Shown: piece after piece, positions 1 through 64,000 of the stretch | Position numbering within the stretch: position 1 is the stretch's first letter | How the letters are laid out: every line of letters begins with the position of its first letter | From: Syntrophales bacterium | GTDB lineage: Bacteria; Desulfobacterota; Syntrophia; Syntrophales; PHBD01 | Length of the DNA stretch: 64,000 nt | Direction: 5' to 3' | Assembly (NCBI GenBank): GCA_963668175.1 | Contig: OY764159.1 | Location: 1,056,001 to 1,120,000, forward strand | Translations under genes and position numbers: made by a program | Notes under the pieces: generated by a model | What the model was told of the DNA's origin: nothing | Seen by the model: the letters and a program-made list of their open reading frames with translations, nothing else | Databases searched by the model: none

Positions 1-522
1 CACGGCATGCCGTCCGACCGGCGGCTTAAAGAGGGCGATATCCTCAGCATCGATTTCGGCGTCGATTATAAGGGATATTTCGGAGATGCAGCCGTAACGG
101 TGCCGGTAGGCGCCGTCAGCGATGACGCCTTGAGGCTCATGCGGGTTACGGAAGAATCTCTTTATAAAGCGATCGAGGTCGCGAAGGTCGGCAACCGGCT
201 GGGGGACATCTCCGGTGCGGTGCAGTCCCATGTCGAGGATGCGGGTTATGCTGTCGTCAGGGATTTTGTCGGTCACGGAATAGGCCGCATGCTCCACGAG
301 GAGCCGCAGGTTCCGAATTACGGTATCCGCGGGCGCGGCATTGAGTTGAGGGCTGGTATGGTGCTGGCCATCGAACCGATGGTCAATGAAGGAACATTCA
401 AAGTCCGTGTATTGTCGAACGGCTGGACGGTGGTGACCCAGGACGGAAAACTGTCGGCCCATTTCGAGCATTCTGTTGCGATAACGCAGAACGGGCCGGA
501 GATACTCAGTCAGTTGCACTGA
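1..522 (+). CDS. map: Methionine aminopeptidase type I (5' end outside window)
   Basis: DxG...GD, GHGIG..HEEP, AIEPM and SAHFEH metal-binding motifs; frame is open from base 1; lies directly upstream of infA. Confidence 0.97.
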
Positions 523-563
523 GAAAGAATGACCGCGGTGTGCGCGGTCGGAGTTTTTACATT

Positions 564-782
564 ATGGCGAAAGAGGAAGCGATAGAGGTTGAAGGCAGGG
601 TTATCGAGCCCTTGCCGAACGCCATGTTTCGCGTCGAGTTGGAAAACGGACACCGGGTGCTGGCCCACATTTCCGGGAAGATGCGGATGCATTTCATCAA
701 GATCCTTCCCGGCGACAAGGTCACCGTCGAGCTGTCGCCCTATGATCTGACGCGGGGCAGGATTACATACAGGGCAAAATAG
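564..782 (+). CDS. infA: Translation initiation factor IF-1
   Basis: [11 protein letters not shown]...[14 protein letters not shown]...ISGKMR...[10 protein letters not shown]; start placed at ATG 564. Confidence 0.98.
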
Positions 783-843
783 GGGTGGCCTCAAGCCACG
801 TATCGGCGTCATAATCAGGATTACGAGCATAAGGGGATATCTT

Positions 844-957
844 GTGAAAGTCAGATCTTCCGTAAAAAAAATGTGCGATAAGTGCAAGATTATCAAAAGG
901 CGGGGCGTCTTGAGGGTAATTTGCGAGAACCCGAAGCATAAGCAGCGTCAAGGATAA
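844..957 (+). CDS. rpmJ: 50S ribosomal protein L36 (Zn-type); not in the ORF track
   Basis: My translation from GTG 844: [37 protein letters not shown]. Confidence 0.98.
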
Positions 958-977
958 CAAGCCGTAGGAGGTTTTTT

Positions 978-1346
978 GTGGCCAGAATAGCAGGCGTGGA
1001 TTTACCCAAAAATAAGAGGATGGAGATTGCGTTGACCTATATCTACGGGATAGGCCGGACGAAGGCTATGGAGATCCTGGCGGAGGCAGGCGTCAGTCCC
1101 GATACGAAGACGGATGTTCTGGCCGACTCGGAAATTACCGCCATCAGAAATATCATCGACAAAGAGCACAAAGTCGAGGGCGATCTGCGCAGAGATATCT
1201 CCATGTCGATCAAGAGACTTATGGATTTGGGATCTTACCGGGGATTGCGACACAGGAAGGGATTGCCTGTCCGGGGCCAGAGAACCGGTACCAACGCGCG
1301 GACGCGAAAGGGTCCGAGACGTTCCGTGGCAGGGAAGAGGAAGTAA
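978..1346 (+). CDS. rpsM: 30S ribosomal protein S13
   Basis: [10 protein letters not shown]...[23 protein letters not shown]. Confidence 0.99.
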
Positions 1347-1378
1347 CAGCGAGCAGAAGATCATGAGCCGGAGGTAGC

Positions 1379-1771
1379 ATGGCCAAACCATCGAGAAAAA
1401 CGGGAAAGAAAAAAGAGAAGAAGAATATAACGGAAGGCGTGGCCCATATCCAGTCTACGTTCAATAACACGATCGTGACGATTACCGATATGAGCGGGAA
1501 CGTCATCGCCTGGGCATCGGCCGGCATGCAGGGATTCAAGGGGTCGAGGAAGAGCACCCCGTTCGCCGCGCAGCTCGCTGCGGAAGATGCCGTTAAAAAA
1601 GCCAAGGAGCACGGATTGAGAACCGTGCAGGTCTATGTCAAGGGGCCGGGGTCCGGCCGAGAATCGGCTCTCAGGTCGCTCCAACTCGCGGGCCTGAATA
1701 TCAGCCTCATCAGGGATGTGACGCCTATTCCCCACAACGGCTGCCGGCCTCCGAAGAGAAGAAGGGTATAA
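1379..1771 (+). CDS. rpsK: 30S ribosomal protein S11
   Basis: [12 protein letters not shown]...KSTPFAAQ...[18 protein letters not shown]. Confidence 0.99.
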
Positions 1772-1859
1772 ACATCAAAAACTGATATGCGCGGATGCCT
1801 GTCCCTCAGGGGCGCTGCGCGGGTAACCACCAATATCGAAGGAACGACAGGGAGGTATT

Positions 1860-2486
1860 TTGGCAAGGTATAAAGAATCCGTGTGCAGATTGTGCCGAAG
1901 AGAAGGATTGAAACTGTTTCTCAAGGGAGACAGGTGCTACACCGAAAAGTGCGCCTACGAGCGGCGGGGATACGCCCCGGGTGAGCACGGACAGCTTCGG
2001 AGAAAGTATTCGGACTATGGGGTTCAGCTCCGGGAAAAGCAGAAACTCAAGAGGATGTACGGCCTGCTCGAGAAGCAGTTCAAGGGCAACTTCGAGAGAG
2101 CAGACCGGCAGAAGGGGATAACGGGTACGAACCTTCTTCTCTTGCTGGAAAGACGGCTCGACAACATGGTCTTTCGGATGGGGTTTGCCAATTCACGGAA
2201 TGAAGCAAGGCAACTTGTCAGACATAACCATTTCCTGGTCAGTTCAAAACCGGTCAATATCCCCTCCTATATAGTAAAGGTCGGTGACGAGATTCAACTG
2301 CGGGAAAAGAGCAGGACGGTGGAACGCATACTGGAGGCTATGGAGACCATAGCGCGCAGGGGTGTTCCCTCGTGGCTCGAATTGGACAAGGCCAATTTTA
2401 AGGGAACCGTCAAGGCAATGCCCGGTCGTGAAGATCTTACCATGCCGGTACAAGAACAATTAGTGGTTGAGCTGTATTCCAAGTAG
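1860..2486 (+). CDS. rpsD: 30S ribosomal protein S4 (Cys-containing N-terminus)
   Basis: [15 protein letters not shown]...C, LREKQK, LERRLDN, VELYSK; TTG start with GGAGG SD. Confidence 0.99.
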
Positions 2487-2544
2487 TCGCACCGTTAATT
2501 GGAACCAGGTACGGATTTTCACCACAACATAAGGAAATGAATCT

Positions 2545-3558
2545 ATGCAAAGAAATTGGCGCAGCTTGATACGGCCCAAGAGGATTGAGATTGATGAAAC
2601 AAGCCGGTCGCGTTTTTATGGCGAATTTACCTGTCAGCCCCTGGAAAGGGGTTTCGGCATTACGCTGGGGAACGCGATCAGACGGGTCCTTTTGTCGTCC
2701 ATCCAAGGGGCGGCGATTGTGTCCGTGAAAATTGATGGTGTATTGCATGAATTCGATACGGTCCCGGGGATCAAGGAAGATGTGACCGACATTATCATGA
2801 ATCTCAAGGGAGTCCGGGTCAAGCTCCATCAGGACGGTCCGAGGGCCGTTCGCATCGAAAAGACGGAGGAAGGCATCATTACGGCGGCCGATATCATTAC
2901 TGACGGCAATGTCGAGGTCCTTAATCCCGACCATTACATCGCGACATTGTCCGGCGATGCGACATTCAAAGCCGATATGTACGTAAAACTCGGCAAGGGT
3001 TACGTTCCGGCGAAAAGAGAACGGGAGTTCGATCAGCCCGAAGGAACGATCAACATCGATGCCATCTATTCGCCGATCAAGAAGGTCAATTACACGGTAA
3101 CCCATGCCCGCGTCGGGCAGATCGCCGACTATGACCGTCTGATTCTCGAAGTATGGACCGACGGCAGCGTCCTGCCGGAAGATTCCGTCGCCTACGCGGC
3201 CAAAATATTGAAGGAACAGCTCGACGTCTTCATCAATTTCGACGAAATCGAGGAAGAAGAGCAGCCTATCAAGGAAGAGAAAGAAGACATCAACAATATC
3301 CTCCTGCGGCGGGTCGATGACCTGGAGCTTTCGGTCAGGTCGATGAACTGCCTTAAAAATGCGGGCATCGAGTTGATCGGGGAACTGGTTCAGAAGACGG
3401 AAGCAGAGATGCTCAAGACGAAAAACTTCGGGCGCAAGTCCCTTAACGAAATCAAGGTCATCCTTGATGAAATGGGCCTGAGTTTCGGTATGAAGCTGGA
3501 ATTTACACCCTGGAACAAGGAACAGGCCAAGGATTACGAAGACTCCCAGGCGGAATAG
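2545..3558 (+). CDS. rpoA: RNA polymerase alpha subunit
   Basis: [47 protein letters not shown]. Confidence 0.99.
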
Positions 3559-3589
3559 AAAACATTTAATATAGGAAAGGACAGCAACC

Positions 3590-4000
3590 ATGCGTCATGG
3601 CAAATCGGGAAAAAAGCTAGGGAGAACATCGAGCCATCGAAAGGCCATGTTGCGGAACATGGTGACTTCCTTGTTTAAATATGAAAAGATCGAAACGACG
3701 GACAGTAAAGCCAAGGAACTCAGAAAAGTGGCCGATAAAATGGTGACCCTGGGCAAGCGCGGCGATCTCCACGCGAGGAGGCAGGCGCTCTCCTATGTAA
3801 GGGACGGCGAAGTCGTTGGGAAGCTGTTCAGCGATCTTTCCGAGCGCTTCCGTGAGCGTAAAGGCGGTTACACGAGAATCGTCAAAACGGGATTCCGCGT
3901 CGGCGACAATGCCCCCATGTCCATCATCGAATTGACTGCGGAAGTGAAAAAAGCCAAGGCAAAGGCGAAGGGAAAGAAGAAGGCCGCCGCGGCTGCATAA
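3590..4000 (+). CDS. rplQ: 50S ribosomal protein L17
   Basis: [20 protein letters not shown]...GGYTRI. Confidence 0.99.
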
Positions 4001-4022
4001 TAGAATTCCGGTATAATTGAAG

Positions 4023-4057
4023 AAAAAAGCAGGCTTGGATCAAGCCTGCTTTTTTTA
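4023..4057 (+). terminator. Intrinsic terminator of the alpha operon (symmetric A/T tails)
   Basis: AAAAAAGCAGGCTTG-GAT-CAAGCCTGCTTTTTTT. Confidence 0.9.
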
Positions 4058-4070
4058 TATGGATATATTC

Positions 4071-4099
4071 TTGTCATATCCGCCTAAGAGTGTTATAAT
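4071..4099 (+). promoter_or_regulatory. sigma70-type promoter with extended -10
   Basis: TTGTCA-17 nt-TATAAT, preceded by TG. Confidence 0.75.
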
Positions 4100-4149
4100 A
4101 TTCACTAAATTTAAAGCTCTACAAAACGGTTCGGATAAGGAGGTTCATT

Positions 4150-4410
4150 ATGCCGGAAGAAAAAATAGGCGAAGTAGTCAAATTTTTTGCAAAACCGAGT
4201 GTCGCGGCAGTCAAGATCACGGCCGGCGAAGTCAACATCGGCGATAAGATCAAATTCTTCGGCCATACCACCGATTTTACGGATACCCTGGAATCAATGG
4301 AGGTGAATAACCAGAAAATCGAAAAGGCCGTTCCCGGCGACTATATCGGCGTCAAGACTTCGGACCGCGTCCGTCCCGGCGACGAAGTGTTTAAAGTGAT
4401 CCCCGACTGA
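4150..4410 (+). CDS. Stand-alone translation-elongation-factor domain II-like beta-barrel protein
   Basis: GEVNIGDKIKF...ESMEVNNQKIEKAVPGDYIGVK...VRPGD resembles EF-Tu domain II / U32 peptidase C-terminal barrel; AAGGAGG SD. Confidence 0.75.
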   Translation: MPEEKIGEVVKFFAKPSVAAVKITAGEVNIGDKIKFFGHTTDFTDTLESMEVNNQKIEKAVPGDYIGVKTSDRVRPGDEVFKVIPD

Positions 4411-4455
4411 TACGGATATGGACGTCCGATCATCCTTGGCGGCTGAGGGATCGTA

Positions 4456-5235
4456 ATGATGAATATCAGGGTATTGGGGTGTCACGGATCGAGTCATCCG
4501 GGCTTCAACACAACGGCCTTCCTTTTAAATGAAAATATCCTGATTGATGCTGGCACGGTTGTGTCGGTGCTGGCGCCGGAGGATCAGGCCAAGATCGATT
4601 ATATCCTCGTTACGCACGCCCATCTGGACCATATCAAGGATATCCCTTTTCTGGCGGACAATATATACTACGACCGGAGAGAATCGCCGCTGGTCGTCAT
4701 CAGCAAGGATAACATCCTGGAGACGATCCACACCCATCTCTTTAACGGGGATGTTTGGCCCGATTTCACGAAAATTCCCGACAGCGACCATCCGGTCCTG
4801 GCGTTTCGCCCCATCGAGAGCAATAAAGGCATTACCATCGACGGATTCAAGGTAACCGCCGTGGAAGTCAATCATGCCGTGGAGACCGTGGCGTATGTCG
4901 TGGAGTCCGTAGACGGCACGGTCATTTTTATAGGCGATACGGGTCCGACGGACGAAATATGGGATATCGCGAATAAGACGGCCAATCTGAAGGCCATATT
5001 CGTGGAGACTTCCCTGCCTGACAAGATGCAGCACGTGGCGGACGTTACGGGTCATCTAACGCCGGCGGCTCTCGGTGAGGAGTTGCGTAAGCTGGAGACG
5101 CTCCAGACGGACGTCTATCTCTATCATATGAAACTCATGTACCGTCCGTTCATCAAGAGCGAACTGGCTCTTCTGGAAAAGAAGAATATGCACATCCTCC
5201 AGGACGGACAGGTCATCAGGATCGGAGCCGTCTGA
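4456..5235 (+). CDS. Class II 3',5'-cyclic nucleotide phosphodiesterase (MBL fold)
   Basis: LGCHGS, DAGT, THAHLDH, FNGDVWPDF, GDTGP, GHLTP motifs. Confidence 0.85.
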   Translation: MMNIRVLGCHGSSHPGFNTTAFLLNENILIDAGTVVSVLAPEDQAKIDYILVTHAHLDHIKDIPFLADNIYYDRRESPLVVISKDNILETIHTHLFNGDVWPDFTKIPDSDHPVLAFRPIESNKGITIDGFKVTAVEVNHAVETVAYVVESVDGTVIFIGDTGPTDEIWDIANKTANLKAIFVETSLPDKMQHVADVTGHLTPAALGEELRKLETLQTDVYLYHMKLMYRPFIKSELALLEKKNMHILQDGQVIRIGAV

Positions 5236-5401
5236 TCGCAAGGGGGTTTCTGTCGGCGGATTTACGGAAGTCCGGTCCTGCATCATTCCCCTAATGACAG
5301 GTTTGCGGAGATGATTATCCTGTCGAGGGCAGGCCCGGGAAGAACCGGATGCGAACCAGCCTTGGCAGGCGCGCGCCGCCTTTTGAAGATTAAGGTAACG
5401 T

Positions 5402-6748
5402 ATGACACCTGTGCCGCGCCGAAACGGCCTTCTCTCCCGGGAGGCGGCAACCGACCCTCTGCCTCGTCATGTCGAAGCCTTCGCTTATCTGGCCTCGCTG
5501 GACAAAATGGGCATCCGGATGGGGCTGGATGAGGTGCGGCGCCTGCTTGCGAATATGGGCGACCCCCATCTCGCGTATCCGTCCCTCCTCATCGGAGGCA
5601 CCAACGGCAAGGGGTCCATCGCCGCCATGACCGCCGCCGTTCTTCAGAGGAGCGGCCTCAGGACAGGGCTCTACACATCGCCTCACCTGGTGGACTTGAG
5701 CGAAAGAATCCGCGTCGGCCGTAGTCAGATATCGTGCCGGCGGCTGATTGCCGCAATTGGCGAGGTCCGGAAGCGGATGAGCGAGCCTGTAACGTGGTTT
5801 GAATTTGTCACGGTCATGGCCTTTCTCCACTTTGCCGGGGAGCACATCGATATCGCCGTTCTGGAAGTGGGCATGGGAGGGCGTCTCGATGCGACGAACG
5901 TTACCGAACCGGTCGTTTCCGTCATCTCGAACGTCTCCCTTGAGCATCAGTCCTACCTGGGGAACCGCCTGAGTCTGATCGCCGGGGAAAAAGGGGAAAT
6001 TATCCGGCGGAACCGGCCCTGTATCACGGCGGCGACGCAGCCGCAGGTCATCCGGGTCCTGGAAGAACTATGCCGGGAAAGGCGGGTGCCCTTGTACCGG
6101 CTGGGGAAAGATTTCCACGTCCGGAAGAACCCCGACGGGACATTCCAATACCAGGGATTGAACAGAACATATCCCCGCCTCGTCTGTCCGCTTCGCGGAA
6201 ATCATCAATACGCCAACGCCGGCGTCGCCCTGGCCGCCATCGAAGCCTTGACCGATCAGGGGTATAAGATCAGCGATAGAGACATCGAAGAAGGGCTGAA
6301 AGAGACGCGATGGGAAGGCCGCCTGGAAGTGCTCAGTCGTGAGCCGACGGTTCTTCTTGACGGAGCCCACAACCCGGCAGGGATCGCTGCGCTGTGCCGT
6401 ACCTTGCGAAGCGACTTCCATTATCGCAGGCTGATCGTAGTCTTCGGAGTGCTCAGCGACAAGAATGCAGCCCGGATGCTTCCGCCCCTTTCCCGGATTG
6501 CTCACAGACTCTTCCTGACGGAGCCGGACATAGGCAGGGCATTGCCGTCCGAGGACCTTCTGTCTTTGGCCAAACGCTATCATCGCCGCGTCGTCACGAT
6601 CAAGAGCCCCCGCGAGGCCCTCGATGAGGCCCTGAAATCGGCCGGAATAGACGATTTGATATGCATCACGGGCTCCCTGTATCTTGTCGGCGAGATCAAA
6701 AAGGCGTTCCCTTTAACGGGCGATTATGGTAAACGGGTTCAGCGCTGA
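5402..6748 (+). CDS. folC: Dihydrofolate synthase/folylpolyglutamate synthase
   Basis: GTNGKGS, YTSPHL, EVGMGGRLDATNV, LDGAHN, GSLYLVG; exact start uncertain. Confidence 0.95.
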   Translation: MTPVPRRNGLLSREAATDPLPRHVEAFAYLASLDKMGIRMGLDEVRRLLANMGDPHLAYPSLLIGGTNGKGSIAAMTAAVLQRSGLRTGLYTSPHLVDLSERIRVGRSQISCRRLIAAIGEVRKRMSEPVTWFEFVTVMAFLHFAGEHIDIAVLEVGMGGRLDATNVTEPVVSVISNVSLEHQSYLGNRLSLIAGEKGEIIRRNRPCITAATQPQVIRVLEELCRERRVPLYRLGKDFHVRKNPDGTFQYQGLNRTYPRLVCPLRGNHQYANAGVALAAIEALTDQGYKISDRDIEEGLKETRWEGRLEVLSREPTVLLDGAHNPAGIAALCRTLRSDFHYRRLIVVFGVLSDKNAARMLPPLSRIAHRLFLTEPDIGRALPSEDLLSLAKRYHRRVVTIKSPREALDEALKSAGIDDLICITGSLYLVGEIKKAFPLTGDYGKRVQR

Positions 6749-6820
6749 ACCTCGACCTGGCGCAACTCTGAAAGGCTGTTATCACGTCTATCAAGATTAA
6801 GGCTATGCGGTGGAAGGCCT

Positions 6821-9800
6821 ATGACCAGAAAACCGGTTTTACGGCAACTGGGGATGACAATCCTTATGATCCTGGCGATAGTGCCCGTTGCCTTTGCCGG
6901 GGGGCCTGTCCGCGGAGTGCAGTGGCCGGCCGGTGCGTCGGCTGGTCGGGACCAAGGCCGCATCGTCGCCTGCGAACAGCTTAAACAAATCCTCCTCAAA
7001 GATTTAATGGCCGACACATCGGTGCAAAGAACCATAGCTGCGTTCAAGCTTACGGCCCCGCGGTTTATCGCCCTGGCCGCCGGGGCGACGCGATTGGAGG
7101 TCGCCTCCGAAACGTGCCGTGACGGCATCTGCCGCCTCCAGGCGAAACTCAAGGACAGTCCGACGGAAATAGGCAGCCTCGTGGCCGAATTGAGCAAGGA
7201 CGAGCGGCAGTCATCCGTTCTGGAATCAGCCGGAGCCAAGGTTCAACTGCTCCTTCGCGAACTCGAAAAGCTGAAGGTTGCCGCCTCCGCAGCCAAAGGA
7301 AACCTCGACCACAATACCCGATATCATCAAGCCGTCCAGGAACTTGCCGCTATCGATCGTCTGCAAGAAGGCATCATGCTGCTCGCCAGGGGCATGCGCG
7401 GACCGGCCCTGGAATCTTTTTCGCTGGGAATCCAGGCCGATCCGAAACTCGTCCAGGCCTACAAGCAGAGAGGGTATATCCATGGGTCGTTTGGAAACTG
7501 CGAAAAGGCGCTGGAGGATTTCAACAGCGCAGCGGAATTCGCGGCCGCAGATATCGAGGTCTACATGGGGCGGGGAGCGGCCTACGCCTGTTTGCGCGAC
7601 TTCGATAAGGCCGTTTCGGATTACGGACAGGCCGCCGTTCTCGGTCCGACGAACCATGAAGCTTTTTACCAAAGGGCCCTAGCCCTCGCCGCCGGCGGCA
7701 ATCTGACGGCGGCGATCGGCGACTACGACCGGGTCCTGGCGCTGCGTCCAACCCATGCCATGGCCTATTTGCAGAGGGCCGAAACTTACGACGCCATGGG
7801 GGACAGTCGTAAAGCCGTTTCCGATTACACCAAGGCCATAGAATTGAACCTCGCCTTCTCGGCCGTATACGTGAAGCGCGGCGCGGCCTTTTTCAAGTTG
7901 CGTGAATACGGGAAAGCCGTCAAGGATTTCGATGCGGCCGTCGTATTAAATCCTGCTGACTTGAATGCCAACGGTCTTCGGAAAGAAGCCTATGCCGCTC
8001 TGGGGATCAAGGAAACAGCGGACCCGGAGGGAAGACCGGCCGCGGAAGTTACCAGCATCGCTCTTGCGCAAAATATACGTTCCCGCGGAGAGGTTGAAGA
8101 CAGCAAGGCCGAGCGTCGCATGGCGCAGGCGATTGACGCCTCCGCCGCGGGCATGGGAGAAAAACGGGACACCGCAGAGATCATACCGGTGGCGCGACGC
8201 GACGGGCAGGACGGTCAGGCGGGCATAAAGAAGGACGCAGTCGCCGTCGTCCGCGAATCTGAAGATTCGCCCCCGGCCCCGGATAACGCAGGTCGAGAGA
8301 AGGCCCGCCAGGAGGATATCGCGGGGCCGGAGAAGGATACTACGGCAGCATCCGGGACGTCCCCTCCTGTTAGCGAAGAGCGCTCCGCCGGTGAAATCGA
8401 ACCGCCAAAAAGCGCCTTGCCCGTGACCGCTGAGAATGCTGCCGGTATGGAGCCCGGGCGGCCCCTTCTCTCTGAATCCGATGCAAGAAAGAGTTCATCG
8501 GAGGTGCCGCAACCCGAAAGAGATCGCATTTTGTCCCCGACTTTAGCAGCAGGGGAAGCCAGCCGGGGCATTTCCAACGCCGCCGGCCATCCCGGAATCC
8601 AGGCTATTGCCTTAGATGCACGGGAAGCCGGCCCGCGAATGCAGCGGACCGCTTTGATCCTATACGCCCGGTCGGAGACGGGAACATCATATGACGTTCA
8701 GGAAGGTGCGGAGCGAAAATCCCAGAACGAGACGAAATCAGACACCCCGGCTGCGACGGAAACCCCGGATGCACGTCATGACGACATGAATGTGCCGAAA
8801 GATACGCCGCCGGTTGTTTTCGAGGGCATTCTCCAGGACCCTTATGGAAAACCCCTGGTGGGAGCGACGATTGAAAAGGTGGATGATCCGTCGGTCCGTG
8901 CCGTTTCGGAAGCGGGTGGACGATTCAGCCTGCCGGGCCTTGGCGCCGCTTCTGAGTTCGTGCTGAAAGCCGAAATGGCAGGTTATCTTCCCCTGTACAT
9001 TTCAAGTCTTCAGTATCCGCCGGGTGCTGCGGCGACAGTATTCACCCTTTACCCCGCAAGCCCCGCCCCACAGACGGGGAAAGTTCGGCAGCCGGTCAGT
9101 ATCGAAGCAGACCGGTTCCGGTATGACAGGGATACGGATACCTATTTTGCCGAAGGCCATGTCGTTATCTCTTATGCCGAAGGACCGGGAGGTACGCTTA
9201 CCGCTGACGAGGCCAAGCTGAGCAAAGCGAACAACCTGGCCGAAGCGACGGGGCATGTCGTCGTGACAAGCGGCAAGGATTCGATCTACGGCGACCGGAT
9301 CGTCATGAACATCGATACCAAGGAAGGAAGCGTATACAACGGCAGGATGTTCATTTCCCAGAACCACTTCTATGTGAAAGGCGACAGGATCGACAAGACG
9401 GGCGAGGCGACGTATCATATCGAGAACGCGTCCGCAACGACATGCGACGGCGACAATCCCGACTGGAGAATCCTGGGCAAGGAACTCGACGTGACCGTCG
9501 ATGGGTACGGCACCATCAAGCAGAGCCGTTTCCTCGCCAGGGACTTCCCGGTCATTTACGCGCCGTATTTCGTCTTCCCCGCCAAGACGACGCGCCAGTC
9601 CGGGTTCCTTTTTCCCTACATGTCCTATTCCCGGGACAAACTGGGCTTCGATGTGGAACTCCCTTTTTACTGGGCCATTTCCAAGAATATGGATGCGACC
9701 TTCTACCAGCGGAACATGACCCAGAGGGGCTTCAAGGAAGGCATGGAATTCCGATATACATTCAGTCCGGACCACTACGGCACGTTCTATGCCGATTTCC

Positions 9801-11191
9801 TGGACGACAGGAAACGGCTTCTGGAAACGAACGGGTCCATCAGCAGGGACTGGCAGCCGGGAGAAAAGCGATGGTCCGTATACCTGAACCATATCAGCAA
9901 CTTCACCCCCGGCTTCTATCTGCGGAGCGACATCGCCAAAGTATCCGACAACTGGTATTTTAAGGATTTTTCCGATCATAACTACTATTTGAGCAACTAT
10001 TCCACCAACCCTAACGAAAAATACCGGAAAGTCTCTTTCGTAGCGGACGAGTCCATCAATTCGCTCGATTCAACCGTGCGTCTGGTCAAAGACTGGCAGA
10101 CCTTCAATTTGACCGGATTGGTTAAATATACCGACGATTTTACGAAGCAGTCGAACGACACGACCCTGCAAAAATTCCCGGAAGTAACACTGACGGGCAT
10201 CAGGCAACCCCTGCTGGGATCGCGGGTCTATTACGATATGAGCAGCGTCTACGGTTACTACTACCGTGTCCAGGGGCAGAGAGGGCAGAATTTAGACATC
10301 AAACCGAATCTGTCGCTTCCGTTCAACTTGGGTACGGCCCTTCAGGTCACACCCGTTGTCGGTTGGGAAGGGACGTTCTGGGAAAGGGACGACAGCCAGG
10401 TCGATACGGGAACCCGCCGGGGGACCCGCCAGCTGTTCAATATGGGGGGGACCCTGACGACGGAGATGCAGCGGATCTTCAACGTCGGAGGAGAGACGGT
10501 AGATAAAATCCGGCACAGCATCAAACCGGAAGTGACTTATACCTTCATCCCGAATGTGGATCAGACGGATATCCCCGATTATGTGCCCACGGTGGCCGGG
10601 CAGAATGCGGTCACTTACGCTGTGACGAATACAGTGACGGGCAGGCTCAAGGACAAGGCCGGTAACGCCTCCTATAAGGAGTATGCACGCCTGAAGCTGT
10701 TCCAAACCTTCGATATCAGAGAAGCCAGAAGGGACCCGGGGCCTCTCGACAGCAGCCGGAGACCCTTCAGTGATGTCAATCTTGAACTCGATACGAGCCC
10801 TATTCAGTACGTCACCCTCTCCGCCCGCAATAAATTCAGCGTCAACTCCGGCGCCTGGACCCAGACCAACTACGATCTCACGCTGTCCGATCCGCGCGGC
10901 GATACGGCCACGGTCGGATATCGCTATACCCAGAACCTGTTGCGGGAGGTCAACCTGAGCCTGAAAGGCGTCATCACCAAAAATTGGGAAATGACCTATT
11001 TTATCAGGAGGAACGAGGACATACAGAAGAATACGGAAAATACGATCGGGCTCCAGTACCGTCAGCAGTGCTGGAGCGTGAAGGCGAGCTTTACGGACAA
11101 AGTCTCCTATGATGCCGCGGGGTTAGAGCAACCGGACCGATCCTTCACCATCTTCCTTTCCTTCTACGGGCTGGGTGCAGTCGGTCATTGA
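6821..11191 (+). CDS. lptD: LPS-assembly protein LptD fused to N-terminal TPR array, disordered linker and carboxypeptidase-regulatory (Ig)-like domain
   Basis: From ~9085: OstA-like jellyroll (IEAD..YD...AEG.V), TTCD...PDW, RQSGFLFP, PFYWAI, QQCW, then beta-barrel; TPR repeats ~7350-8000; hydrophobic N-terminal signal. Confidence 0.85.
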   Translation: MTRKPVLRQLGMTILMILAIVPVAFAGGPVRGVQWPAGASAGRDQGRIVACEQLKQILLKDLMADTSVQRTIAAFKLTAPRFIALAAGATRLEVASETCRDGICRLQAKLKDSPTEIGSLVAELSKDERQSSVLESAGAKVQLLLRELEKLKVAASAAKGNLDHNTRYHQAVQELAAIDRLQEGIMLLARGMRGPALESFSLGIQADPKLVQAYKQRGYIHGSFGNCEKALEDFNSAAEFAAADIEVYMGRGAAYACLRDFDKAVSDYGQAAVLGPTNHEAFYQRALALAAGGNLTAAIGDYDRVLALRPTHAMAYLQRAETYDAMGDSRKAVSDYTKAIELNLAFSAVYVKRGAAFFKLREYGKAVKDFDAAVVLNPADLNANGLRKEAYAALGIKETADPEGRPAAEVTSIALAQNIRSRGEVEDSKAERRMAQAIDASAAGMGEKRDTAEIIPVARRDGQDGQAGIKKDAVAVVRESEDSPPAPDNAGREKARQEDIAGPEKDTTAASGTSPPVSEERSAGEIEPPKSALPVTAENAAGMEPGRPLLSESDARKSSSEVPQPERDRILSPTLAAGEASRGISNAAGHPGIQAIALDAREAGPRMQRTALILYARSETGTSYDVQEGAERKSQNETKSDTPAATETPDARHDDMNVPKDTPPVVFEGILQDPYGKPLVGATIEKVDDPSVRAVSEAGGRFSLPGLGAASEFVLKAEMAGYLPLYISSLQYPPGAAATVFTLYPASPAPQTGKVRQPVSIEADRFRYDRDTDTYFAEGHVVISYAEGPGGTLTADEAKLSKANNLAEATGHVVVTSGKDSIYGDRIVMNIDTKEGSVYNGRMFISQNHFYVKGDRIDKTGEATYHIENASATTCDGDNPDWRILGKELDVTVDGYGTIKQSRFLARDFPVIYAPYFVFPAKTTRQSGFLFPYMSYSRDKLGFDVELPFYWAISKNMDATFYQRNMTQRGFKEGMEFRYTFSPDHYGTFYADFLDDRKRLLETNGSISRDWQPGEKRWSVYLNHISNFTPGFYLRSDIAKVSDNWYFKDFSDHNYYLSNYSTNPNEKYRKVSFVADESINSLDSTVRLVKDWQTFNLTGLVKYTDDFTKQSNDTTLQKFPEVTLTGIRQPLLGSRVYYDMSSVYGYYYRVQGQRGQNLDIKPNLSLPFNLGTALQVTPVVGWEGTFWERDDSQVDTGTRRGTRQLFNMGGTLTTEMQRIFNVGGETVDKIRHSIKPEVTYTFIPNVDQTDIPDYVPTVAGQNAVTYAVTNTVTGRLKDKAGNASYKEYARLKLFQTFDIREARRDPGPLDSSRRPFSDVNLELDTSPIQYVTLSARNKFSVNSGAWTQTNYDLTLSDPRGDTATVGYRYTQNLLREVNLSLKGVITKNWEMTYFIRRNEDIQKNTENTIGLQYRQQCWSVKASFTDKVSYDAAGLEQPDRSFTIFLSFYGLGAVGH

Positions 11192-11210
11192 AAAAAAATG
11201 TCATTTTCCC

Positions 11211-11239
11211 TTGACAAAAAAATGAAAATTGCGTACTTT
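11211..11239 (+). promoter_or_regulatory. Promoter of rplM-rpsI
   Basis: TTGACA-17 nt-TACTTT. Confidence 0.6.
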
Positions 11240-11273
11240 CCGCCTTCTAATTTAACGTGACTGGTGAATGGTT

Positions 11274-11702
11274 ATGAAAACATACATAGCAAAGAAAGAG
11301 AACGTAACCAGGGACTGGTTTGTCGTCGATGCCGAAGGCAAGGTGCTGGGAAGACTGGCCAGTGAGATTGCCCGGCGGCTCCGGGGCAAGCATAAGCCTG
11401 TTTACACGCCGCATGCCGACGCCGGTGATTTCGTCATCGTCCTTAACGCCGGTAAATTGGTCTTGACGGGCAACAAGCTTACGGACAAGAAGTACTATCA
11501 CCACTCGGGCTATCCGGGCGGGATCAAGGAAACGACCGCCGGCAAGCTCCTTGAGGAGAGGCCGGAAGAGGTTTTGCGCCGCGCCGTCCGTGGCATGCTG
11601 CCGAAAAACACCCTTGGTCGTAAGATGTTGACTAAACTGAAGATTTATTCGGACAGCGCGCACAACCATGAAGCACAGTGTCCGAAAACGCTCGAAATAT
11701 AA
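11274..11702 (+). CDS. rplM: 50S ribosomal protein L13
   Basis: MKTY...[16 protein letters not shown]...GKHKP.YTPH; start may be 11268. Confidence 0.98.
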
Positions 11703-11725
11703 GATCTGGATCTGGAGAGAATGTT

Positions 11726-12118
11726 ATGGCGGAAAAACGGGTTTATGCAACAGGCAAGAGAAAAGCCGCTGTGGCTCGCGTCTATATGAAGGAAGGCAGT
11801 GGTGTCATTACCGTTAACAAGCGGAATTTCGACGATTATTTCACCCGGGACAGCCTGAAGATGCTTATTAAGCAACCATTCGACATCACGGGGAAAAAGG
11901 ATCAGTTTGATCTGTTTGTCAATGTTTGCGGCGGCGGTATTTCCGGGCAGGCGGGGGCCATCAAGCACGGTATTTCCAAGGCGCTCGTCGAGTACGACCT
12001 GGAGCTTCGGCAACTCCTCAAAAGGGCGGGGTTCCTGAGCAGGGATTCACGCATCAAGGAGCGGAAAAAGTACGGTCAACCAGGCCCCAGGAAACGATTC
12101 CAGTTTTCCAAGAGATAA
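11726..12118 (+). CDS. rpsI: 30S ribosomal protein S9
   Basis: [31 protein letters not shown]...RKRFQFSKR. Confidence 0.98.
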
Positions 12119-12127
12119 AATGTCCAT

Positions 12128-12154
12128 GGGGAGCGTTTCGGCTCCCCTTTTTTT
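12128..12154 (+). terminator. Intrinsic terminator after rpsI
   Basis: GGGGAGC-GTTTCG-GCTCCCC-T7. Confidence 0.8.
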
Positions 12155-12164
12155 AGGTGTAAAA

Positions 12165-13205
12165 ATGATCAAAATCGGCATTTATGGCGCGAGTGGATAC
12201 ACAGGGCAGGAACTGGTTCGGCTTCTCATTCAGCATCCCGAGGCGAAGATTACGGCCATTACCTCCCGCAGGTATAAAGGGACCCCTCTCGCCGATCTCT
12301 ATCCCGTCTTTACCGGATTGACCGATCTGGCATTCATCGATGCCTCGCCCGAAGATGTCGCCAAGGATGCCGACGTTATCTTCCTGGCGCTTCCCCACGG
12401 GGTATCCATGGAGGCGGTTCCGAAATTCCTTGCGTCGGGCAAGAAAGTCATTGATTTGAGCGCCGACTTTCGACTGAACGACGCCGGCACCTATGAGAAA
12501 TGGTACGGGAAACACACCGCATCTCAAGTCTTAAGCGAGGCCGTCTACGGTATCCCCGAACTGTTCCGGGAAAAGATCGGCCAGTCGTCTTTTGTCGCCA
12601 ATCCCGGATGCTATCCGACGAGTATTATTCTGGGGCTGGCTCCTGTTTTGAAAAACGGGTGCATCGACGTCAAGTCGATCATCGTCGACTCCAAGTCGGG
12701 AGTCAGCGGAGCCGGGCGCGAACCGGCGGTCGGCTCTCTGTTCTGTGAAGTCAGCGACGGTTTCAAGGCCTATAAGGTGGGCGGACAGCATCGCCATACG
12801 CCGGAAATCGAGCAGGGATTGAGCCATTTTGCGGGACAAGAGGTTACCATGACCTTTACGCCTCATCTCATCCCGGCAAGCAGGGGCATCCTGAGTACGA
12901 TCTACGCCACATTGACGAAGGATACGGGAGCGCGGGATCTCGAAAAAATGTACCGGGAATTCTATGCGGGCGAGCCGTTCGTCCGTATATACAAGACAGG
13001 CGCTTTTCCCAACATCTCTTCGGTGAAAGGCTCCAATTTCTGCGATATCGGCATGACCGTCGATAAGCGGACCAACCGCCTGATCGTTGTGTCCGCCATC
13101 GATAATCTCATCAAAGGCGCTTCGGGGCAGGCCATCCAGAACATGAACCTCATGTGCGGCCTGGAGGAAGCGGCCGGCTTGAAAATCATGCCCGTTTTCC
13201 CCTGA
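12165..13205 (+). CDS. argC: N-acetyl-gamma-glutamyl-phosphate reductase
   Basis: GASGYTG, ALPHG, DLSADFR, ANPGCYPT, HRHTPEI, DNLIKGASGQA. Confidence 0.97.
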   Translation: MIKIGIYGASGYTGQELVRLLIQHPEAKITAITSRRYKGTPLADLYPVFTGLTDLAFIDASPEDVAKDADVIFLALPHGVSMEAVPKFLASGKKVIDLSADFRLNDAGTYEKWYGKHTASQVLSEAVYGIPELFREKIGQSSFVANPGCYPTSIILGLAPVLKNGCIDVKSIIVDSKSGVSGAGREPAVGSLFCEVSDGFKAYKVGGQHRHTPEIEQGLSHFAGQEVTMTFTPHLIPASRGILSTIYATLTKDTGARDLEKMYREFYAGEPFVRIYKTGAFPNISSVKGSNFCDIGMTVDKRTNRLIVVSAIDNLIKGASGQAIQNMNLMCGLEEAAGLKIMPVFP

Positions 13206-13365
13206 CCGGCCGGTTCGCGGCAAAGCCCGGTGTCGCTTTTTCACTGATCCATCACGATTACGTCGATTTCATGCAGGCAAACAGAGGGACGGATACGGCG
13301 GATAGGTTTGCCTTGTTAAGAACAGGCAGTCTGTTGCGTTGTGACTCAGGATCGAGGGGTTGGGT

Positions 13366-14055
13366 TTATTCTTCCGCGGCGGCGCATTCGCCGTGCAAGG
13401 CCTTTTCCAAGCCGGTGACGTAGTCGCGGATTCTCGTCTTGACGTCGTCATCCACATCCTGAAACTTCATGCCTAAGGAGATGATCTTGCCGTTGCGTTC
13501 TATATTTCTCGGCAGCCCGTATATCTTCAACTCTTTTTCCAGGCCGGGCATGAGCAGGTTTAACAGAACGTTCCCCGTGATATCGTCGGGGAATGTCTCC
13601 GCTCCCACTCCACTGGTGGAAAATCTGCACCCCAATTCACTCAAGTCGATGACGATTCCCGGATAGTCTTTTTCATTGATCGCCATCCTGGCCGGCAGGA
13701 AACATTCCAGTCTCCGGCTGTTTCTCAGGTTGTGGCTCGCCATATTGTCCGGATAAGAAACGAACATCAATTTCTCCGGACTGGCCACGGCCTCGATGAG
13801 ATGGGCCTGAAATCCGTAAACGGTACCGCATGCGAGGAAACGTATGACCATTTTCTGCCCGGCAAACGTGTTGGTCCGGATGGAAAAGATATGGCTGGAT
13901 ACAGGGGTCTTGAATATCAGAAAATCGTTTTGCACGGCCCCCACAAAGATGCTGTTGAATCTGTGTTCTATGCTGTCGATCTCTATTTGGACGGGTGTTC
14001 CGACAGATATGGGCAACTTTTCTGCGAGGATGTTTTTGGAGTTGGCAGCTTCCAT
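13366..14055 (-). CDS. PilZ-domain c-di-GMP effector (flagellar-brake-like architecture)
   Basis: RNSRR (RxxxR) and DLSELG (DxSxxG) motifs in the C-terminal half; YcgR-like N-terminal barrel. Confidence 0.85.
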   Translation of the reverse strand: MEAANSKNILAEKLPISVGTPVQIEIDSIEHRFNSIFVGAVQNDFLIFKTPVSSHIFSIRTNTFAGQKMVIRFLACGTVYGFQAHLIEAVASPEKLMFVSYPDNMASHNLRNSRRLECFLPARMAINEKDYPGIVIDLSELGCRFSTSGVGAETFPDDITGNVLLNLLMPGLEKELKIYGLPRNIERNGKIISLGMKFQDVDDDVKTRIRDYVTGLEKALHGECAAAEE

Positions 14056-14560
14056 CTACGACCTTCTGCGCGATAAGGAATACTACCAGGACGTATAGTT
14101 GAGGGCGTTGTAGAAGTCAAGATATAGATAGAAAGTCCGGCCAAAACCCCGCCCGCAGAACGGTCAGGTCTTGCCGGTTCCCAGAGTGGGCAAATGCGTT
14201 GTAAAATCAAAATCTTTTAATGCACTCTTCGGTTTATGAGACAATTGCAGGACCTTGATGCCGCCTGTTCGAAAACGCCATGAACGGATTTGCCGCACCG
14301 TCCTTCGGTGTATTGCCAAACAGGAATATGTGAATAAATTAATATAAGTGGTCTGGAGGATCATCCTCATGCGGGCAGGCATCGCGGGCGATCCTTGTCC
14401 GGGAAGGGTACGCTGCGGAGAATAAGTATTTTCTCCCGGCACCTCTTCTGTTATAGGTTAAACGTACCGGTGTTCGGGAGACCGAGGCCGTTGATCATGT
14501 TCGTGGAAAATGTCCGGCGTCGATGATTGGCAACTAAGGTATCCGGGGAAGAATTTTACG

Positions 14561-15067
14561 ATGGACGAGGAAGTAACCAGGATCAGGATAGGCGGTAAGC
14601 TTGTAGGCATTTCAGGACTGGACGCAGCCATAAGAGAGACGGCGGAAAAGTTCGGCGACAAGTCCGATGATAAGATCAAAGAGGTCCTGTTCGAGCGTCT
14701 GGCAAACCGGAATTATATTCCCCCGCGGACAGCGGATGCGTACAACAGGGCATTCTGGGACGCATACCGTATATATCGGGGTGAGCTTACGGAAGAAGGC
14801 GCGGTAGACGGGATTCGTGTCGCCGTACTGGGGCCGGGCTGCGCCCAGTGCAGTCAACTGGAGATCGACGTGCGCGAGGTCATGGCGGAAATGCGTCTGG
14901 CCGGCGAGCTCCTGCATGTCACGGACTTTCGTGAGATTGCCCGGTACGGGGTCATGGGGGTTCCGGCCCTCGTGATCAACGAGAAAGTCTATGCAACCGG
15001 AACGACGCCGCATCGTGCCGAGATTAGGGCATGGTTAAGCGCGGTCCGGGCTAATTACGGAAAATAA
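14561..15067 (+). CDS. Thioredoxin-family (small redox-active disulfide type) protein with extra N-terminal helical domain
   Basis: VLGPGCAQC...YGVMGVPALVINEK; start placed at ATG 14561. Confidence 0.8.
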   Translation: MDEEVTRIRIGGKLVGISGLDAAIRETAEKFGDKSDDKIKEVLFERLANRNYIPPRTADAYNRAFWDAYRIYRGELTEEGAVDGIRVAVLGPGCAQCSQLEIDVREVMAEMRLAGELLHVTDFREIARYGVMGVPALVINEKVYATGTTPHRAEIRAWLSAVRANYGK

Positions 15068-15135
15068 TGAGGATGTCCCGGAAATGATGCAGCCTGTTCG
15101 TTTCACCGGGCCGTAGGATAAGGGTTTATCACAAC

Positions 15136-16080
15136 ATGGAGCACAGTCACAATCACCACCACCATCATCACCATCCGGGCAATTCGTGGGATAAACGCCT
15201 GATGGGAACCATGGTGCTCAATCTGATTATTCCGGCGGTTCAGATATACGGCGGCATTGTCTCGGGCAGCATGGCGCTGATCAGCGACGCCCTGCACAAC
15301 CTAAGCGACTTCACGTCGGTCGCCATCAGTTATACGGCCTTACGCCTTGGACGGCACAAGCCGACCGTGCAGCAGACGTTCGGCTACAAACGCGTCGAAG
15401 TGTTTGCCGCGCTGCTCAATGTGGCGCTGCTCTATGGTGTCGGTTTCTTTATCGCCCTGGAAAACTGGCAGCGCATTCATCATCCCCGCCCCATCGACGG
15501 CCATATCGTCATTATCATGGCCGCTTTCGCTTTTCTGGCCAACATGCTGTCGACCTTGATGCTCCGTTCCGGGGCCAAGGAGAATATGAATATCCGATCG
15601 GCCTTTCTGCATATGCTGACCGATACCCTGATGTCGCTGATTGTCGCGATATTGGGAATCATCTGGCTTTACAAGCCCTGGTACTGGCTCGATCCCGTCG
15701 CTTCATGGCTTATCGTGGCGTTGATTATCTACAGCGGTTGGGGTATTCTGAAAAGCACCCTTCTGATTCTTATGAATGCAACCCCGGAGCACATCGATAT
15801 CGAGGATATCAGGCGGTCCGTGGAAGGAATCGACGGGGTGGAAGAAATCCACCATCTCCACGTCTGGAATGTTTCGGCGGAGAGCGTGGCCCTGGCGGCC
15901 CATGTCATCGTTCCGGACCAGATGCTGAGCAACATCGACAGCCTGTCGGAGACGATACGGCGCCTTCTGCACGAGAAATTCCGGATCGATCACCCCATCC
16001 TGCAATTTGAGACGCGAAGGCACGACGACACGAGTCTCTTGTGCCGTATGGAAGCCGGCGGTACGATGGATTGCCGCTGA
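15136..16080 (+). CDS. Cation diffusion facilitator (CzcD/ZitB-like) metal efflux transporter
   Basis: His-rich N-terminus, SDALHNLSD, TFGYKR.E, AFLHMLTD, HHLHVW. Confidence 0.92.
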   Translation: MEHSHNHHHHHHHPGNSWDKRLMGTMVLNLIIPAVQIYGGIVSGSMALISDALHNLSDFTSVAISYTALRLGRHKPTVQQTFGYKRVEVFAALLNVALLYGVGFFIALENWQRIHHPRPIDGHIVIIMAAFAFLANMLSTLMLRSGAKENMNIRSAFLHMLTDTLMSLIVAILGIIWLYKPWYWLDPVASWLIVALIIYSGWGILKSTLLILMNATPEHIDIEDIRRSVEGIDGVEEIHHLHVWNVSAESVALAAHVIVPDQMLSNIDSLSETIRRLLHEKFRIDHPILQFETRRHDDTSLLCRMEAGGTMDCR

Positions 16081-16143
16081 ATGTTTCGATGGGTCTGCAG
16101 GCAGGGTTTTGAGAGAATAAATAAAACTGAAACAGGAGAAGAC

Positions 16144-16596
16144 ATGTCCCTTGCCGGAGAATACATAGATGCTTATTGTCCCCGTTGCGAATTGTTGCTG
16201 GCCCATATCGTCCTTTTTGAAGTGGGGGGGACCGTTTCCCGGGTGAAATGCCGGACCTGCGGAACGGAGCATAAATACCGGGGCCAGAAACCCGAGCGGA
16301 AACGAACCTTGTCCGGCCCCGGAAGCCGAGGAACCGGAAAGTCACGGGAGGCGGCCGCACAGAAAGCCGGCCATCCTGTAGATATGGAACGATGGGAGTC
16401 GAGCCGCAATCAGATGGGGCCCGATACGGAGGTAACGAAGTATCGGATGTCGGAACGGTATGCCAAGGGGGATGTGATCGATCATGATGCCTTCGGTCTG
16501 GGTTTCGTCGAGAAGATCATTTCCGATAACCGGCTCGACATCCTTTTCAGAGACGGGGTAAGGCGGATGGCGATGAATATGAAAGCGCCGGAGTGA
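16144..16596 (+). CDS. Hypothetical protein: N-terminal Zn-ribbon plus C-terminal PcrA/UvrD-type Tudor-like domain
   Basis: CPRC...CRTC pairs; GDVIDHDAFGLGFV...ILF.DG; AGGAGA SD before ATG 16144. Confidence 0.7.
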   Translation: MSLAGEYIDAYCPRCELLLAHIVLFEVGGTVSRVKCRTCGTEHKYRGQKPERKRTLSGPGSRGTGKSREAAAQKAGHPVDMERWESSRNQMGPDTEVTKYRMSERYAKGDVIDHDAFGLGFVEKIISDNRLDILFRDGVRRMAMNMKAPE

Positions 16597-16723
16597 CGGC
16601 TCTCCCGGGAGAGTTCGCGGGGAATTGTTCGTGAGGCCGTGTTTGAGGAGCAGGCGCTTTCACAACTGCCGCCGTTGCGTCGGCCCTTCTTTCGATGAAG
16701 GGCAATGGCCGCCGCAGGTCGAC

Positions 16724-18670
16724 TCAGGCCGATCCCGTATCGAGAATTTCCCGAACCTTCGCCGAGAGTTGCTCGATTTCGAAGGGCTTCTGGATGAATC
16801 CGTTGCACCCCCGCTCCAGAATTTTCGCTGCTTCGCCGGTTACGCTGTAACCGCTCGATAGCAGGACCTTGATTGCCGGGTTGATCAGCTTGGCCTGATC
16901 GTAGACGTCTCCGCCGCTCATACCCGGCATGATCATGTCCAGTATGATCAGATCGATTTCGTCTTTCTTGCTTTTGAAGATGCTCAAGGCGTCTACGCCG
17001 TTTCTCGCCACGTAGGTCTTGTAGCCGAGGGTCACGAGGATATTGCTTGTTACCAGGATATTCGTCTCTTCGTCGTCGACCAGGAGGATCGTCTCTTCCC
17101 CCCGGTGCAGTTTCTGCTGGGGTTTCTGCTCCAGTTCGAGTTCCTGGTGCGCCGATGCGGGGAGGAAGACGTTGAAGGTGGCTCCGTGTCCCTTTTCGCT
17201 GTATACCGTAATCATACCCTCGTGATTCTTGATGATCCCGTAAGCGGATGCCAGGCCTAAACCGGTGCCCCGTCCCATTTCCTTGGTGGTGAAAAAAGGA
17301 TCGAATATCCTCTGAATGGTGGCTTTATCCATGCCGATACCGGTATCCGTGATGCTGATCTTAACGTATTTCCCCGGCTTCAGGTCATGAAGAGCGGCAT
17401 AGTCGGTGCTGAGCGATAAATTTTCCGTCGTTATGAATAGCTTTCCTCCGCCGGGCATGGCCTGCCATGCGTTGACAAAGAGGTTCAAGAGAACCTGCTC
17501 GATCTGGCTTTGATCGACATCGACGATCCAGATTTTTTCCGCCATATTCGTGAAGATGGAAAGCTCTTTCTTGGTCCGTCCGAACATTTGCGAACTTTTC
17601 CTGACCAGCTCGTTGAGGTCCGTCGGTTTGGCCTGGTATTTACCGCCCCGGGCAAATCCCAGAAGCTGTTTGGTCAGGTCGGCCCCGCTGCGCACCAGGT
17701 CCTGGACCGTCTTGAGCTTCTCGTAAAACGGATGGCTCGGCTCAAGACTGAGCAGGACCAGAGAGGCATTGCCCTGGATACCCATGAGCAAATTGTTGAA
17801 GTCGTGGGCGATACCTCCGGCCAGGGTGCCCATCGCCTCCATCTTTTCCACCTGCTTGAGACGAAATTCGAGCTCTTCCCGCTTCTCTTCCGCCCTTTTC
17901 CGCTCTTCTATCTCCTGGCGAAGGTCCAGATTCGTTTTCAACAGCTGCGAAGTGCGCTCCTGAATGATGATCTCCAGCTTTTGATTGACATCCCTGATGA
18001 TGGCCTTCTCCTTTTCCAGGTGCATGGCCAGGAAGAAATCGCGGCGCGCGTAGTATTCGATGGAATAACAGGCAAACATGCCGATAATATTGGCACTGAT
18101 GAAGAAGAAATTGTTGCCGATCAGGATCGACACCGGCGTCTCCGTGACACTGATGGCGATGATTTCATAAAAGGCGACGATAATCCAGCCTGCGGCCGTG
18201 GCCCATATAAACCTCATCCTGCCGAAGGTATAACCCCAAATGAAGACGAGGATCAGGCCCGCATAGTAGGAATGGCTGATCGGCGGCGGAAGGATGGCAA
18301 TCATGGCGATAATCCCCCCTCCGGCAACAATCAGGGCCAGGGCACTGGCCTGCTGGCTGTATTTCTTGAAAATGTTCGTGAAGGAAAGGCCGATGACGAT
18401 GATAAGCACAGGCCAAACGATGATAAAGCGGATAAAGAAGAGTTTTTCCTTTAAGGCCGGTGCGAGTTGCGCATCCAGAATGCTGAAAAAACCATAGAGG
18501 AACATCGCCGACAGCAGGGACAATCGGATCATGGGAAGCGCCGTCATGAAAAAATCTTCAAGAAATCGTTTTTCGAGATCGCCGGGGAAGGCCAGTGTCA
18601 GTGGATTGAGCTCCATTTCGTGCGGACCGGTGGCATCGGCCGGCAAGATGAAGTCCTTCGCTTCTTTCAT
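16724..18670 (-). CDS. Membrane hybrid sensor histidine kinase / response regulator
   Basis: ~6 TM segments, H-box GGIAHDFNN, NLFVNA, DTGIGM, FDPFFTTK, GTGLGL, receiver VDDE...LDMIMP...KP; start placed at ATG 18670. Confidence 0.93.
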   Translation of the reverse strand: MKEAKDFILPADATGPHEMELNPLTLAFPGDLEKRFLEDFFMTALPMIRLSLLSAMFLYGFFSILDAQLAPALKEKLFFIRFIIVWPVLIIVIGLSFTNIFKKYSQQASALALIVAGGGIIAMIAILPPPISHSYYAGLILVFIWGYTFGRMRFIWATAAGWIIVAFYEIIAISVTETPVSILIGNNFFFISANIIGMFACYSIEYYARRDFFLAMHLEKEKAIIRDVNQKLEIIIQERTSQLLKTNLDLRQEIEERKRAEEKREELEFRLKQVEKMEAMGTLAGGIAHDFNNLLMGIQGNASLVLLSLEPSHPFYEKLKTVQDLVRSGADLTKQLLGFARGGKYQAKPTDLNELVRKSSQMFGRTKKELSIFTNMAEKIWIVDVDQSQIEQVLLNLFVNAWQAMPGGGKLFITTENLSLSTDYAALHDLKPGKYVKISITDTGIGMDKATIQRIFDPFFTTKEMGRGTGLGLASAYGIIKNHEGMITVYSEKGHGATFNVFLPASAHQELELEQKPQQKLHRGEETILLVDDEETNILVTSNILVTLGYKTYVARNGVDALSIFKSKKDEIDLIILDMIMPGMSGGDVYDQAKLINPAIKVLLSSGYSVTGEAAKILERGCNGFIQKPFEIEQLSAKVREILDTGSA

Positions 18671-19027
18671 ATATTTTCCCTCAGTTCCTTCCCGGCAGGT
18701 GCTTCCGCACCCGCGCATCGTCCCCCTGCTTCGATATCGACGCATCCATGTTCAAGTACGACAGTAAATAAACTCGAATCCCTGAAATATCAAGATTTTT
18801 TTGACTAATAAGCGTTGTGGACGGGAAAGAATCGGCAAGAGAACAAGTGACTTTCGTCTTGATGAGGTTTGGCGCCGTATAGACAATGGTCCCATTTTTC
18901 CTGTATTCCGGTTTGCGAATATGGTAAAATATCCTTTAAATGCTCCTTTCCAGCCGTTATGACTTTATTGCCTCGAAGGGTGACACGTGAGGATCAGGTA
19001 TCATCAAATCATGGAGGTGAATAGAAG

Positions 19028-19399
19028 ATGGCTGCAGAAATCAAAAAGAAGGACCAGTCCGAAGTAAAATCCCTGGAAAAGATGACGGTTAAAGAACTCA
19101 GGGCCCTGGCCTTGGAGATCCCCCGGTCTGTTGCCGTAACCGACATGAAGAAGGATGAGCTTATTGCCCTGATCAAACAGTCCAGAGGAGGGGAGGACGA
19201 GGGCGACAAAAAGAAGGAGAAGAAGGAAACGGTTAAGGCCGTCAGGACCGTCAAGACCAAAGGAGAACTGAAAACAACGATCAGGCTGCTGAAGCGACGG
19301 AGAATCGACGCACAGGAAAAGCACGACAAGAAAAGCGCCGACAGGCTGCGACGGCGCATCAGCCGGTTGAAAAAGAGGACCCGTAAGGCGGCGGCCTGA
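19028..19399 (+). CDS. Small basic protein with Rho N-terminal-like (HEH/SAP) domain and basic coiled-coil tail
   Basis: LEKMTVKELRALA...MKKDELIALI; K/R-rich helices; GGAGGTG SD. Confidence 0.65.
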   Translation: MAAEIKKKDQSEVKSLEKMTVKELRALALEIPRSVAVTDMKKDELIALIKQSRGGEDEGDKKKEKKETVKAVRTVKTKGELKTTIRLLKRRRIDAQEKHDKKSADRLRRRISRLKKRTRKAAA

Positions 19400-19431
19400 A
19401 GTGTTCCATGCACTCTCCAATGTCCAGCGCC

Positions 19432-19460
19432 TTGACATAGGGGGGGCGTATGGATATTAT
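19432..19460 (+). promoter_or_regulatory. Promoter of trxA
   Basis: TTGACA-17 nt-TATTAT. Confidence 0.7.
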
Positions 19461-19576
19461 ATAAACAGTGCCGAATATGGAAAGATCATGGAATCGTCGT
19501 CTTCCCTTGGAAGATCCCCTGAGAAAAGATTTTTCCGGGTCAAAGTGAAGTTCAATATATTGCCGGAGGTTAGACT

Positions 19577-19912
19577 ATGAGTGCAGAAGAGAACCTGATG
19601 CATATAAACGACAGCAATTTCGAACAGGAGGTCCTCAAGTCGGCGAAGCCCTCCCTGGTCGATTTCTGGGCGCCGTGGTGCGGTCCCTGCAAGGCCATCG
19701 GGCCGCTTCTCGAAGAGCTGGCCAAGGATTATAAAGACCGTATCAATATCGTGAAGGTCAACGTCGACGACAATCCGAAAACGGCCGCCATGTACGGTGT
19801 CAGAGGTATTCCGACACTGCTCCTGATCAAAGACGGGAAGAATCTCGATACACTCGTAGGGCTGGTTCCGAAAGATAGACTGGAGACATTCATCAAGAAG
19901 GCCTTGCCCTAA
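19577..19912 (+). CDS. trxA: Thioredoxin
   Basis: DFWAPWCGPCK, GIPTL; GGAGG SD. Confidence 0.97.
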   Translation: MSAEENLMHINDSNFEQEVLKSAKPSLVDFWAPWCGPCKAIGPLLEELAKDYKDRINIVKVNVDDNPKTAAMYGVRGIPTLLLIKDGKNLDTLVGLVPKDRLETFIKKALP

Positions 19913-20131
19913 GTGCCGTCTTTGTCCCCTGACGGATCATAGGGGAGCGTGTATTTCGTTTCGGGGCCTTTCTTCCTGGGGTTTTACCGTTTATTCCTGA
20001 AGGCAAATCATGACCGGGGGAGGTATGGTGGATACTTCGCCCCGGCTAAGGTTACTTGCGCGGAAGCGTCGGCGCAACTTTCTCTTGAAGGTTTTCTCCA
20101 TTTTCAGTGACCCGTGACGGGGGATTTGTGT

Positions 20132-21106
20132 TCAGCGGCGGTCCTGCTGCTGATTTCGTATGGGTCGCTCCAGAAGAAAATGATCGAGAAAAATCTGCCT
20201 GGGTTCTTTCAGATTATGGGAGAAAAGGCAGATGAGCCGCATATGGGCCATGTCCATCTCGCGTCCCTGGGGTGACGTCCTGATTTCTTCCAGGTCGATG
20301 GTGATGTGGTTTCGATTCGGCGCAAGGACAAACGTTCGGTTGTACCGGTCTTCGTAATCCTCATTATGTTTGACGTCGTTGATCCTTACCGTAAGGGGCA
20401 GGGGAGACGTTCCGGTGAGAAATACGTCGAAGGACAACATCGAGTAATTCCGCCAGTCGGGGATCAGGTGCACAAGAGAGACTCCGGGGAAAACGCCGGG
20501 TGAGAGGTTGACTTCCAGTGCGTATTCTCCATGGGTGGCGTGAAGCCCGGTCCGCTTGATCGAACTTTCATTTTCGTGCCATCGCGACATCTCCAGTCTA
20601 TTTTCGAACGAACCTAAAAGAGGGGCATCGTAGTACATCTGGATCGTGTCAAGGGTCGCCGTAATGATCGAATGGGCCATCACGATAAGGCATGAAAGGG
20701 CCAGCGCGCGCAGGGCGATCTTGCCGCGCCTGCCGATCCCCTGACGGTAGGAGTACAGGAATGCCAGAAAGGCGGCCCCGCCGACGGCATCGCTCAGGAT
20801 ATCGCCGAATCTGAATGTTCGGGAGGGGGTCCATATCTGGATGATCTCGGTCATGGTTCCGAGAAGGACGGTGATTATACCGGCGCGGACATACTGTTTC
20901 ATCCCGCAGTTGCGATAATCCCCGTTGCTCATGAGTTGGAGGATGCCCAGGGCGATGAAGCCGAACAACGGGACATGGCCGTAGCTCGTCAGGGTCTGGA
21001 TGATCCTGGAGGTCGATTTGCCGAAGTCATAGAAAAGCAGGAATGAAACGAAAAGGGTACTGGCGAAAACCGCGGCAATCGTTTTTAAGGGGGGATATGT
21101 CTTCAT
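20132..21106 (-). CDS. VanZ-family membrane protein with C-terminal carbohydrate-binding-like domain
   Basis: GHVPLF, EIIQIWTPSR...DILSD (VanZ pattern); beta-rich soluble C-terminal domain. Confidence 0.65.
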   Translation of the reverse strand: MKTYPPLKTIAAVFASTLFVSFLLFYDFGKSTSRIIQTLTSYGHVPLFGFIALGILQLMSNGDYRNCGMKQYVRAGIITVLLGTMTEIIQIWTPSRTFRFGDILSDAVGGAAFLAFLYSYRQGIGRRGKIALRALALSCLIVMAHSIITATLDTIQMYYDAPLLGSFENRLEMSRWHENESSIKRTGLHATHGEYALEVNLSPGVFPGVSLVHLIPDWRNYSMLSFDVFLTGTSPLPLTVRINDVKHNEDYEDRYNRTFVLAPNRNHITIDLEEIRTSPQGREMDMAHMRLICLFSHNLKEPRQIFLDHFLLERPIRNQQQDRR

Positions 21107-21272
21107 AGGCTGAAAAGCTTGCCGGCTGCCCGATCATACAACATGGCAGTTACTCGCATATCAACGCCATCGAAAACAGACCTGATGCCATAGCGGCTTT
21201 CGCTCCTGCCCTGCCCGGATGCGATTTGTCCCTGACGTGATGGGATGGAAGCCGATTCATGGCGCGTAAGTG

Positions 21273-21311
21273 AAAAAAGGGGTGGCGAATGGCAGACATC
21301 CGCAACCCCTT
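21273..21311 (-). terminator. Terminator after the tRNA pair
   Basis: Minus strand AGGGGTTGCGGATG...CATTCGCCACCCCT-TTTTT. Confidence 0.6.
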
Positions 21312-21318
21312 GAATTTT

Positions 21319-21394
21319 TGGAGGCGGCAACCGGATTTGAACCGGTGAATAACGGTTTTGCAGACCGCTGCCTTAGCCACTTGGCTATGCCGCC
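21319..21394 (-). tRNA. tRNA-Cys (GCA)
   Basis: GGCGGCATAGCCAAGTGGCTAAGGCAGCGGTCTGCAAAACCGTTATTCACCGGTTCAAATCCGGTTGCCGCCTCCA. Confidence 0.97.
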
Positions 21395-21407
21395 AAGAAT
21401 AAAAAAA

Positions 21408-21482
21408 TGGAGCGGGCGAACGGATTTGAACCGTCGACGTCTACCTTGGCAAGGTAGCACTCTACCACTGAGTTACGCCCGC
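21408..21482 (-). tRNA. tRNA-Gly (GCC)
   Basis: GCGGGCGTAACTCAGTGGTAGAGTGCTACCTTGCCAAGGTAGACGTCGACGGTTCAAATCCGTTCGCCCGCTCCA. Confidence 0.97.
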
Positions 21483-21556
21483 TCAATGACAGCAGGAGCG
21501 CCGAATATAACAAAACGCACCCTTTTGTCAATAAAAAATTATCGGCCAAATAAGGC

Positions 21557-21585
21557 TTGACAGGGTACCTGTTTCATGATAGCCG
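21557..21585 (+). promoter_or_regulatory. Putative promoter of the hdr/flx operon
   Basis: TTGACA-17 nt-(TGA)TAGCCG; -10 element is non-consensus. Confidence 0.45.
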
Positions 21586-21656
21586 CACAACGGTTCAAGG
21601 TTGAATCCCCCTCGGGGGATTGTTCTTTCTTTATTGAATATTAAATAGAATTCGAG

Positions 21657-24600
21657 GTGCTTAAGGTGTTAAGCGATAACGAAAAAGTTGGCGCTGTGAT
21701 GGTAGTCGGCTCGGGTATAGCCGGTATCCAGGCATCCCTTGACCTGGCAAACTCGGGAATGAAGGTCTATCTTGTCGAGAACGGGATCAGCATCGGCGGG
21801 GTGATGGCCCAACTGGACAAAACTTTTCCTACGAATGATTGTTCTGCATGTATTCTTTCGCCCAAATTGGTGGAAGTCGGGCGACATCCGAATGTTGAGA
21901 TTCTAACCAGAAGAACGGTCGAGGCCGTTGAGGGGGAGCCGGGGCGTTTCAAAGTCAAAATGACGAAGGCCCCCAGGTTCATCGATTTGAATAAATGTAC
22001 CGGATGCGGCGATTGCGCCAATGCCTGTCCGGTCGAAGTCCCCTCCGGCTTCAACGAAGGCCTCAGCACTAGGAAAGCCACCTATAGGCACTTTCCCCAG
22101 GCCATTCCCAGCGGCTTCGCCATCGATAAGCTCGGGACGGCCCCGTGTAAAGCCAACTGCCCGACGCACATCAGCGTTCAGGGCTATGTGGCCCTGATCG
22201 CCAAAGGGCAATTCAAGGAAGCCCTGAGGCTCATCAAAAAAGACAATCCGTTCCCCATCGTTTGCGGCCGGGTCTGCAACCATCCCTGCGAAACAGCGTG
22301 TATGCGCGGCAAGGTGGATGAGCCCATCGACATCATGCACCTGAAGCGGTTTGTCGCCGATCTCGATCTCAAGGCGGAGACCCGCTATATTCCGGAGGTC
22401 AAAGAAAAGAAGAACAAAAAAGTGGCCATGGTGGGCGCCGGCCCGGCCAGTCTGACGGCCGCGTATTACCTGGCGGCGGAGGGCTACGACTGCGAAGTGT
22501 TCGAGTCCCTGCCCGTGGCTGGCGGATGGCTCGCCGTCGGTATCCCCGAATACCGCCTCCCCAAGGATGTCCTCAGGGCGGAGATCAAGGTGATCGAAGA
22601 CCTGGGCGTCAAAATCCATTTGAACACCAGAATCGGGAAGGACATACCCTTCGATAAACTGAAGACCGATTTCGACGCCGTCTTCATCGGCTGCGGAACG
22701 GCCCTGAGCAGCAAGCTCGACATCCCCGGCGAAGACATGCAGGGCGTGATCCACGGCGTCGATTATCTGCGCCGCATTAACCTGGGCGAAAAAGTCTTCC
22801 TGGGAGACCGTGTGGCCGTCATCGGCGGCGGCAACGTCGCCATGGACGCCGTGCGTACCGCGATCCGCACCGGCTCGAAGGATGTCTTCATCCTGTACCG
22901 CCGTTCCCGCAAGGAAATGCCGGCCTCGCCGGAGGAAATCGAAGAGGCCCTTGAAGAAGGGATCAAGATGGAATTCCAGGTCGCGCCTGTCCGGATCGTA
23001 GGCAAGGACGGGAAAGTGACGGGCATCGAATGCGTCCGGATGGAGCTGGGCGAACCCGATGCGAGCGGCCGCAGGCGTCCAATCCCCGTGAAGGGATCGG
23101 AGTTCATCGTCGAGGCGGACGCCATCGTTCCCGCCATTGGCCAGGCTGCGGACCTGACCTTCGTTCCGAAGGAGAGCGGCATCGCCATCAACAAGTGGGA
23201 TAATTTCGAGGTCGATCCTGTAACCTTTGCCGGCAACGTCCCCGGCGTTTTCGCCGGCGGCGACGTCGTCACCGGTCCGCAGACCGTCGTGAAGGCCGTC
23301 TACGCGGGAAAAGAGGCGGCCGTCTCCATTGACCGCTACTTGAGGGGCGAGGATATGAAGGCCGGCCGGGAGAAAGACTGGACGAAAGACGTTGCCGACC
23401 AGGGAGACACGAGTTGCGTCGAAAAAGAGCCTCGCGTCAAGTATCCCCATCTGAAGCCCGAAGACCGGAGGTCCGATTTCCGGGAAGTGGGCATCGGCTT
23501 CGGCGAGGCGGAGGCCGTGGCGGAAGCGAACCGTTGCCTCAGCTGCGGTATCTGTTCCGAGTGCTACCGCTGTGTCGACGTCTGTATAGCCAAAGCTGTC
23601 AACCATGACGACAAGTACGAAGAAGAAACCATCGAGGTTGGTGCCGTCATCGCCGCCCCCGGGTTTGAGATATTCGATGCCACGCTCCGGGGCGAATACG
23701 GACTCGGCCAATACCAAAATGTCGTGACGTCCATCCAGTTCGAGCGTATCCTTTCCGCGTCCGGGCCCTATTTCGGCCATGTACAGCGCATCTCCGACGG
23801 GAAGGAACCGAAAAAGGTCGCCTTCATCCAGTGCGTCGGGTCCCGCGACACGTCCTGTGATAACAGCTGGTGCTCTTCCGTCTGCTGTATGTATGCGACG
23901 AAGGAAGCCATCATCGGCAAGGAGCATGCGTCGGCACTGGAGCCGACGATCTTCTTCATGGATATCCGGGCGCACGGCAAGGACTTCGACCGTTTCGTCA
24001 ACCGGGCGAAGAACGAATACGGCATCCGCTATATCCGGTCGATACCTTCCAGCGTCAAGGAACTGCAGCAGTCGAAAAACCTGCTCATGAAATATGTGAA
24101 GGAGGACGGCACCATCGTCGAGGAAGAATTCGAAATGGTGGTCCTCTCGGTCGGTCTCACGCCGCCCAAGGAAGCGGTCAAACTGGCCGGAGCCCTGGGG
24201 GTGGAGCTTGAAGAGCACGGTTTCTGCAAGACCTCTCTGGAGAATCCCGTTGAAACGTCCCGCGGCGGCGTATTCGTCTGCGGCGCCTTCGGCGGTCCGA
24301 AAGACATTCCGGAAACCGTCATGGAAGCAAGCAGCGCGGCGGCCTGTGCTGAGGGTCTCCTTTCCTCGCGGCGCGGCACGATGATCTGCGAGCCGGATAT
24401 TCCGCTGGAAAACGACATCCGCGGCATCGGTCCGAGAACGGGCGTCTTTGTCTGCCACTGCGGCATCAACATCGGCGGCGTCGTCGATGTCCCGGCCGTC
24501 ACGGAATACGCCAAGTCGCTGCCCAACGTCGTCTTCACCATGGACAATCTGTTCACCTGTTCGCAGGATACGGCCGTCAAGATGGGCGAGGTCATCAAAG

Positions 24601-26090
24601 AGCAGAACCTGACCCGCGTCGTCGTGGCGTCCTGTTCGCCGCGAACCCACGAAGGGCTTTTCCAGGAGAACTGCGAAAAGGCGGGCCTGAATCCCTACCT
24701 GTTCGAAATGGCGAACATCCGCGATCAGAATTCGTGGGTGCACATGCATGAGCCGGAAGCGGCCACGGAGAAGGCCAAGGACCTCGTCCGGATGGCCGTG
24801 GCCAAGGCCGAGTTTCTCAAACCGCTGAAGCCCGGGCAGCTGACCGTCAACCATGCGGCCATGATCATCGGCGGCGGGTTGGCTGGCATCACGGCGGCCC
24901 TGTCCCTGGCCGACCAGGGGTTCGCCTCCTATATCGTCGAGAAGGAAGCGGCGCTGGGCGGTAACTATGCCAAGCTCCACTACACGCTGGAAGGCATGGA
25001 TACAAAGCAGCACCTGGCCCGTCTAATCGACCGGGTCAAAAAGAACGAGCTGGTTCACGTTTACACCGGTGCGAACATCAAGAAAATCGACGGCTTCATC
25101 GGGAATTACAAGACCACGCTGGAGACCAAAGACGGCGAAGTCCAGTTCGAGCACGGCGTCGTCATCGTGGCGACCGGGGCCTACGAACTGGAGACCAAGG
25201 AGTACCTCTACGGCCAGTCCGACCGGGTCGTTTCCCAGCGCGAGCTGGAGAAGATGATCGCCGAGAAGGACACCAAGCTGGCTCGGACGAAGAGCGTCGT
25301 CATGATCCAGTGCGTCGGGTCGAGGAACTCCGAGCGGCCTTACTGCAGCCGCTACTGCTGTTCCGAGGCCATCAAGAACGCCCTGAAGCTGAAAGAAACT
25401 GACCCGTCCACGGACGTGACCGTCATCTACAGGGACATCCGGACGTACGGTCTGAAAGAGGATTATTACAAAAAGGCGAGGGAACTGAACGTCAAGTTCG
25501 TCCGCTACGACGAAGACCGCAAGCCGGAAGTGAAGGCCGACGGCGCCGGGCTTTCGATCAAGGTTTTCGATCCTGTCCTGAACGAAGCGGTTGAACTGAA
25601 GACGGACCTCCTGGCCTTGAGCGTCGGCACGGTCCCGAATCCAGGCAACGAAGACATCGGCAAGATGCTGAAGGTCCCGACCAACCAGGACGGCTTCTTC
25701 CTGGAAGCCCATGTCAAACTGAGACCGGTCGACTTCGCGACGGACGGCGTGTTTATGTGCGGCATGGCCCATTCGCCGAAAATGAGCGACGAGAGCATCG
25801 TCCAGGCGAACGCGGCCGTTTCGCGGGCCTGTACGATCCTGACGAAGGATTACATCGAGGCGGAAGGCAAGACGGCCTATGTCAACAAGGATCGTTGCGC
25901 GGCCTGCGGGCTTTGCGAGGCCAACTGCCCCTTCAGCGCCATCTCCGTCGACTTCAACGAGCGCTGCGCGGTTGTGAACACGGTCTTGTGCAAGGGATGC
26001 GGTGTCTGTACGGCTTCGTGCCGCATGAATGCCGTCGACCTGAACGGATTCAACAACGAGGAAGTTCTGGCTCAAATCGCGGCACTGTAA
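21657..26090 (+). CDS. hdrA: Large heterodisulfide reductase A-like flavoprotein (HdrL type): two HdrA modules with an inserted GltD/NfnB-like NAD(P)H oxidoreductase module
   Basis: GSGIAG...LDKTFPTNDCSAC; CGRVC, GAGPA, GIPEYRLP, GGGNVAMD, YRR; two IQCVGSR...CS..CC motifs; FVCHCG, ASCSPRTHE, ANIRDQ; ferredoxin motifs; start may be GTG 21666. Confidence 0.9.
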   Translation: MLKVLSDNEKVGAVMVVGSGIAGIQASLDLANSGMKVYLVENGISIGGVMAQLDKTFPTNDCSACILSPKLVEVGRHPNVEILTRRTVEAVEGEPGRFKVKMTKAPRFIDLNKCTGCGDCANACPVEVPSGFNEGLSTRKATYRHFPQAIPSGFAIDKLGTAPCKANCPTHISVQGYVALIAKGQFKEALRLIKKDNPFPIVCGRVCNHPCETACMRGKVDEPIDIMHLKRFVADLDLKAETRYIPEVKEKKNKKVAMVGAGPASLTAAYYLAAEGYDCEVFESLPVAGGWLAVGIPEYRLPKDVLRAEIKVIEDLGVKIHLNTRIGKDIPFDKLKTDFDAVFIGCGTALSSKLDIPGEDMQGVIHGVDYLRRINLGEKVFLGDRVAVIGGGNVAMDAVRTAIRTGSKDVFILYRRSRKEMPASPEEIEEALEEGIKMEFQVAPVRIVGKDGKVTGIECVRMELGEPDASGRRRPIPVKGSEFIVEADAIVPAIGQAADLTFVPKESGIAINKWDNFEVDPVTFAGNVPGVFAGGDVVTGPQTVVKAVYAGKEAAVSIDRYLRGEDMKAGREKDWTKDVADQGDTSCVEKEPRVKYPHLKPEDRRSDFREVGIGFGEAEAVAEANRCLSCGICSECYRCVDVCIAKAVNHDDKYEEETIEVGAVIAAPGFEIFDATLRGEYGLGQYQNVVTSIQFERILSASGPYFGHVQRISDGKEPKKVAFIQCVGSRDTSCDNSWCSSVCCMYATKEAIIGKEHASALEPTIFFMDIRAHGKDFDRFVNRAKNEYGIRYIRSIPSSVKELQQSKNLLMKYVKEDGTIVEEEFEMVVLSVGLTPPKEAVKLAGALGVELEEHGFCKTSLENPVETSRGGVFVCGAFGGPKDIPETVMEASSAAACAEGLLSSRRGTMICEPDIPLENDIRGIGPRTGVFVCHCGINIGGVVDVPAVTEYAKSLPNVVFTMDNLFTCSQDTAVKMGEVIKEQNLTRVVVASCSPRTHEGLFQENCEKAGLNPYLFEMANIRDQNSWVHMHEPEAATEKAKDLVRMAVAKAEFLKPLKPGQLTVNHAAMIIGGGLAGITAALSLADQGFASYIVEKEAALGGNYAKLHYTLEGMDTKQHLARLIDRVKKNELVHVYTGANIKKIDGFIGNYKTTLETKDGEVQFEHGVVIVATGAYELETKEYLYGQSDRVVSQRELEKMIAEKDTKLARTKSVVMIQCVGSRNSERPYCSRYCCSEAIKNALKLKETDPSTDVTVIYRDIRTYGLKEDYYKKARELNVKFVRYDEDRKPEVKADGAGLSIKVFDPVLNEAVELKTDLLALSVGTVPNPGNEDIGKMLKVPTNQDGFFLEAHVKLRPVDFATDGVFMCGMAHSPKMSDESIVQANAAVSRACTILTKDYIEAEGKTAYVNKDRCAACGLCEANCPFSAISVDFNERCAVVNTVLCKGCGVCTASCRMNAVDLNGFNNEEVLAQIAAL

Positions 26091-26122
26091 TCGTAGATCA
26101 TAGATAATGGATTGGAGTTCAT

Positions 26123-26563
26123 ATGGGTGAGAATAAGACAACGGGAGACTGGGAACCTAAGATCATAGCCATCGTGTGCAACTGGTGCACTTATGCCGGA
26201 GCGGATCTGGCCGGGATAAGCAGGATTCAGTATCCGCCTAACGTGAGGATCATCAGGGTTCCTTGTACGGGCCGCATCAACCCCTTTTATGTCGTGAAGG
26301 CCCTGCAGGAAGGGGCCGACGGCGTGCTGGTTTCGGGCTGTCATCCGGGCGAGTGCCACTACCTGACGGGCAACCTGGCCGCCAGAAGAAAATTCGCGAT
26401 GCTGAAGAATTTCCTGAACTACATCGGCATCGAGGGCGACCGGACGATGTTCACCTGGGTGTCGGCGTCGGAGGGCGATCGTTTCGCCCAGGTCATCAAG
26501 GGCGTAACAGCCGCGGTGAAGAAATTGGGGCCTGCCGAGAAACTGGTGAAGAAGATCGCATAA
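26123..26563 (+). CDS. mvhD: MvhD/FlxD [2Fe-2S] subunit
   Basis: CNWCTYAGADLAG, RVPCTGR, GCHPGECHY, WVSASEG. Confidence 0.93.
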   Translation: MGENKTTGDWEPKIIAIVCNWCTYAGADLAGISRIQYPPNVRIIRVPCTGRINPFYVVKALQEGADGVLVSGCHPGECHYLTGNLAARRKFAMLKNFLNYIGIEGDRTMFTWVSASEGDRFAQVIKGVTAAVKKLGPAEKLVKKIA

Positions 26564-26591
26564 CCAATAAACTCATGAGGAATGATTAGCT

Positions 26592-27602
26592 GTGGAAAAT
26601 ATCGATAAAAAGCTGCAGGAAGAGGTCCGGAGACTGCTGGACGAAAAGAAGGTCGACGTCGTTGTCGGATATGAGCAGGGCACACTGCCGCTGACGGCCA
26701 CGCCCTGTTTTATAACCGCTTCTGCGGATGCGGATAAACTGGTCTGGAATGCCTTCTGCACACAAAATCTTGCCAAGTACGTTCACGATCTCATCTCACA
26801 GCACCGGGACTCTCAGAAGAGAGTGAAACCTGAGGACAGGAAAAAGAAGGTCGTCGGCGTCGTCGCCCGCGGCTGTGCGACACGCTCCATCGTCATCCAT
26901 CTTCAGGAGAAGCAGTACGACCGGGAAGATGTGGTCATCATCGGCGTTCCCTGTACGGGTTATGTCGACAAGACCAAGGTTGCCGCCAAACTGAACGGCG
27001 AAGAGGTCCTCGGCGGATCGCTGGAAGGCGACGAGCTCTCCGTCAAGACGGCCGGCGGCGACAAGAAAATGTCCTTGAAAGAAGTTCTGGCGAACAACTG
27101 CCTCACCTGCCGTTTCAACAACCCCGTTATCTCCGACATGATGATCGGCGCCGCCGCCCCGGCAATGGACGCCGACCGCGAGTATGCGGACGTGCAGGCC
27201 ATGGAGAAGCTTTCCGTCGAGGAGCGCTGGGCCTACTTCAAGAAGGAGATGGCCAAATGCATGCGCTGTTACGCCTGCCGCCAGGCCTGTCCTTCCTGCT
27301 ACTGCAAAGTCTGCTTCCAGGAACAAAGCCAGCCGCAATGGGTCGGTGTCGGCGAAGACCAGACGGATACGCAGGTCTTCCAAATGATGAGAATATTTCA
27401 CATGGTCGGACGCTGCGTCGATTGCGGGTCCTGCAACGATGTCTGCCCGATGGGCGTCAACCTGAGAATGTTCCTGAAGAAACTCGACAAGGACGCCTTC
27501 ATAATGTTCGACAGCCGGACCGGCGTTTCTCTGGACGAGCCGCCGCCGCTTTCCACGTACAAGGAGCACGAGAAAAGCGAGGACTTTATTTTTAATCCCT
27601 GA
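26592..27602 (+). CDS. FlxC/FdhB-like iron-sulfur protein
   Basis: CMRCYACRQACPSCYC, H..GRCVDCGSCNDVCP; FrhB/FdhB-like N-terminus. Confidence 0.8.
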   Translation: MENIDKKLQEEVRRLLDEKKVDVVVGYEQGTLPLTATPCFITASADADKLVWNAFCTQNLAKYVHDLISQHRDSQKRVKPEDRKKKVVGVVARGCATRSIVIHLQEKQYDREDVVIIGVPCTGYVDKTKVAAKLNGEEVLGGSLEGDELSVKTAGGDKKMSLKEVLANNCLTCRFNNPVISDMMIGAAAPAMDADREYADVQAMEKLSVEERWAYFKKEMAKCMRCYACRQACPSCYCKVCFQEQSQPQWVGVGEDQTDTQVFQMMRIFHMVGRCVDCGSCNDVCPMGVNLRMFLKKLDKDAFIMFDSRTGVSLDEPPPLSTYKEHEKSEDFIFNP

Positions 27603-27697
27603 TTTACAGAGGGTTTCGCAACTGCGAATAACATATTAGTTCAATCTTACGGCAGCCGGCCGCCAGCGAAAAACGGCCGCAGCCGAATGGAGACCGC

Positions 27698-28225
27698 ATG
27701 AATACCTTTCTTGAAGAAGTAAACAGTCAAATCAACGGCGTTCCCATCCAGCGATGCTACCATTGCCGGAAATGTACGGCCGGATGCCCCCTGGCCTCCG
27801 TGATGGAGTACAACCCCAACAAGGTCATCAAGATGATCCAGATGGGCAAGCGCAGCGAAGTCCTGAACAGTTCGACCATCTGGCTTTGCGCCTCCTGTGA
27901 GACCTGCATTACCCGCTGCCCGAACCAGGTGGATATCGCCCGCATGATGGATGTCCTCCGGGAGATGGCCATTGCTTCGGGCGTTGGGGCCAAAGAGAAG
28001 AACATCCTCAAGTTCCACGAATCGTTCCTCTCCAACATCAAGCTGGGCGGCCGCATCAACGAACCGACCATGATGGTCCAGTATAAGCTCAAATCGGGAG
28101 ATCTCTTTTCCGATATGGGGATGGGCATCAACATGTTCCTCAAGGGCAAGCTGGCCCTCATCTCCCCTAAGACGAAAAATATCGACGCCGTAAGAAAGAT
28201 TTTTGAAAAAACGAAGCATGCGTGA
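27698..28225 (+). CDS. hdrC: Heterodisulfide reductase subunit C-like
   Basis: CYHCRKCTAGCP...IWLCASCETCITRCP. Confidence 0.9.
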   Translation: MNTFLEEVNSQINGVPIQRCYHCRKCTAGCPLASVMEYNPNKVIKMIQMGKRSEVLNSSTIWLCASCETCITRCPNQVDIARMMDVLREMAIASGVGAKEKNILKFHESFLSNIKLGGRINEPTMMVQYKLKSGDLFSDMGMGINMFLKGKLALISPKTKNIDAVRKIFEKTKHA

Positions 28226-28248
28226 AGCGTAAACGAAGGAGGCCATAG

Positions 28249-29100
28249 TTGAAAGTTCAATATTATCCAGGATGTTCCCTTCATGGTACGGCCAAGGAAT
28301 ACGACCAGTCGATGAAGGCGGTCAGTCGCGCCCTGGGGATCGAGTTACAGGAAGTCGAGGATTGGTCTTGTTGCGGCGCCACATCGGCCCATGCCACGAA
28401 TTACAAGCTGTCAGTCGCGCTGCCGGCACGCAACCTGATGCTGGCGGAAAAGGCCGCCGCGAAGGATGTCATGGTTCCCTGCGCCGCCTGCTTTAATCGC
28501 TTCAAGTCCGCCCAGCACCATCTCGCTCACGATCAGGCGTTGAAAGCGGAGGTGGAGGGCATCGTCGGCGGCAAGTACAAGGGCGAACTGTCCATCAAGA
28601 ACCCGATCGATATCATTTACGGCAATATCGGCCTCGACGCCCTCGCGGCCAAGGTCGTGAAGCCGCTCGCGGGGATCAAGGCCGCTTCCTATTACGGCTG
28701 CCTGCTCCTGCGTCCGCCGGAAGTATGCGAATTCGACGACTACGAGAATCCCATGATGCTCGACGGGATTCTGAAGGCGATAGGCGCGGAAGCCCGGCCC
28801 TGGTCCTACAAGACCGACTGCTGCGGCGGAAGCCTTACAATCAGCAAGACATCCATCGTGGTCTCCATGGTGGACAAACTGATGACCATGGCCCGGGAAG
28901 CGGGCGCAAACTGTATTGTGACGGCGTGTCCCGTTTGTATGGCCAATCTGGATATGAGGGCAAGCAGCCACCTCAAGCTTCCGGTCTTCTATTTTACGGA
29001 GCTTCTCGCACTCGCTATGGGATTGCAGGGGCCCGCGGACTGGTTCAAGCTGCACAACGTCGATCCGACGCCGCTCGTCGGCAGCCTGCAGCTTATGTAA
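28249..29100 (+). CDS. hdrB: Heterodisulfide reductase subunit B-like
   Basis: YYPGC, WSCCGA, PCAAC, YYGC, CCGG, TACPVC (CCG domains). Confidence 0.92.
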   Translation: MKVQYYPGCSLHGTAKEYDQSMKAVSRALGIELQEVEDWSCCGATSAHATNYKLSVALPARNLMLAEKAAAKDVMVPCAACFNRFKSAQHHLAHDQALKAEVEGIVGGKYKGELSIKNPIDIIYGNIGLDALAAKVVKPLAGIKAASYYGCLLLRPPEVCEFDDYENPMMLDGILKAIGAEARPWSYKTDCCGGSLTISKTSIVVSMVDKLMTMAREAGANCIVTACPVCMANLDMRASSHLKLPVFYFTELLALAMGLQGPADWFKLHNVDPTPLVGSLQLM

Positions 29101-29175
29101 TATGACCGAGGATGAAAGGCGCTGCCGGTACAGGCAGACCATGATCCACAATAACCTATCAGAATAAGGCAGACT

Positions 29176-30198
29176 ATGGAAAAGAGGTTAATCAAGAAAG
29201 ACGCGCTTACCGGGCTGGTGAAGAAAATTGCCGAAAGGATGCCTGTCTATGCGCCGGTCAAGGTCGAGGATAATATTCTGTTCAAGGCGCTGGAAAAGGG
29301 AGACGAGCCCCTGGCCGCCTTCGCCAACAGCAAGAACGCGCCGAAGAATTTCTTCTTCCCCCATACGGAAGTCATGATGCGTTATACCCGGACCGCCAAG
29401 GGTTCGGAGTTTTCCGGCGGTGCGACGGAGGCCGAAGAGAGGGTGCTGTTCGGCGTCCGGCCCTGCGATGCCCGGAGCTTCATTCTTCTGGACAAGCTTT
29501 TCGATCAGGAGAAGTACAGGGACACGTTCTATATCGACAAGAGAAACAAGACGACGATCGTTGCGATCGCCTGCGCCCATCCCCCGTATTCGACGTGCTT
29601 CTGTACGTCCGTCGGCGGCAATCCGACCTCTGCGGATGGTGCGGACGTACTCCTGACAGATCTGGGCGACCAGTATCTCGTAGAGTTTATAACGCCGAAG
29701 GGCGAAAAATATATCAAGGATTTCGGGGACGCCAAGGCCGACGAAGCTGCGGAGAAGAAAAAGGCCGCCATCGCCGCCCAGGCGGAAGGTGAGATCAAGT
29801 CCCGCATTCCGGCCAAGGAGATCAAGCCGATCCTCGATGCCAATTTTGAGCATCCCTTCTGGGGGACCATCCACCAGAGGTGCCTGGCCTGCGGTACATG
29901 CACCTACCTGTGTCCGACATGCCACTGCTTCGACATCAGCGATGAAGTCAAGCATGAGGACGGCAGGCGCCTTCGCAATTGGGACTCCTGCATGTACCCG
30001 CTCTTTACGCTGGAAACGTCGGGGCACAACCCCCGGCCCACCCAGAAAGAGCGGTGGCGCCAGCGGGCGATGCACAAATTCCGTTATTTTGTGGATAATT
30101 TTGAGGCCATTGCATGCGTAGGCTGCGGAAGATGCGTCATGTACTGCCCTGTCAATATTGATATCAGAAAAATCGTCGAGGATATTTCGAAACTATAG
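29176..30198 (+). CDS. flxB: FlxB (AsrA/HydB-like) 4Fe-4S protein
   Basis: GVRPCD, CFCTS, CLACGTCTYLCPTCHCF, WDSC, CVGCGRCVMYCP. Confidence 0.8.
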   Translation: MEKRLIKKDALTGLVKKIAERMPVYAPVKVEDNILFKALEKGDEPLAAFANSKNAPKNFFFPHTEVMMRYTRTAKGSEFSGGATEAEERVLFGVRPCDARSFILLDKLFDQEKYRDTFYIDKRNKTTIVAIACAHPPYSTCFCTSVGGNPTSADGADVLLTDLGDQYLVEFITPKGEKYIKDFGDAKADEAAEKKKAAIAAQAEGEIKSRIPAKEIKPILDANFEHPFWGTIHQRCLACGTCTYLCPTCHCFDISDEVKHEDGRRLRNWDSCMYPLFTLETSGHNPRPTQKERWRQRAMHKFRYFVDNFEAIACVGCGRCVMYCPVNIDIRKIVEDISKL

Positions 30199-30212
30199 CG
30201 TGGGAGAGTGTC

Positions 30213-31052
30213 ATGCAGAATCCATATGTACCCATTCCCGTTGAGGTAGCCAAAATCATTACGGAGGTCGACAGTAAGGACATCAAGACCTTCCGTTTTG
30301 CCTTCGTCAACAAGGAAGATGAAGAGAAGTTTAAATACATTCCCGGACAGTTCGGGGAGCTTTCCATATTCGGCAAGGGCGAGTCGCCGATCGGCATAGC
30401 CTCCTCCCCGACGCAGAAGGGCTACGTTGAGTTTACCGTCCAGCGGGCGGGCGTCGTGACGACGGCCCTGCACAGCATGGAAGAAGGAACGCGGATGGGT
30501 ATCCGGGGACCGTTGGGCAATTCCTGGCCCATCGAGTTTCTGGAAGGCAAGAATATCGTGATCGTCGGCGGCGGTTTTGCCTTCACGACGCTGCGCTCCC
30601 TGATCAACTATATGATCCACGAGAGCAACCGTTCCCGCTTCGGCAAGATCACCGTCGTGTACGGTGCCAGGACCCCCGGACTCCTGCTCTACAAGGACGA
30701 ATTGATCGAATGGGAAAAACGGGGCGATATCAATCTGAACGTTACGGTGGACAAAGGGGACGCGACCTGGAAAGGCCGGGAAGGGTTTGTGCCGGCCGTT
30801 TGCAAGGAAGTGGCACCCAGTTCGGACAATGCGGTGGCCCTGATCTGCGGTCCGCCCATTATGATCCGCTTCACCCTGCCCGTCTTTTTCGAGCTGAACT
30901 TCTCGAAGGATAATATCATAACGTCCTTGGAAATGAGGATGAAATGTGGTATTGGTAAGTGCGGACGTTGCAACGTGGGGAGCAAATACGTCTGCAAGGA
31001 CGGGCCGGTATTTTCACTTGCTGAGCTTGATCAACTGACCAAAGAATACTGA
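30213..31052 (+). CDS. flxA: FlxA (AsrB/PyrK-like) FAD/NAD-binding [2Fe-2S] protein
   Basis: PGQF, RGPLGN, GGG, CGPPIM, MKCGIGKCGRC...VCKDGPVF. Confidence 0.83.
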   Translation: MQNPYVPIPVEVAKIITEVDSKDIKTFRFAFVNKEDEEKFKYIPGQFGELSIFGKGESPIGIASSPTQKGYVEFTVQRAGVVTTALHSMEEGTRMGIRGPLGNSWPIEFLEGKNIVIVGGGFAFTTLRSLINYMIHESNRSRFGKITVVYGARTPGLLLYKDELIEWEKRGDINLNVTVDKGDATWKGREGFVPAVCKEVAPSSDNAVALICGPPIMIRFTLPVFFELNFSKDNIITSLEMRMKCGIGKCGRCNVGSKYVCKDGPVFSLAELDQLTKEY

Positions 31053-31092
31053 TTCACTAAAAACCGTCAAACCGCGATAAAAAAGCTGGAGG

Positions 31093-31127
31093 AAGGGGAG
31101 CCGCCAAGTGGGCTCCCTTGTTTTTTT
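31093..31127 (+). terminator. Intrinsic terminator between flxA and nfnA
   Basis: AAGGGGAGCC-GCCAAGTG-GGCTCCCTT-G-T7. Confidence 0.65.
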
Positions 31128-31159
31128 ACACCCCCCTCTGCCAAAAGGAGATGGAAGCT

Positions 31160-31996
31160 TTGAACAAAATCATAGAGAAACAGAATATTTCGGAGAGTGT
31201 CGTCCGGATGGTTCTCGAAGTTCCGGACGTCGCCCGGAAAAGGAAGGCCGGCCAATTCATTATTCTGAAGCTCGACGAGAAGGGCGAGAGGATACCGCTC
31301 ACCATCGTCGATTCGGATGCGGAAAAAGGCACGATCACGATCATCTTTCAAATCGTCGGCAAGACGACGGCCGTCCTGGGGTCATTGAATCCGGGAGACA
31401 GCCTTCAGGACGTCCAGGGACCCCTGGGGAACCCGACGGAAATTGAAAACTTCGGGCACGTCGTCTGCGTCGGCGGCGGCGTCGGCGTCGGCGTCGTCTA
31501 TCCCCTGGCGGTGGCCCTGAAAAAAGCCGGCAACAAGGTGACGTCCATCATCGGCTCGCGAACAAAGGAGCTGATCATCCTGGAAGACGAAATGAGCAAG
31601 GTCAGCGACCGCCTTCTCGTCGCCACCGACGACGGTTCCTACGGTTTCCACGGGTTCGTGAGCGCCGTTCTCCAGAATCTCATAGACGCCGGGGAGAAGA
31701 TCGATCACGTCTTCGCCATCGGTCCCGTACCGATGATGAAAGTGATCAGCAACGTCACGAGGCCTTACGGCATCAAGACGACGGTCAGCCTGAATTCCAT
31801 CATGGTTGACGCCACGGGGATGTGCGGCGCCTGCCGGGTTTCCGTGGGGGGTGAAACGAAATTCACCTGTGTTGACGGCCCGGAGTTCGACGGTCACAAG
31901 GTCGATTTTGATTTATTATCGAGCCGCCTGAAGATGTACTGTGATGTTGAAAAACAGGCGTTTGAACTGCATAGGTGCGGATGCGATGGAAACTGA
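31160..31996 (+). CDS. nfnA: NADH-dependent reduced ferredoxin:NADP oxidoreductase small subunit (NfnA/SudB)
   Basis: GQFII...GERIPLTI, GPLGNP, IGPVPMM, MVDATGMCGACRV...CVDGPEFD (Asp-ligated [2Fe-2S]); start TTG 31160 or ATG 31151. Confidence 0.9.
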   Translation: MNKIIEKQNISESVVRMVLEVPDVARKRKAGQFIILKLDEKGERIPLTIVDSDAEKGTITIIFQIVGKTTAVLGSLNPGDSLQDVQGPLGNPTEIENFGHVVCVGGGVGVGVVYPLAVALKKAGNKVTSIIGSRTKELIILEDEMSKVSDRLLVATDDGSYGFHGFVSAVLQNLIDAGEKIDHVFAIGPVPMMKVISNVTRPYGIKTTVSLNSIMVDATGMCGACRVSVGGETKFTCVDGPEFDGHKVDFDLLSSRLKMYCDVEKQAFELHRCGCDGN

Positions 31997-33398
31997 AAAG
32001 AAAGATAAGAAGGAAAAAGTTCCCCGGCACAAGATGCCGGAACAGAAACCCTCGGAAAGAATCCGTAATTTCGGCGAAGTGCCGACCGGATATCCGGCGG
32101 AAACGGCCATTGCCGAGGCCAAGCGCTGCATCCAGTGCAAGAAGCCCGGCTGCATTACCGGTTGTCCCGTGGATGTGGACATACCCGGATTCATCAAATT
32201 GATCGCCGAAGGCCAGTTTATCGAAGCGGCCCTGAAGCTCAAGGAGACCAACGGCCTTCCCGCCGTCTGCGGCCGGGTCTGCCCGCAGGAGGACCAGTGC
32301 GAGAAGCTCTGCATCCTGGGCAAGAAGGGCGAGCCGGTGGCGATCGGTAGGCTGGAGCGTTTTGCCGCCGATCTGGAGAGGGAATCGGGCCATATTTCCA
32401 TACCTCCGATCCCGGCCCCGAACGGTAAGAAGGTGGCCGTTGTCGGCGCCGGACCTTCGGGCCTGACCATCGCCGGCGATCTCGTCAAACTCGGCTACGA
32501 AGTGACGATATTCGAGGCACTTCACCAGGCCGGGGGCGTCCTCGTTTACGGTATCCCCGAATTCAGGCTCCCCAAGAAGATCGTTCAGGCCGAGGTCGAT
32601 TATCTGCAGAAAATGGGCGTCAAGATCGTCCTCAATGCTGTTATCGGCCGCATCAAAACGGTGGACGAACTCTTCGCCGAGGGCTTCAACGCCGTCTATC
32701 TGGGTGTCGGCGCCGGCGCCCCCGTCTTCATGGGCATTCCGGGCGAAAACCTGAGTGGCATCTATTCGGCCAACGAATATCTCACAAGGTCCAACCTGAT
32801 GAAGGCCTATCTCTTTCCCGAGTACGATACGCCCATCGCCCGGGGCAAGAACGTCGCCGTCATCGGCGGCGGCAATGTGGCCATGGATTCGGTCCGGACG
32901 GCCCTGAGGCTGGGGGCGGACAACGCCTACATCATTTACCGCCGTACGGAGGTGGAGATGCCTGCCCGTATCGAGGAGGTCCACCATGCCAAGGAAGAAG
33001 GTGTCCAGTTCAAGCTGCTCACCAATCCGATTGAATACATCGGCGATGAAAACGGCTGGGTCAAAGGGATCAAGTGCCTCCAGATGGAGCTGGGGGAACC
33101 CGATGAATCGGGCCGCAGGAGGCCGATAGCCGTCAAGGGCTCCGAATTCGTTATCGATGTCGATACGGTCGTGGTCGCCGTAGGCACCATGGCAAACCCC
33201 ATCGTTCCCGCCACGACACCGGGGCTCACAACGAACAAATGGGGCTATATCGTGACGAAGGACGAGAATGGAGAGACGACCAGGCAAGGGGTCTATGCCG
33301 GCGGCGATATCGTAACCGGATCGGCGACGGTGATCCTGGCCATGGGTGCGGGCCGCAAGGCGGCGCACGCCATCCACGAGTATCTCTCGCGGAAATAG
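31986..33398 (+). CDS. nfnB: NfnB/SudA large bifurcating subunit (often annotated as homotetrameric glutamate synthase)
   Basis: CIQCKKPGCITGCP, CGRVCPQEDQCE, LERF, GIPEFRLP, GGGNVAMD, YRR, GSATVILAMGAG; overlaps the end of nfnA. Confidence 0.9.
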   Translation: METEKKDKKEKVPRHKMPEQKPSERIRNFGEVPTGYPAETAIAEAKRCIQCKKPGCITGCPVDVDIPGFIKLIAEGQFIEAALKLKETNGLPAVCGRVCPQEDQCEKLCILGKKGEPVAIGRLERFAADLERESGHISIPPIPAPNGKKVAVVGAGPSGLTIAGDLVKLGYEVTIFEALHQAGGVLVYGIPEFRLPKKIVQAEVDYLQKMGVKIVLNAVIGRIKTVDELFAEGFNAVYLGVGAGAPVFMGIPGENLSGIYSANEYLTRSNLMKAYLFPEYDTPIARGKNVAVIGGGNVAMDSVRTALRLGADNAYIIYRRTEVEMPARIEEVHHAKEEGVQFKLLTNPIEYIGDENGWVKGIKCLQMELGEPDESGRRRPIAVKGSEFVIDVDTVVVAVGTMANPIVPATTPGLTTNKWGYIVTKDENGETTRQGVYAGGDIVTGSATVILAMGAGRKAAHAIHEYLSRK

Positions 33399-33446
33399 CG
33401 GGGGACGAGGGGCGGCAGCAAAACCCATTATAATGATGATCATTTG

Positions 33447-33482
33447 AGGCATGGCGGACGGTAGTCTGTCCATGCCTTTTTT
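33447..33482 (+). terminator. Terminator after nfnB
   Basis: AGGCATGG...CCATGCCT followed by a T run. Confidence 0.75.
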
Positions 33483-33504
33483 ATGGTCGTCCGATCTAAC
33501 ACAC

Positions 33505-33541
33505 AAAAAAGGGCCGGAGGAACAAATTCCCCCGGCCCTTT
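33505..33541 (-). terminator. Terminator directly after atpB
   Basis: Minus strand AAAGGGCCGGGGGAAT...CCTCCGGCCC-TTTTTT. Confidence 0.8.
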
Positions 33542-33562
33542 GAGCAGTTAAGGCAGGTTTTA

Positions 33563-34246
33563 TTAATGATGCTCTTCCATGGCGCCGGCGATATACATCA
33601 TCGCCAGGAGCATGAAGACGAGGGTCTGGATGACCGACGTGAAGATCATGAGGGCCACGACGGGCAGCGGCACCATCAGCGGCACCAGGAAAAGAACGAC
33701 GGCCAGAACGAGATCCTCGCCGCGGATGTTACCGAAAAGCCGGAACGAAAGCGAAAGCGGCCGGGAAAAATGGCTGACGATTTCAATGGGCAGCATCAGG
33801 GGGATCAAATACGGGTTCGGTCCCAGGAACTGTTTGAAATAGGCCAGTCCCTGCACCTTTACGCCGACGACATGGGTCAGGATGAAGACGCAAAGGGCCA
33901 TGGAGACCGTTGTATTCAGATTGGCCGTCGGCGACTCGAAACCGGGAATGAGGCCGATGAGGTTCGAGGTGAGGATGTAGAACCCCAGGGTGGCGATGAG
34001 CGGGAAAAAACGCTTCCCTTCATGGCCCATCGTATTGTCGAGAAGCGTGTGGAAGGAGTCGACAAAGACCTCCATCACGTTCTGGAACGCGCCGGGCAGT
34101 ATGGACAAGCCGCGCGTGGCCAGAAAACCGAACAGGGCCAAAAGCGCCATGACGAACCATGTGTACGCGACGATCGTCATGTCGATGTGATAAGCCTCAT
34201 GAATATGATTGAAAGCCTTCAAATGAAAGAATAACAAGGGTTCCAT
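33563..34246 (-). CDS. atpB: F0 ATP synthase subunit a
   Basis: [39 protein letters not shown]. Confidence 0.96.
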
Positions 34247-34252
34247 GGGTAA

Positions 34253-34645
34253 CTACGCCTCCTCCTCAACACTGTTTTTTTTTGACAGTACCATGACGGC
34301 CGTAATAACGATGTTAATCACCACCACTGACAGACCGGCGATCAACCCTATGATATCGACGACATCCCTGGATACTATAAAGTACAAGACAACAGCGGTG
34401 ACCCCGAGCCGGATGTAATACTTGAACATGATCCGGCCCTTCACGCTACCCGACAGGTTGCTGAAAACCTTGCGGAGATCCCGATGAAGCCAGTGGAAAT
34501 TAACGATGCTGATGAGGCTTCCCAGAACGACCCCGGTTAACCGGGTTGGCATGAATATCCAACTTAGCAAGGCCAAAATCGCCAGAATAACCCAGTTTGT
34601 CACTTCAAGTCTTGTTTGGAGCGGGTCTTTTTCGATGGGGTTCAC
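34253..34645 (-). CDS. atpI: ATP synthase protein I
   Basis: Four hydrophobic segments, G..ISIVNF.WL, directly upstream of atpB. Confidence 0.8.
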   Translation of the reverse strand: MNPIEKDPLQTRLEVTNWVILAILALLSWIFMPTRLTGVVLGSLISIVNFHWLHRDLRKVFSNLSGSVKGRIMFKYYIRLGVTAVVLYFIVSRDVVDIIGLIAGLSVVVINIVITAVMVLSKKNSVEEEA

Positions 34646-34895
34646 TTCTTATACTCTTGATGACCTCTGTTTCGTCACGAAAGTATCGCTTGACCAGCCC
34701 ATACAAGTTTCTGAAACCGATGAGAACTCCCAGGAGCATAAAGAGGAAGGCAAAGCGATGGCCGCCGCCCAGCTTTTCGTCCAGGTAATTCCCCAGAAAG
34801 AGCCCGCCGAAGATCATCAGAACCATGCCGATGCCGATGCTGCTTGCATACGCCATCTGCACAAGGGAATCCCTGGAGCCCTTATCCAATTTCAT
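34605..34895 (-). CDS. AtpZ/AtpI-family small membrane protein
   Basis: Two TM segments, G..LG.YLD motif; AGGAGG SD; first gene of the F0 cluster. Confidence 0.8.
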   Translation of the reverse strand: MKLDKGSRDSLVQMAYASSIGIGMVLMIFGGLFLGNYLDEKLGGGHRFAFLFMLLGVLIGFRNLYGLVKRYFRDETEVIKSIRSEPHRKRPAPNKT

Positions 34896-35080
34896 GCTGG
34901 CCTCCTATCATGAAGCAACCCCGAAGTCAATAAAAAACATTGTCGCCGAATGCAGTCTTTTCCTTGCAGGTCTTGACTTTCGTCTTGCCGGGAGCGAATT
35001 TGTATGGTACATTTTAAACACGAAATAACCCCTGGTTATGCGGCTTTATAGGATACTCTATTCGGGGAGGGGAACGAAGA

Positions 35081-35380
35081 ATGACTTTGATTATCGGGGG
35101 CGCCGTTGCGACGGTCATCGGGCTCGTGGGACTCGTTTTGTGGCACGCGGACTTCCTGGTCATCCTTAAGGGCGGTATACCCGTCGGCCTGTTGCTTACG
35201 GGAATCCTGGCCATGTACGTCGGCTTCGACGAGATTCAGGAAAAATTCAGCGACGAACGGCGAAAACAGGACGAGAAACTCGAAAAAGCCCAGGAAGAAA
35301 TAGAAATAGTCAAAGCCAAGGCGGAGCAATACCGGGAAGAAATAGACCGCCTGAAAAAGGAAGTCGGTAAAGCCGATTGA
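35081..35380 (+). CDS. Small two-TM membrane protein with C-terminal coiled coil; N-terminal half resembles magnetosome protein MamI
   Basis: IGLVGLVLW...LKGGIPVGLLLTGILA..G pattern; GGAGG SD; charged heptad tail. Confidence 0.7.
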   Translation: MTLIIGGAVATVIGLVGLVLWHADFLVILKGGIPVGLLLTGILAMYVGFDEIQEKFSDERRKQDEKLEKAQEEIEIVKAKAEQYREEIDRLKKEVGKAD

Positions 35381-35511
35381 CCCCGATTCCAGCCAATCCA
35401 CGTTCGTTGCCGCAGCTTCCCCATATAAATGGCCGGCAGAGCCCGTTCCCGCCGGTCCGCGTTTCCTTGCCGCTATGACGTCGCCTGAAGCGATCCGCGT
35501 ATGTTAAAGAC

Positions 35512-35994
35512 CTATTCGACCGGAATATCCGTTGCGCCCTTCACCGGAAGGATAATCTGTGTTTTTAATATGTTGGACGGTGTATAGGCCGGGTCGTTCA
35601 TGTAGACTTCATAGGCGACACCGGTAGGTTCGTAACCATTCTCCAGGATCCACCTCTCCAACGCATGATAAGCAGGTTCTATCCGGTCGTAAGGGCCCGT
35701 AAACAGGCAGGAAGCCACCTTGCCGGCGGGCAGCTGGCCGGCCTGAATCCCGTCTGCACCGGGAAGGGACTTAAAGACGGGGAAGCCCGCCTCGATATCC
35801 AGGATGTCCCGGTCCCTGCGGTCATAGACGATAAAAGGCGGTCCCGCGGGCTGTTCCTCGTGTGCGGCCAGATACTGAATGATGGTCCCGTAAGCCTGCT
35901 GCAGGTCCTTGCGCAGCCCGGAGACGGAGGCCCTGATACGGACCGTGACTGTAGCCTGGCTCGTTTGCGTGTACGCCTCGCACTTTAACGTCAT
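35512..35994 (-). CDS. GyrI-like (AraC effector-binding) small-molecule binding protein
   Basis: AGPPF..Y, IEAGFPV, GPYD.I..AY..L..WI, YEVY..DP. Confidence 0.85.
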   Translation of the reverse strand: MTLKCEAYTQTSQATVTVRIRASVSGLRKDLQQAYGTIIQYLAAHEEQPAGPPFIVYDRRDRDILDIEAGFPVFKSLPGADGIQAGQLPAGKVASCLFTGPYDRIEPAYHALERWILENGYEPTGVAYEVYMNDPAYTPSNILKTQIILPVKGATDIPVE

Positions 35995-36329
35995 TTTCGG
36001 CTCCCTGTATGTCGTTGGATCACCCTGTGCGCCGTATTTACAACGGCGGGGAAGCGGGCGGTCTTAACGTTTTTCATCATCTGCCGAGATGAAGTACCGG
36101 CAGAACGTCGATGCCCGCCTTCTCTATCATTACTTGGAGCAAAACTCAAAGCAATTGCCGTTTCGTGTCCGGGGTCCGTGACCCTTCAGGCCTGCCCCGT
36201 AAAAAACGGAAGCGAAAAGAAAATTGTTCATTCGGGATAAAACCGGCTTCTTTTTTGTGAAACGATCATGTAAAAGAATGTTGTTTCAGAGAATCTTATG
36301 GATCATCGAACTTGAAAAGGAGAAGAAGC

Positions 36330-39080
36330 ATGACAACGGTCCGCAATCCCCAATATACCCGCCAGAATCCGCGCAGTATCGCAATTGTGGTTCTGGTCGT
36401 TCTTCTTTTGCTCTTTTCCGGAAAGACCATCATCCTCCTGGGCGACTGGCTCTGGTTCCAGGAAGTCGGTTTTGTCACGGTCTTCAATACCATCCTGACC
36501 GGGCAGATGCAGACGGCGGGCCTGTTCGGCGCGGCTTTTTTCTTTATTTTCTTCGGCAATCTCTTTCTGGCCGTGCGGCTCTCGGCCGCGGATGTCAACC
36601 TCGATATTCACGCGGATGTCATCAATATCCCCGTTCCCGGGCCGGGGGATGCCCTTGTTAAGAGGATCGTCCTTATCGCTTCCCTGATTCTGGCGCTCTT
36701 CGCATCCGTTCAGGGCGCGGCGCAATGGGAGAGTATGCTTCTGTTTTTAAATACCGTACCATTCGGCGTCAAAGATCCTCTCTTTGACCGCGATATCGGT
36801 TTTTATGTCTTTCAGCTTCCCTTTCTCCAGTACCTCCAGGGCTGGGCGGTTTCCGTCCTGATGTTCACGACGGCGGCGACAGGCGCCGTTTATCTCCTGC
36901 GCCGGTCCGTCATCTTCATCCGTCCGCGTTTCTTCAGATTCAGTCCCACGGCACGGGCGCACATCCTCGCTCTTGTCGCCGTTCTGTTTCTGCTTGCAGC
37001 CGCGGGATTCTGGCTCGATCTGTACGAACTCCTCTATGTCAAGCGGGGCGTTGTCTTCGGAGCCGGATATACGGATGCAACGACGCAGCAATGGGTGCTC
37101 GTCGTACTCGCGGGATTGAGCGTCGTTGTCGCGGCGGTCTTCGCTGTTGTCGCTTACCGCTGGAACTGGAGGCTGCCGGTATTCGCCCTGCTGGTTTTTG
37201 CCCTCCTTGTTGTGCTGGGCCGTTCCGTTTATCCGGCCTTCGTTCAGAAGTTCAAGGTCGTCCCCAATGAAGTGGTTCTGGAGAAGCCTTATCTCGAAAA
37301 GAACATCCGCTTTACCCGCATTGCCTATGGGTTGCAGGATATCGAAGACCGCGTGTTCGCCGCGGAGGAGGCCCTGACCATCAAGGATATCCGCCAGAAC
37401 GACCCGACCATCAAGAACATCCGCCTGTGGGACTATGCACCCCTCCTGCAAACCTACGGACAGCTCCAGGAGATACGGACCTACTACAAGTTCCTCACGG
37501 TGAACAACGACCGTTATATGATCAACGGGGAGTACCGGCAGACGATGATTTCCCCGAGGGAGCTCTCCTATGCCGCGCTGCCTTCCCGGACATGGGTCAA
37601 CGAGCACATGACCTACACGCACGGCTACGGCGCCGTCATGGGGCCGGTCAACCGCATCTCGCGGGAGGGACTCCCCGAATTCTTCATCAAGGACATCCCG
37701 CCGGTGTCGTCGGGCAGCCTGAAGATCACCCGGCCGGAGATTTATTACGGCAACACGAACAACGACTATGTCTTCGTCCGGGCCAAGAGACCGGAATTCG
37801 ACTATCCCGTGGGGGACAAGAACGTCTATTCCCGCTACGAGGGCACGGGCGGCGTTCCCCTTTCCTTCTGGAGGAAGATCCTCTTTGCACTGCGCTTTCA
37901 CTCCCTGACGATCCTGCTTTCCGACGACATCACCTCCGACAGCCGGATCATGTTCTACCGTACGATCAAGGAGCGCGTTTCCCGCGTGGTTCCCTTCGCC
38001 AAACTCGACGGGGAGCCCTATCTGGTCGTTTCGCCCCAGGGCCGCTTGATATGGTTCGTAGACGCCTACACGACGACCGACCGGTTCCCTTACTCGGAAC
38101 CGGTTCCGAAGCTCGGCAACTACATCCGCAATACCCTCAAGATCATCGTGGACGCCTACGACGGCTCCATCCGGGTATACGTCAGCGATGAGAAGGACCC
38201 TATCCTGAAGAGCTACGCCCGCATCTTCCCGGGCGTCTATAAGCCGCTCAAGGAGATGGACGAGGGGCTGCGGAGCCATATCCGCTACCCTCCGGGGCTG
38301 CTCCGTATCCAGGCGCGGATGTACCAGACGTATCACATGCAGGACGCCCAGGTGTTCTACAACAAGGAAGACCTCTGGACCATTCCCCGCTCGACCATCC
38401 GCGGATCGGAGCAGGAGATGGACCCGTACTACACCATCATGAAGCTGCCCGACGGGAAAAAGGAAGAGTTCATCCTGATGCTGCCGTTTACGCCGGTCAA
38501 GAAGGACAATATGTCGGCGTGGATGGCGGCGCGCTGCGATATGCCCGACTATGGGAAGATCCTCGTCTACAATTTCCCGAAACAGAGGCTGGTTTACGGA
38601 CCGCGCCAGATCGAGGCCCGGATCAACCAGGACCCGGTGATCTCGCAGCAGCTTTCCCTGTGGAATCAGCGGGGGTCCCAGGTCATTAGCGGCAGCATGC
38701 TTGCGATTCCCATCGAAAAGTCGATCATCTACGTCCAGCCGCTCTACCTTGCCGCTGAGAAGGGACAATTGCCCGAGTTAAGAAGGGTCGTCGTGGCTTT
38801 CGGGAATGCCATCGCCATGGAAGAAACCCTGGAACAATCGCTCCAGCGCGTCTTCGGCGCCGAGGCGGTGAAGGAGGCCGTCGCCGCGGCGTCCGTTCCT
38901 ACGAAAGAGACGTTGGCCGGAAGCGCGGATGTTAGGCAGATATCGGAAGCCCTGGCCCACTACCGGAAGGCTCAGGAATATCTCCGGTCGGGCAACTGGA
39001 GCGGCTTCGGCGAGGAACTGCGGAAGATGGAGGCGATCCTGTCGGCCGCCGAAAAGCAGGCCAGGACCGGTAAACGATAG
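36330..39080 (+). CDS. UPF0182 family membrane protein
   Basis: DWLWF.EVG, DPLF.RDIGFYVF.LP, NIRLWD, YTHGYG, NYIRN.K, YVQPLY. Confidence 0.92.
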   Translation: MTTVRNPQYTRQNPRSIAIVVLVVLLLLFSGKTIILLGDWLWFQEVGFVTVFNTILTGQMQTAGLFGAAFFFIFFGNLFLAVRLSAADVNLDIHADVINIPVPGPGDALVKRIVLIASLILALFASVQGAAQWESMLLFLNTVPFGVKDPLFDRDIGFYVFQLPFLQYLQGWAVSVLMFTTAATGAVYLLRRSVIFIRPRFFRFSPTARAHILALVAVLFLLAAAGFWLDLYELLYVKRGVVFGAGYTDATTQQWVLVVLAGLSVVVAAVFAVVAYRWNWRLPVFALLVFALLVVLGRSVYPAFVQKFKVVPNEVVLEKPYLEKNIRFTRIAYGLQDIEDRVFAAEEALTIKDIRQNDPTIKNIRLWDYAPLLQTYGQLQEIRTYYKFLTVNNDRYMINGEYRQTMISPRELSYAALPSRTWVNEHMTYTHGYGAVMGPVNRISREGLPEFFIKDIPPVSSGSLKITRPEIYYGNTNNDYVFVRAKRPEFDYPVGDKNVYSRYEGTGGVPLSFWRKILFALRFHSLTILLSDDITSDSRIMFYRTIKERVSRVVPFAKLDGEPYLVVSPQGRLIWFVDAYTTTDRFPYSEPVPKLGNYIRNTLKIIVDAYDGSIRVYVSDEKDPILKSYARIFPGVYKPLKEMDEGLRSHIRYPPGLLRIQARMYQTYHMQDAQVFYNKEDLWTIPRSTIRGSEQEMDPYYTIMKLPDGKKEEFILMLPFTPVKKDNMSAWMAARCDMPDYGKILVYNFPKQRLVYGPRQIEARINQDPVISQQLSLWNQRGSQVISGSMLAIPIEKSIIYVQPLYLAAEKGQLPELRRVVVAFGNAIAMEETLEQSLQRVFGAEAVKEAVAAASVPTKETLAGSADVRQISEALAHYRKAQEYLRSGNWSGFGEELRKMEAILSAAEKQARTGKR

Positions 39081-39118
39081 AGGCGGTTCGCGTAAGCCGC
39101 CGGGGAGGAGACGGGAAA

Positions 39119-39568
39119 GTGACGCCGTGTTACCTTGAAGATTTTACCGTTGGCGACCGTTTTGAGTCGAGGGGGATGACGGTCACCGAAAGCGCTATCA
39201 TCGATTTTGCTGAAAGGTACGATCCGCAGCCCTTTCACAGGGACGTCGAAGCGGCCAAGGCGTCGATCTACGGAGGGCATATTGCGAGCGGCATGCAGAC
39301 CGTCGCTTTGACCTTCCGGCTTTTTCTGGATACGGGGGTGCTCGCCGCCAATATGGGGTCGCCCGGGTTCGACGAGCTGCGCTGGCATACGCCCGTGCGG
39401 CCCGGCGATACGCTTCATGTCGCGGCCGAGGTCACGGAAGTGCGCCCGTCCTCTTCGAAACCGGACCGCGGCATTGTCCGCTTCCGGGTATCGACCCTCA
39501 ATCAGCATGGCCAGGCAGTGCAGACGGTCGTCTGCAACCAGCTGCTCATGCGCCGCCCGGCAGCGTAA
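39119..39568 (+). CDS. MaoC-family (hotdog-fold) dehydratase
   Basis: YLEDF.VG, DPQPFH.D, IASG, LRW..PVRPGDTL. Confidence 0.88.
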   Translation: MTPCYLEDFTVGDRFESRGMTVTESAIIDFAERYDPQPFHRDVEAAKASIYGGHIASGMQTVALTFRLFLDTGVLAANMGSPGFDELRWHTPVRPGDTLHVAAEVTEVRPSSSKPDRGIVRFRVSTLNQHGQAVQTVVCNQLLMRRPAA

Positions 39569-39599
39569 AGCCATGTCTATGACGGCTCGGAGGTGATCT

Positions 39600-41099
39600 C
39601 TGCGTAAACTTCTTTTGGAAACGATCGTCTTTGTCTGCGGTGCGGTGGTCATGATCCTGGAACTCGTCGGTTCGCGGGTCCTGGCGCCCTATGTCGGGAC
39701 CTCCATCGTTGTCTGGACGAGCCTGATCGGTATCATCCTGGGGAGCCTCAGCATCGGATACTGGCAGGGCGGAAAGATATCCGACCGGGGGCCGAGCTTC
39801 AGGGTCCTCTCCTTCATCATCGGCGCCGGCGCACTCTTCATCGGCCTCATCCCCTTTGTCCAGGGCCCCGTGCAGGAATTGCTCGAGAAGCTCGTGAGCA
39901 ACATCCTGATCAACGCCCCGCTCACCACGGTTCTTCTCTTCGCCGCCCCCAGCATGCTCCTCGGCATGATATCGCCTTACGCCGTCAGGCTGAAGATGGT
40001 GACGGTCGCCGATTCGGGCAAGACCGTCGGCAATCTCTATGCCGTCTCGACCGTGGGCAGCATCGTGGGGACGTTCCTCGCGGGCTACCTGCTCATCGCC
40101 TACCTGGGGACGAACAAGATTCTCCTCGTCCTGTCCCTGGTACTTGTCCTCACCTCGATTTTTGCCGATTACCGGGCCCTCTGGCCGGTCAAGCTGGGGT
40201 TTCTCCTCCTCGTTGTCGCCGGTCTCGCGGTCATGTATGTGCATGAGGAAAAAAAGAGGCAGGCGGGTTTCATCGACGTGGACACGCATTACAGCCGGGT
40301 ACGGATTTTCGACAGGACGGATGCCGGCACCGGAAGGCCGATCCGGGTGATGATGACCAATCCGAGAGAGACCCAGTCCGCCATGTACCTGGACCGGGAT
40401 GACGATCTGGTCTTCAGGTATCTGCGTTTCTTCAGGCTTGCCGGCTACTTCAATCCCGGTATCAAGAGCGCCCTCATGATCGGAAGCGCCGGCTGTTCCT
40501 TCCCGAAGGATTTCCTGAAGCGTTTTCCCGAGGCAAGGATGGACGTCGTCGAGATCGACGGGCAGATGACGGAGCTCGCCGCCCGGTATTTCAATCTCAG
40601 GGAGGACCGGCGGCTGCGAATCGTGCACGAGGACGGCAGAACCTATCTCAACCGGACAAAGAACCGTTACGACGTGATTTACAGCGACGCCTTCAACTCC
40701 TTCTATTCCATTCCCTATCAGTTGACTACGTTCGAGGCCGTGCGGAGAATGGACGGCATCCTGAACGATGGCGGCATGGTCGTCGTCAATCTCATATCCG
40801 CCGTCGAAGGTCCGGAAGGCAAATTCCTCCGGGCCCTGTATGGAACTTTCCAGGAAGTCTTTCCCAGAGTCTATATCTTCCCCGTCAGGGATGCCGGAAA
40901 CGGCGGCGATGCCCAGAATATCATCCTGATCGCCTTAAAGACGCCGCAGCCGTCGTACGCCTTTAGCAGCCGCGATCCCGAGCTGGACGCCTATCTCAAG
41001 CACCGCTGGCCGGGTCCGATCGGGAAGGACATGCCGTTGCTGACGGACAATTACGCCCCCACGGACCTCTATATCCTGGAAATCCTGAAAAGGATCTGA
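39600..41099 (+). CDS. Fused MFS-like membrane / spermidine synthase-like protein
   Basis: N-terminal TM segments (ELVGSRVLAPYVG), VVEID, DGR.YL, YDVI..DAF, LTDNYAP; start CTG 39600 or TTG 39615. Confidence 0.85.
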   Translation: MRKLLLETIVFVCGAVVMILELVGSRVLAPYVGTSIVVWTSLIGIILGSLSIGYWQGGKISDRGPSFRVLSFIIGAGALFIGLIPFVQGPVQELLEKLVSNILINAPLTTVLLFAAPSMLLGMISPYAVRLKMVTVADSGKTVGNLYAVSTVGSIVGTFLAGYLLIAYLGTNKILLVLSLVLVLTSIFADYRALWPVKLGFLLLVVAGLAVMYVHEEKKRQAGFIDVDTHYSRVRIFDRTDAGTGRPIRVMMTNPRETQSAMYLDRDDDLVFRYLRFFRLAGYFNPGIKSALMIGSAGCSFPKDFLKRFPEARMDVVEIDGQMTELAARYFNLREDRRLRIVHEDGRTYLNRTKNRYDVIYSDAFNSFYSIPYQLTTFEAVRRMDGILNDGGMVVVNLISAVEGPEGKFLRALYGTFQEVFPRVYIFPVRDAGNGGDAQNIILIALKTPQPSYAFSSRDPELDAYLKHRWPGPIGKDMPLLTDNYAPTDLYILEILKRI

Positions 41100-41234
41100 A
41101 AGGTTCCAGCCCGCCGCGTCGGGACAAACGTTTCGCTGACTTCCTTTTACTGAAGTTTTCTCTATTTCCCTGAAATTCTATTATTCGGAAAGGACAAGCG
41201 GAAAAACCTGCGGATGCATATATCGCTTCAGCGC

Positions 41235-41738
41235 TCAGGTTTCGGATGGCGAATCGGAATCTTTTCCCGAACTTCGCTTGAACATGTGCAGGATCAGGAT
41301 AACGGCCCCGACGGAAATGGCCGAATCGGCGACATTGAATGCCGGCCAGTGGTGGACTCCAACGTATACGTCAATGAAGTCGATGACTTCCCCGAAGCGA
41401 GCCCGGTCGATGAAGTTGCCGACGGCCCCCGACAGGATCAGGGAGAGGGCGAAGATCAGGAACGGTTCGTCGTTACGGCTTTTGGCGATATAATAGAGAA
41501 TACAACCGATGGCCACGGCCGCAATGCCCAGAAAAAAAATCGATCTGAATACCGGAGATGCGCCGGCCAGGAAACCGAAGGCCGCGCCTGGATTGCGGAC
41601 ATAGGTGATGTTCAGGAAACCGGGGATGATGGCAAGGGATTCATGAAGCGTCAGCATGCCGTCGATGCAGGCCTTCGTCACCTGGTCGAGGACGATGAGC
41701 ACCGGGGCTGTCAGCAGGAAGATGATGTATTTTTTCAC
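41235..41738 (-). CDS. lspA: Lipoprotein signal peptidase II
   Basis: DQVTK, NPGAAFG, GAVGNFIDR, VIDFI, WPAFNVAD. Confidence 0.96.
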   Translation of the reverse strand: MKKYIIFLLTAPVLIVLDQVTKACIDGMLTLHESLAIIPGFLNITYVRNPGAAFGFLAGASPVFRSIFFLGIAAVAIGCILYYIAKSRNDEPFLIFALSLILSGAVGNFIDRARFGEVIDFIDVYVGVHHWPAFNVADSAISVGAVILILHMFKRSSGKDSDSPSET

Positions 41739-41825
41739 AGGCCGATATTCCCTACCCGGAATCCGTCCCCTTTCTCATGAGAGAGGGGACGCGATTTTTT
41801 ACCGTGCCGCAATGGGCTTTCGCAT

Positions 41826-44609
41826 TTATTTGATACTGGCCAGGCAACTGTCGCAGATCTTGGGATGGGACGCATCCGTACCCAGCGTCTCTTTGTAGAT
41901 CCAGCAGCGGTTGCATTTCTCGCCCTTGGCCTTGACCACGGCGACGGTCAGCCCTTCCATCTCGGCGCTGGCGAAACCTTCCCCGTCGCTCTTGTCGGCA
42001 ATCTGAAGCTGGGAGACGATCAGGAGCGCCCGCAGGTCATCCAGGCGGGAGGACAAGAGCGGACGCAGCTTCTCCGGCAGCACGACCGTAACGGCGGCGT
42101 CCAAGGAATGGCCGACGACCTTGTTCTTGCGCGCCGCTTCAATCGCCTTGGAGATTTCGCCGCGAAGGGCGATCATCGTTTTCCACGTCTCCCCGAGTTC
42201 CGGATTCAGGAAGGCGGCATTCACCTCGGGAAACTGGGTCAAGTGGATGCTTTCGGCCTTTCCTGTGCCGCCAGGAAGCGACTGCCAGATTTCTTCGGCG
42301 GTGAAGGTCAGCATGGGGGCCAGGAGCCGCGCCATGGCGTCCAGGATCGCATACATGGCCGTTTGGGCCGAGCGGCGCTCTGTGGACGCCTTCTTCGACG
42401 TGTAAAGCCTGTCTTTCAGGACGTCGAGGTACAGGGCGGAGAGGTCGACGGTACAGTAATTGTAGAGCGTGTAGTACACGACGTGGAACTGGTAGTTCTC
42501 GTAGGCCTCACGGACCCGGCGGACGATTTCCTGGAGGCGGTGCATGGCCCACCGGTCGAATTCCGTCATCTTGTCGTATGGCACGGTATCCTTGGCGGGG
42601 TCGAAGTCGTAGAGGTTTCCCAGGATGTAACGGCTCGTGTTGCGGATGCGTCGGTAGGCCTCGACGAGACGTTTCAGGATTTCTCCCGAGATGCGGATGT
42701 CGTCCGTGTAGTCTTCGGCGGCCACCCAGAGGCGCAGGATTTCCGCGCCGTACTGGTCGATGATCTCCTGCGAGTCGATGACATTGCCGACCGATTTGGA
42801 CATCTTCTTCCCCTCGCCGTCGACGACGAAGCCGTGTGTCAGGACGCTCTTGTAAGGAGCACGCTGGCGCGTTCCCACCGATTCCAGCAGGGACGAATGG
42901 AACCAGCCGCGATGTTGGTCGCTGCCCTCCAGGTACATATCGGAGGGTGAGCGGAGGTAGTCGCGGGTCTCGAGGACGGCCGCATGGCTGACGCCGGAGT
43001 CGAACCAGACGTCGAGAATATTCGTTTCCTTTTTGAACTTCGTTCCCTTGCAGGACGGGCAGGAGATACCCGCGGGCATCAGGTCCTTGGCCTCCCGCTC
43101 GAACCAGACGTCGGCGCCGTGTTCGTGCACCAGGGCCACGATATAGTCCGCCATCTCCTTCGTCAGGATTTCGGTCCGGCACTCGGCGCAGTAGAAGATC
43201 GTGATGGGGACGCCCCAGAGACGCTGGCGGGAAATGCACCAGTCGGGTCGGTTTTCCACCATGCCGTAGATGCGGTCCTTGCCCCAGGAGGGGATCCACT
43301 TGACGCTGTCGATGCTCTTCAAGGCCAGTTTCCGGAGATCGTTCTTCTCCATGGAGATGAACCACTGCTCGGTGGACCTGAAGACGATCGGCTGTTTGCA
43401 TCGCCAGCAGTGGGGGTACGTGTGGTCGATATCCACCATGCCCAGCAGGGCCCCGACTTCCTTGAGCTTGTTGCTGACCGGGATGTTGGCGTCGAAGACG
43501 AACTGGCCCGCGAAATCGGGGACATCGCGGGTGAACTTGCCCTCGTCGTCGACGGGGGCGTAATTGTCGAGGCCGTATTCCATTCCGATCTCGTAGTCCT
43601 CCTGGCCGTGACCCGGGGCGATATGCACGCATCCCGTACCGGCGTCAAGGGTGACGAAGGGGGCGAGAATGAGGAGGCTTTCCTTGTCGTAGAGGGGGTG
43701 CTTGCACTTCAGCCCTTCCATGACGGATCCGGGGAATTCGTCGATCAGCTCGTAATCCTTGATTCCGAAGGCTTCCAGGCAGTAATCGATCAGCTCCTTG
43801 GCGAGAATCAGGACGTCGTCTCCGACCTGGATGGCCGCATAGACGAAATCCTTGTGAAACGCGATGGCGAGGTTCGCCGGGATGGTCCAGGGTGTCGTCG
43901 TCCATATGACGACACTGACCTTCTTGCCGGCAAGTTTCGGCCTTATGGCGCTGATATCGGAAATCAGTCGAAATTTAACGTAGATGGAGGGCGTCGTGTG
44001 GTCCTTGTATTCGACCTCGGCCTCGGCGAGGGCGGTCTTGCAGGTCGCGCACCAGTAGACGGGTTTCTTGCCCTTGTAGACGCTGCCGTTAAGGAAAAGC
44101 TTGCAGAATTCGGCCACGGTGACGGCCTCGTAGTCGTACGACATCGTCAGGTAGGGATTGTCCCATTCGCCGAAGACGCCGAGACGCTTGAACTGCTCCC
44201 GCTGAATGCCGACGTACTTCTCCGCGTACGTCCGGCAGAACCGCCTCTTGTCCGCCTGGGACATATCGTGCCGCTTCTCGCCCAATTCCTTGTCCACCTG
44301 ATGTTCGATCGGGAGGCCGTGGCAGTCCCACCCCGGGACATAGATGCTGTCAAAACCCGCCATATTCCTCGACTTAATCACCATATCCTTGATGATCTTG
44401 TTCAGGGCGGTCCCGAGATGGATGTTTCCGTTGGCATAGGGGGGGCCGTCATGAAGAATGTGGACTTCCCGCCCTTGCGACGCTTCGCGGATCCTCTCGT
44501 ATATCTTCATCTTCTCCCAGAAGGCGAGCATCTCCGGCTCTTTCTGGGCCAGATTGGCCTTCATGGGGAAATCCGTCTTGGGCAGATTCAGGGTTTCTTT
44601 ATAGTCCAT
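41826..44609 (-). CDS. ileS: Isoleucyl-tRNA synthetase (type 1, C-terminal Zn finger)
   Basis: [54 protein letters not shown]...CDSC. Confidence 0.98.
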
Positions 44610-44694
44610 GGGGTGCTCCTGTAAAAATTCATTTCAGTTTAAGCGTGCTGACTAACACAGAACCTGACGATTTTCAAGGCCGATAACCGGATTC

Positions 44695-44736
44695 AAAAAC
44701 CGCCTTCCTCGCCCGTTTGCGAGGGCGGGAAGACGG
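44695..44736 (-). terminator. Terminator after the acyltransferase gene
   Basis: Minus strand CCGTCTTCC...GGAAGGCGG-TTTTT. Confidence 0.55.
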
Positions 44737-44774
44737 CCGGGATTTCCGCCTGTTCCTGTGTGGATAGATGACAA

Positions 44775-45707
44775 TCAGGTCGACGGGAGCGATTTCCGAT
44801 AGCGGTCGTCCAGCATGGCGTTGATCTCTTCCATGATGACCCGCGTGGCGCCTTCGAACTGTTCCCGGTATTTAATCTGCGATGAACGCGAGAGGAGCTT
44901 GAACGGCTCGTCGATGCGGAACGGCTTCAGTTTGTCATCCAGGGACAGCGGTTCGCCGACGCGGTAGGTGATCCAGCCGCTCTTGGCCACGGGACTGCTC
45001 CCCGGGTAGACCTTGTCCGAGTTGTTGCAGGCGACGGGAACGACCTTCTTCCCCGTATACAGGGCGAGCTGCGCAATGCCCGTCCTGCCCTCGCCGAGTT
45101 GCGAACCCCGCGTCCCTTCGGGGAATATGATGACGCTCAGTTTCTTTTCGCAAAGGGCCCCCTGGCTGATTTCCGCGACACGGGCCATGGTCTTCTCATA
45201 GTAATCCCGGATGAACGCGACGAAGGAATCTCCCATAAGGGCCGCGGTCTCCGCCAGTTTCTTGGCCTGTTCCTTCAGGTCCTCCTGCCTGCCGTCTACG
45301 GCGTCCTTGACCCGGCGGTACAGTTCCCAGTCCATGGTCCGGTTGTATTGCTTACGGTAGAATTCCTGGATCAGGTATCCCATGGACGGCACAGGGATGA
45401 GGTTGCACAGGTCCAATCCCCTGGCGAGAACGGGATTGCGGTAGTACTTGCCCTTCACCCAGACGGTCGTTTCCGGGATATTCATCCTCCACAGCTTGTA
45501 TTGGAACGGCCAGTAGTTGAAACGGTCCGTATGGTTCATCGCGTAGATAACGTTTTCGTCCCTGGGAATCCGGTCGTGGTTTTCGATCTTGATATCGACG
45601 TGGGCGAAGAGGTTGTAGTTGGGTCCCAGAAAAAAGGTCCCGATAAATTTCTGCACCACCGAATAGGATACGAGCTTTATTCTTTTCAAATACTCCAGAT
45701 CGACCAT
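44775..45707 (-). CDS. Lysophospholipid acyltransferase family protein (PlsC-like)
   Basis: NHTD block and FPEGTR block. Confidence 0.75.
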   Translation of the reverse strand: MVDLEYLKRIKLVSYSVVQKFIGTFFLGPNYNLFAHVDIKIENHDRIPRDENVIYAMNHTDRFNYWPFQYKLWRMNIPETTVWVKGKYYRNPVLARGLDLCNLIPVPSMGYLIQEFYRKQYNRTMDWELYRRVKDAVDGRQEDLKEQAKKLAETAALMGDSFVAFIRDYYEKTMARVAEISQGALCEKKLSVIIFPEGTRGSQLGEGRTGIAQLALYTGKKVVPVACNNSDKVYPGSSPVAKSGWITYRVGEPLSLDDKLKPFRIDEPFKLLSRSSQIKYREQFEGATRVIMEEINAMLDDRYRKSLPST

Positions 45708-45737
45708 GAGGCCCCCTTTCTCTGCTTCAATCGATCA

Positions 45738-46478
45738 TTAATCTCTGCCGGTTAAAATGCGCCGGACCCGTTCCAGTTCGGCCGGCGTGTCGACTTCCAC
45801 GGAGTCGTAAGGCGTTACGACGACCTTGATCCGGAAGCCGTGCTCCAGAGCCCGAAGCTGCTCCAGGGCCTCCCGGCGCTCCAATTCGCCTTCGGGAAGC
45901 CGCGTGAAGACATCCAGGAACGACTTGCGATAGGCGTATATCCCGTGATGCTTGTAATAGTCCGTCGCGATACCGGCGTCGCGGACAAAGGGAATCGTCG
46001 CCCGGGAGAAGTAGAGGGCGAAACGGTCCTGGTCGAAGACGACCTTCACGGCATTGGGGTGGGTAATCTCTTCGTCGCGGACGATCCGGTAGATGAGGGT
46101 GGACATGGGGATATCGGGATCTTCCTGCAGGGGCTTCACGACCTCGTCGATCTGGGACGGTTCGAAGAGGGGCTGGTCGCCCTGGATATTGACGACGATA
46201 TCCGCCGGATCCAGGCCGAGCCCCGCGACGGCTTCCGCGATGCGGTCCGTGCCGGACCGGTGCCTTTCTCCCGTCATGACCGCCCGGCCTCCGAAGGTGC
46301 AGACGGCGTTGTATATCCGTTCGTCGTCGGTGGCGACGGCGGCGTAGGTGATGCTACGGGATGTCATGACCCGCTCGTAGACATGCTGGATCATCGGTTT
46401 GCCGTTAAGATCGGCCAGCGGTTTCCCCTCGAAACGGGATGACTGGTAGCGGGAGGGGATGATACAGACAACCTTCAT
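45738..46478 (-). CDS. kdsB: 3-deoxy-manno-octulosonate cytidylyltransferase
   Basis: IPSRYQSSRFEGKPL, SGTDR, NIQGDQP, LYFSR, LEQLRALE; start placed at ATG 46478. Confidence 0.95.
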   Translation of the reverse strand: MKVVCIIPSRYQSSRFEGKPLADLNGKPMIQHVYERVMTSRSITYAAVATDDERIYNAVCTFGGRAVMTGERHRSGTDRIAEAVAGLGLDPADIVVNIQGDQPLFEPSQIDEVVKPLQEDPDIPMSTLIYRIVRDEEITHPNAVKVVFDQDRFALYFSRATIPFVRDAGIATDYYKHHGIYAYRKSFLDVFTRLPEGELERREALEQLRALEHGFRIKVVVTPYDSVEVDTPAELERVRRILTGRD

Positions 46479-47065
46479 GGCTTCTTCTCCTGGAATGGAA
46501 ATTGGGACAGTTCCGTATAGATGGCCCCTTTGGGCGTCAGGGTGCTCTGGAAGAGGGTCAGGGACCTTCCAACAAAAGAGCCGGCGCGATAGTCTTTTTG
46601 CCCGTCCATGAACGCGGAGACGCCCGTAAGCCCCCGGGGCGATCTGATCCGCGCGAGCGTCAGATGGGGCCGGAAGGTCCGCTCCTCCCGGGGAAAGCCG
46701 CAGCCGGCCAGGGCGTTTTCCACGGCCGCCTGGAACGCGACCAGGCCCTTCACGTCGCCGCCCGTCCCCAGCCACAAAATGCGCGGGCGCTTGGCATCGG
46801 GGAAGAATCCCGCCGTCCCGATGTCCAGCGACAGCGGCGCATAGGCGGCGGCGACGGGACCGACGGCATCGGCGACGGCATCCAGGCCGTCCCGGGGAAC
46901 ATCGCCGAGGAATTTCAACGTCAGGTGAATTCCGGCGGGATTGACCCATCGAATGTCTCCGGCCAGGAGCTTCCGCATCCGGTTCTGGATGGCGGCGATT
47001 TCGTTCAGCACGGCCTCTGGAGGATCGAGGGCGAGAAAAGCCCGCACGGTTCCTGCTTCAGTCAT
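46475..47065 (-). CDS. thpR: RNA 2',3'-cyclic phosphodiesterase (2H family, LigT)
   Basis: Two HxT motifs: HLTLKFLG and PHLTLAR. Confidence 0.92.
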   Translation of the reverse strand: MTEAGTVRAFLALDPPEAVLNEIAAIQNRMRKLLAGDIRWVNPAGIHLTLKFLGDVPRDGLDAVADAVGPVAAAYAPLSLDIGTAGFFPDAKRPRILWLGTGGDVKGLVAFQAAVENALAGCGFPREERTFRPHLTLARIRSPRGLTGVSAFMDGQKDYRAGSFVGRSLTLFQSTLTPKGAIYTELSQFPFQEKKP

Positions 47066-48314
47066 GGTCAGGGCCTCCGGTCAGGCGGTCTTTCAGTATG
47101 ATCAGGGCCGCCTCTGATGAGATGACCTTGATCCGCCGCCTGTCCCACCGCCAGGCGAAATGACGGCAGATCGTTCCAGCCCGGTCGGCAAGGGCGATAT
47201 AGACGGTTCCTACCGGCTTCTGCTCCGACCCCCCGGCAGGGCCGGCAATACCCGTCACGGAAAGTCCGAGATCGGTCCCCGCGAGTCTTCTCACGCCTTC
47301 GGCCATGAGCTTTGCCGTCTGCTCGCTGACGGCGCCGAATTCCGCGATGACGGCCTCCGGCACGCCGAGGAGGTCTATTTTCGCCTCGTTGCTGTACGTG
47401 ACCACGCCGCGTTCCAGAAAGGCGGAACTGCCCGGAATGTCCGTCAGGCGGTCGGCGATCAATCCGCCTGTGCACGATTCGGCTGTGGCCAGGGTGAGTT
47501 TTTTCTCCGTCAGAAGCGCGGCGACCACGCCTTCCGCCGTTTCGTCGTCGCAGGCGAAGATATAGCGCCGAAGTCTTGCCTCGACCAGTTCCACGGCTCT
47601 TCGGATGTGCTCCTGTGCTTGTGCCCTTTCCTTATGTCTCGCGATGAGGACAATATGGTTTTCCGGGAAATTCGGATAGAAACCTATCTCGACGCCGAGG
47701 GATTTGAAATCGGCGTCGGCCAGGGCCTCGTCCACGGCGGCTTCCCCCAGGCCGAAGAGTTTGATCGTGCGGCGTTCCGAATGCTTCACGGCCCCAGGAA
47801 AGGCTTCCCTGAGCAGGGGGACGACCTCCTCGGGGATCATTCTTCTGATCTCGAAAGGGACGCCGGGGATCACGGCAATGACCTTGCCGTCGATGTTCAG
47901 GGAAAATCCGAAGGCGGTGCCGACGGGATTTCTGATGGGCCGCGCGCCCTCGGGGAAAACGGCCTGCTTGGCGTTGTTCTCCGTCCACTTCAATCGGTAC
48001 CGGGTGAAAATGCCCTTGACATGGGCCAGGACCTCTTCATCCGTATAGAGCTTCCGCCCGAATGCCCTGGCGACGGCGGCGGTAGTAATGTCGTCGGCCG
48101 TGGGACCCAGGCCGCCGGTGACGAGGACGGCGTCGGCAAGGCCCATGAGGTGGTCAAGGGCCAGTTTGATCGCATTCTCGCTGTCGCCTACGGACATCAT
48201 GGCTCTGACCGGCCATCCGCAGGCTCCCATCTCGCGGGCGATGTAGGACGAATTCGTGTCCTGCGTGCGGCCGCTGGTCAGTTCGTTACCGACGGTCAGT
48301 ATGGCAACCTGCAT
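47058..48314 (-). CDS. cinA: Competence/damage-inducible protein CinA (MocF-PncC fusion)
   Basis: VGNEL..G...DTN, GGLGPT.DD.T, PGVP.E, AESCTGG, TGIAGP.GG. Confidence 0.95.
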   Translation of the reverse strand: MQVAILTVGNELTSGRTQDTNSSYIAREMGACGWPVRAMMSVGDSENAIKLALDHLMGLADAVLVTGGLGPTADDITTAAVARAFGRKLYTDEEVLAHVKGIFTRYRLKWTENNAKQAVFPEGARPIRNPVGTAFGFSLNIDGKVIAVIPGVPFEIRRMIPEEVVPLLREAFPGAVKHSERRTIKLFGLGEAAVDEALADADFKSLGVEIGFYPNFPENHIVLIARHKERAQAQEHIRRAVELVEARLRRYIFACDDETAEGVVAALLTEKKLTLATAESCTGGLIADRLTDIPGSSAFLERGVVTYSNEAKIDLLGVPEAVIAEFGAVSEQTAKLMAEGVRRLAGTDLGLSVTGIAGPAGGSEQKPVGTVYIALADRAGTICRHFAWRWDRRRIKVISSEAALIILKDRLTGGPDHD

Positions 48315-48332
48315 GAAAAATCTCCTTGGCAA

Positions 48333-48791
48333 TTATAGGGCCCAGATCGCGATGGCCATCCGGACCACAATGTTGCCGTAAATGCCGGCCATGACATCGT
48401 CGGCGACGATTCCCCACCCGCCCGGAAGGCGGTCCTGAAAGACATTCACGGGGAAAGGCTTCACGATGTCGAAGAAGCGGAAAAAAAGAAACCCGAGCCC
48501 GATATGCGCCCACGTAGGGGAGATAAAAAGCAAAGCCCACTGAAAGCCCACGATTTCGTCGATGACGATCCGCGGAGAATCTTTGACTCCGAACAAGTCT
48601 TCCGCTTTCCCGGCGTAATAGACGGCCAGAAAGGTAAAGGCGACAACCGACAGGAGCTGGAGCGGCCATGTCATCCCAGAGAAGACAAGGAAACAGGGAA
48701 TGCCGACCAGGGTTCCGACGGTGCCGGAGGCGAACGGCGAATACCCCGTGCCGAGGCCCGTTGCCAGCAATTTGACGACTTTATCAGTCAG
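48333..48791 (-). CDS. pgpA: Phosphatidylglycerophosphatase A
   Basis: GTVGT, IVIDEIVG, FRFFDIVKP, DDVMAG; start CTG 48791 or TTG 48770. Confidence 0.92.
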   Translation of the reverse strand: MTDKVVKLLATGLGTGYSPFASGTVGTLVGIPCFLVFSGMTWPLQLLSVVAFTFLAVYYAGKAEDLFGVKDSPRIVIDEIVGFQWALLFISPTWAHIGLGFLFFRFFDIVKPFPVNVFQDRLPGGWGIVADDVMAGIYGNIVVRMAIAIWAL

Positions 48792-48884
48792 GAATCACCT
48801 CTCGAGAAACGCTGCCATCATTATACCTCGTTTGCGGCCCAATACCTATCCGCTTTTACCCTTCATGTCAATGGTTTTCACTGG

Positions 48885-49457
48885 TTATACGACAGCGGGG
48901 TTTCCTGCGGCAGACGTGTCGCCGGCAGCTCCGCTGTCAGACAGAAGGATCTTCCAGCCGTCGTCTTCCCGGAACAGATGAAAAGTCGATTCCGCGGTCA
49001 GAAGCGGCATACCGCCCCCTCCATACTTTTTGAGCATGGCGGTCGTGGTCCGGCAGACGATAATGAAGGAATCAAACGGATCATCGGGAAAGTCGGAACC
49101 GGTCATCTCCGCAAGGCTCTCGGCCATCATCCGTTTGAAATCGGGGTAGGTCGTTACGACGGTGACGGTTGCACGGTCGCCGTTGACGGATTCGTCCCGG
49201 ACGGCGTAATCGAATTTTCCCGCGATCATATTGGCGATCAAGCCGTGACCGAGGGAACGCCTTGCCTGGTATTCGGACAGCGACTCCCGGGCCCTGGCTG
49301 TCCTTGACAGCAATTGATAGGCATCGGCCGTCCTGCCGCCGAGGGTGGCCTGCAGATAATTGCCGACGACCTGGGCGGCCGTCAGCCTCCGGCCTTGCCG
49401 GACGGCAAGAAAGAGAAACAGGAAAAGTCCCGTCGCCAATACCAAAACGGTTATCAA
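48885..49457 (-). CDS. Membrane-anchored hypothetical protein, NTF2-like fold possible
   Basis: N-terminal TM; AY.LLS, GDRATVTV, L.REDDGWKI pattern. Confidence 0.55.
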   Translation of the reverse strand: MITVLVLATGLFLFLFLAVRQGRRLTAAQVVGNYLQATLGGRTADAYQLLSRTARARESLSEYQARRSLGHGLIANMIAGKFDYAVRDESVNGDRATVTVVTTYPDFKRMMAESLAEMTGSDFPDDPFDSFIIVCRTTTAMLKKYGGGGMPLLTAESTFHLFREDDGWKILLSDSGAAGDTSAAGNPAVV

Positions 49458-49762
49458 GATTCCCGTTTCCTCCCTTGTTCTTTTTCATTGTGTAACGGCC
49501 GGGTTATATGGGAGATGGTCCGCCGTGTCAAGGGCGCAGGAAGATGTCGGCCCGACCCGCCGCGGGAAACACGCTTCGTCTCTTTTCAATGCCTTGCTTC
49601 GAAGGTCTCGCGCCTGTGCACAAATTGATGACGGAAGACGGGGATCACGGTCACATTCCTTGACACATCCCCACAAGACAGGGTAACTTTATGGCCGGAG
49701 AACGTCTGTCCTGTTTCGACAGGGCGGATGGCTCCGACACCCCCGTCAGCAAAGGAGACAGA

Positions 49763-51568
49763 ATGGTCACCGACGTATCGCCGGCGAGATCGGCCGCCGT
49801 CAACAGGAAACTTGCGGATTGGATTGCCGGGTGCGTCGGCCTTTGCCAGCCGGAACGCATCGTCTGGTGCGATGGGTCGAAGGCGGAATACGCCCGGCTC
49901 ATGGGCCTTATGACCTCTTCTGGTATGGCTGTGCCCTTGAAGAAACGCCCCGGCAGCTTTCTCTTCCGGTCGGACCCCGGCGACGTGGCGCGCCTGGAAG
50001 ACCGCACGTATATCTCCTGCCCTGACCAAGACGAGGCCGGACCGACCAATATCTGGATGGATCCTGCCGAGCTTAAGGAGAAGATGGCGGCCCTGTACCT
50101 GGGCAGCATGAAGGGACGGACCATGTATGTCATCCCGTTTTCCATGGGACCGGTGGGATCGACGCTGGCCAGGACGGGCGTCGAGATCACCGACAGCCCC
50201 TATGTCGTCTGCAACATGCACATCATGACCCGCGTCGGAGATTCGGTCCTCGACGCCCTGGGCTCCGAAGGCGATTTCGTCCCCTGCCTCCATTCCGTGG
50301 GTTCGCCCCTTAGGCCCGGGCAGAAGGATTCCTTCTGGCCGTGTGCCCCCATCGAACAGAAGTACATCAGCCACTTTCCCGATGAAAACCTGATCTGGTC
50401 CTACGGGTCGGGGTACGGCGGCAACGCCCTTTTGGGGAAAAAATGCATGTCGCTCCGGATCGCTTCGGTTATCGCCCGCCGGGAGGGCTGGATGGCGGAG
50501 CATATGCTGATCATGCGCCTGACCGACCCCGACGGCCGCCGCTATCACATCGCCGGGGCCTTTCCGTCGGCATGCGGCAAAACCAATCTGGCCATGATGG
50601 TGCCCACCATCCCCGGCTGGAAGGCCGAGTGCCTGGGCGACGACATCGCCTGGATGGAGGTCCGTCCCGACGGCCGCTTGTACGCCATCAACCCCGAAAC
50701 GGGCTTTTTCGGCGTGGCGCCGGGGACGTCGGCGGCGTCAAACCCCATGGCCGTGGAGATGGTGCGTGAGAATGCGATTTTCACCAACTGCGCTCTGACC
50801 GACGACGGCGATGTCTGGTGGGAGGGGCTGTCCGCGCCGCCCGCACATGCCGTTGACTGGAAGGGGCGAGACTGGACGCCGGCAGCAAACGATCCCGCCG
50901 CCCATCCCAACGCGCGTTTCACGGTTTCCGCCTCCCAGTGTCCGGTCATGTCCCCCGATTGGGATGACCCCGCCGGCGTTCCCATCGACATCTTCATCTT
51001 CGGGGGCCGCCGGTCTTCCCTGGTGCCGCTGGTCTGCGAGGCCCTGAACTGGGACCACGGCGTTTATATGGGGGCGTCCGCCGCCTCCGAAACCACGGCC
51101 GCCGTCATCGGTGCGGTCGGCAGCCTGAGGCGGGACCCTTTCGCCATGCTGCCTTTTTGCGGTTACAATATGGCCGACCATTTCGCCCACTGGTTCAGGA
51201 TGGGCGACAGGCTCGGGTCGAAAGCGCCGCGGATCTTTTACGCCAACTGGTTTCGCAAAGATGACGCCGGCCGGTTTATCTGGCCGGGTTTTGGAGAAAA
51301 CGCCCGGGTGCTCAAATGGATGTGCGACCGGGTGGCGGGTCGCGCCGAAGGCATTGTGACACCGATCGGCATCCTGCCCCGGGAAGACGAGCTTTCGACG
51401 GCCGGTCTGGATATCCGCGCCGCCGACCTGAAGGAACTCCTCCTCGTCGACCGGAAAGCCTGGTCCGCCGAAACGTCCGATGCGGAAGCGTTCTTCTCCC
51501 GTTTCGGCAATCGCCTGCCGGCCAGGCTGAAAGGCCAACTCGCAGGGCTCAAGGAACGCCTCCGCTGA
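49763..51568 (+). CDS. pckG: Phosphoenolpyruvate carboxykinase (GTP)
   Basis: GSGYGGNALLGKKC, AEHMLI, AFPSACGKTNLAM, GDDIAW, AHPNARF, DPFAMLPFCGY; AAGGAG SD before ATG 49763. Confidence 0.97.
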   Translation: MVTDVSPARSAAVNRKLADWIAGCVGLCQPERIVWCDGSKAEYARLMGLMTSSGMAVPLKKRPGSFLFRSDPGDVARLEDRTYISCPDQDEAGPTNIWMDPAELKEKMAALYLGSMKGRTMYVIPFSMGPVGSTLARTGVEITDSPYVVCNMHIMTRVGDSVLDALGSEGDFVPCLHSVGSPLRPGQKDSFWPCAPIEQKYISHFPDENLIWSYGSGYGGNALLGKKCMSLRIASVIARREGWMAEHMLIMRLTDPDGRRYHIAGAFPSACGKTNLAMMVPTIPGWKAECLGDDIAWMEVRPDGRLYAINPETGFFGVAPGTSAASNPMAVEMVRENAIFTNCALTDDGDVWWEGLSAPPAHAVDWKGRDWTPAANDPAAHPNARFTVSASQCPVMSPDWDDPAGVPIDIFIFGGRRSSLVPLVCEALNWDHGVYMGASAASETTAAVIGAVGSLRRDPFAMLPFCGYNMADHFAHWFRMGDRLGSKAPRIFYANWFRKDDAGRFIWPGFGENARVLKWMCDRVAGRAEGIVTPIGILPREDELSTAGLDIRAADLKELLLVDRKAWSAETSDAEAFFSRFGNRLPARLKGQLAGLKERLR

Positions 51569-51592
51569 ACGGCGACGGGCCGACGACCTTGC

Positions 51593-53845
51593 TCAGAACC
51601 CCGTCCATAGGGCCAGATGATAGACCGTAAGGCCCATGACGAAGGAAACGACCAGCATCAAGACGATGGAGGCCGCAAACCAGAGGCGGTCGGCCATCTC
51701 CTGCTTCATCGCAGTCAGTGTCGCCGCGCAGGGTACGAAGATCATCATGACCACGAGGAAGGAAAGCGCCGAAGCGTGGCTGATGGCATGGGGCAGGACC
51801 TTGACCAGACCTTCCTGACCCGTTCCGTAAAGCACGCCCAGGGTTGCCACGGCATTCTCCTTGGCGACAATGCTTGTCATCAGGGCGGTAATCATCTTCC
51901 AATCCAGTCCAAGGGGGCTGCCGATAGGTTCCAGGAGGCGTCCCGCCTGGGCCAGGATGCTGTCTTCGATGGCCCCTCCGGGCAGATGGGCGAGGAGCCA
52001 GATCACGACCGACACGCCCAGGATGACTGTGCCCGCCCTTTTCACAAAGGCGATCGTTCTTGCCCAGACGACGAGGCCGATCGTTCGGTAATTGGGCTTC
52101 TGGTAGAGCGGCAGTTCCATGATGAAGGGCATGGGTTCCCCTTTCAGGAAAACCCTGCTGACGATGACGCCGGTGATGCCGAGAAGCAGGATGTTGGCCG
52201 TAAGCAAGCCCCACGATACGTACATCGCGAGGTTCCCGAAAATAGCGGCGGTGATGAAGGCCAGGACGGCCAGCCTGGCTGTGCAGGGGATGAAGGGGGA
52301 AAGGAAGATCGTGAGCAACTTCTCTTTCTTCGATTCGACGATCCGGGCTCCCAGGATGGAGGGCACATTGCATCCGAACCCGAGGCACATGGGGATGAAG
52401 CTTTTGCCGTGAAGTCCGATGAGGTGCATGAAGCGGTCCATGACGAAGGCCGCCCGCGCCATGTAGCCCACATCTTCCAGAACAGCCATGAAAGCGAAGA
52501 AGATGAGGAGGATGGGGATAAAAGTGAGGACCGAACCGGCCCCGCCGATAACGCCGTTGATCAAGAGTCCCCTGAACCAGGCCGGCATGGAGCCCATGAC
52601 GGTCGTAAGCCCTTCGGCCAGGACGCTCACCGCCCACTCCAGGCCTTTCTGAAGGGGAAATCCGATCTTGTACGTGGCGGCGAAGACGAGTCCGAAGACG
52701 CCGAACAGAACGGGGATACCCAGTATCGGCCTTGTCAGGATATGATCGATCCGGTCCGTCATAACGACTTCGCCCATTTTGAAACGGGAAACGGAAGCCC
52801 TCGTGATGGCCTCGATCCAGTCGTAGCGCCCGCCGACGACGGCATGCAGGGCGTCTTCGTGTTTGATCAGGATGTCCCTGACCTCCCGCCAGACATCGAC
52901 AGGCACTAAGCCCTCGATAATCGAGGATATTTCCGGGTCTCCCTCCATGAGCTTCGTCGCCAGCCAGCGCGCCGTGCCGGGCAGTTGGAGGTGAGGTTTG
53001 ATCAACGTCATCAGGTCCTCAAAGACGCCGCTGTGGTCCTTGGAAATATCCGGAAGATTCGGGTAATAGTCTTCCTCTCCTTTGTCCAGAGCGATGATCC
53101 GCGCCACAAGCTCGCGAACGCCCCGGTTCTTGGTGGCGACCATGGGAACGACGGGAATGCCGAGGGATTTTTCGAGGGCCTTGGCGTCCACATGGATGCC
53201 CTGGGCCTCGGCGACATCGAGCATGTTAAGGGCGACTATGACGGGCGGTCCGAGCAGGAGCATTTCCGCCAGCAGGTAGAGACTTCTTTCCAGGGCCGCG
53301 GCATTGACCAGAAGAACGATGACGTCGGGATTGGCAGTGGCGATGAAATCCCTCGTGATCCGCTCCTCTTCCGAAAAAGAGGTCAGGCTGTACGTTCCGG
53401 GGAGATCGGTGATCCTCATCTCGGTCCCGTTGGACAGGTGGTGGCCCTCTTTCTTCTCCACGGTCTTCCCCGGCCAGTTGCCGACATGCTGGGAAAGGCC
53501 CGTCAGGATGTTAAAAATGGTGGACTTGCCGACGTTGGGCTGACCGGTGAGGGCGACGTATATTATCCTTCCGGCCGGCGGTTCTTCGGGCAGGCACTCC
53601 GGATGGGGTTGGAGGCGCTGCACGATGATCTTGGCGGCTTCTCCGGCCCCCAGGGCGAATCGGGTCTCGCCGCTTTGGAGAATGATCGGTCCGCTGCCCG
53701 CCTTTCGGGCGATCTTGACCCTGGTGCCGTGGGCCACTCCCATAGCGGCCAGTTTGGTGATAAGGGCCTTGCCGGCCGATATATAAAGGACGATTCCTTC
53801 TTCCTGCTCCGAAAGCAAATCGAGAGACAGAGGTTCTTCAGTCAT
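51593..53845 (-). CDS. feoB: Ferrous iron transporter FeoB with fused N-terminal FeoA domain
   Basis: FeoA-like first ~80 aa (L..MG...G..V...GP...RFALG); GQPNVGKS, VGNWPG.TVE, DLPG, NMLD; GFGCNVP gates. Confidence 0.93.
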   Translation of the reverse strand: MTEEPLSLDLLSEQEEGIVLYISAGKALITKLAAMGVAHGTRVKIARKAGSGPIILQSGETRFALGAGEAAKIIVQRLQPHPECLPEEPPAGRIIYVALTGQPNVGKSTIFNILTGLSQHVGNWPGKTVEKKEGHHLSNGTEMRITDLPGTYSLTSFSEEERITRDFIATANPDVIVLLVNAAALERSLYLLAEMLLLGPPVIVALNMLDVAEAQGIHVDAKALEKSLGIPVVPMVATKNRGVRELVARIIALDKGEEDYYPNLPDISKDHSGVFEDLMTLIKPHLQLPGTARWLATKLMEGDPEISSIIEGLVPVDVWREVRDILIKHEDALHAVVGGRYDWIEAITRASVSRFKMGEVVMTDRIDHILTRPILGIPVLFGVFGLVFAATYKIGFPLQKGLEWAVSVLAEGLTTVMGSMPAWFRGLLINGVIGGAGSVLTFIPILLIFFAFMAVLEDVGYMARAAFVMDRFMHLIGLHGKSFIPMCLGFGCNVPSILGARIVESKKEKLLTIFLSPFIPCTARLAVLAFITAAIFGNLAMYVSWGLLTANILLLGITGVIVSRVFLKGEPMPFIMELPLYQKPNYRTIGLVVWARTIAFVKRAGTVILGVSVVIWLLAHLPGGAIEDSILAQAGRLLEPIGSPLGLDWKMITALMTSIVAKENAVATLGVLYGTGQEGLVKVLPHAISHASALSFLVVMMIFVPCAATLTAMKQEMADRLWFAASIVLMLVVSFVMGLTVYHLALWTGF

Positions 53846-53934
53846 TCATTTTCCTTGACGGTTCCAACGAATCAAAGCTATGGACGGCATCCGGTCAGGA
53901 CGGTCCGGATACCGATTCGTTATCCCGAGGTTAT

Positions 53935-53968
53935 TATTTTGGAATCCATATTACAAAATATATGGATT
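53935..53968. promoter_or_regulatory. Overlapping inverted repeats over the putative feoB promoter; candidate metal-repressor operator
   Basis: TATTTTG-N12-CAAAATA and AATCCATAT-N8-ATATGGATT; minus-strand TTGACG at 53984-53979. Confidence 0.5.
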
Positions 53969-54224
53969 GTTGGGCCCGCGTCAAGGACAATATAGCAGGA
54001 CACGGAGGTATGCGCTCGCCGTTGAAATTCGCGGCAGCCGAACGGCCGTGAGGCCGGAAAAGCGAAACGCGCCGTCAGGACAACGAAATACGAAAGGCAG
54101 CGTAAAGATGAAAAAAATAATGGAAACAGTCTTTACTAATGCCCGACACTTTGGTAACATCCGCCTACTTTGTCGGGCTGTCGGCCGGCAGTACGATATC
54201 GAAACATTTTTTAAGGAATGACCT

Positions 54225-55835
54225 ATGCTGGCATTGATGAGAAAACATGCGAAAAACTGGTTCATCAAGATCCTCCTTTTCATGATCATTATCGTTTTCG
54301 TGGCCTATTTCGGCTCCACTAAGACGGACAGGGATACGGCCATTGCCGCGATCGACGGCAAGATCATTACCCGGGGGGAATTTTATAAAGAATATCAAAA
54401 TATAACGGATATGTACCGGAACCGGCTGGGTGGACGGCTGGACGAAAAGGCGGTCAAGGATTTGAATCTCAAGCAGCTGGCCTTCGATAATCTGATCCAG
54501 CAGGCCATCATTCAAAGGAAAGCCGACGAGCTTCACTTGACCGTGACCGATGACGAGGTAAAGGCCGTCATCATGTCCAATCCGGCCTTCAGGATAAACG
54601 GCGTCTTCGACGAGCGCGCCTATCAGCAGATGCTGCGCGCCAATAAGCTTACCGTGGAAGAATTCGAGGCCCAGCAGAGGAGATTGATCCTCGCAATGAA
54701 ACTGGAGACACTGATTCAGGGCGGCGTCAAGGTTTCGGATCAGGAGGTTTTAGACCTCTACCGCTTCCAGAATGAAAAGATCAATATCGCCTTTGCGAAG
54801 ATATCCGCCGCCGACTTTCTTAAGAAGGTATCCGCCACCGCGTCCGATCTGGAAGCCTATCTCAAGGAGCACGGCGACGAATTCCGCGTGCCGGACCAGA
54901 TCCGCGTGAACTATATTGTGTTTTCAGGTGATTCCTATGCCTCGGCTGTGAAAGTTGCCGATGCGGATATCGTCGATTACTACGACCGTAACAAGGACAA
55001 GTATGCGTCCAAGACGAAAGACGGCAAGAAGACGGTCCCGCCCCTTGCAGATGTCCGAGACAAGATCGTCGATGAATTGAAAAAAGTGAACGGCATGTAT
55101 GCCGCCTACAATGATGCCAAGAAGGCCCACGACACGATTTACCAGGAAGAGAAGATGGACGCTTATGCCGTACAGCATAAGCTTTCGATCAAAACGACCG
55201 GCTTTTTCACCGCAGCCCAGATTCCGGCCGAGTTCAAGTCGTTGAAGGACTTCTCCCAGGCTGTATTCGGCCTGCAGAAGGACGAAATCAGCAGCGTCCT
55301 CTCCGACGAAAAGGCCTACTACGTCTTCAAGGTTGCCGAGAAAAAATCCGCCTACGTACCTGTCCTCCAGGATATCCGGAAGGACGTCGAAAGGCGGTAC
55401 GCCGATGCCGAGGCCCGCCGTCTTGCCTCGAAGGAAGCCGAGGCCGCCGTCGCCGCCATGAAGAAAGGGGATAGCCTGAGCAAGATTGCCCAGGAAAAAG
55501 GGCTGAGAACCGAGGAAACGGGCCTTTTCCTTCCCGGGGGCGACATACCGAAGCTGGGCAAATCGGATGAGCTTACCGAAGCCCTCTATCAGCTTTCCGC
55601 CAAAAGACCTTATGCGGATACGCCTTTCTATGTGGGCGGCAGCTATGTCCTGATCCAGTTCAAGGAGAAGGGAAACCTGGATAATGCCGACTTTGCAGGC
55701 AAGAAGGACAACCTGAAGGTGCTGCTCCTGCGGGTCAAGATGAATGAGACCATGCAGTCCTGGTTTGAAACGACCAAGGCGGTCATGGTGAAGGAAGGGC
55801 GGCTGTCCATTAAAAAGGAAGCCAAAGAGTTGTAA
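54225..55835 (+). CDS. ppiD: PpiD-like periplasmic chaperone (SurA N-terminal domain)
   Basis: ML..MRK N-terminal anchor, PAFR.NG.FD...Y, degenerate rotamase segments. Confidence 0.8.
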   Translation: MLALMRKHAKNWFIKILLFMIIIVFVAYFGSTKTDRDTAIAAIDGKIITRGEFYKEYQNITDMYRNRLGGRLDEKAVKDLNLKQLAFDNLIQQAIIQRKADELHLTVTDDEVKAVIMSNPAFRINGVFDERAYQQMLRANKLTVEEFEAQQRRLILAMKLETLIQGGVKVSDQEVLDLYRFQNEKINIAFAKISAADFLKKVSATASDLEAYLKEHGDEFRVPDQIRVNYIVFSGDSYASAVKVADADIVDYYDRNKDKYASKTKDGKKTVPPLADVRDKIVDELKKVNGMYAAYNDAKKAHDTIYQEEKMDAYAVQHKLSIKTTGFFTAAQIPAEFKSLKDFSQAVFGLQKDEISSVLSDEKAYYVFKVAEKKSAYVPVLQDIRKDVERRYADAEARRLASKEAEAAVAAMKKGDSLSKIAQEKGLRTEETGLFLPGGDIPKLGKSDELTEALYQLSAKRPYADTPFYVGGSYVLIQFKEKGNLDNADFAGKKDNLKVLLLRVKMNETMQSWFETTKAVMVKEGRLSIKKEAKEL

Positions 55836-55870
55836 GCTGTTTTATCGCTTAAGGAATACGGGCCCGGCAG

Positions 55871-55905
55871 GGACCCCGGCGAAGGGGTTTCTCCGGGTCT
55901 TTTTT
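55871..55905 (+). terminator. Terminator after ppiD
   Basis: GACCCCGG...CCGGGTC-TTTTTT. Confidence 0.55.
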
Positions 55906-55934
55906 ATTGCGGCACAGGAGATATCCGGACCGGA

Positions 55935-56378
55935 TTACGGTCTTAAGAGCTTGAATCCCGAAGCCGTCTCCAGCAGGCGGACTGAGGTGCTGTCGAGGAG
56001 TTCGATCAGGACGATCTCCATGACGTGCCAGACCCTGACGCCGGAACGAATGCAGCCCGTGGTCGTCGCCGCGTCCCGGCCGCAGGCCATGTGCATATGC
56101 AGGACGGGATTGCCTTCGTCGTCGGGGAATATCGTTCCGACACCGGCCACTTCGTGGACGTTTTCCAGGATGCGGTTCATGGGCACGATGGGCGTCGACC
56201 TGCCTTCTTCAGGGCCGACGATGACCCTGCTTCCCGTGTCCGCCCCTCCGAGAACCGTCAGGGCAGCCGCCTTTATACCATGCTGCCTCGCGAACGCTTC
56301 GACGACTTCATGGACGATCTCACCGTCCTCCAGCCTGATGACGAAGACGCGTCCCTGTCTGGCCTCTGAATATTTCAT
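55935..56378 (-). CDS. PPC/DUF296 domain protein
   Basis: RL..GE, G.I......P.LHMH. Confidence 0.8.
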   Translation of the reverse strand: MKYSEARQGRVFVIRLEDGEIVHEVVEAFARQHGIKAAALTVLGGADTGSRVIVGPEEGRSTPIVPMNRILENVHEVAGVGTIFPDDEGNPVLHMHMACGRDAATTTGCIRSGVRVWHVMEIVLIELLDSTSVRLLETASGFKLLRP

Positions 56379-56389
56379 GGGAGTTCCTT

Positions 56390-57847
56390 TTAAGGATTCC
56401 GGCCATCGGCGAGGGCGACGGCCTTGTCGATTCTGCTCAAGAGGGAGGATTTGGACAGAATGGCCACAACCCGGTCCAATTCCGGTCCCTTCGTCCTGCC
56501 CGTGATTGCCGCCCGGATCGGCATGAAAAGCTTCCTGCCTTTGAGTCCCGTCGTCGTTCCGACTGCCTCCGTGAGCTTTCGGTAGTCGATGGCGTCGCCG
56601 CTTTCCGAGAGAACGTCGCGCAGGGCCCGGAGGACTTTCCGGGAATCCTCTTCTTTGACGATGGCGATACTCTCCGCGGACAAATCGTAGCAGTCATCGA
56701 TGAATATCCCGAGACAATCGCCGATATCCGCCAGGGTGACCAGATTGTCCTTGACGGCTTCGACGATCTGCACGAGCTGCTCCCGGTCCAGGCGGCCGAC
56801 ATCGTATCCGGCCCCGCCGATAAAGGGCAACAGGCGGTCGGTAAGCGACGAAGAGGCCTCTTTGCGGATATAGATACCGCTCAGCCAGCGGAGCTTGTCT
56901 TCGTCGAAGATGGCCCCGCTCTTGCCCGCGCGGTCGAGGGAGAAGGAGCGGACAAGCTCGTCGGCGCTGCAGACTTCCCTGCCCTCGCCGATCGATCCTC
57001 CCAACTGGGCAAGGTAGTTGATCATGACTTCGGGCAGATAACCTTTGTTCCTGAATTCCCGGACGGAGACGGAGCCGTGACGTTTGCTCAGCTTGGCCCT
57101 GTCTTTGCCCAGAATCAGGGCGTGATGGGCAAACCGGGGCGGGTTGAAACCGAGGACACGGTAGAGGAGGAGCTGCATGGCCGTATTGGACAGATGGTCC
57201 TCCCCCCGGATGACGTGGGTGATGTCCATGAGGTGGTCGTCGACGACCACGGCGAAGTTGTATGCGGGAATGCCGCTGGACCGGACAATAATGAAATCGC
57301 CGATGGCCTCGGCGTCGAACCTGACGCTGCCGCGAATCAGGTCGTCGAACGCAATCGTTCCGGACCCGGCCTGGAAGCGCCACGCAGGCTTTCTTCCCTC
57401 GGCCTCCAGCTTCCTTCTGGCTTCGTCGGTGAGCCTCCGACATCGTCCCATATAGCGGGGGGCCATGTGCCGGGAGAGGAGGGACTTGCGCTCGGCCTCC
57501 AATTCCTCTTCCGTGCAGTAACAGGGGTAAGCAAGGCCGCTGGCGACGATCCTGCCGAGATGCTCCTTATAAAGGTCGAGCCGTTCGCTCTGGTGATACG
57601 GTCCGCAGGGGCCTCCTGCTTCGGGGCCTTCGTCCCAGTCGATGGAGAGCCATTTCAGGTCCTCAAGGAGGTTGTTCTCAAAGGCCTTGGTCGTGCGCTC
57701 CCGGTCGGTGTCCTCGATCCGGAGGATGAATTTCCCGCCGTGATGCTTCGCAAAGAGCCAATTGAATAAGGCAGTCCTGGCGTTGCCGACGTGCAGTTCC
57801 CCCGTCGGCGAAGGGGCGAAGCGGACTCTGGGGTACGGGGCGGTCAT
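56390..57847 (-). CDS. gltX: Glutamyl-tRNA synthetase
   Basis: RFAPSPTG.LHVGNARTA, RIEDTD, CYC, IRGEDH, KLSKRHG. Confidence 0.96.
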   Translation of the reverse strand: MTAPYPRVRFAPSPTGELHVGNARTALFNWLFAKHHGGKFILRIEDTDRERTTKAFENNLLEDLKWLSIDWDEGPEAGGPCGPYHQSERLDLYKEHLGRIVASGLAYPCYCTEEELEAERKSLLSRHMAPRYMGRCRRLTDEARRKLEAEGRKPAWRFQAGSGTIAFDDLIRGSVRFDAEAIGDFIIVRSSGIPAYNFAVVVDDHLMDITHVIRGEDHLSNTAMQLLLYRVLGFNPPRFAHHALILGKDRAKLSKRHGSVSVREFRNKGYLPEVMINYLAQLGGSIGEGREVCSADELVRSFSLDRAGKSGAIFDEDKLRWLSGIYIRKEASSSLTDRLLPFIGGAGYDVGRLDREQLVQIVEAVKDNLVTLADIGDCLGIFIDDCYDLSAESIAIVKEEDSRKVLRALRDVLSESGDAIDYRKLTEAVGTTTGLKGRKLFMPIRAAITGRTKGPELDRVVAILSKSSLLSRIDKAVALADGRNP

Positions 57848-58323
57848 CGGTCGCTTCCCTTCACGGTAACGACGGCCAGGGCGGCCACGCCCTCGCCTTT
57901 ACCCGTAAAACCCATGCCTTCGTTCGTTTTGGCCTTGATATTGATCCGATCTTCCGGAAGGCCGACAACCCAGGAGATATTGGCGACCATGGCAGCGATA
58001 TGCGGAAGAAGTTTGGGCTTCTCCATAATGACGGTGGCGTCGATGTTGTTCAACCGGAATCCTTTCTCCGCAGCCAGGGCTTTGACGGCCTCGAGCAGTT
58101 TGAGGCTGTCGATACCCTTGTAGCGGGGGTCCGTATCGGGAAAATGGCGGCCGATGTCTCCGGCTCCGATTGCGCCTAGGATGGCATCACAGACGGCGTG
58201 CAGAAGGACATCCGCATCCGAGTGGCCCAGAAGTCCCTTTTCATGAGGGATATCCACGCCCCCGATTATCAGGCGGCGCCCCTCCGTAAGTCTGTGGCTG
58301 TCGTAACCGATACCGGTTCTCAT
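57844..58323 (-). CDS. ispF: 2-C-methyl-D-erythritol 2,4-cyclodiphosphate synthase
   Basis: GYDSH, GHSDADV..HA, GDIG.HFPD, KAKTNEG. Confidence 0.97.
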   Translation of the reverse strand: MRTGIGYDSHRLTEGRRLIIGGVDIPHEKGLLGHSDADVLLHAVCDAILGAIGAGDIGRHFPDTDPRYKGIDSLKLLEAVKALAAEKGFRLNNIDATVIMEKPKLLPHIAAMVANISWVVGLPEDRINIKAKTNEGMGFTGKGEGVAALAVVTVKGSDR

Positions 58324-59021
58324 GTTCCATTCTCCCGGGTCATGATCTGTTCCGCCAGGGCCAGGTCTTCTTTGGTCGTTATCTTGATGTTGTCGTACGA
58401 ACCGGCCAACACCTTGACGGGCAGGCCGATTCTCTCGACGAGAGAGGCGTCGTCGGTCCCGTAATATCCGTCCGCAGCGGCCTGCCGGTGGGCCTTGACG
58501 ATGATTTCGGTCCGGAAAGCCTGCGGTGTCTGAATCGTCCAGATACTGTCGCGAGGCAGGGTACTTTGGACGAACCCTTCGGCCGATACGTTCTTCATGG
58601 TATCTTTGGCCGGACAGCCGACCGTGACGGCGCCGAAGGCTTCCGCATCCCGGACAGCGCGGGTGATCAGATCATCCATAATGAAGGGCCGGACGCCGTC
58701 ATGAATCAAGGTGATACCATACCCTTCTCCCGCCGCATCGAGTCCGTTTCTTACGGAATCCTGACGCTGGATCCCGCCGGAAACGACGGCCTTCACCTTC
58801 GTCAGACCGTATCGTTCGACGATCGCCTGTCTTACGGATGCGACATCTTCAGGGGGGACGACCAGGACAACGGCCGAAACCGCGCCGGATTCCTGAAACC
58901 GCTCCAGCGTATGGGCCAGGATGGGCTTGCCCGCGAGGAGGAGATACTGCTTGGACAGAGTCCCCCCCATTCTTTTTCCGGAGCCTCCGGCGGGTATGAC
59001 GGCGACGGCTTTTTCAGACAT
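58320..59021 (-). CDS. ispD: 2-C-methyl-D-erythritol 4-phosphate cytidylyltransferase
   Basis: PAGGSGKRM...KQYL, RQDSV, IHDGVRP, QTPQAF, TDD, NIKITT. Confidence 0.97.
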   Translation of the reverse strand: MSEKAVAVIPAGGSGKRMGGTLSKQYLLLAGKPILAHTLERFQESGAVSAVVLVVPPEDVASVRQAIVERYGLTKVKAVVSGGIQRQDSVRNGLDAAGEGYGITLIHDGVRPFIMDDLITRAVRDAEAFGAVTVGCPAKDTMKNVSAEGFVQSTLPRDSIWTIQTPQAFRTEIIVKAHRQAAADGYYGTDDASLVERIGLPVKVLAGSYDNIKITTKEDLALAEQIMTRENGT

Positions 59022-59081
59022 TCGGCACCGATACATAAAAAAAGCCCAGGTCTTTTATTTCCCCGAGCTTTTTTCAGAAAT

Positions 59082-60113
59082 TTACGATTTTGCGTTCGTG
59101 GTCGGCGTGGGTTTCTTATCGGAGGCGACGGATTTCATCTCGGAGAAGATCATCCGGCCCGCCGTCGTCTGCAGTACGCTGGTGACGAGAGCTTCTACGG
59201 TTGCCCCTTGGTGCTTATGGGCGTTGTCCACGACGATCATGGTACCATCATCCAGGTAGGCTACGCCCTGGCCTGGCTCTTTGCCTTCCTTGATGATTTT
59301 GACGGTCATTACTTCACCGGGAAGAACGACCGGTTTGAGGGCGTTTGCCAACTCGTTAACGTTAAGAATTTTGATTCCTTGAAGTTCCGCTACTTTGTTC
59401 AGGTTGAAATCATTGGTGATAATCTTGCCATCCATCTTCTTTGCCAAAGCGATCAGTTTGGCATCGACATTTTTCACTTTGGGAAAATCCTGATCGACGA
59501 TCTCTATGTTGATGCCCTGGATTTTTTGCATCCGGTTTAAGATATCAAGGCCGCGCCTCCCCCGGGAACGCTTCATGGAGTCGGACGAATCGGCGATATA
59601 TTGCAATTCGTCAAGGACAAACCGGGGGACCATCATGCTGCCTTCGATGAATCCCGTCTCGCAGATATCGGCGATGCGCCCGTCGATGATCACGCTGGTA
59701 TCCAGAATCCTGTAATCACCGCTATCCTTGGCGGCGCGCATGCCGAAAATATTGAATTCCTCTATTTTTTTTGAACCTATAACCAAGCCAAGGTAGGCCA
59801 TGATGACGGACATCAGGGTATAGACCCATGGTACAACCTCTTGCTTTTCCTTGATATTGCCTACGAAGCTCAATCCATAGGCCAGGAGGAAGGCAATGAT
59901 AAGGCCGATGATCATTCCGACGACGCCGCCGAATATGACGCGGAAAGATACTTTCCTTATGGCCTGTTCAGCCTGAATAACGAAGAGGGCAATAAAAAAT
60001 CCGACAATTAATCCTAACCAGGAAAAAGGAATTCCAAAGTCAAAGTATGCAATAAAAAAACCGCTGATGGAGCATGCCACGACTAATAGAAATCTGATAA
60101 TCAATCTTTTCAC
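59082..60113 (-). CDS. Membrane PIN/TRAM domain protein (YacL family)
   Basis: N-terminal TMs; LDTSVIIDGRI, RGRRGLD, TNDFNLNKVA, QGVAYLDDGTM, QTTAGRMIF. Confidence 0.92.
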   Translation of the reverse strand: MKRLIIRFLLVVACSISGFFIAYFDFGIPFSWLGLIVGFFIALFVIQAEQAIRKVSFRVIFGGVVGMIIGLIIAFLLAYGLSFVGNIKEKQEVVPWVYTLMSVIMAYLGLVIGSKKIEEFNIFGMRAAKDSGDYRILDTSVIIDGRIADICETGFIEGSMMVPRFVLDELQYIADSSDSMKRSRGRRGLDILNRMQKIQGINIEIVDQDFPKVKNVDAKLIALAKKMDGKIITNDFNLNKVAELQGIKILNVNELANALKPVVLPGEVMTVKIIKEGKEPGQGVAYLDDGTMIVVDNAHKHQGATVEALVTSVLQTTAGRMIFSEMKSVASDKKPTPTTNAKS

Positions 60114-60309
60114 CTCCTCTCTTGTATGCTTTTATAACCCCTATGCTTATAAAGATATTATAGAAATAATAGAAATATGGAAAAAATATAATGATAGTTC
60201 AGGGGCCGTGCTTGTTTCAGAAATCGCTTTTGAAAGAAGGAGTGAGCAAGTTGTCAAAGAGCTTTTTATATTAAAATCATGGCCTTGATTACAACCACGA
60301 TGGTTTCTC

Positions 60310-60795
60310 TCACTGCATGGTGAAGATCATGTGGAGGTCGTTTTCGATCTTCGTCTCGTCCGAATTGGAAGCAACGGAAATTTCCTTGATGAGCAGACTT
60401 TTGGCCGTATCCATCATTTTTCGCTCGCCGAAAGAGAGGTTCTTGTCGCTCTTGAGGATAAACAAGTCCCTGAGGACCCGGGCGATTTCGTATACCGAAC
60501 CGGTCTTAATCTTTTCCAGGTATTCCCTGTATCTTTTGTTCCATGTCTGTTTATCGATAATGACATCCTTGTTCTTCAGGATGGCATAAACCTTGGGTAT
60601 CTCTTCCTTGGGAATAACTTCCCTGAGGCCTACGGAATCCGCGCTGTTTAGGGGGATCATGATTTTCATGCCGTTGCCCATGATTTTCATGATGTAAAAC
60701 AACTGTTTGTTCCCCATGATATCACGGTTTTCTATGGCCTCGATAACTCCCACACCCTGCGCCGGATAAACGGCTAAGTCGCCTACTTTGAACAT
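60310..60795 (-). CDS. carD: CarD/CdnL family RNAP-binding transcription factor
   Basis: F.VGD..VYP..GVG.I, WNKRYR, LSFGER; lies upstream of ispDF. Confidence 0.93.
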   Translation of the reverse strand: MFKVGDLAVYPAQGVGVIEAIENRDIMGNKQLFYIMKIMGNGMKIMIPLNSADSVGLREVIPKEEIPKVYAILKNKDVIIDKQTWNKRYREYLEKIKTGSVYEIARVLRDLFILKSDKNLSFGERKMMDTAKSLLIKEISVASNSDETKIENDLHMIFTMQ

Positions 60796-60831
60796 TTTTA
60801 CACCACCGATTTTATTCGATTAGAACTTGGC

Positions 60832-60860
60832 AGGTTATCACAAGTTTTGAATTTCGTCAA
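60832..60860 (-). promoter_or_regulatory. carD promoter with extended -10
   Basis: Minus strand TTGACG-17 nt-(TGA)TAACCT. Confidence 0.6.
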
Positions 60861-61166
60861 TATATATTATGAGGTTCAAATCGCCCGCAGGATTTAGTGC
60901 CTTTCCGCTCGTCCTGATCGCGGAGAGAGCGGTGGAATCCTGTGATACCCCAGGGGCGGAACGACAGGACCGCGGAGTCAGGCGCTGTGGTCCGGAATGT
61001 CACCGGGCGGAATCGCCCTGGGTTAAAAAATCGCATTGACACCTTCGTTCCTGAACGGGATAATTCATATGACGGACCTGGTTCCGGATATCCGTCCTTA
61101 CGCATCCGACGGCGATATCCGCCGGCCGGCCGGTGCCGGAACGTCACGCATGAGACGGATAAGGCT

Positions 61167-61409
61167 ATGAAGACAACGTGCCCCGGGGCATCGGCTTTAC
61201 GGACACCGACACTCAAGCGAAAGCAATGTCCGGAATGCGGTGAATTCCTGGAAATATTTTCCGATGAAGTAAGTGTCGCCTGCGGGCGGTGCGGTTTCAC
61301 CGTTTTCGACAACGAGGCGTCCTGCTTCGAGTGGTGCAGGCACGCGGAAGCCTGCCTCGGCAAAGCCCTGTACAAACGGATGAAACGAAACCGGGAGCGC
61401 GGAAGTTAG
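61167..61409 (+). CDS. Small Cys-rich Zn-ribbon protein
   Basis: 80 aa with CPG, CPEC, CGRC, CFEWC...C; upstream TTGACA-17-GATAAT promoter near 61036. Confidence 0.7.
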   Translation: MKTTCPGASALRTPTLKRKQCPECGEFLEIFSDEVSVACGRCGFTVFDNEASCFEWCRHAEACLGKALYKRMKRNRERGS

Positions 61410-61876
61410 CGGGAGGCCTTGCGGTATCCTGCCTTAATGGCCTCTTCTTCAGAACGGAATTCGACCCTGTGATAGGCGTCCACCTGATCGTAATAGGCCA
61501 TTCCCGGCAGATGGTAGCGCTTGCTGTCGCTGTTGCCGATCACAGCGACCTTCGGTTGTTTTGAAGAGGGGGGTGAAGGCTTGGTCGTATTCTCCCGGGA
61601 AGCGGCCGGGGCGGATGCGTTTCCGTCCGGCGACGGGGTTCCATCTGTCTTCGGCGGCGGTGCGGCCGGCTGTGCCGTCGGGTTGGTCATCGTCGCCTGG
61701 GGTGCAGTCTGTGCTGTTTGGGGAGGAACGGCCTCCACAGCCCGGGGTTCCGAGCCCGGCTGCGGGCCGGACACTTGCTTGACGCCATAGACAAGCAGGC
61801 CGTCCAAGGCGGCGGCCAGGATAAATACGATCAAAAGCAGGAGTAATTTCAACGCAGCATGCATAGTCTCGTCCAT
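61406..61876 (-). CDS. Membrane-anchored protein with Pro-rich linker and Ada metal-binding-like C-terminal domain
   Basis: TM, P/A/T-rich linker, GNSDSKRYHLPG...F.SEEEA.KAGYR. Confidence 0.65.
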   Translation of the reverse strand: MDETMHAALKLLLLLIVFILAAALDGLLVYGVKQVSGPQPGSEPRAVEAVPPQTAQTAPQATMTNPTAQPAAPPPKTDGTPSPDGNASAPAASRENTTKPSPPSSKQPKVAVIGNSDSKRYHLPGMAYYDQVDAYHRVEFRSEEEAIKAGYRKASR

Positions 61877-62255
61877 CCCTGAGGGGCAGCGGGCAATCCG
61901 TTCCTGTCTTGTCGCCGGCTGGTTCTTCGAGCCCCCGGAGATTAAATGAATGAACCTACCATGTCAACGAAAATTACGGTTTTTCGAGGGTATCTTTCGC
62001 ACAGTAGAATCTTGAATTTCGAAATAGTGCGCAATCCAGGCAGCCGAAAACCTGCCGTGCAAGTCAGGCCTGCCGGCTTATGTAAACTCCGAAAAAGAAG
62101 AGTGCCGGTTCGGACTTCATAGTGAACGTTTATCATTTTGTTGCGAAGGAGCGTTCTGTCCGGCCCGGAAACGACATTGAGATTGACTTATCGTTGCTTT
62201 CATATAAACTGGCGTCATCGTTGTCCATCATGAAACCATACAGGGGAGGAATCCT

Positions 62256-64000
62256 ATGAAGAGGCTTATACCTTTGTTATTCATCGCCGTATTTTTATTG
62301 ACGGGGTGTGCTACGACCGGCGGAGGCGGGAAAGTGGAAATCATGCTGGCGGCTCTGTTGCAGGAAGAAATAGAACAGGATGAAGGAGGCGGGCTCGGCG
62401 GACCGATGGGACCGAGGACAGCCCATATGCCGCTGACCGCCCTGGTCGACAGCGTCGCCTTTTCGCCAGACGGACGCTATGCGGCGTCCGGACTCAACGA
62501 CAACACCATTATGATCTGGGACATTTCGCTGGCAAGGAATGTTGCCATTCTTAAGGGCCATAAGGCCTCGGTTATGGCCGTCGCCTTTTCCAAAGACTCG
62601 GACAGGCTCGTTTCGGGAGGAGCAGACGGCAGGATCGTCCTCTGGGATATCCTTACGGGCGAGGAATTAAAGAGCCATATGACCTATTCGAAGGGTATCA
62701 ACTGTGTGGCCTTCTCTGCCGATGGACGGTTTCTCCTCGCCGGAACGGACAATCAGGAAGTCGTCGTCTGGGATATCACGTCGGGCGGTAATGTCCGTAA
62801 ATTCAAAACCGGGGAGCAGGCCGGCGATTCGAGGATCGTCATCCCCTACGCCTTTTCGAATGACGGGCGCTACGCCCTGTCGGTCAACAGCGACAATACC
62901 CTGATCCTTTGGGATGTCAAATCGGGCAAGGAAACGAAGCGTTTTTCCGGCTCCCTGGGGAATGTCGCATCCCTGGCCTTTTCCCTCGACGGGAAACGAG
63001 CGTTGGCCGGGAACAATGGCGGCGATGTCAAACTTCTCGATACCGCCTCCGGGACCGTATTGAAGACCCTCAAAGGACACGACAGCCAGGTTCGCAGCGT
63101 TGCTTTCTCGAAAGACGGCCTCTATGCCGTTTCGGGAAGCCGCGATAGAACGGCGAAAGTCTGGGACCTTGCCGCCGGCAAGGACATCATGACCATGACC
63201 GGCCATACGAATGCCGTCAAGAGCGTCGCCATGTCGCCCAACCAAATCCTCGTGGTAACCGCAGGTACCGACGGCACGACACGGTTCTGGAATGTCAAAA
63301 CGGGTGAGGAGATCGTGACGGCGGCCAAGACCGTGAAGTATCTGCCGGCCATGTATGTCAAATCCCGCGTCGGTGCCAGACAGGACGAGTTTAAAAACCT
63401 GGTCGATGCCTGGGTGATATTGACCCCGGACGGATATTATAACGGGTCCTCCAATGCCTTGGGTAATTTGAACGTCCTGAAGGGACTTTCCATTTACACG
63501 ATCGAACAGTTCTACGACGTCTTCTATCGCCCGGATATCATCATTGCCAGGCTGCGGGGCGAAGATACGAAAGACTGGGTCACGCTGACCATCGACGACG
63601 CCCTTAAGAATCCTCCTCCCGATGTGGATCTCTCCTCCGTCCCGAGCCGTACCGACGAAGAGTTCATCAAGGTGGACTATTCGGTGGAAAGCAACGGCGG
63701 CGGGATCGGCGAAGTGAGGCTTTTTCACAACGGGAAACTCGTCAAATCGGACGGCTACTATCGCGAGATCAAAAGACCCACGCAGGATAAGGTTACGCTG
63801 ACGGCCTACAGCGGAAAAGCGATCAGGGAGGATTTACGCGGGGTCGCCATCGTGGCGAAAAAGGAAGGCAAGGTCAGCATGATCGAGTCCGCTCCCAAGG
63901 GCAACGCCTTCAAGGGCAGCGTGACGATCGAGGCCATCCCGGGTGAGAATGAGATCGCCTTGGCCGCCTTCAACAAGGACAACACCATACAGAGCATGTT
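62256..64000 (+). CDS. WD40-repeat lipoprotein (3' end outside window); C-terminal caspase-like domain predicted from family architecture; not in the ORF track
   Basis: My translation: MKRLIPLLFIAVFLLTG-C lipobox; multiple GH...VAFS.DG...SG..D....WD repeats; WVILTPDGYY, QFYDVFYRPD, GGGIGEVRLFHNGKLV; GGAGG SD. Confidence 0.85.
   Translation, partial: MKRLIPLLFIAVFLLTGCATTGGGGKVEIMLAALLQEEIEQDEGGGLGGPMGPRTAHMPLTALVDSVAFSPDGRYAASGLNDNTIMIWDISLARNVAILKGHKASVMAVAFSKDSDRLVSGGADGRIVLWDILTGEELKSHMTYSKGINCVAFSADGRFLLAGTDNQEVVVWDITSGGNVRKFKTGEQAGDSRIVIPYAFSNDGRYALSVNSDNTLILWDVKSGKETKRFSGSLGNVASLAFSLDGKRALAGNNGGDVKLLDTASGTVLKTLKGHDSQVRSVAFSKDGLYAVSGSRDRTAKVWDLAAGKDIMTMTGHTNAVKSVAMSPNQILVVTAGTDGTTRFWNVKTGEEIVTAAKTVKYLPAMYVKSRVGARQDEFKNLVDAWVILTPDGYYNGSSNALGNLNVLKGLSIYTIEQFYDVFYRPDIIIARLRGEDTKDWVTLTIDDALKNPPPDVDLSSVPSRTDEEFIKVDYSVESNGGGIGEVRLFHNGKLVKSDGYYREIKRPTQDKVTLTAYSGKAIREDLRGVAIVAKKEGKVSMIESAPKGNAFKGSVTIEAIPGENEIALAAFNKDNTIQSM

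Follow-up and report, generated by a model that had tools for sequence, protein, structure and literature searches.

The locus under study occupies positions 21657..33398 of the window, that is, of the whole 64,000-nucleotide stretch of Syntrophales DNA that was analysed. It consists of nine intact open reading frames, all on the plus strand, arranged as hdrL–mvhD (flxD)–flxC–hdrC–hdrB–flxB–flxA, a terminator-like hairpin and nfnAB, in agreement with the order given in the initial annotation. The profile and family matches of all nine frames agree with these gene assignments, and the gaps among the first seven genes are 14–95 nt. No catalytic gene of a hydrogenase or a formate dehydrogenase was found within the span, again as stated initially. 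The gene order described as scrambled amounts to one move of hdrCB. In three of the 20 loci taken from other parts of the phylum, HdrL is found in the usual order, hdrC–hdrB–hdrL–mvhD–flxC–flxB–flxA.

The synteny survey covered 69 loci from relatives. All seven genes from hdrL to flxA are present in 38 of them, in the identical order in each case; the other 31 loci stop no more than 213 nt beyond the last gene they hold, and the order is violated in none of them. Hence the seven-gene order is not due to chance. In an even sample of the class, an HdrL ortholog is present in at least 85 of 121 genomes, so that no less than 70% of the class members sampled possess HdrL of this kind. The cluster is intact and widely conserved among Syntrophales bacteria.

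The hdrL gene (21657..26090, plus strand) encodes a protein of 1477 aa formed by two HdrA-type halves and an inserted NADPH module. Half 1 (about aa 12–920) contains a FAD domain with Cys62/65, E696 and K749, an HA4-type cluster and an inserted ferredoxin domain, the latter interrupted by a 473-aa insert but retaining all eight Cys; the fused protein is not a single-module HdrA with a free ferredoxin domain. Half 2 (aa 926–1477) contains an HA3-type N-domain, a second FAD domain and a C-terminal 2×[4Fe-4S] domain, and has neither an equivalent of the Cys202/205 pair of bifurcating HdrA nor an exit domain, both of which are present in half 1. The predicted structure of aa 1–920, built from a 35-row alignment (pLDDT 85.8, pTM 0.79), matches the arm-less HdrA core 8RWN_A with a TM score of 0.94 by target length. 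In the solved Hdr dimers, according to PMC12350162 and PMC13580544, the mobile arm of one HdrA (its N-terminal domain, its C-terminal domain and MvhD) serves the other HdrA's FAD, Cys pair, HA4 and HA5/6, and the electrons exit through the inserted ferredoxin domain. HdrL is divided as these dimers are, with the core in half 1 and the arm in half 2, and is a fused asymmetric HdrA pair with probably a single bifurcating FAD. The equivalents of K409/E356 at the FAD of a bifurcating HdrA are K749/E696 in half 1 (66/66 rows) and K1240/E1198 in half 2; since the latter pair is kept in 59/59 Syntrophales rows, the half-2 FAD may still have a role. In the wider phylum loci K749/E696 is kept in 20/20 cases and K1240/E1198 in 10/20.

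The insert (about aa 159–631) is an FAD/NADPH module of the StnC/NfnABC type, with K230 and a YRR motif at 414–416. Its bit scores are 484, 452 and 421 with NfnABC/StnC, as opposed to 370 and 349 with NfnB. The position of StnC K170, which is Glu in NfnB, is occupied by Lys in 67/67 rows, and thus the Glu ligand that NfnB has on its FAD-proximal cluster is absent; in 20 wider phylum loci the same position holds 18 Lys, two His and no Glu. The C-terminal CxxC closing the distal cluster is present as well. The YRR motif, which in NfnB and DsrL-2 indicates that NADP(H) is used (PMC7596348), is found in 68/68 rows, and this motif supports the NADPH port that was initially placed inside HdrL. The Arg that marks the bifurcating FAD of NfnB by a hydrogen bond to N5 is also conserved (68/68); StnC has Arg too, and its FAD was reported to be non-bifurcating (PMC10482914). 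Judging by its Lys ligand, the NADPH module of HdrL appears to be of the non-bifurcating StnC type, set in the domain where low-potential electrons would leave.

The mvhD gene (26123..26563, plus strand) encodes the [2Fe-2S] adaptor (PF02662, E 9e-53) with five Cys conserved in 16/16 sequences. The flxC gene (26592..27602, plus strand) encodes an FdhB-like Fe-S protein whose best PDB matches are FdhB (E 2e-19), the class of the subunit seated on the MvhD arm in Fdh-Hdr. The flxB gene (29176..30198, plus strand) encodes an Fe-S protein similar to the sulfhydrogenase beta subunit and AsrA, and flxA (30213..31052, plus strand), a subunit that binds FAD and NAD(P) and carries an all-Cys [2Fe-2S] motif. 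FlxA is 27–30% identical to NfnA and has Cys where NfnA has Asp. The putative NADH-type port assigned to it from the start is supported. The model of the FlxB–FlxC complex has the score 0.89, compared to 0.00 for the best of three controls, contact agreement of at least 97% and partner pLDDT of at least 86, and the predicted contact joins segments carrying Cys motifs (FlxB 237–244, FlxC 226–232). Among solved pairs, 116 of 157 attain the mark for pair models, as do two of 215 mismatched ones, these rates being only rough for our own alignments. FlxB is thus predicted to bind FlxC, and the products of the seven genes probably form a single soluble complex.

The hdrC gene (27698..28225, plus strand) encodes a 2×[4Fe-4S] protein with eight Cys conserved in 41/41 sequences. 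The hdrB product (28249..29100, plus strand) has two CCG domains with all ten Cys expected for two non-cubane clusters, conserved in 39/39 sequences, and its best PDB matches are catalytic HdrB chains. These two observations speak against HdrB being an electron relay to another protein rather than a disulfide reductase, as is the case for the non-cubane domain of EMO that takes electrons from ETF (bioRxiv 10.64898/2026.08.18.745454), all the more so as one ligand is missing from each of the two solved EMOs. The EMO precedent, the failure of HdrB to reach the NCBIfam cut-offs set for the HdrB of methanogens and the absence of a co-occurring thiol carrier are compatible with such a role, which we nevertheless regard as very improbable.

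The hairpin (31094..31119, plus strand) has a 9-bp stem and a T-run and lies 31 nt upstream of the nfnA start. No sigma70-like site was found on the plus strand between it and nfnA. Judged by eye, about six of ten folded flxA–nfnA spacers from relatives hold a comparable hairpin and T-rich tail. The nfnA gene (31151..31996, plus strand; NF004862 over cut-off) has the Asp-Cys3 [2Fe-2S] motif, with Asp in 10/10 relatives, and the adjacent canonical nfnB (31986..33398, plus strand) has the Glu cluster ligand and the Arg at the FAD, both in 10/10 relatives. NfnAB is likely a separate standard enzyme. No nfnA match exists in 36 of 85 HdrL genomes, hence it is improbable that NfnAB forms a permanent part of the Flx-Hdr complex. 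Among the 49 with nfnA, 37 have it next to flxA; an apparent rarity of this linkage (10 of 33 loci with room) was an artefact of the Smithella-rich set of top hits and is replaced by the even class sample. The nfnA gene follows flxA also in ten genomes without an HdrL ortholog. Thus the linkage is older than the HdrL insert or independent of it, and does not single out a cascade through NADPH.

The initial annotation envisaged a single complex with several potential bifurcating flavins. Assembly of the seven subunits is plausible, given the FlxB–FlxC model, but the inclusion of NfnAB is doubtful for the reason given above. In the fullest form of that proposal, bifurcation of the NfnB kind would take place in the insert, with FlxA or NfnA as its partner, and bifurcation would occur at both HdrA FADs as well, with NfnAB bound to the assembly. 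The proposal could draw on the 44% identity of the insert to the neighbouring NfnB, the FlxA–NfnA similarity, the Lys and Glu kept in both halves in Syntrophales and the adjacency of nfnAB in 37/49. However, the insert has Lys instead of Glu and the StnC-type domain order, FlxA has Cys at the Asp position of NfnA, half 2 has neither the Cys pair nor an exit domain and its Lys/Glu pair is lost in 10/20 wider homologs, a terminator-like hairpin precedes nfnA, and nfnA is often missing. Several bifurcating flavins are therefore not supported, and the supercomplex as a whole seems improbable.

The syntrophic setting suggested initially agrees with the lineage, Syntrophales, mostly devoid of Rnf. 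Rnf is found in 11 of 121 class genomes, five of the 85 HdrL carriers and six of the 36 others; related genomes are not independent, and the mutual exclusion of Rnf and HdrL is weak. No Rnf was found in the host genome. Sulfate reduction by the host is rejected, as there is no Sat, no AprA over cut-off and no Qmo, the latter because only one hdrA-type gene is present. A glycyl-radical gene of the isethionate-lyase type, as a sulfite source, was looked for and not found.

DsrC is present in this host, and here only it is a candidate disulfide partner. It is absent from 51 of 85 HdrL genomes, including seven in at most ten contigs (G015, G028, G047, G052, G056, G068, G084), and its role as the obligate partner is rejected; hence most HdrL carriers must use a non-DsrC partner. 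Clustering of the neighbouring ORFs of the 69 loci and the window yielded no conserved small thiol carrier, and the thioredoxin gene at 19577–19912 is outside the 45 most shared neighbour families.

Following the methanogen Hdr structures, the input path would be NADH, FlxA, FlxB, FlxC, the C-terminal clusters of HdrL half 2, MvhD, Cys62/65 and the half-1 FAD. The high-potential electron would pass via HA4, HdrC and HdrB to the disulfide, and the low-potential one via the half-2 shuttle cluster, the inserted ferredoxin domain of half 1 and the two clusters and FAD of the insert to NADP+. The predicted reaction is 2 NADH + R-S-S-R + NADP+ → 2 NAD+ + 2 R-SH + NADPH, and NfnAB would then convert NADPH to reduced ferredoxin. 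A disulfide-driven transhydrogenase with one bifurcating FAD, complemented by a separate NfnAB, is our tentative reading, and its chances are close to even. The location of nfnA next to flxA in 37/49 genomes and the lack of Rnf in the host count in its favour. On the other hand, the archaeal insert was read as an NADH donor port and not as an acceptor port (PMC12054007), which counts against an NADP+ outlet.

With NADH at −280 mV and NADPH at −370 mV, the break-even disulfide potential of the predicted reaction is −190 mV. For ferredoxin assumed at −450 or −500 mV, it is −110 to −60 mV for direct ferredoxin reduction and −195 to −170 mV for the NfnAB cascade. Below −190 mV the predicted reaction would run in reverse, and an alternative with the same wiring is that it does so in vivo: NADPH and reduced thiol would be confurcated to NADH. 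Electrons of a high-potential thiol pool would thereby be raised to the NADH level, at which H2 or formate could be released, and NfnAB would provide the NADPH. Between −140 and −240 mV the reaction stays within about 10 kJ of equilibrium, and Qin 2017 cites confurcation with an uncharacterised thiol–disulfide pair. However, this direction uses up NADPH while 36 of 85 carriers have no nfnA match, and no thiol-generating partner was identified; we consider it unlikely.

An ordinary Flx-Hdr, in which ferredoxin is the low-potential acceptor and the insert serves only as one more NAD(P)H donor or as a side branch, corresponds to the published interpretation of Flx-Hdr and of the Smithella cluster, and agrees with the eight Cys kept in the split ferredoxin domain. 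Against it, the insert sits inside the exit domain, for which a ferredoxin block was predicted (PMC12054007), and one-step reduction of ferredoxin by NADH is uphill by 6–35 kJ for disulfides of −140 to −240 mV. This possibility appears quite unlikely. The transhydrogenase reading may be extended, more speculatively and with less than even chances by a clear distance, to a bifurcating transhydrogenase of a third type, besides Nfn and Stn, with a disulfide in place of ferredoxin as the driver, which together with NfnAB would form an NADH → NADPH → ferredoxin ladder (3 NADH + 2 disulfide + Fd_ox) replacing Rnf in Syntrophales via a non-DsrC thiol carrier.

The cluster bears on electron transfer among NADH, NADPH and ferredoxin in Rnf-less syntrophs degrading fatty acids and alkanes, whose Flox-Hdr complex is still termed uncharacterised in the literature. 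The name HdrL dates from 2009, and the initial remark on its lack of biochemical characterisation holds: our literature search yielded no biochemical study of the HdrL cluster and no enzyme, expression or mutant data on the complex. The anatomy of HdrL yields a specific assayable reaction, disulfide-dependent NADH → NADP+, unlike the ferredoxin output assumed in the accessible literature.

The cluster itself is not new: the same locus type is tabulated as Hdr/Flox for Ca. Smithella cisternae M82_1 (437_38-51; Table S10 of PMC5606693), and a GltD-inserted HdrA has been described (PMC12054007). In the available sections of PMC5606693, the large first gene is also annotated gltD (BLAST score 2767 to the top match) and is followed by hdrC (437_42), hdrB (437_43), a gene for an Fe-S protein (437_44) and one of FlxA type (437_45). 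The cluster was proposed as a substitute for Rnf that works with an unspecified thiol pair; ferredoxin output was assumed, and the NADPH insert and the fused HdrA pair are not recognised in those sections. As seen in six of the 14 table rows, the Smithella span reaches a second FlxA-type gene (437_51), whereas here nfnAB follows flxA.

The gene set, flxA, flxB, flxC and flxD (mvhD) clustered with hdrA, hdrB and hdrC, is that of FlxABCD-HdrABC of Desulfovibrio vulgaris, which, in later citations of Ramos 2015, has the same subunits and NADH input. The differences are the fused 1477-aa HdrL with an NADPH module in place of HdrA, the moved hdrCB and the absence of DsrC from 51/85 HdrL carriers. 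HdrL of Desulfobacterium autotrophicum HRM2 (PMC2702500) and HdrABC/HdrL of Syntrophobacter fumaroxidans (PMC5947623) likewise feature a large fusion of HdrA with an NAD(P)H-binding module, followed by mvhD and an FdhB-like gene; but these organisms reduce sulfate and their described clusters have no flxAB, while this host has neither Sat nor AprA. The protein fits the description of HdrL or type III HdrA, with a GltD-like NAD(P)H module inserted and mvhD downstream. Among the archaeal proteins, type II HdrA has two thioredoxin-reductase domains and type III has GltD inserted at the ferredoxin domain, with a predicted ferredoxin block (PMC12054007); this HdrL unites the features of both. For type II, NADH use and two bifurcations were proposed there, whereas the motifs of the present protein suggest NADPH and a single site. 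Finally, in StnABC/NfnABC (PDB 8OH5, 9BOV, 9N5U; PMC10482914), an FAD/NADPH module of the same non-bifurcating kind, with Lys as a cluster ligand, is joined to a distinct module that bifurcates. In the present system the bifurcating module is HdrA rather than HydBC-like, and a disulfide would take the place of ferredoxin as third substrate.

Nine intact genes, all in one direction, occupy window positions 21657–33398 in the order hdrL-mvhD-flxC-hdrC-hdrB-flxB-flxA-nfnA-nfnB. Family searches confirm the HdrA and GltD domains of HdrL, as well as MvhD, HdrC, HdrB, NfnA and NfnB, and place FlxB as AsrA/sulfhydrogenase-beta-like and FlxA as gamma-like; the product of the third gene, flxC, is FdhB-like. 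The gene content and order proposed in the initial annotation are real. The usual gene order is hdrCBA-flxDCBA, and we take MvhD to be equal to FlxD. The hdrB gene (28249–29100) scores equally against the model of the SdhE fumarate-reductase anchor, so that the "sdhE" tallies of Smithellaceae surveys may be counting this gene. Just upstream of the cluster lie tRNA-Cys and tRNA-Gly on the opposite strand (21319–21482), and a thioredoxin gene (19577–19912) that is not among the neighbours commonly found beside the cluster in relatives. The seventh gene is followed by a hairpin with a T-run (31094–31119), and a sequence scan found no plus-strand promoter-like site between it and nfnA; hence nfnAB is probably expressed by partial read-through.

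The cluster is strongly conserved. The 69 best related loci (76–89% identity) mostly bear Syntrophales, Syntrophaceae or Smithellaceae titles, the remainder being mostly unnamed deltaproteobacterial bins. The seven genes from hdrL to flxA are complete and in the same order in 38 of them, the other 31 are cut by the locus end, and none of the 69 breaks the order, although conservation counts on these loci lean high, as they were chosen by exact peptide words. In many Smithellaceae loci (L019, L021, L028, L033, L035–L039 and others) a second cluster of the hdrC-hdrA-mvhD-flxC type, with an ordinary HdrA, is situated just after flxA, where others have nfnAB. In a class sample of 121 evenly sampled genomes, including that of the window (G000), the HdrL ortholog is full-length in 73 and partial, at no less than 73% identity, in 12, that is, at least 85 genomes carry it (226 weaker matches fall outside the matches listed). 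RnfD is present in 11 of the 121, among them all four genomes of family f16 (G048, G050, G095, G097). These Rnf-positive genomes lack the HdrL ortholog; each has several HdrA genes of the tandem type II, none of which contains the insert, a StnC/NfnABC-type module at about residues 159–631 of HdrL. Across the phylum, the insert region is matched at E 1e-170 or better in 65 of 201 genomes. Six of 20 high-scoring wider-phylum loci, out of 85 matches listed, contain flxC-B-A: one is arranged as in the window, three begin with hdrCB, as is usual, and the remaining two have no hdrBC in the stretch.

A match to nfnA occurs in 49 of the 85 HdrL-ortholog genomes, directly after a flxA in 37 of these 49; the flxA-nfnA adjacency is seen also in ten class genomes without the ortholog. 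In G091 (C3:34982–40711) nfnA is head-to-head with hdrL and not behind flxA, the linkage being kept in another arrangement. The window NfnB and NfnA retain the canonical Glu and Asp, respectively.

Compared with solved HdrA, HdrL residues 15–158 and 632–849 form one FAD module, with an inserted ferredoxin domain split by the insert; residues 926–1476 comprise an N-terminal domain, a second FAD domain and a C-terminal ferredoxin domain. As the first half has the core and the second the arm, HdrL would hold one working set. Consistent with this, the second half has no counterpart of the Cys62/65 pair, and the equivalents of K409/E356 are kept in the first half in all 20 wider homologs and lost from the second in ten. 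On the other hand, the second half in the Syntrophales keeps these equivalents in 59 of 59 rows, which speaks against a single set. The model of residues 1–920 (pLDDT 85.8, pTM 0.79) matches the arm-less core 8RWN_A with TM 0.94 by target, and NfnABC/StnC chains rank at the top of the structure comparison. In two loci, L107 and L108, the equivalent of residue 65, the second Cys of the pair, is an in-frame stop, probably a selenocysteine.

The insert carries the Lys of StnC, not the Glu of NfnB, and the StnC FAD is reported to be non-bifurcating (PMC10482914). Together with the missing Cys pair, this argues against the multi-flavin supercomplex envisaged initially; the better reading seems to be an enzyme with one bifurcating site and a fixed outlet to NADPH, with NfnAB as a separate enzyme. 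The insert also has a YRR motif, which points to NADP(H) (PMC7596348).

FlxB and FlxC, with hdrCB between their genes, are predicted to bind: the score is 0.89 versus 0.00 for the best control, with contact agreement of at least 97% and partner pLDDT of at least 86. Among solved pairs 116 of 157 attained the mark, as did 2 of 215 mismatched ones, a calibration roughly applicable with our own alignments. PDB sequence searches showed no entry with relatives of both proteins. The other subunit contacts are suggested by likeness to Fdh-Hdr structures.

The most likely function of the one-site enzyme would be the disulfide-dependent reaction 2 NADH + disulfide + NADP+ <-> 2 NAD+ + 2 thiol + NADPH. 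With the in vivo NAD(P) potentials of PMC10482914, its computed break-even is a disulfide at −190 mV. Under assumed ferredoxin values, the corresponding potential is −110 to −60 mV if ferredoxin were reduced directly, and −195 to −170 mV for a cascade with NfnAB; for CoM-S-S-CoB, −140 mV is given (PMC5296606). These potentials would explain why the insert is there and why nfnAB lies next to the cluster. The main rival is the same reaction in the opposite direction, since the direction hinges on the disulfide partner.

DsrC is a possible partner in this host and not across the order, as G000 has it, but only 34 of the 85 HdrL-ortholog genomes do. In one genome, G054 (C8:103558–116993), dsrC precedes hdrL by some 9 kb and has the same orientation. 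G000, a single 4.57-Mb contig with one hdrA-type gene, carries DsrAB, DsrC and DsrMK-type genes (membrane-gene names read from translations); Sat, AprA, Rnf and a PFL-family gene were not found in it. Its dsr cluster (C1:3579366–3592927, minus strand, outside the window) reads dsrA-dsrB-dsrN-like-dsrC, then two pairs of dsrMK-like genes and genes resembling dsrJOP; a gene for a membrane transporter lies upstream. With Sat, AprA and Qmo missing from the genome, this suggests sulfite respiration. Elsewhere G000 has an [FeFe]-hydrogenase, molybdopterin enzymes, and etfAB with a two-CCG membrane gene resembling EMO, labelled from translations and the EMO preprint (bioRxiv 10.64898/2026.08.18.745454). 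Besides HdrL and NfnB there are six GltD-like paralogs. A NiFe-hydrogenase-like cluster (C1:1424713–1432648, minus strand) includes a 1018-aa NuoF-like/GltD fusion, apparently again an NADPH module, here attached to another kind of redox enzyme.

Neither a biochemical study of the cluster nor a statement of disulfide-driven NADH to NADP+ transfer was found in the openly accessible literature that was searched. HdrL was defined in PMC2702500, HdrABC/HdrL and Hdr/Flox were seen by proteomics in S. fumaroxidans (PMC5947623), and the Smithella cluster is already in PMC5606693 (text, Tables S8 and S10). For Smithella, PMC13685792 gives HdrABC/Mvh in 89%, with dsrAB and Rnf absent. Flox-Hdr is termed uncharacterised in PMC7382037, and the standard Flx-Hdr reading is set out in PMC7082340, PMC5861303 and PMC10553843. 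An archaeal HdrA with an inserted GltD has also been described (PMC12054007). What we describe are known parts in a known cluster.

Follow-up and report, generated by a model that had tools for sequence, protein, structure and literature searches.

In a 64,000-nucleotide stretch of DNA from a member of the Syntrophales (the window), a 99-aa membrane protein is encoded that is homologous to the magnetosome protein MamI and whose gene stands alone, i.e., apart from any magnetosome cluster, a reading to which a probability of about 95% can be given. MamI is stated to be confined to magnetotactic bacteria, at least in the available parts of PMC4902198 and PMC3905215, and this restriction is solidly contradicted by the homology and the distribution reported below.

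The open reading frame and its translation, as quoted in a preliminary description of this DNA, proved to be real, and the charged coiled coil of some 50 aa mentioned there corresponds to a 50-aa tail with 13 K/R, 17 D/E and a hydrophobic heptad, namely L67-A70-I74-V77-A81-Y84-I88-L91-V95 (Table 1). The purine-rich GGGGAGGGG is found 5' of the ATG, with GGAGG-type motifs at the same position in 12/12 relatives displayed, and a converging GyrI-like gene follows downstream. A promoter and terminator scan around the gene remained at chance level.

Table 1. Features of the stand-alone MamI-family locus in the window.
Feature	Position	Strand	Basis or remark
Stand-alone MamI-family gene (P0001), 99 aa	35081..35380	+	Profile, shuffle, hhalign and dN/dS evidence
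MamI-homologous membrane domain, residues 1-55	35081..35245	+	Conservation, AlphaFold2, motif counts
Charged tail, leucine-zipper-like heptad at its end (residues 67-98)	35228..35377	+	Predicted cytoplasmic, the membrane side being inferred
Probable ribosome binding site GGGGAGGGG	35064..35072	+	Sequence; GGAGG-type motifs in relatives
atpZ-type/atpI/atpB, divergent neighbours in the window's own family only; outside the system	33563..34895	-	

A MamI-family protein encoded on its own

Against the NCBIfam model of MamI (NF040963), the protein obtains 41.4 bits (E 9.6e-11), residues 1-67 aligning on positions 1-67 of the 69 of the profile. This is about half the curated cut-off of 80 bits, which is a strict one since the cluster-encoded MamI P0208 likewise falls under it with 76.5 bits. 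The Pfam family PF26391, for which the name given by the Atlas is MamI, is precomputed on the protein as well as on 28/30 of its first matches; that Pfam and the Atlas label these proteins as MamI family is thus already known. At the level of homology, membership of PF26391 is borne out by a profile match that is significant across the two-helix domain and, in the predicted model, by a pair of hydrophobic helices that are joined by a short turn and bear the conserved Gly/Pro pattern. Profile-profile comparison by hhalign of 30 close relatives with 24 deltaproteobacterial MamI-type proteins gave a probability of 95.9% (E 5.7e-9) over 52 gap-free columns. With HMMs built solely from MamI-type groups, i.e., 46 deltaproteobacterial or 10 Omnitrophota-labelled proteins, the real sequence scored 19.0 and 41.7 bits, respectively, and 0/1999-2000 shuffles, made over the whole N-terminus or within segments, reached its score in each of four runs (shuffle maxima 11-16 bits). 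The protein is also the best match to the MamI-type HMMs among the 59,676 six-frame segments of its genome and, reciprocally, the family profile recovers the annotated MamI P0208. Identity of the stand-alone protein to cluster MamI is 28-34%, with G7, G14, P34 and G41 invariant across 44 diverse rows, cluster MamI among them; other families match weakly, the best being DUF3185 (19/44 members, E>=0.0008). A chance likeness between two hydrophobic hairpins, which the NF040963 score at half the cut-off and the low identity would favour, is ruled out by the shuffle and six-frame tests together with hhalign, is further contradicted by the reciprocal recovery of P0208 and the weakness of the matches to other families, and can practically be discounted, so that the likeness to MamI first suspected in the preliminary description reaches beyond hydrophobic composition.

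The genome of the window is a single contig and 100% complete. Scanned as a whole, it holds no NF040963 match besides this gene and no MamK, the best match to the MamK model being MreB; in tblastn, 12 of the 23 cluster proteins of the magnetotactic genome G318 are without match, and the remaining queries match scattered generic paralogues, namely CDF, TPR, LemA and FeoB proteins (22-30% identity) and HtrA domains (up to 48%). No cluster is found by any of these scans, in line with the initial claim that the gene lies outside any magnetosome island and without other mam genes. Regarding what defines a MamI equivalog, the gene is not in a cluster with mamA, B, E, K, M, P and Q, and its product, as compared with the deltaproteobacterial and Omnitrophota-labelled groups only, is not a short protein having an acidic loop and no long tail. 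Elsewhere in the window, a CDF transporter gene (15220-15816, + strand) and a FeoB-type gene (about 51650-53551, - strand) lie 16-20 kb from the gene; at 24-26% identity to cluster proteins, the two appear to be generic.

Occurrence and selective constraint

With the family profile, the gene is detected in 115/121 Syntrophales genomes, almost always in single copy, and in 95/98 of the high-quality ones, while across the Desulfobacterota it occurs in 122/401 genomes, close to all-or-none by family (120/401 when the MamI model is used instead). At E<=0.001, the MamI model matches 0/14 control genomes. As the gene goes undetected in 279/401 genomes of the phylum, it is not generally essential. 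The median dN/dS is 0.11 (192 pairs, 56 Syntrophales sequences) and the family is under purifying selection. That the gene behaves as a housekeeping gene, as already put forward, is supported by its near-universal single copy in the order, by this ratio, and by carriers mostly devoid of magnetosome markers.

Concerning the latter, 115/122 carriers have neither mamK nor a mamB/M pair, as judged with a rule that counts pairs only, each member scoring at least 233 bits and aligning from profile position 1, and that may miss divergent clusters. Pairs were required because the MamB model alone cannot separate magnetotactic genomes, matching 108/401 genomes at 1e-45 with generic CDFs up to 267 bits. 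A MamI-family match alone is therefore no marker of magnetotaxis, and the view, given in the preliminary description, of MamI as specific to magnetotactic bacteria does not hold. The other seven carriers have a MamK match over cut-off (G007, G008, G050, G294 and G318), a full-length MamB/M-type pair (G008, G050, G087, G121 and G318), or both. Separately, MamK-type actins occur in 11 genomes without MamI-family match (G019, G026, G061, G098, G131, G163, G220, G253, G278, G281 and G329), mostly above the curated cut-off and as close pairs in three genomes.

Searched against 50% representatives, the first 55 residues return 117 matches, most of which are below the NF040963 cut-off yet match the MamI model; one of the 117, P0034 (903 aa, repetitive), was discarded as spurious. 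In the source annotations, members are hypothetical or membrane proteins, apart from one UniRef entry named "Magnetosome protein." Cultured carriers, going by the protein names of the sources, include Desulfarculus baarsii (P0371), Desulfococcus (P0391) and Syntrophus (P0364), in all of which the protein is called hypothetical. Beyond the Desulfobacterota, relatives bear the labels Ratteibacteria and Omnitrophica; in the 4 loci inspected of 6 found, the gene of the Ratteibacteria type follows an acetyltransferase gene (purN-rimI-type) and precedes a fabG-type gene. A plasmid search gave no match.

Relationship to the mamI genes of magnetosome clusters

The window gene is a paralogue of mamI and not a displaced mamI, since five magnetotactic genomes carry both forms. 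Indeed, G318, G008, G050, G087 and G121 possess a short cluster mamI beside mamA together with a separate, tail-bearing stand-alone copy elsewhere; the same five also hold a tandem double-domain copy. A second, more divergent stand-alone paralogue occurs in three magnetotactic genomes (G087, G008 and G121; L119-L121). The stand-alone copy of G318 has plsB as its divergent neighbour, an arrangement it shares with 9 genomes devoid of magnetosome markers, and groups in the tree with the copy of one of those plsB-linked genomes (99/77). Among 86 stand-alone loci inspected, none contains a magnetosome cluster gene.

The tree is unrooted and comprises 82 rows, i.e., those kept of 493 domain sequences after redundancy filtering, and 56 columns, the sampling being without alphaproteobacterial or Nitrospirota MamI. 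Support for the branch that divides cluster-type from stand-alone copies is 84/75. On the stand-alone side, sequences from magnetotactic genomes are interspersed with those from the remaining genomes, and the grouping follows the lineage of the host, several of the groups having starred support. The signal is thin, with 12/78 inner branches starred, and two alternative topologies are not rejected by the AU test: one unites all rows from the Desulfobacterota, as a duplication inside this phylum would (p 0.41), and the other joins the G318 stand-alone copy to deltaproteobacterial MamI (p 0.24); paralogy thus rests on coexistence and synteny.

As for the direction of descent, the stand-alone family may be the pre-magnetosome ancestor of MamI, a reading to which we give somewhat less than even odds. 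As part of this same tentative reading, the ancestor is pictured as an ancient membrane-organising hairpin of the Desulfobacterota, Omnitrophota and Ratteibacteria; a duplicate of it would have been recruited into magnetosome clusters, where it shed the zipper-bearing tail and gained and fixed an acidic loop facing the mineral. If so, the hairpin by itself would restore membrane invagination to a strain lacking mamI, and MamI would no longer be an orphan among the core magnetosome genes.

Conversely, the stand-alone gene may be a domesticated relic, an ancestral magnetosome cluster having been lost and mamI alone retained with a tail gained for a new cellular job. The unrooted tree accommodates both arrangements, the known range (Desulfobacterota, Omnitrophica- and Ratteibacteria-named proteins) overlaps phyla with magnetotactic members, and redundant mamI copies exist in clusters, here as in the accessible part of PMC4287615. 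This descent is nonetheless unlikely: in magnetotactic genomes, which retain the two forms, each has a locus of its own that is typical of the lineage; the 86 stand-alone loci are free of other cluster genes; the stand-alone copies follow the lineage of the host, several groups having starred support; and other core Mam proteins belong to widespread families such as LemA and CDF (PMC4902198, in the part available).

Domain organisation and putative role

AlphaFold2 models the 99-aa protein as helices 2-20 and 22-98 (pLDDT 95.6, pTM 0.56). The N-terminal domain consists of a Gly-rich helix (2-20), a break at W21 and a helix with G31-x-x-P34 and G41-x-x-A44-x-x-x-G48, small residues being spread along both helices (G7, G14, G17, G31, P34, G41, A44 and G48). 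Glycine patterns of this kind mediate helix packing. A YxGx[DE] motif is present in 73/80 stand-alone copies vs 0/56 MamI-type proteins, the 80 copies, like the 80 loci considered below, counting one G007 locus twice. The zipper pattern of the tail is present in 49/80 stand-alone copies vs 0/56 MamI-type proteins and missing in the other 31/80, and the tail is net-negative in 74/80. In place of motif and zipper, the 56 MamI-type proteins bear acidic loops. Some stand-alone copies bear extra C-terminal parts (P0081, P0100, P0127, P0066; L122:5035-5751), which we take to be a Cys-rich Ada-type zinc-binding segment and possibly a winged helix; a second copy in G195 has a long C-terminal extension.

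Structural searches returned little: weak coiled-coil or helix matches only in the PDB sequence search (best E 0.02), no match by Foldseek, and generic coiled coils only by VIA-align (Z<=7.1, rmsd 5-11). In the PDB sequence search, Protein LRC (9lts, E 0.04) was judged a chance match.

On this anatomy, we infer a topology, an oligomeric state and a scaffold role for the stand-alone protein. That it acts as a small inner-membrane scaffold is a reading we hold at even odds. In this prediction, the two helices rich in glycine pack against other copies of the protein or against partner membrane proteins, and the acidic coiled-coil tail, on the side of the cytoplasm, would likely keep the assembly from coming apart.

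Alternatively, the protein itself may bend membranes, the short hairpin giving shape, in the manner of a wedge, to invaginations or vesicles of these anaerobes. According to the available part of PMC3905215, AMB-1 requires MamI for invagination, and the short loop of the protein is read as membrane-bending; the Gly/Pro pattern is moreover common to the stand-alone protein and MamI. Such an activity appears improbable in view of the MSR-1 mamI deletion, which still forms normal vesicles (PMC4902198, in the portion available), and of the weak amphipathicity of the segment after the turn (moment about 0.2). Besides, gene presence does not track LemA/MamQ-family genes: in a sample of one genome per family (73/401), LemA is found in 25/36 carriers vs 29/37 non-carriers. 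In this sample, LapA is also without association with the gene (34/36 carriers vs 32/37 non-carriers).

Genomic context

The stand-alone gene is mostly flanked by opposite-strand genes, and the context therefore gives no function. Across the Syntrophales (80 loci, 74 with enough upstream DNA), the divergent neighbour is hisI in 67, atpZ in 5 and neither in 2; in 86 further loci, neighbours include plsB (10), namZ (9), ndk (8), and polA, dnaJ, argF and hisG (4 each). No functional neighbour conserved across the Syntrophales and these further loci was found.

In the window, the upstream genes are, as first described, ATP synthase F0 genes, namely atpZ-type, atpI and atpB. The idea drawn from them, of a factor that assembles or organises ATP synthase and shares a divergent promoter, and thereby its regulation, with atpZIB, is favoured by the divergence from atpZ in the window and in 5/5 same-family genomes fetched. 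It is nevertheless rejected as highly improbable, the neighbour being confined to the window's own family: atpZ lies upstream in only 5/74 Syntrophales loci against 67 for hisI, and atpB is a neighbour in only 5 genomes of that family and in 0/81 other loci tested, i.e., the linkage to atp genes is not conserved. On the downstream side, TRAP genes are present here as in other Syntrophales (43/80 loci), from which it follows that the upstream side was swapped by rearrangement, hisI-hisG of the window genome now being at 140 kb and both atpE genes elsewhere. As such, the atp-adjacent arrangement is a family-level rearrangement.

The atpZ-type/atpI/atpB genes at 33563-34895 (- strand) are without atpE after them, and separate atpE genes are located at G000:C1 384485 and 838398; with these two elsewhere, the genome has a split F0 operon. 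Further upstream, at 26592-33398 (+ strand), lie iron-sulfur/flavoprotein redox genes, presumably Hdr/Flx-type from their appearance, then an NfnAB-like pair.

Implications for MamI and the magnetosome core

A stand-alone paralogue in about 30% of sampled Desulfobacterota genomes overturns the magnetotactic-only view of MamI. A full-text literature search found no description of MamI homologues outside magnetotactic bacteria, though subscription papers or supplements may hold one; the available portion of the PMC5109826 supplement, which covers selected genes only, contains nothing on the stand-alone family. This family provides an outgroup against which the origin of the core magnetosome genes can be traced as well as a comparative handle on MamI function, and bears on the argument, made for the Nitrospirota in the part of PMC9376291 available, that non-magnetotactic genomes hold no cluster remnants.

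In the G318 cluster, a 102-aa membrane protein encoded just before the MamM-type CDF gene (L113:12133-12438) shows a weak LapA-domain match (E 0.004); NCBIfam gave it no name and it is taken to be MamL by size and place. As a lead, MamL, the other small protein regarded as magnetotactic-only, may also have a housekeeping origin.

Comparison with known systems

With MamI (NF040963; PF26391; here P0208, NCBI name "Magnetosome protein MamI"), the window protein shares a gap-free two-helix domain of 52-55 residues and the pattern G7, G14, G31, P34, G41 and G48; the helices predicted in P0208, 2-20 and 25-48, have similar boundaries. Unlike MamI, it is encoded outside a cluster and possesses the YxGx[DE] motif and an acidic zipper tail of 40-50 aa, and it is devoid of the D-E-Y-Y-Y-V-x-D loop that is invariant in deltaproteobacterial MamI. 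One paper reportedly deals with a magnetite-binding loop of MamI. For MamI itself, a role as interaction hub or curvature element is proposed, and the protein, in the absence of other magnetosome proteins, is distributed across the cytoplasmic membrane (available parts of PMC3905215 and PMC4902198); the role is disputed, as membranes still form in the MSR-1 deletion (PMC4902198, same part).

The closest MamI-type group by profile is the Omnitrophota-labelled one (P0190-P0194, P0202 and P0211; 41.7 bits vs 19.0 bits for the deltaproteobacterial group), the members of which are 56-64 aa long, with a WWDNFGDF loop and the tail absent. The tandem MamI-2 of deltaproteobacterial clusters has the same domain as the window protein, but as two fused copies and inside the cluster; such genes were observed at L124:8674-9078, L125:6993-7334, L025:824-1228 and L113:1151-1510. 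Finally, the AtpI/AtpZ-type accessory proteins (PF03899, PF09527) are likewise small membrane proteins and are encoded next to the gene in the window genome, but share with its product neither a sequence match nor a conserved linkage.
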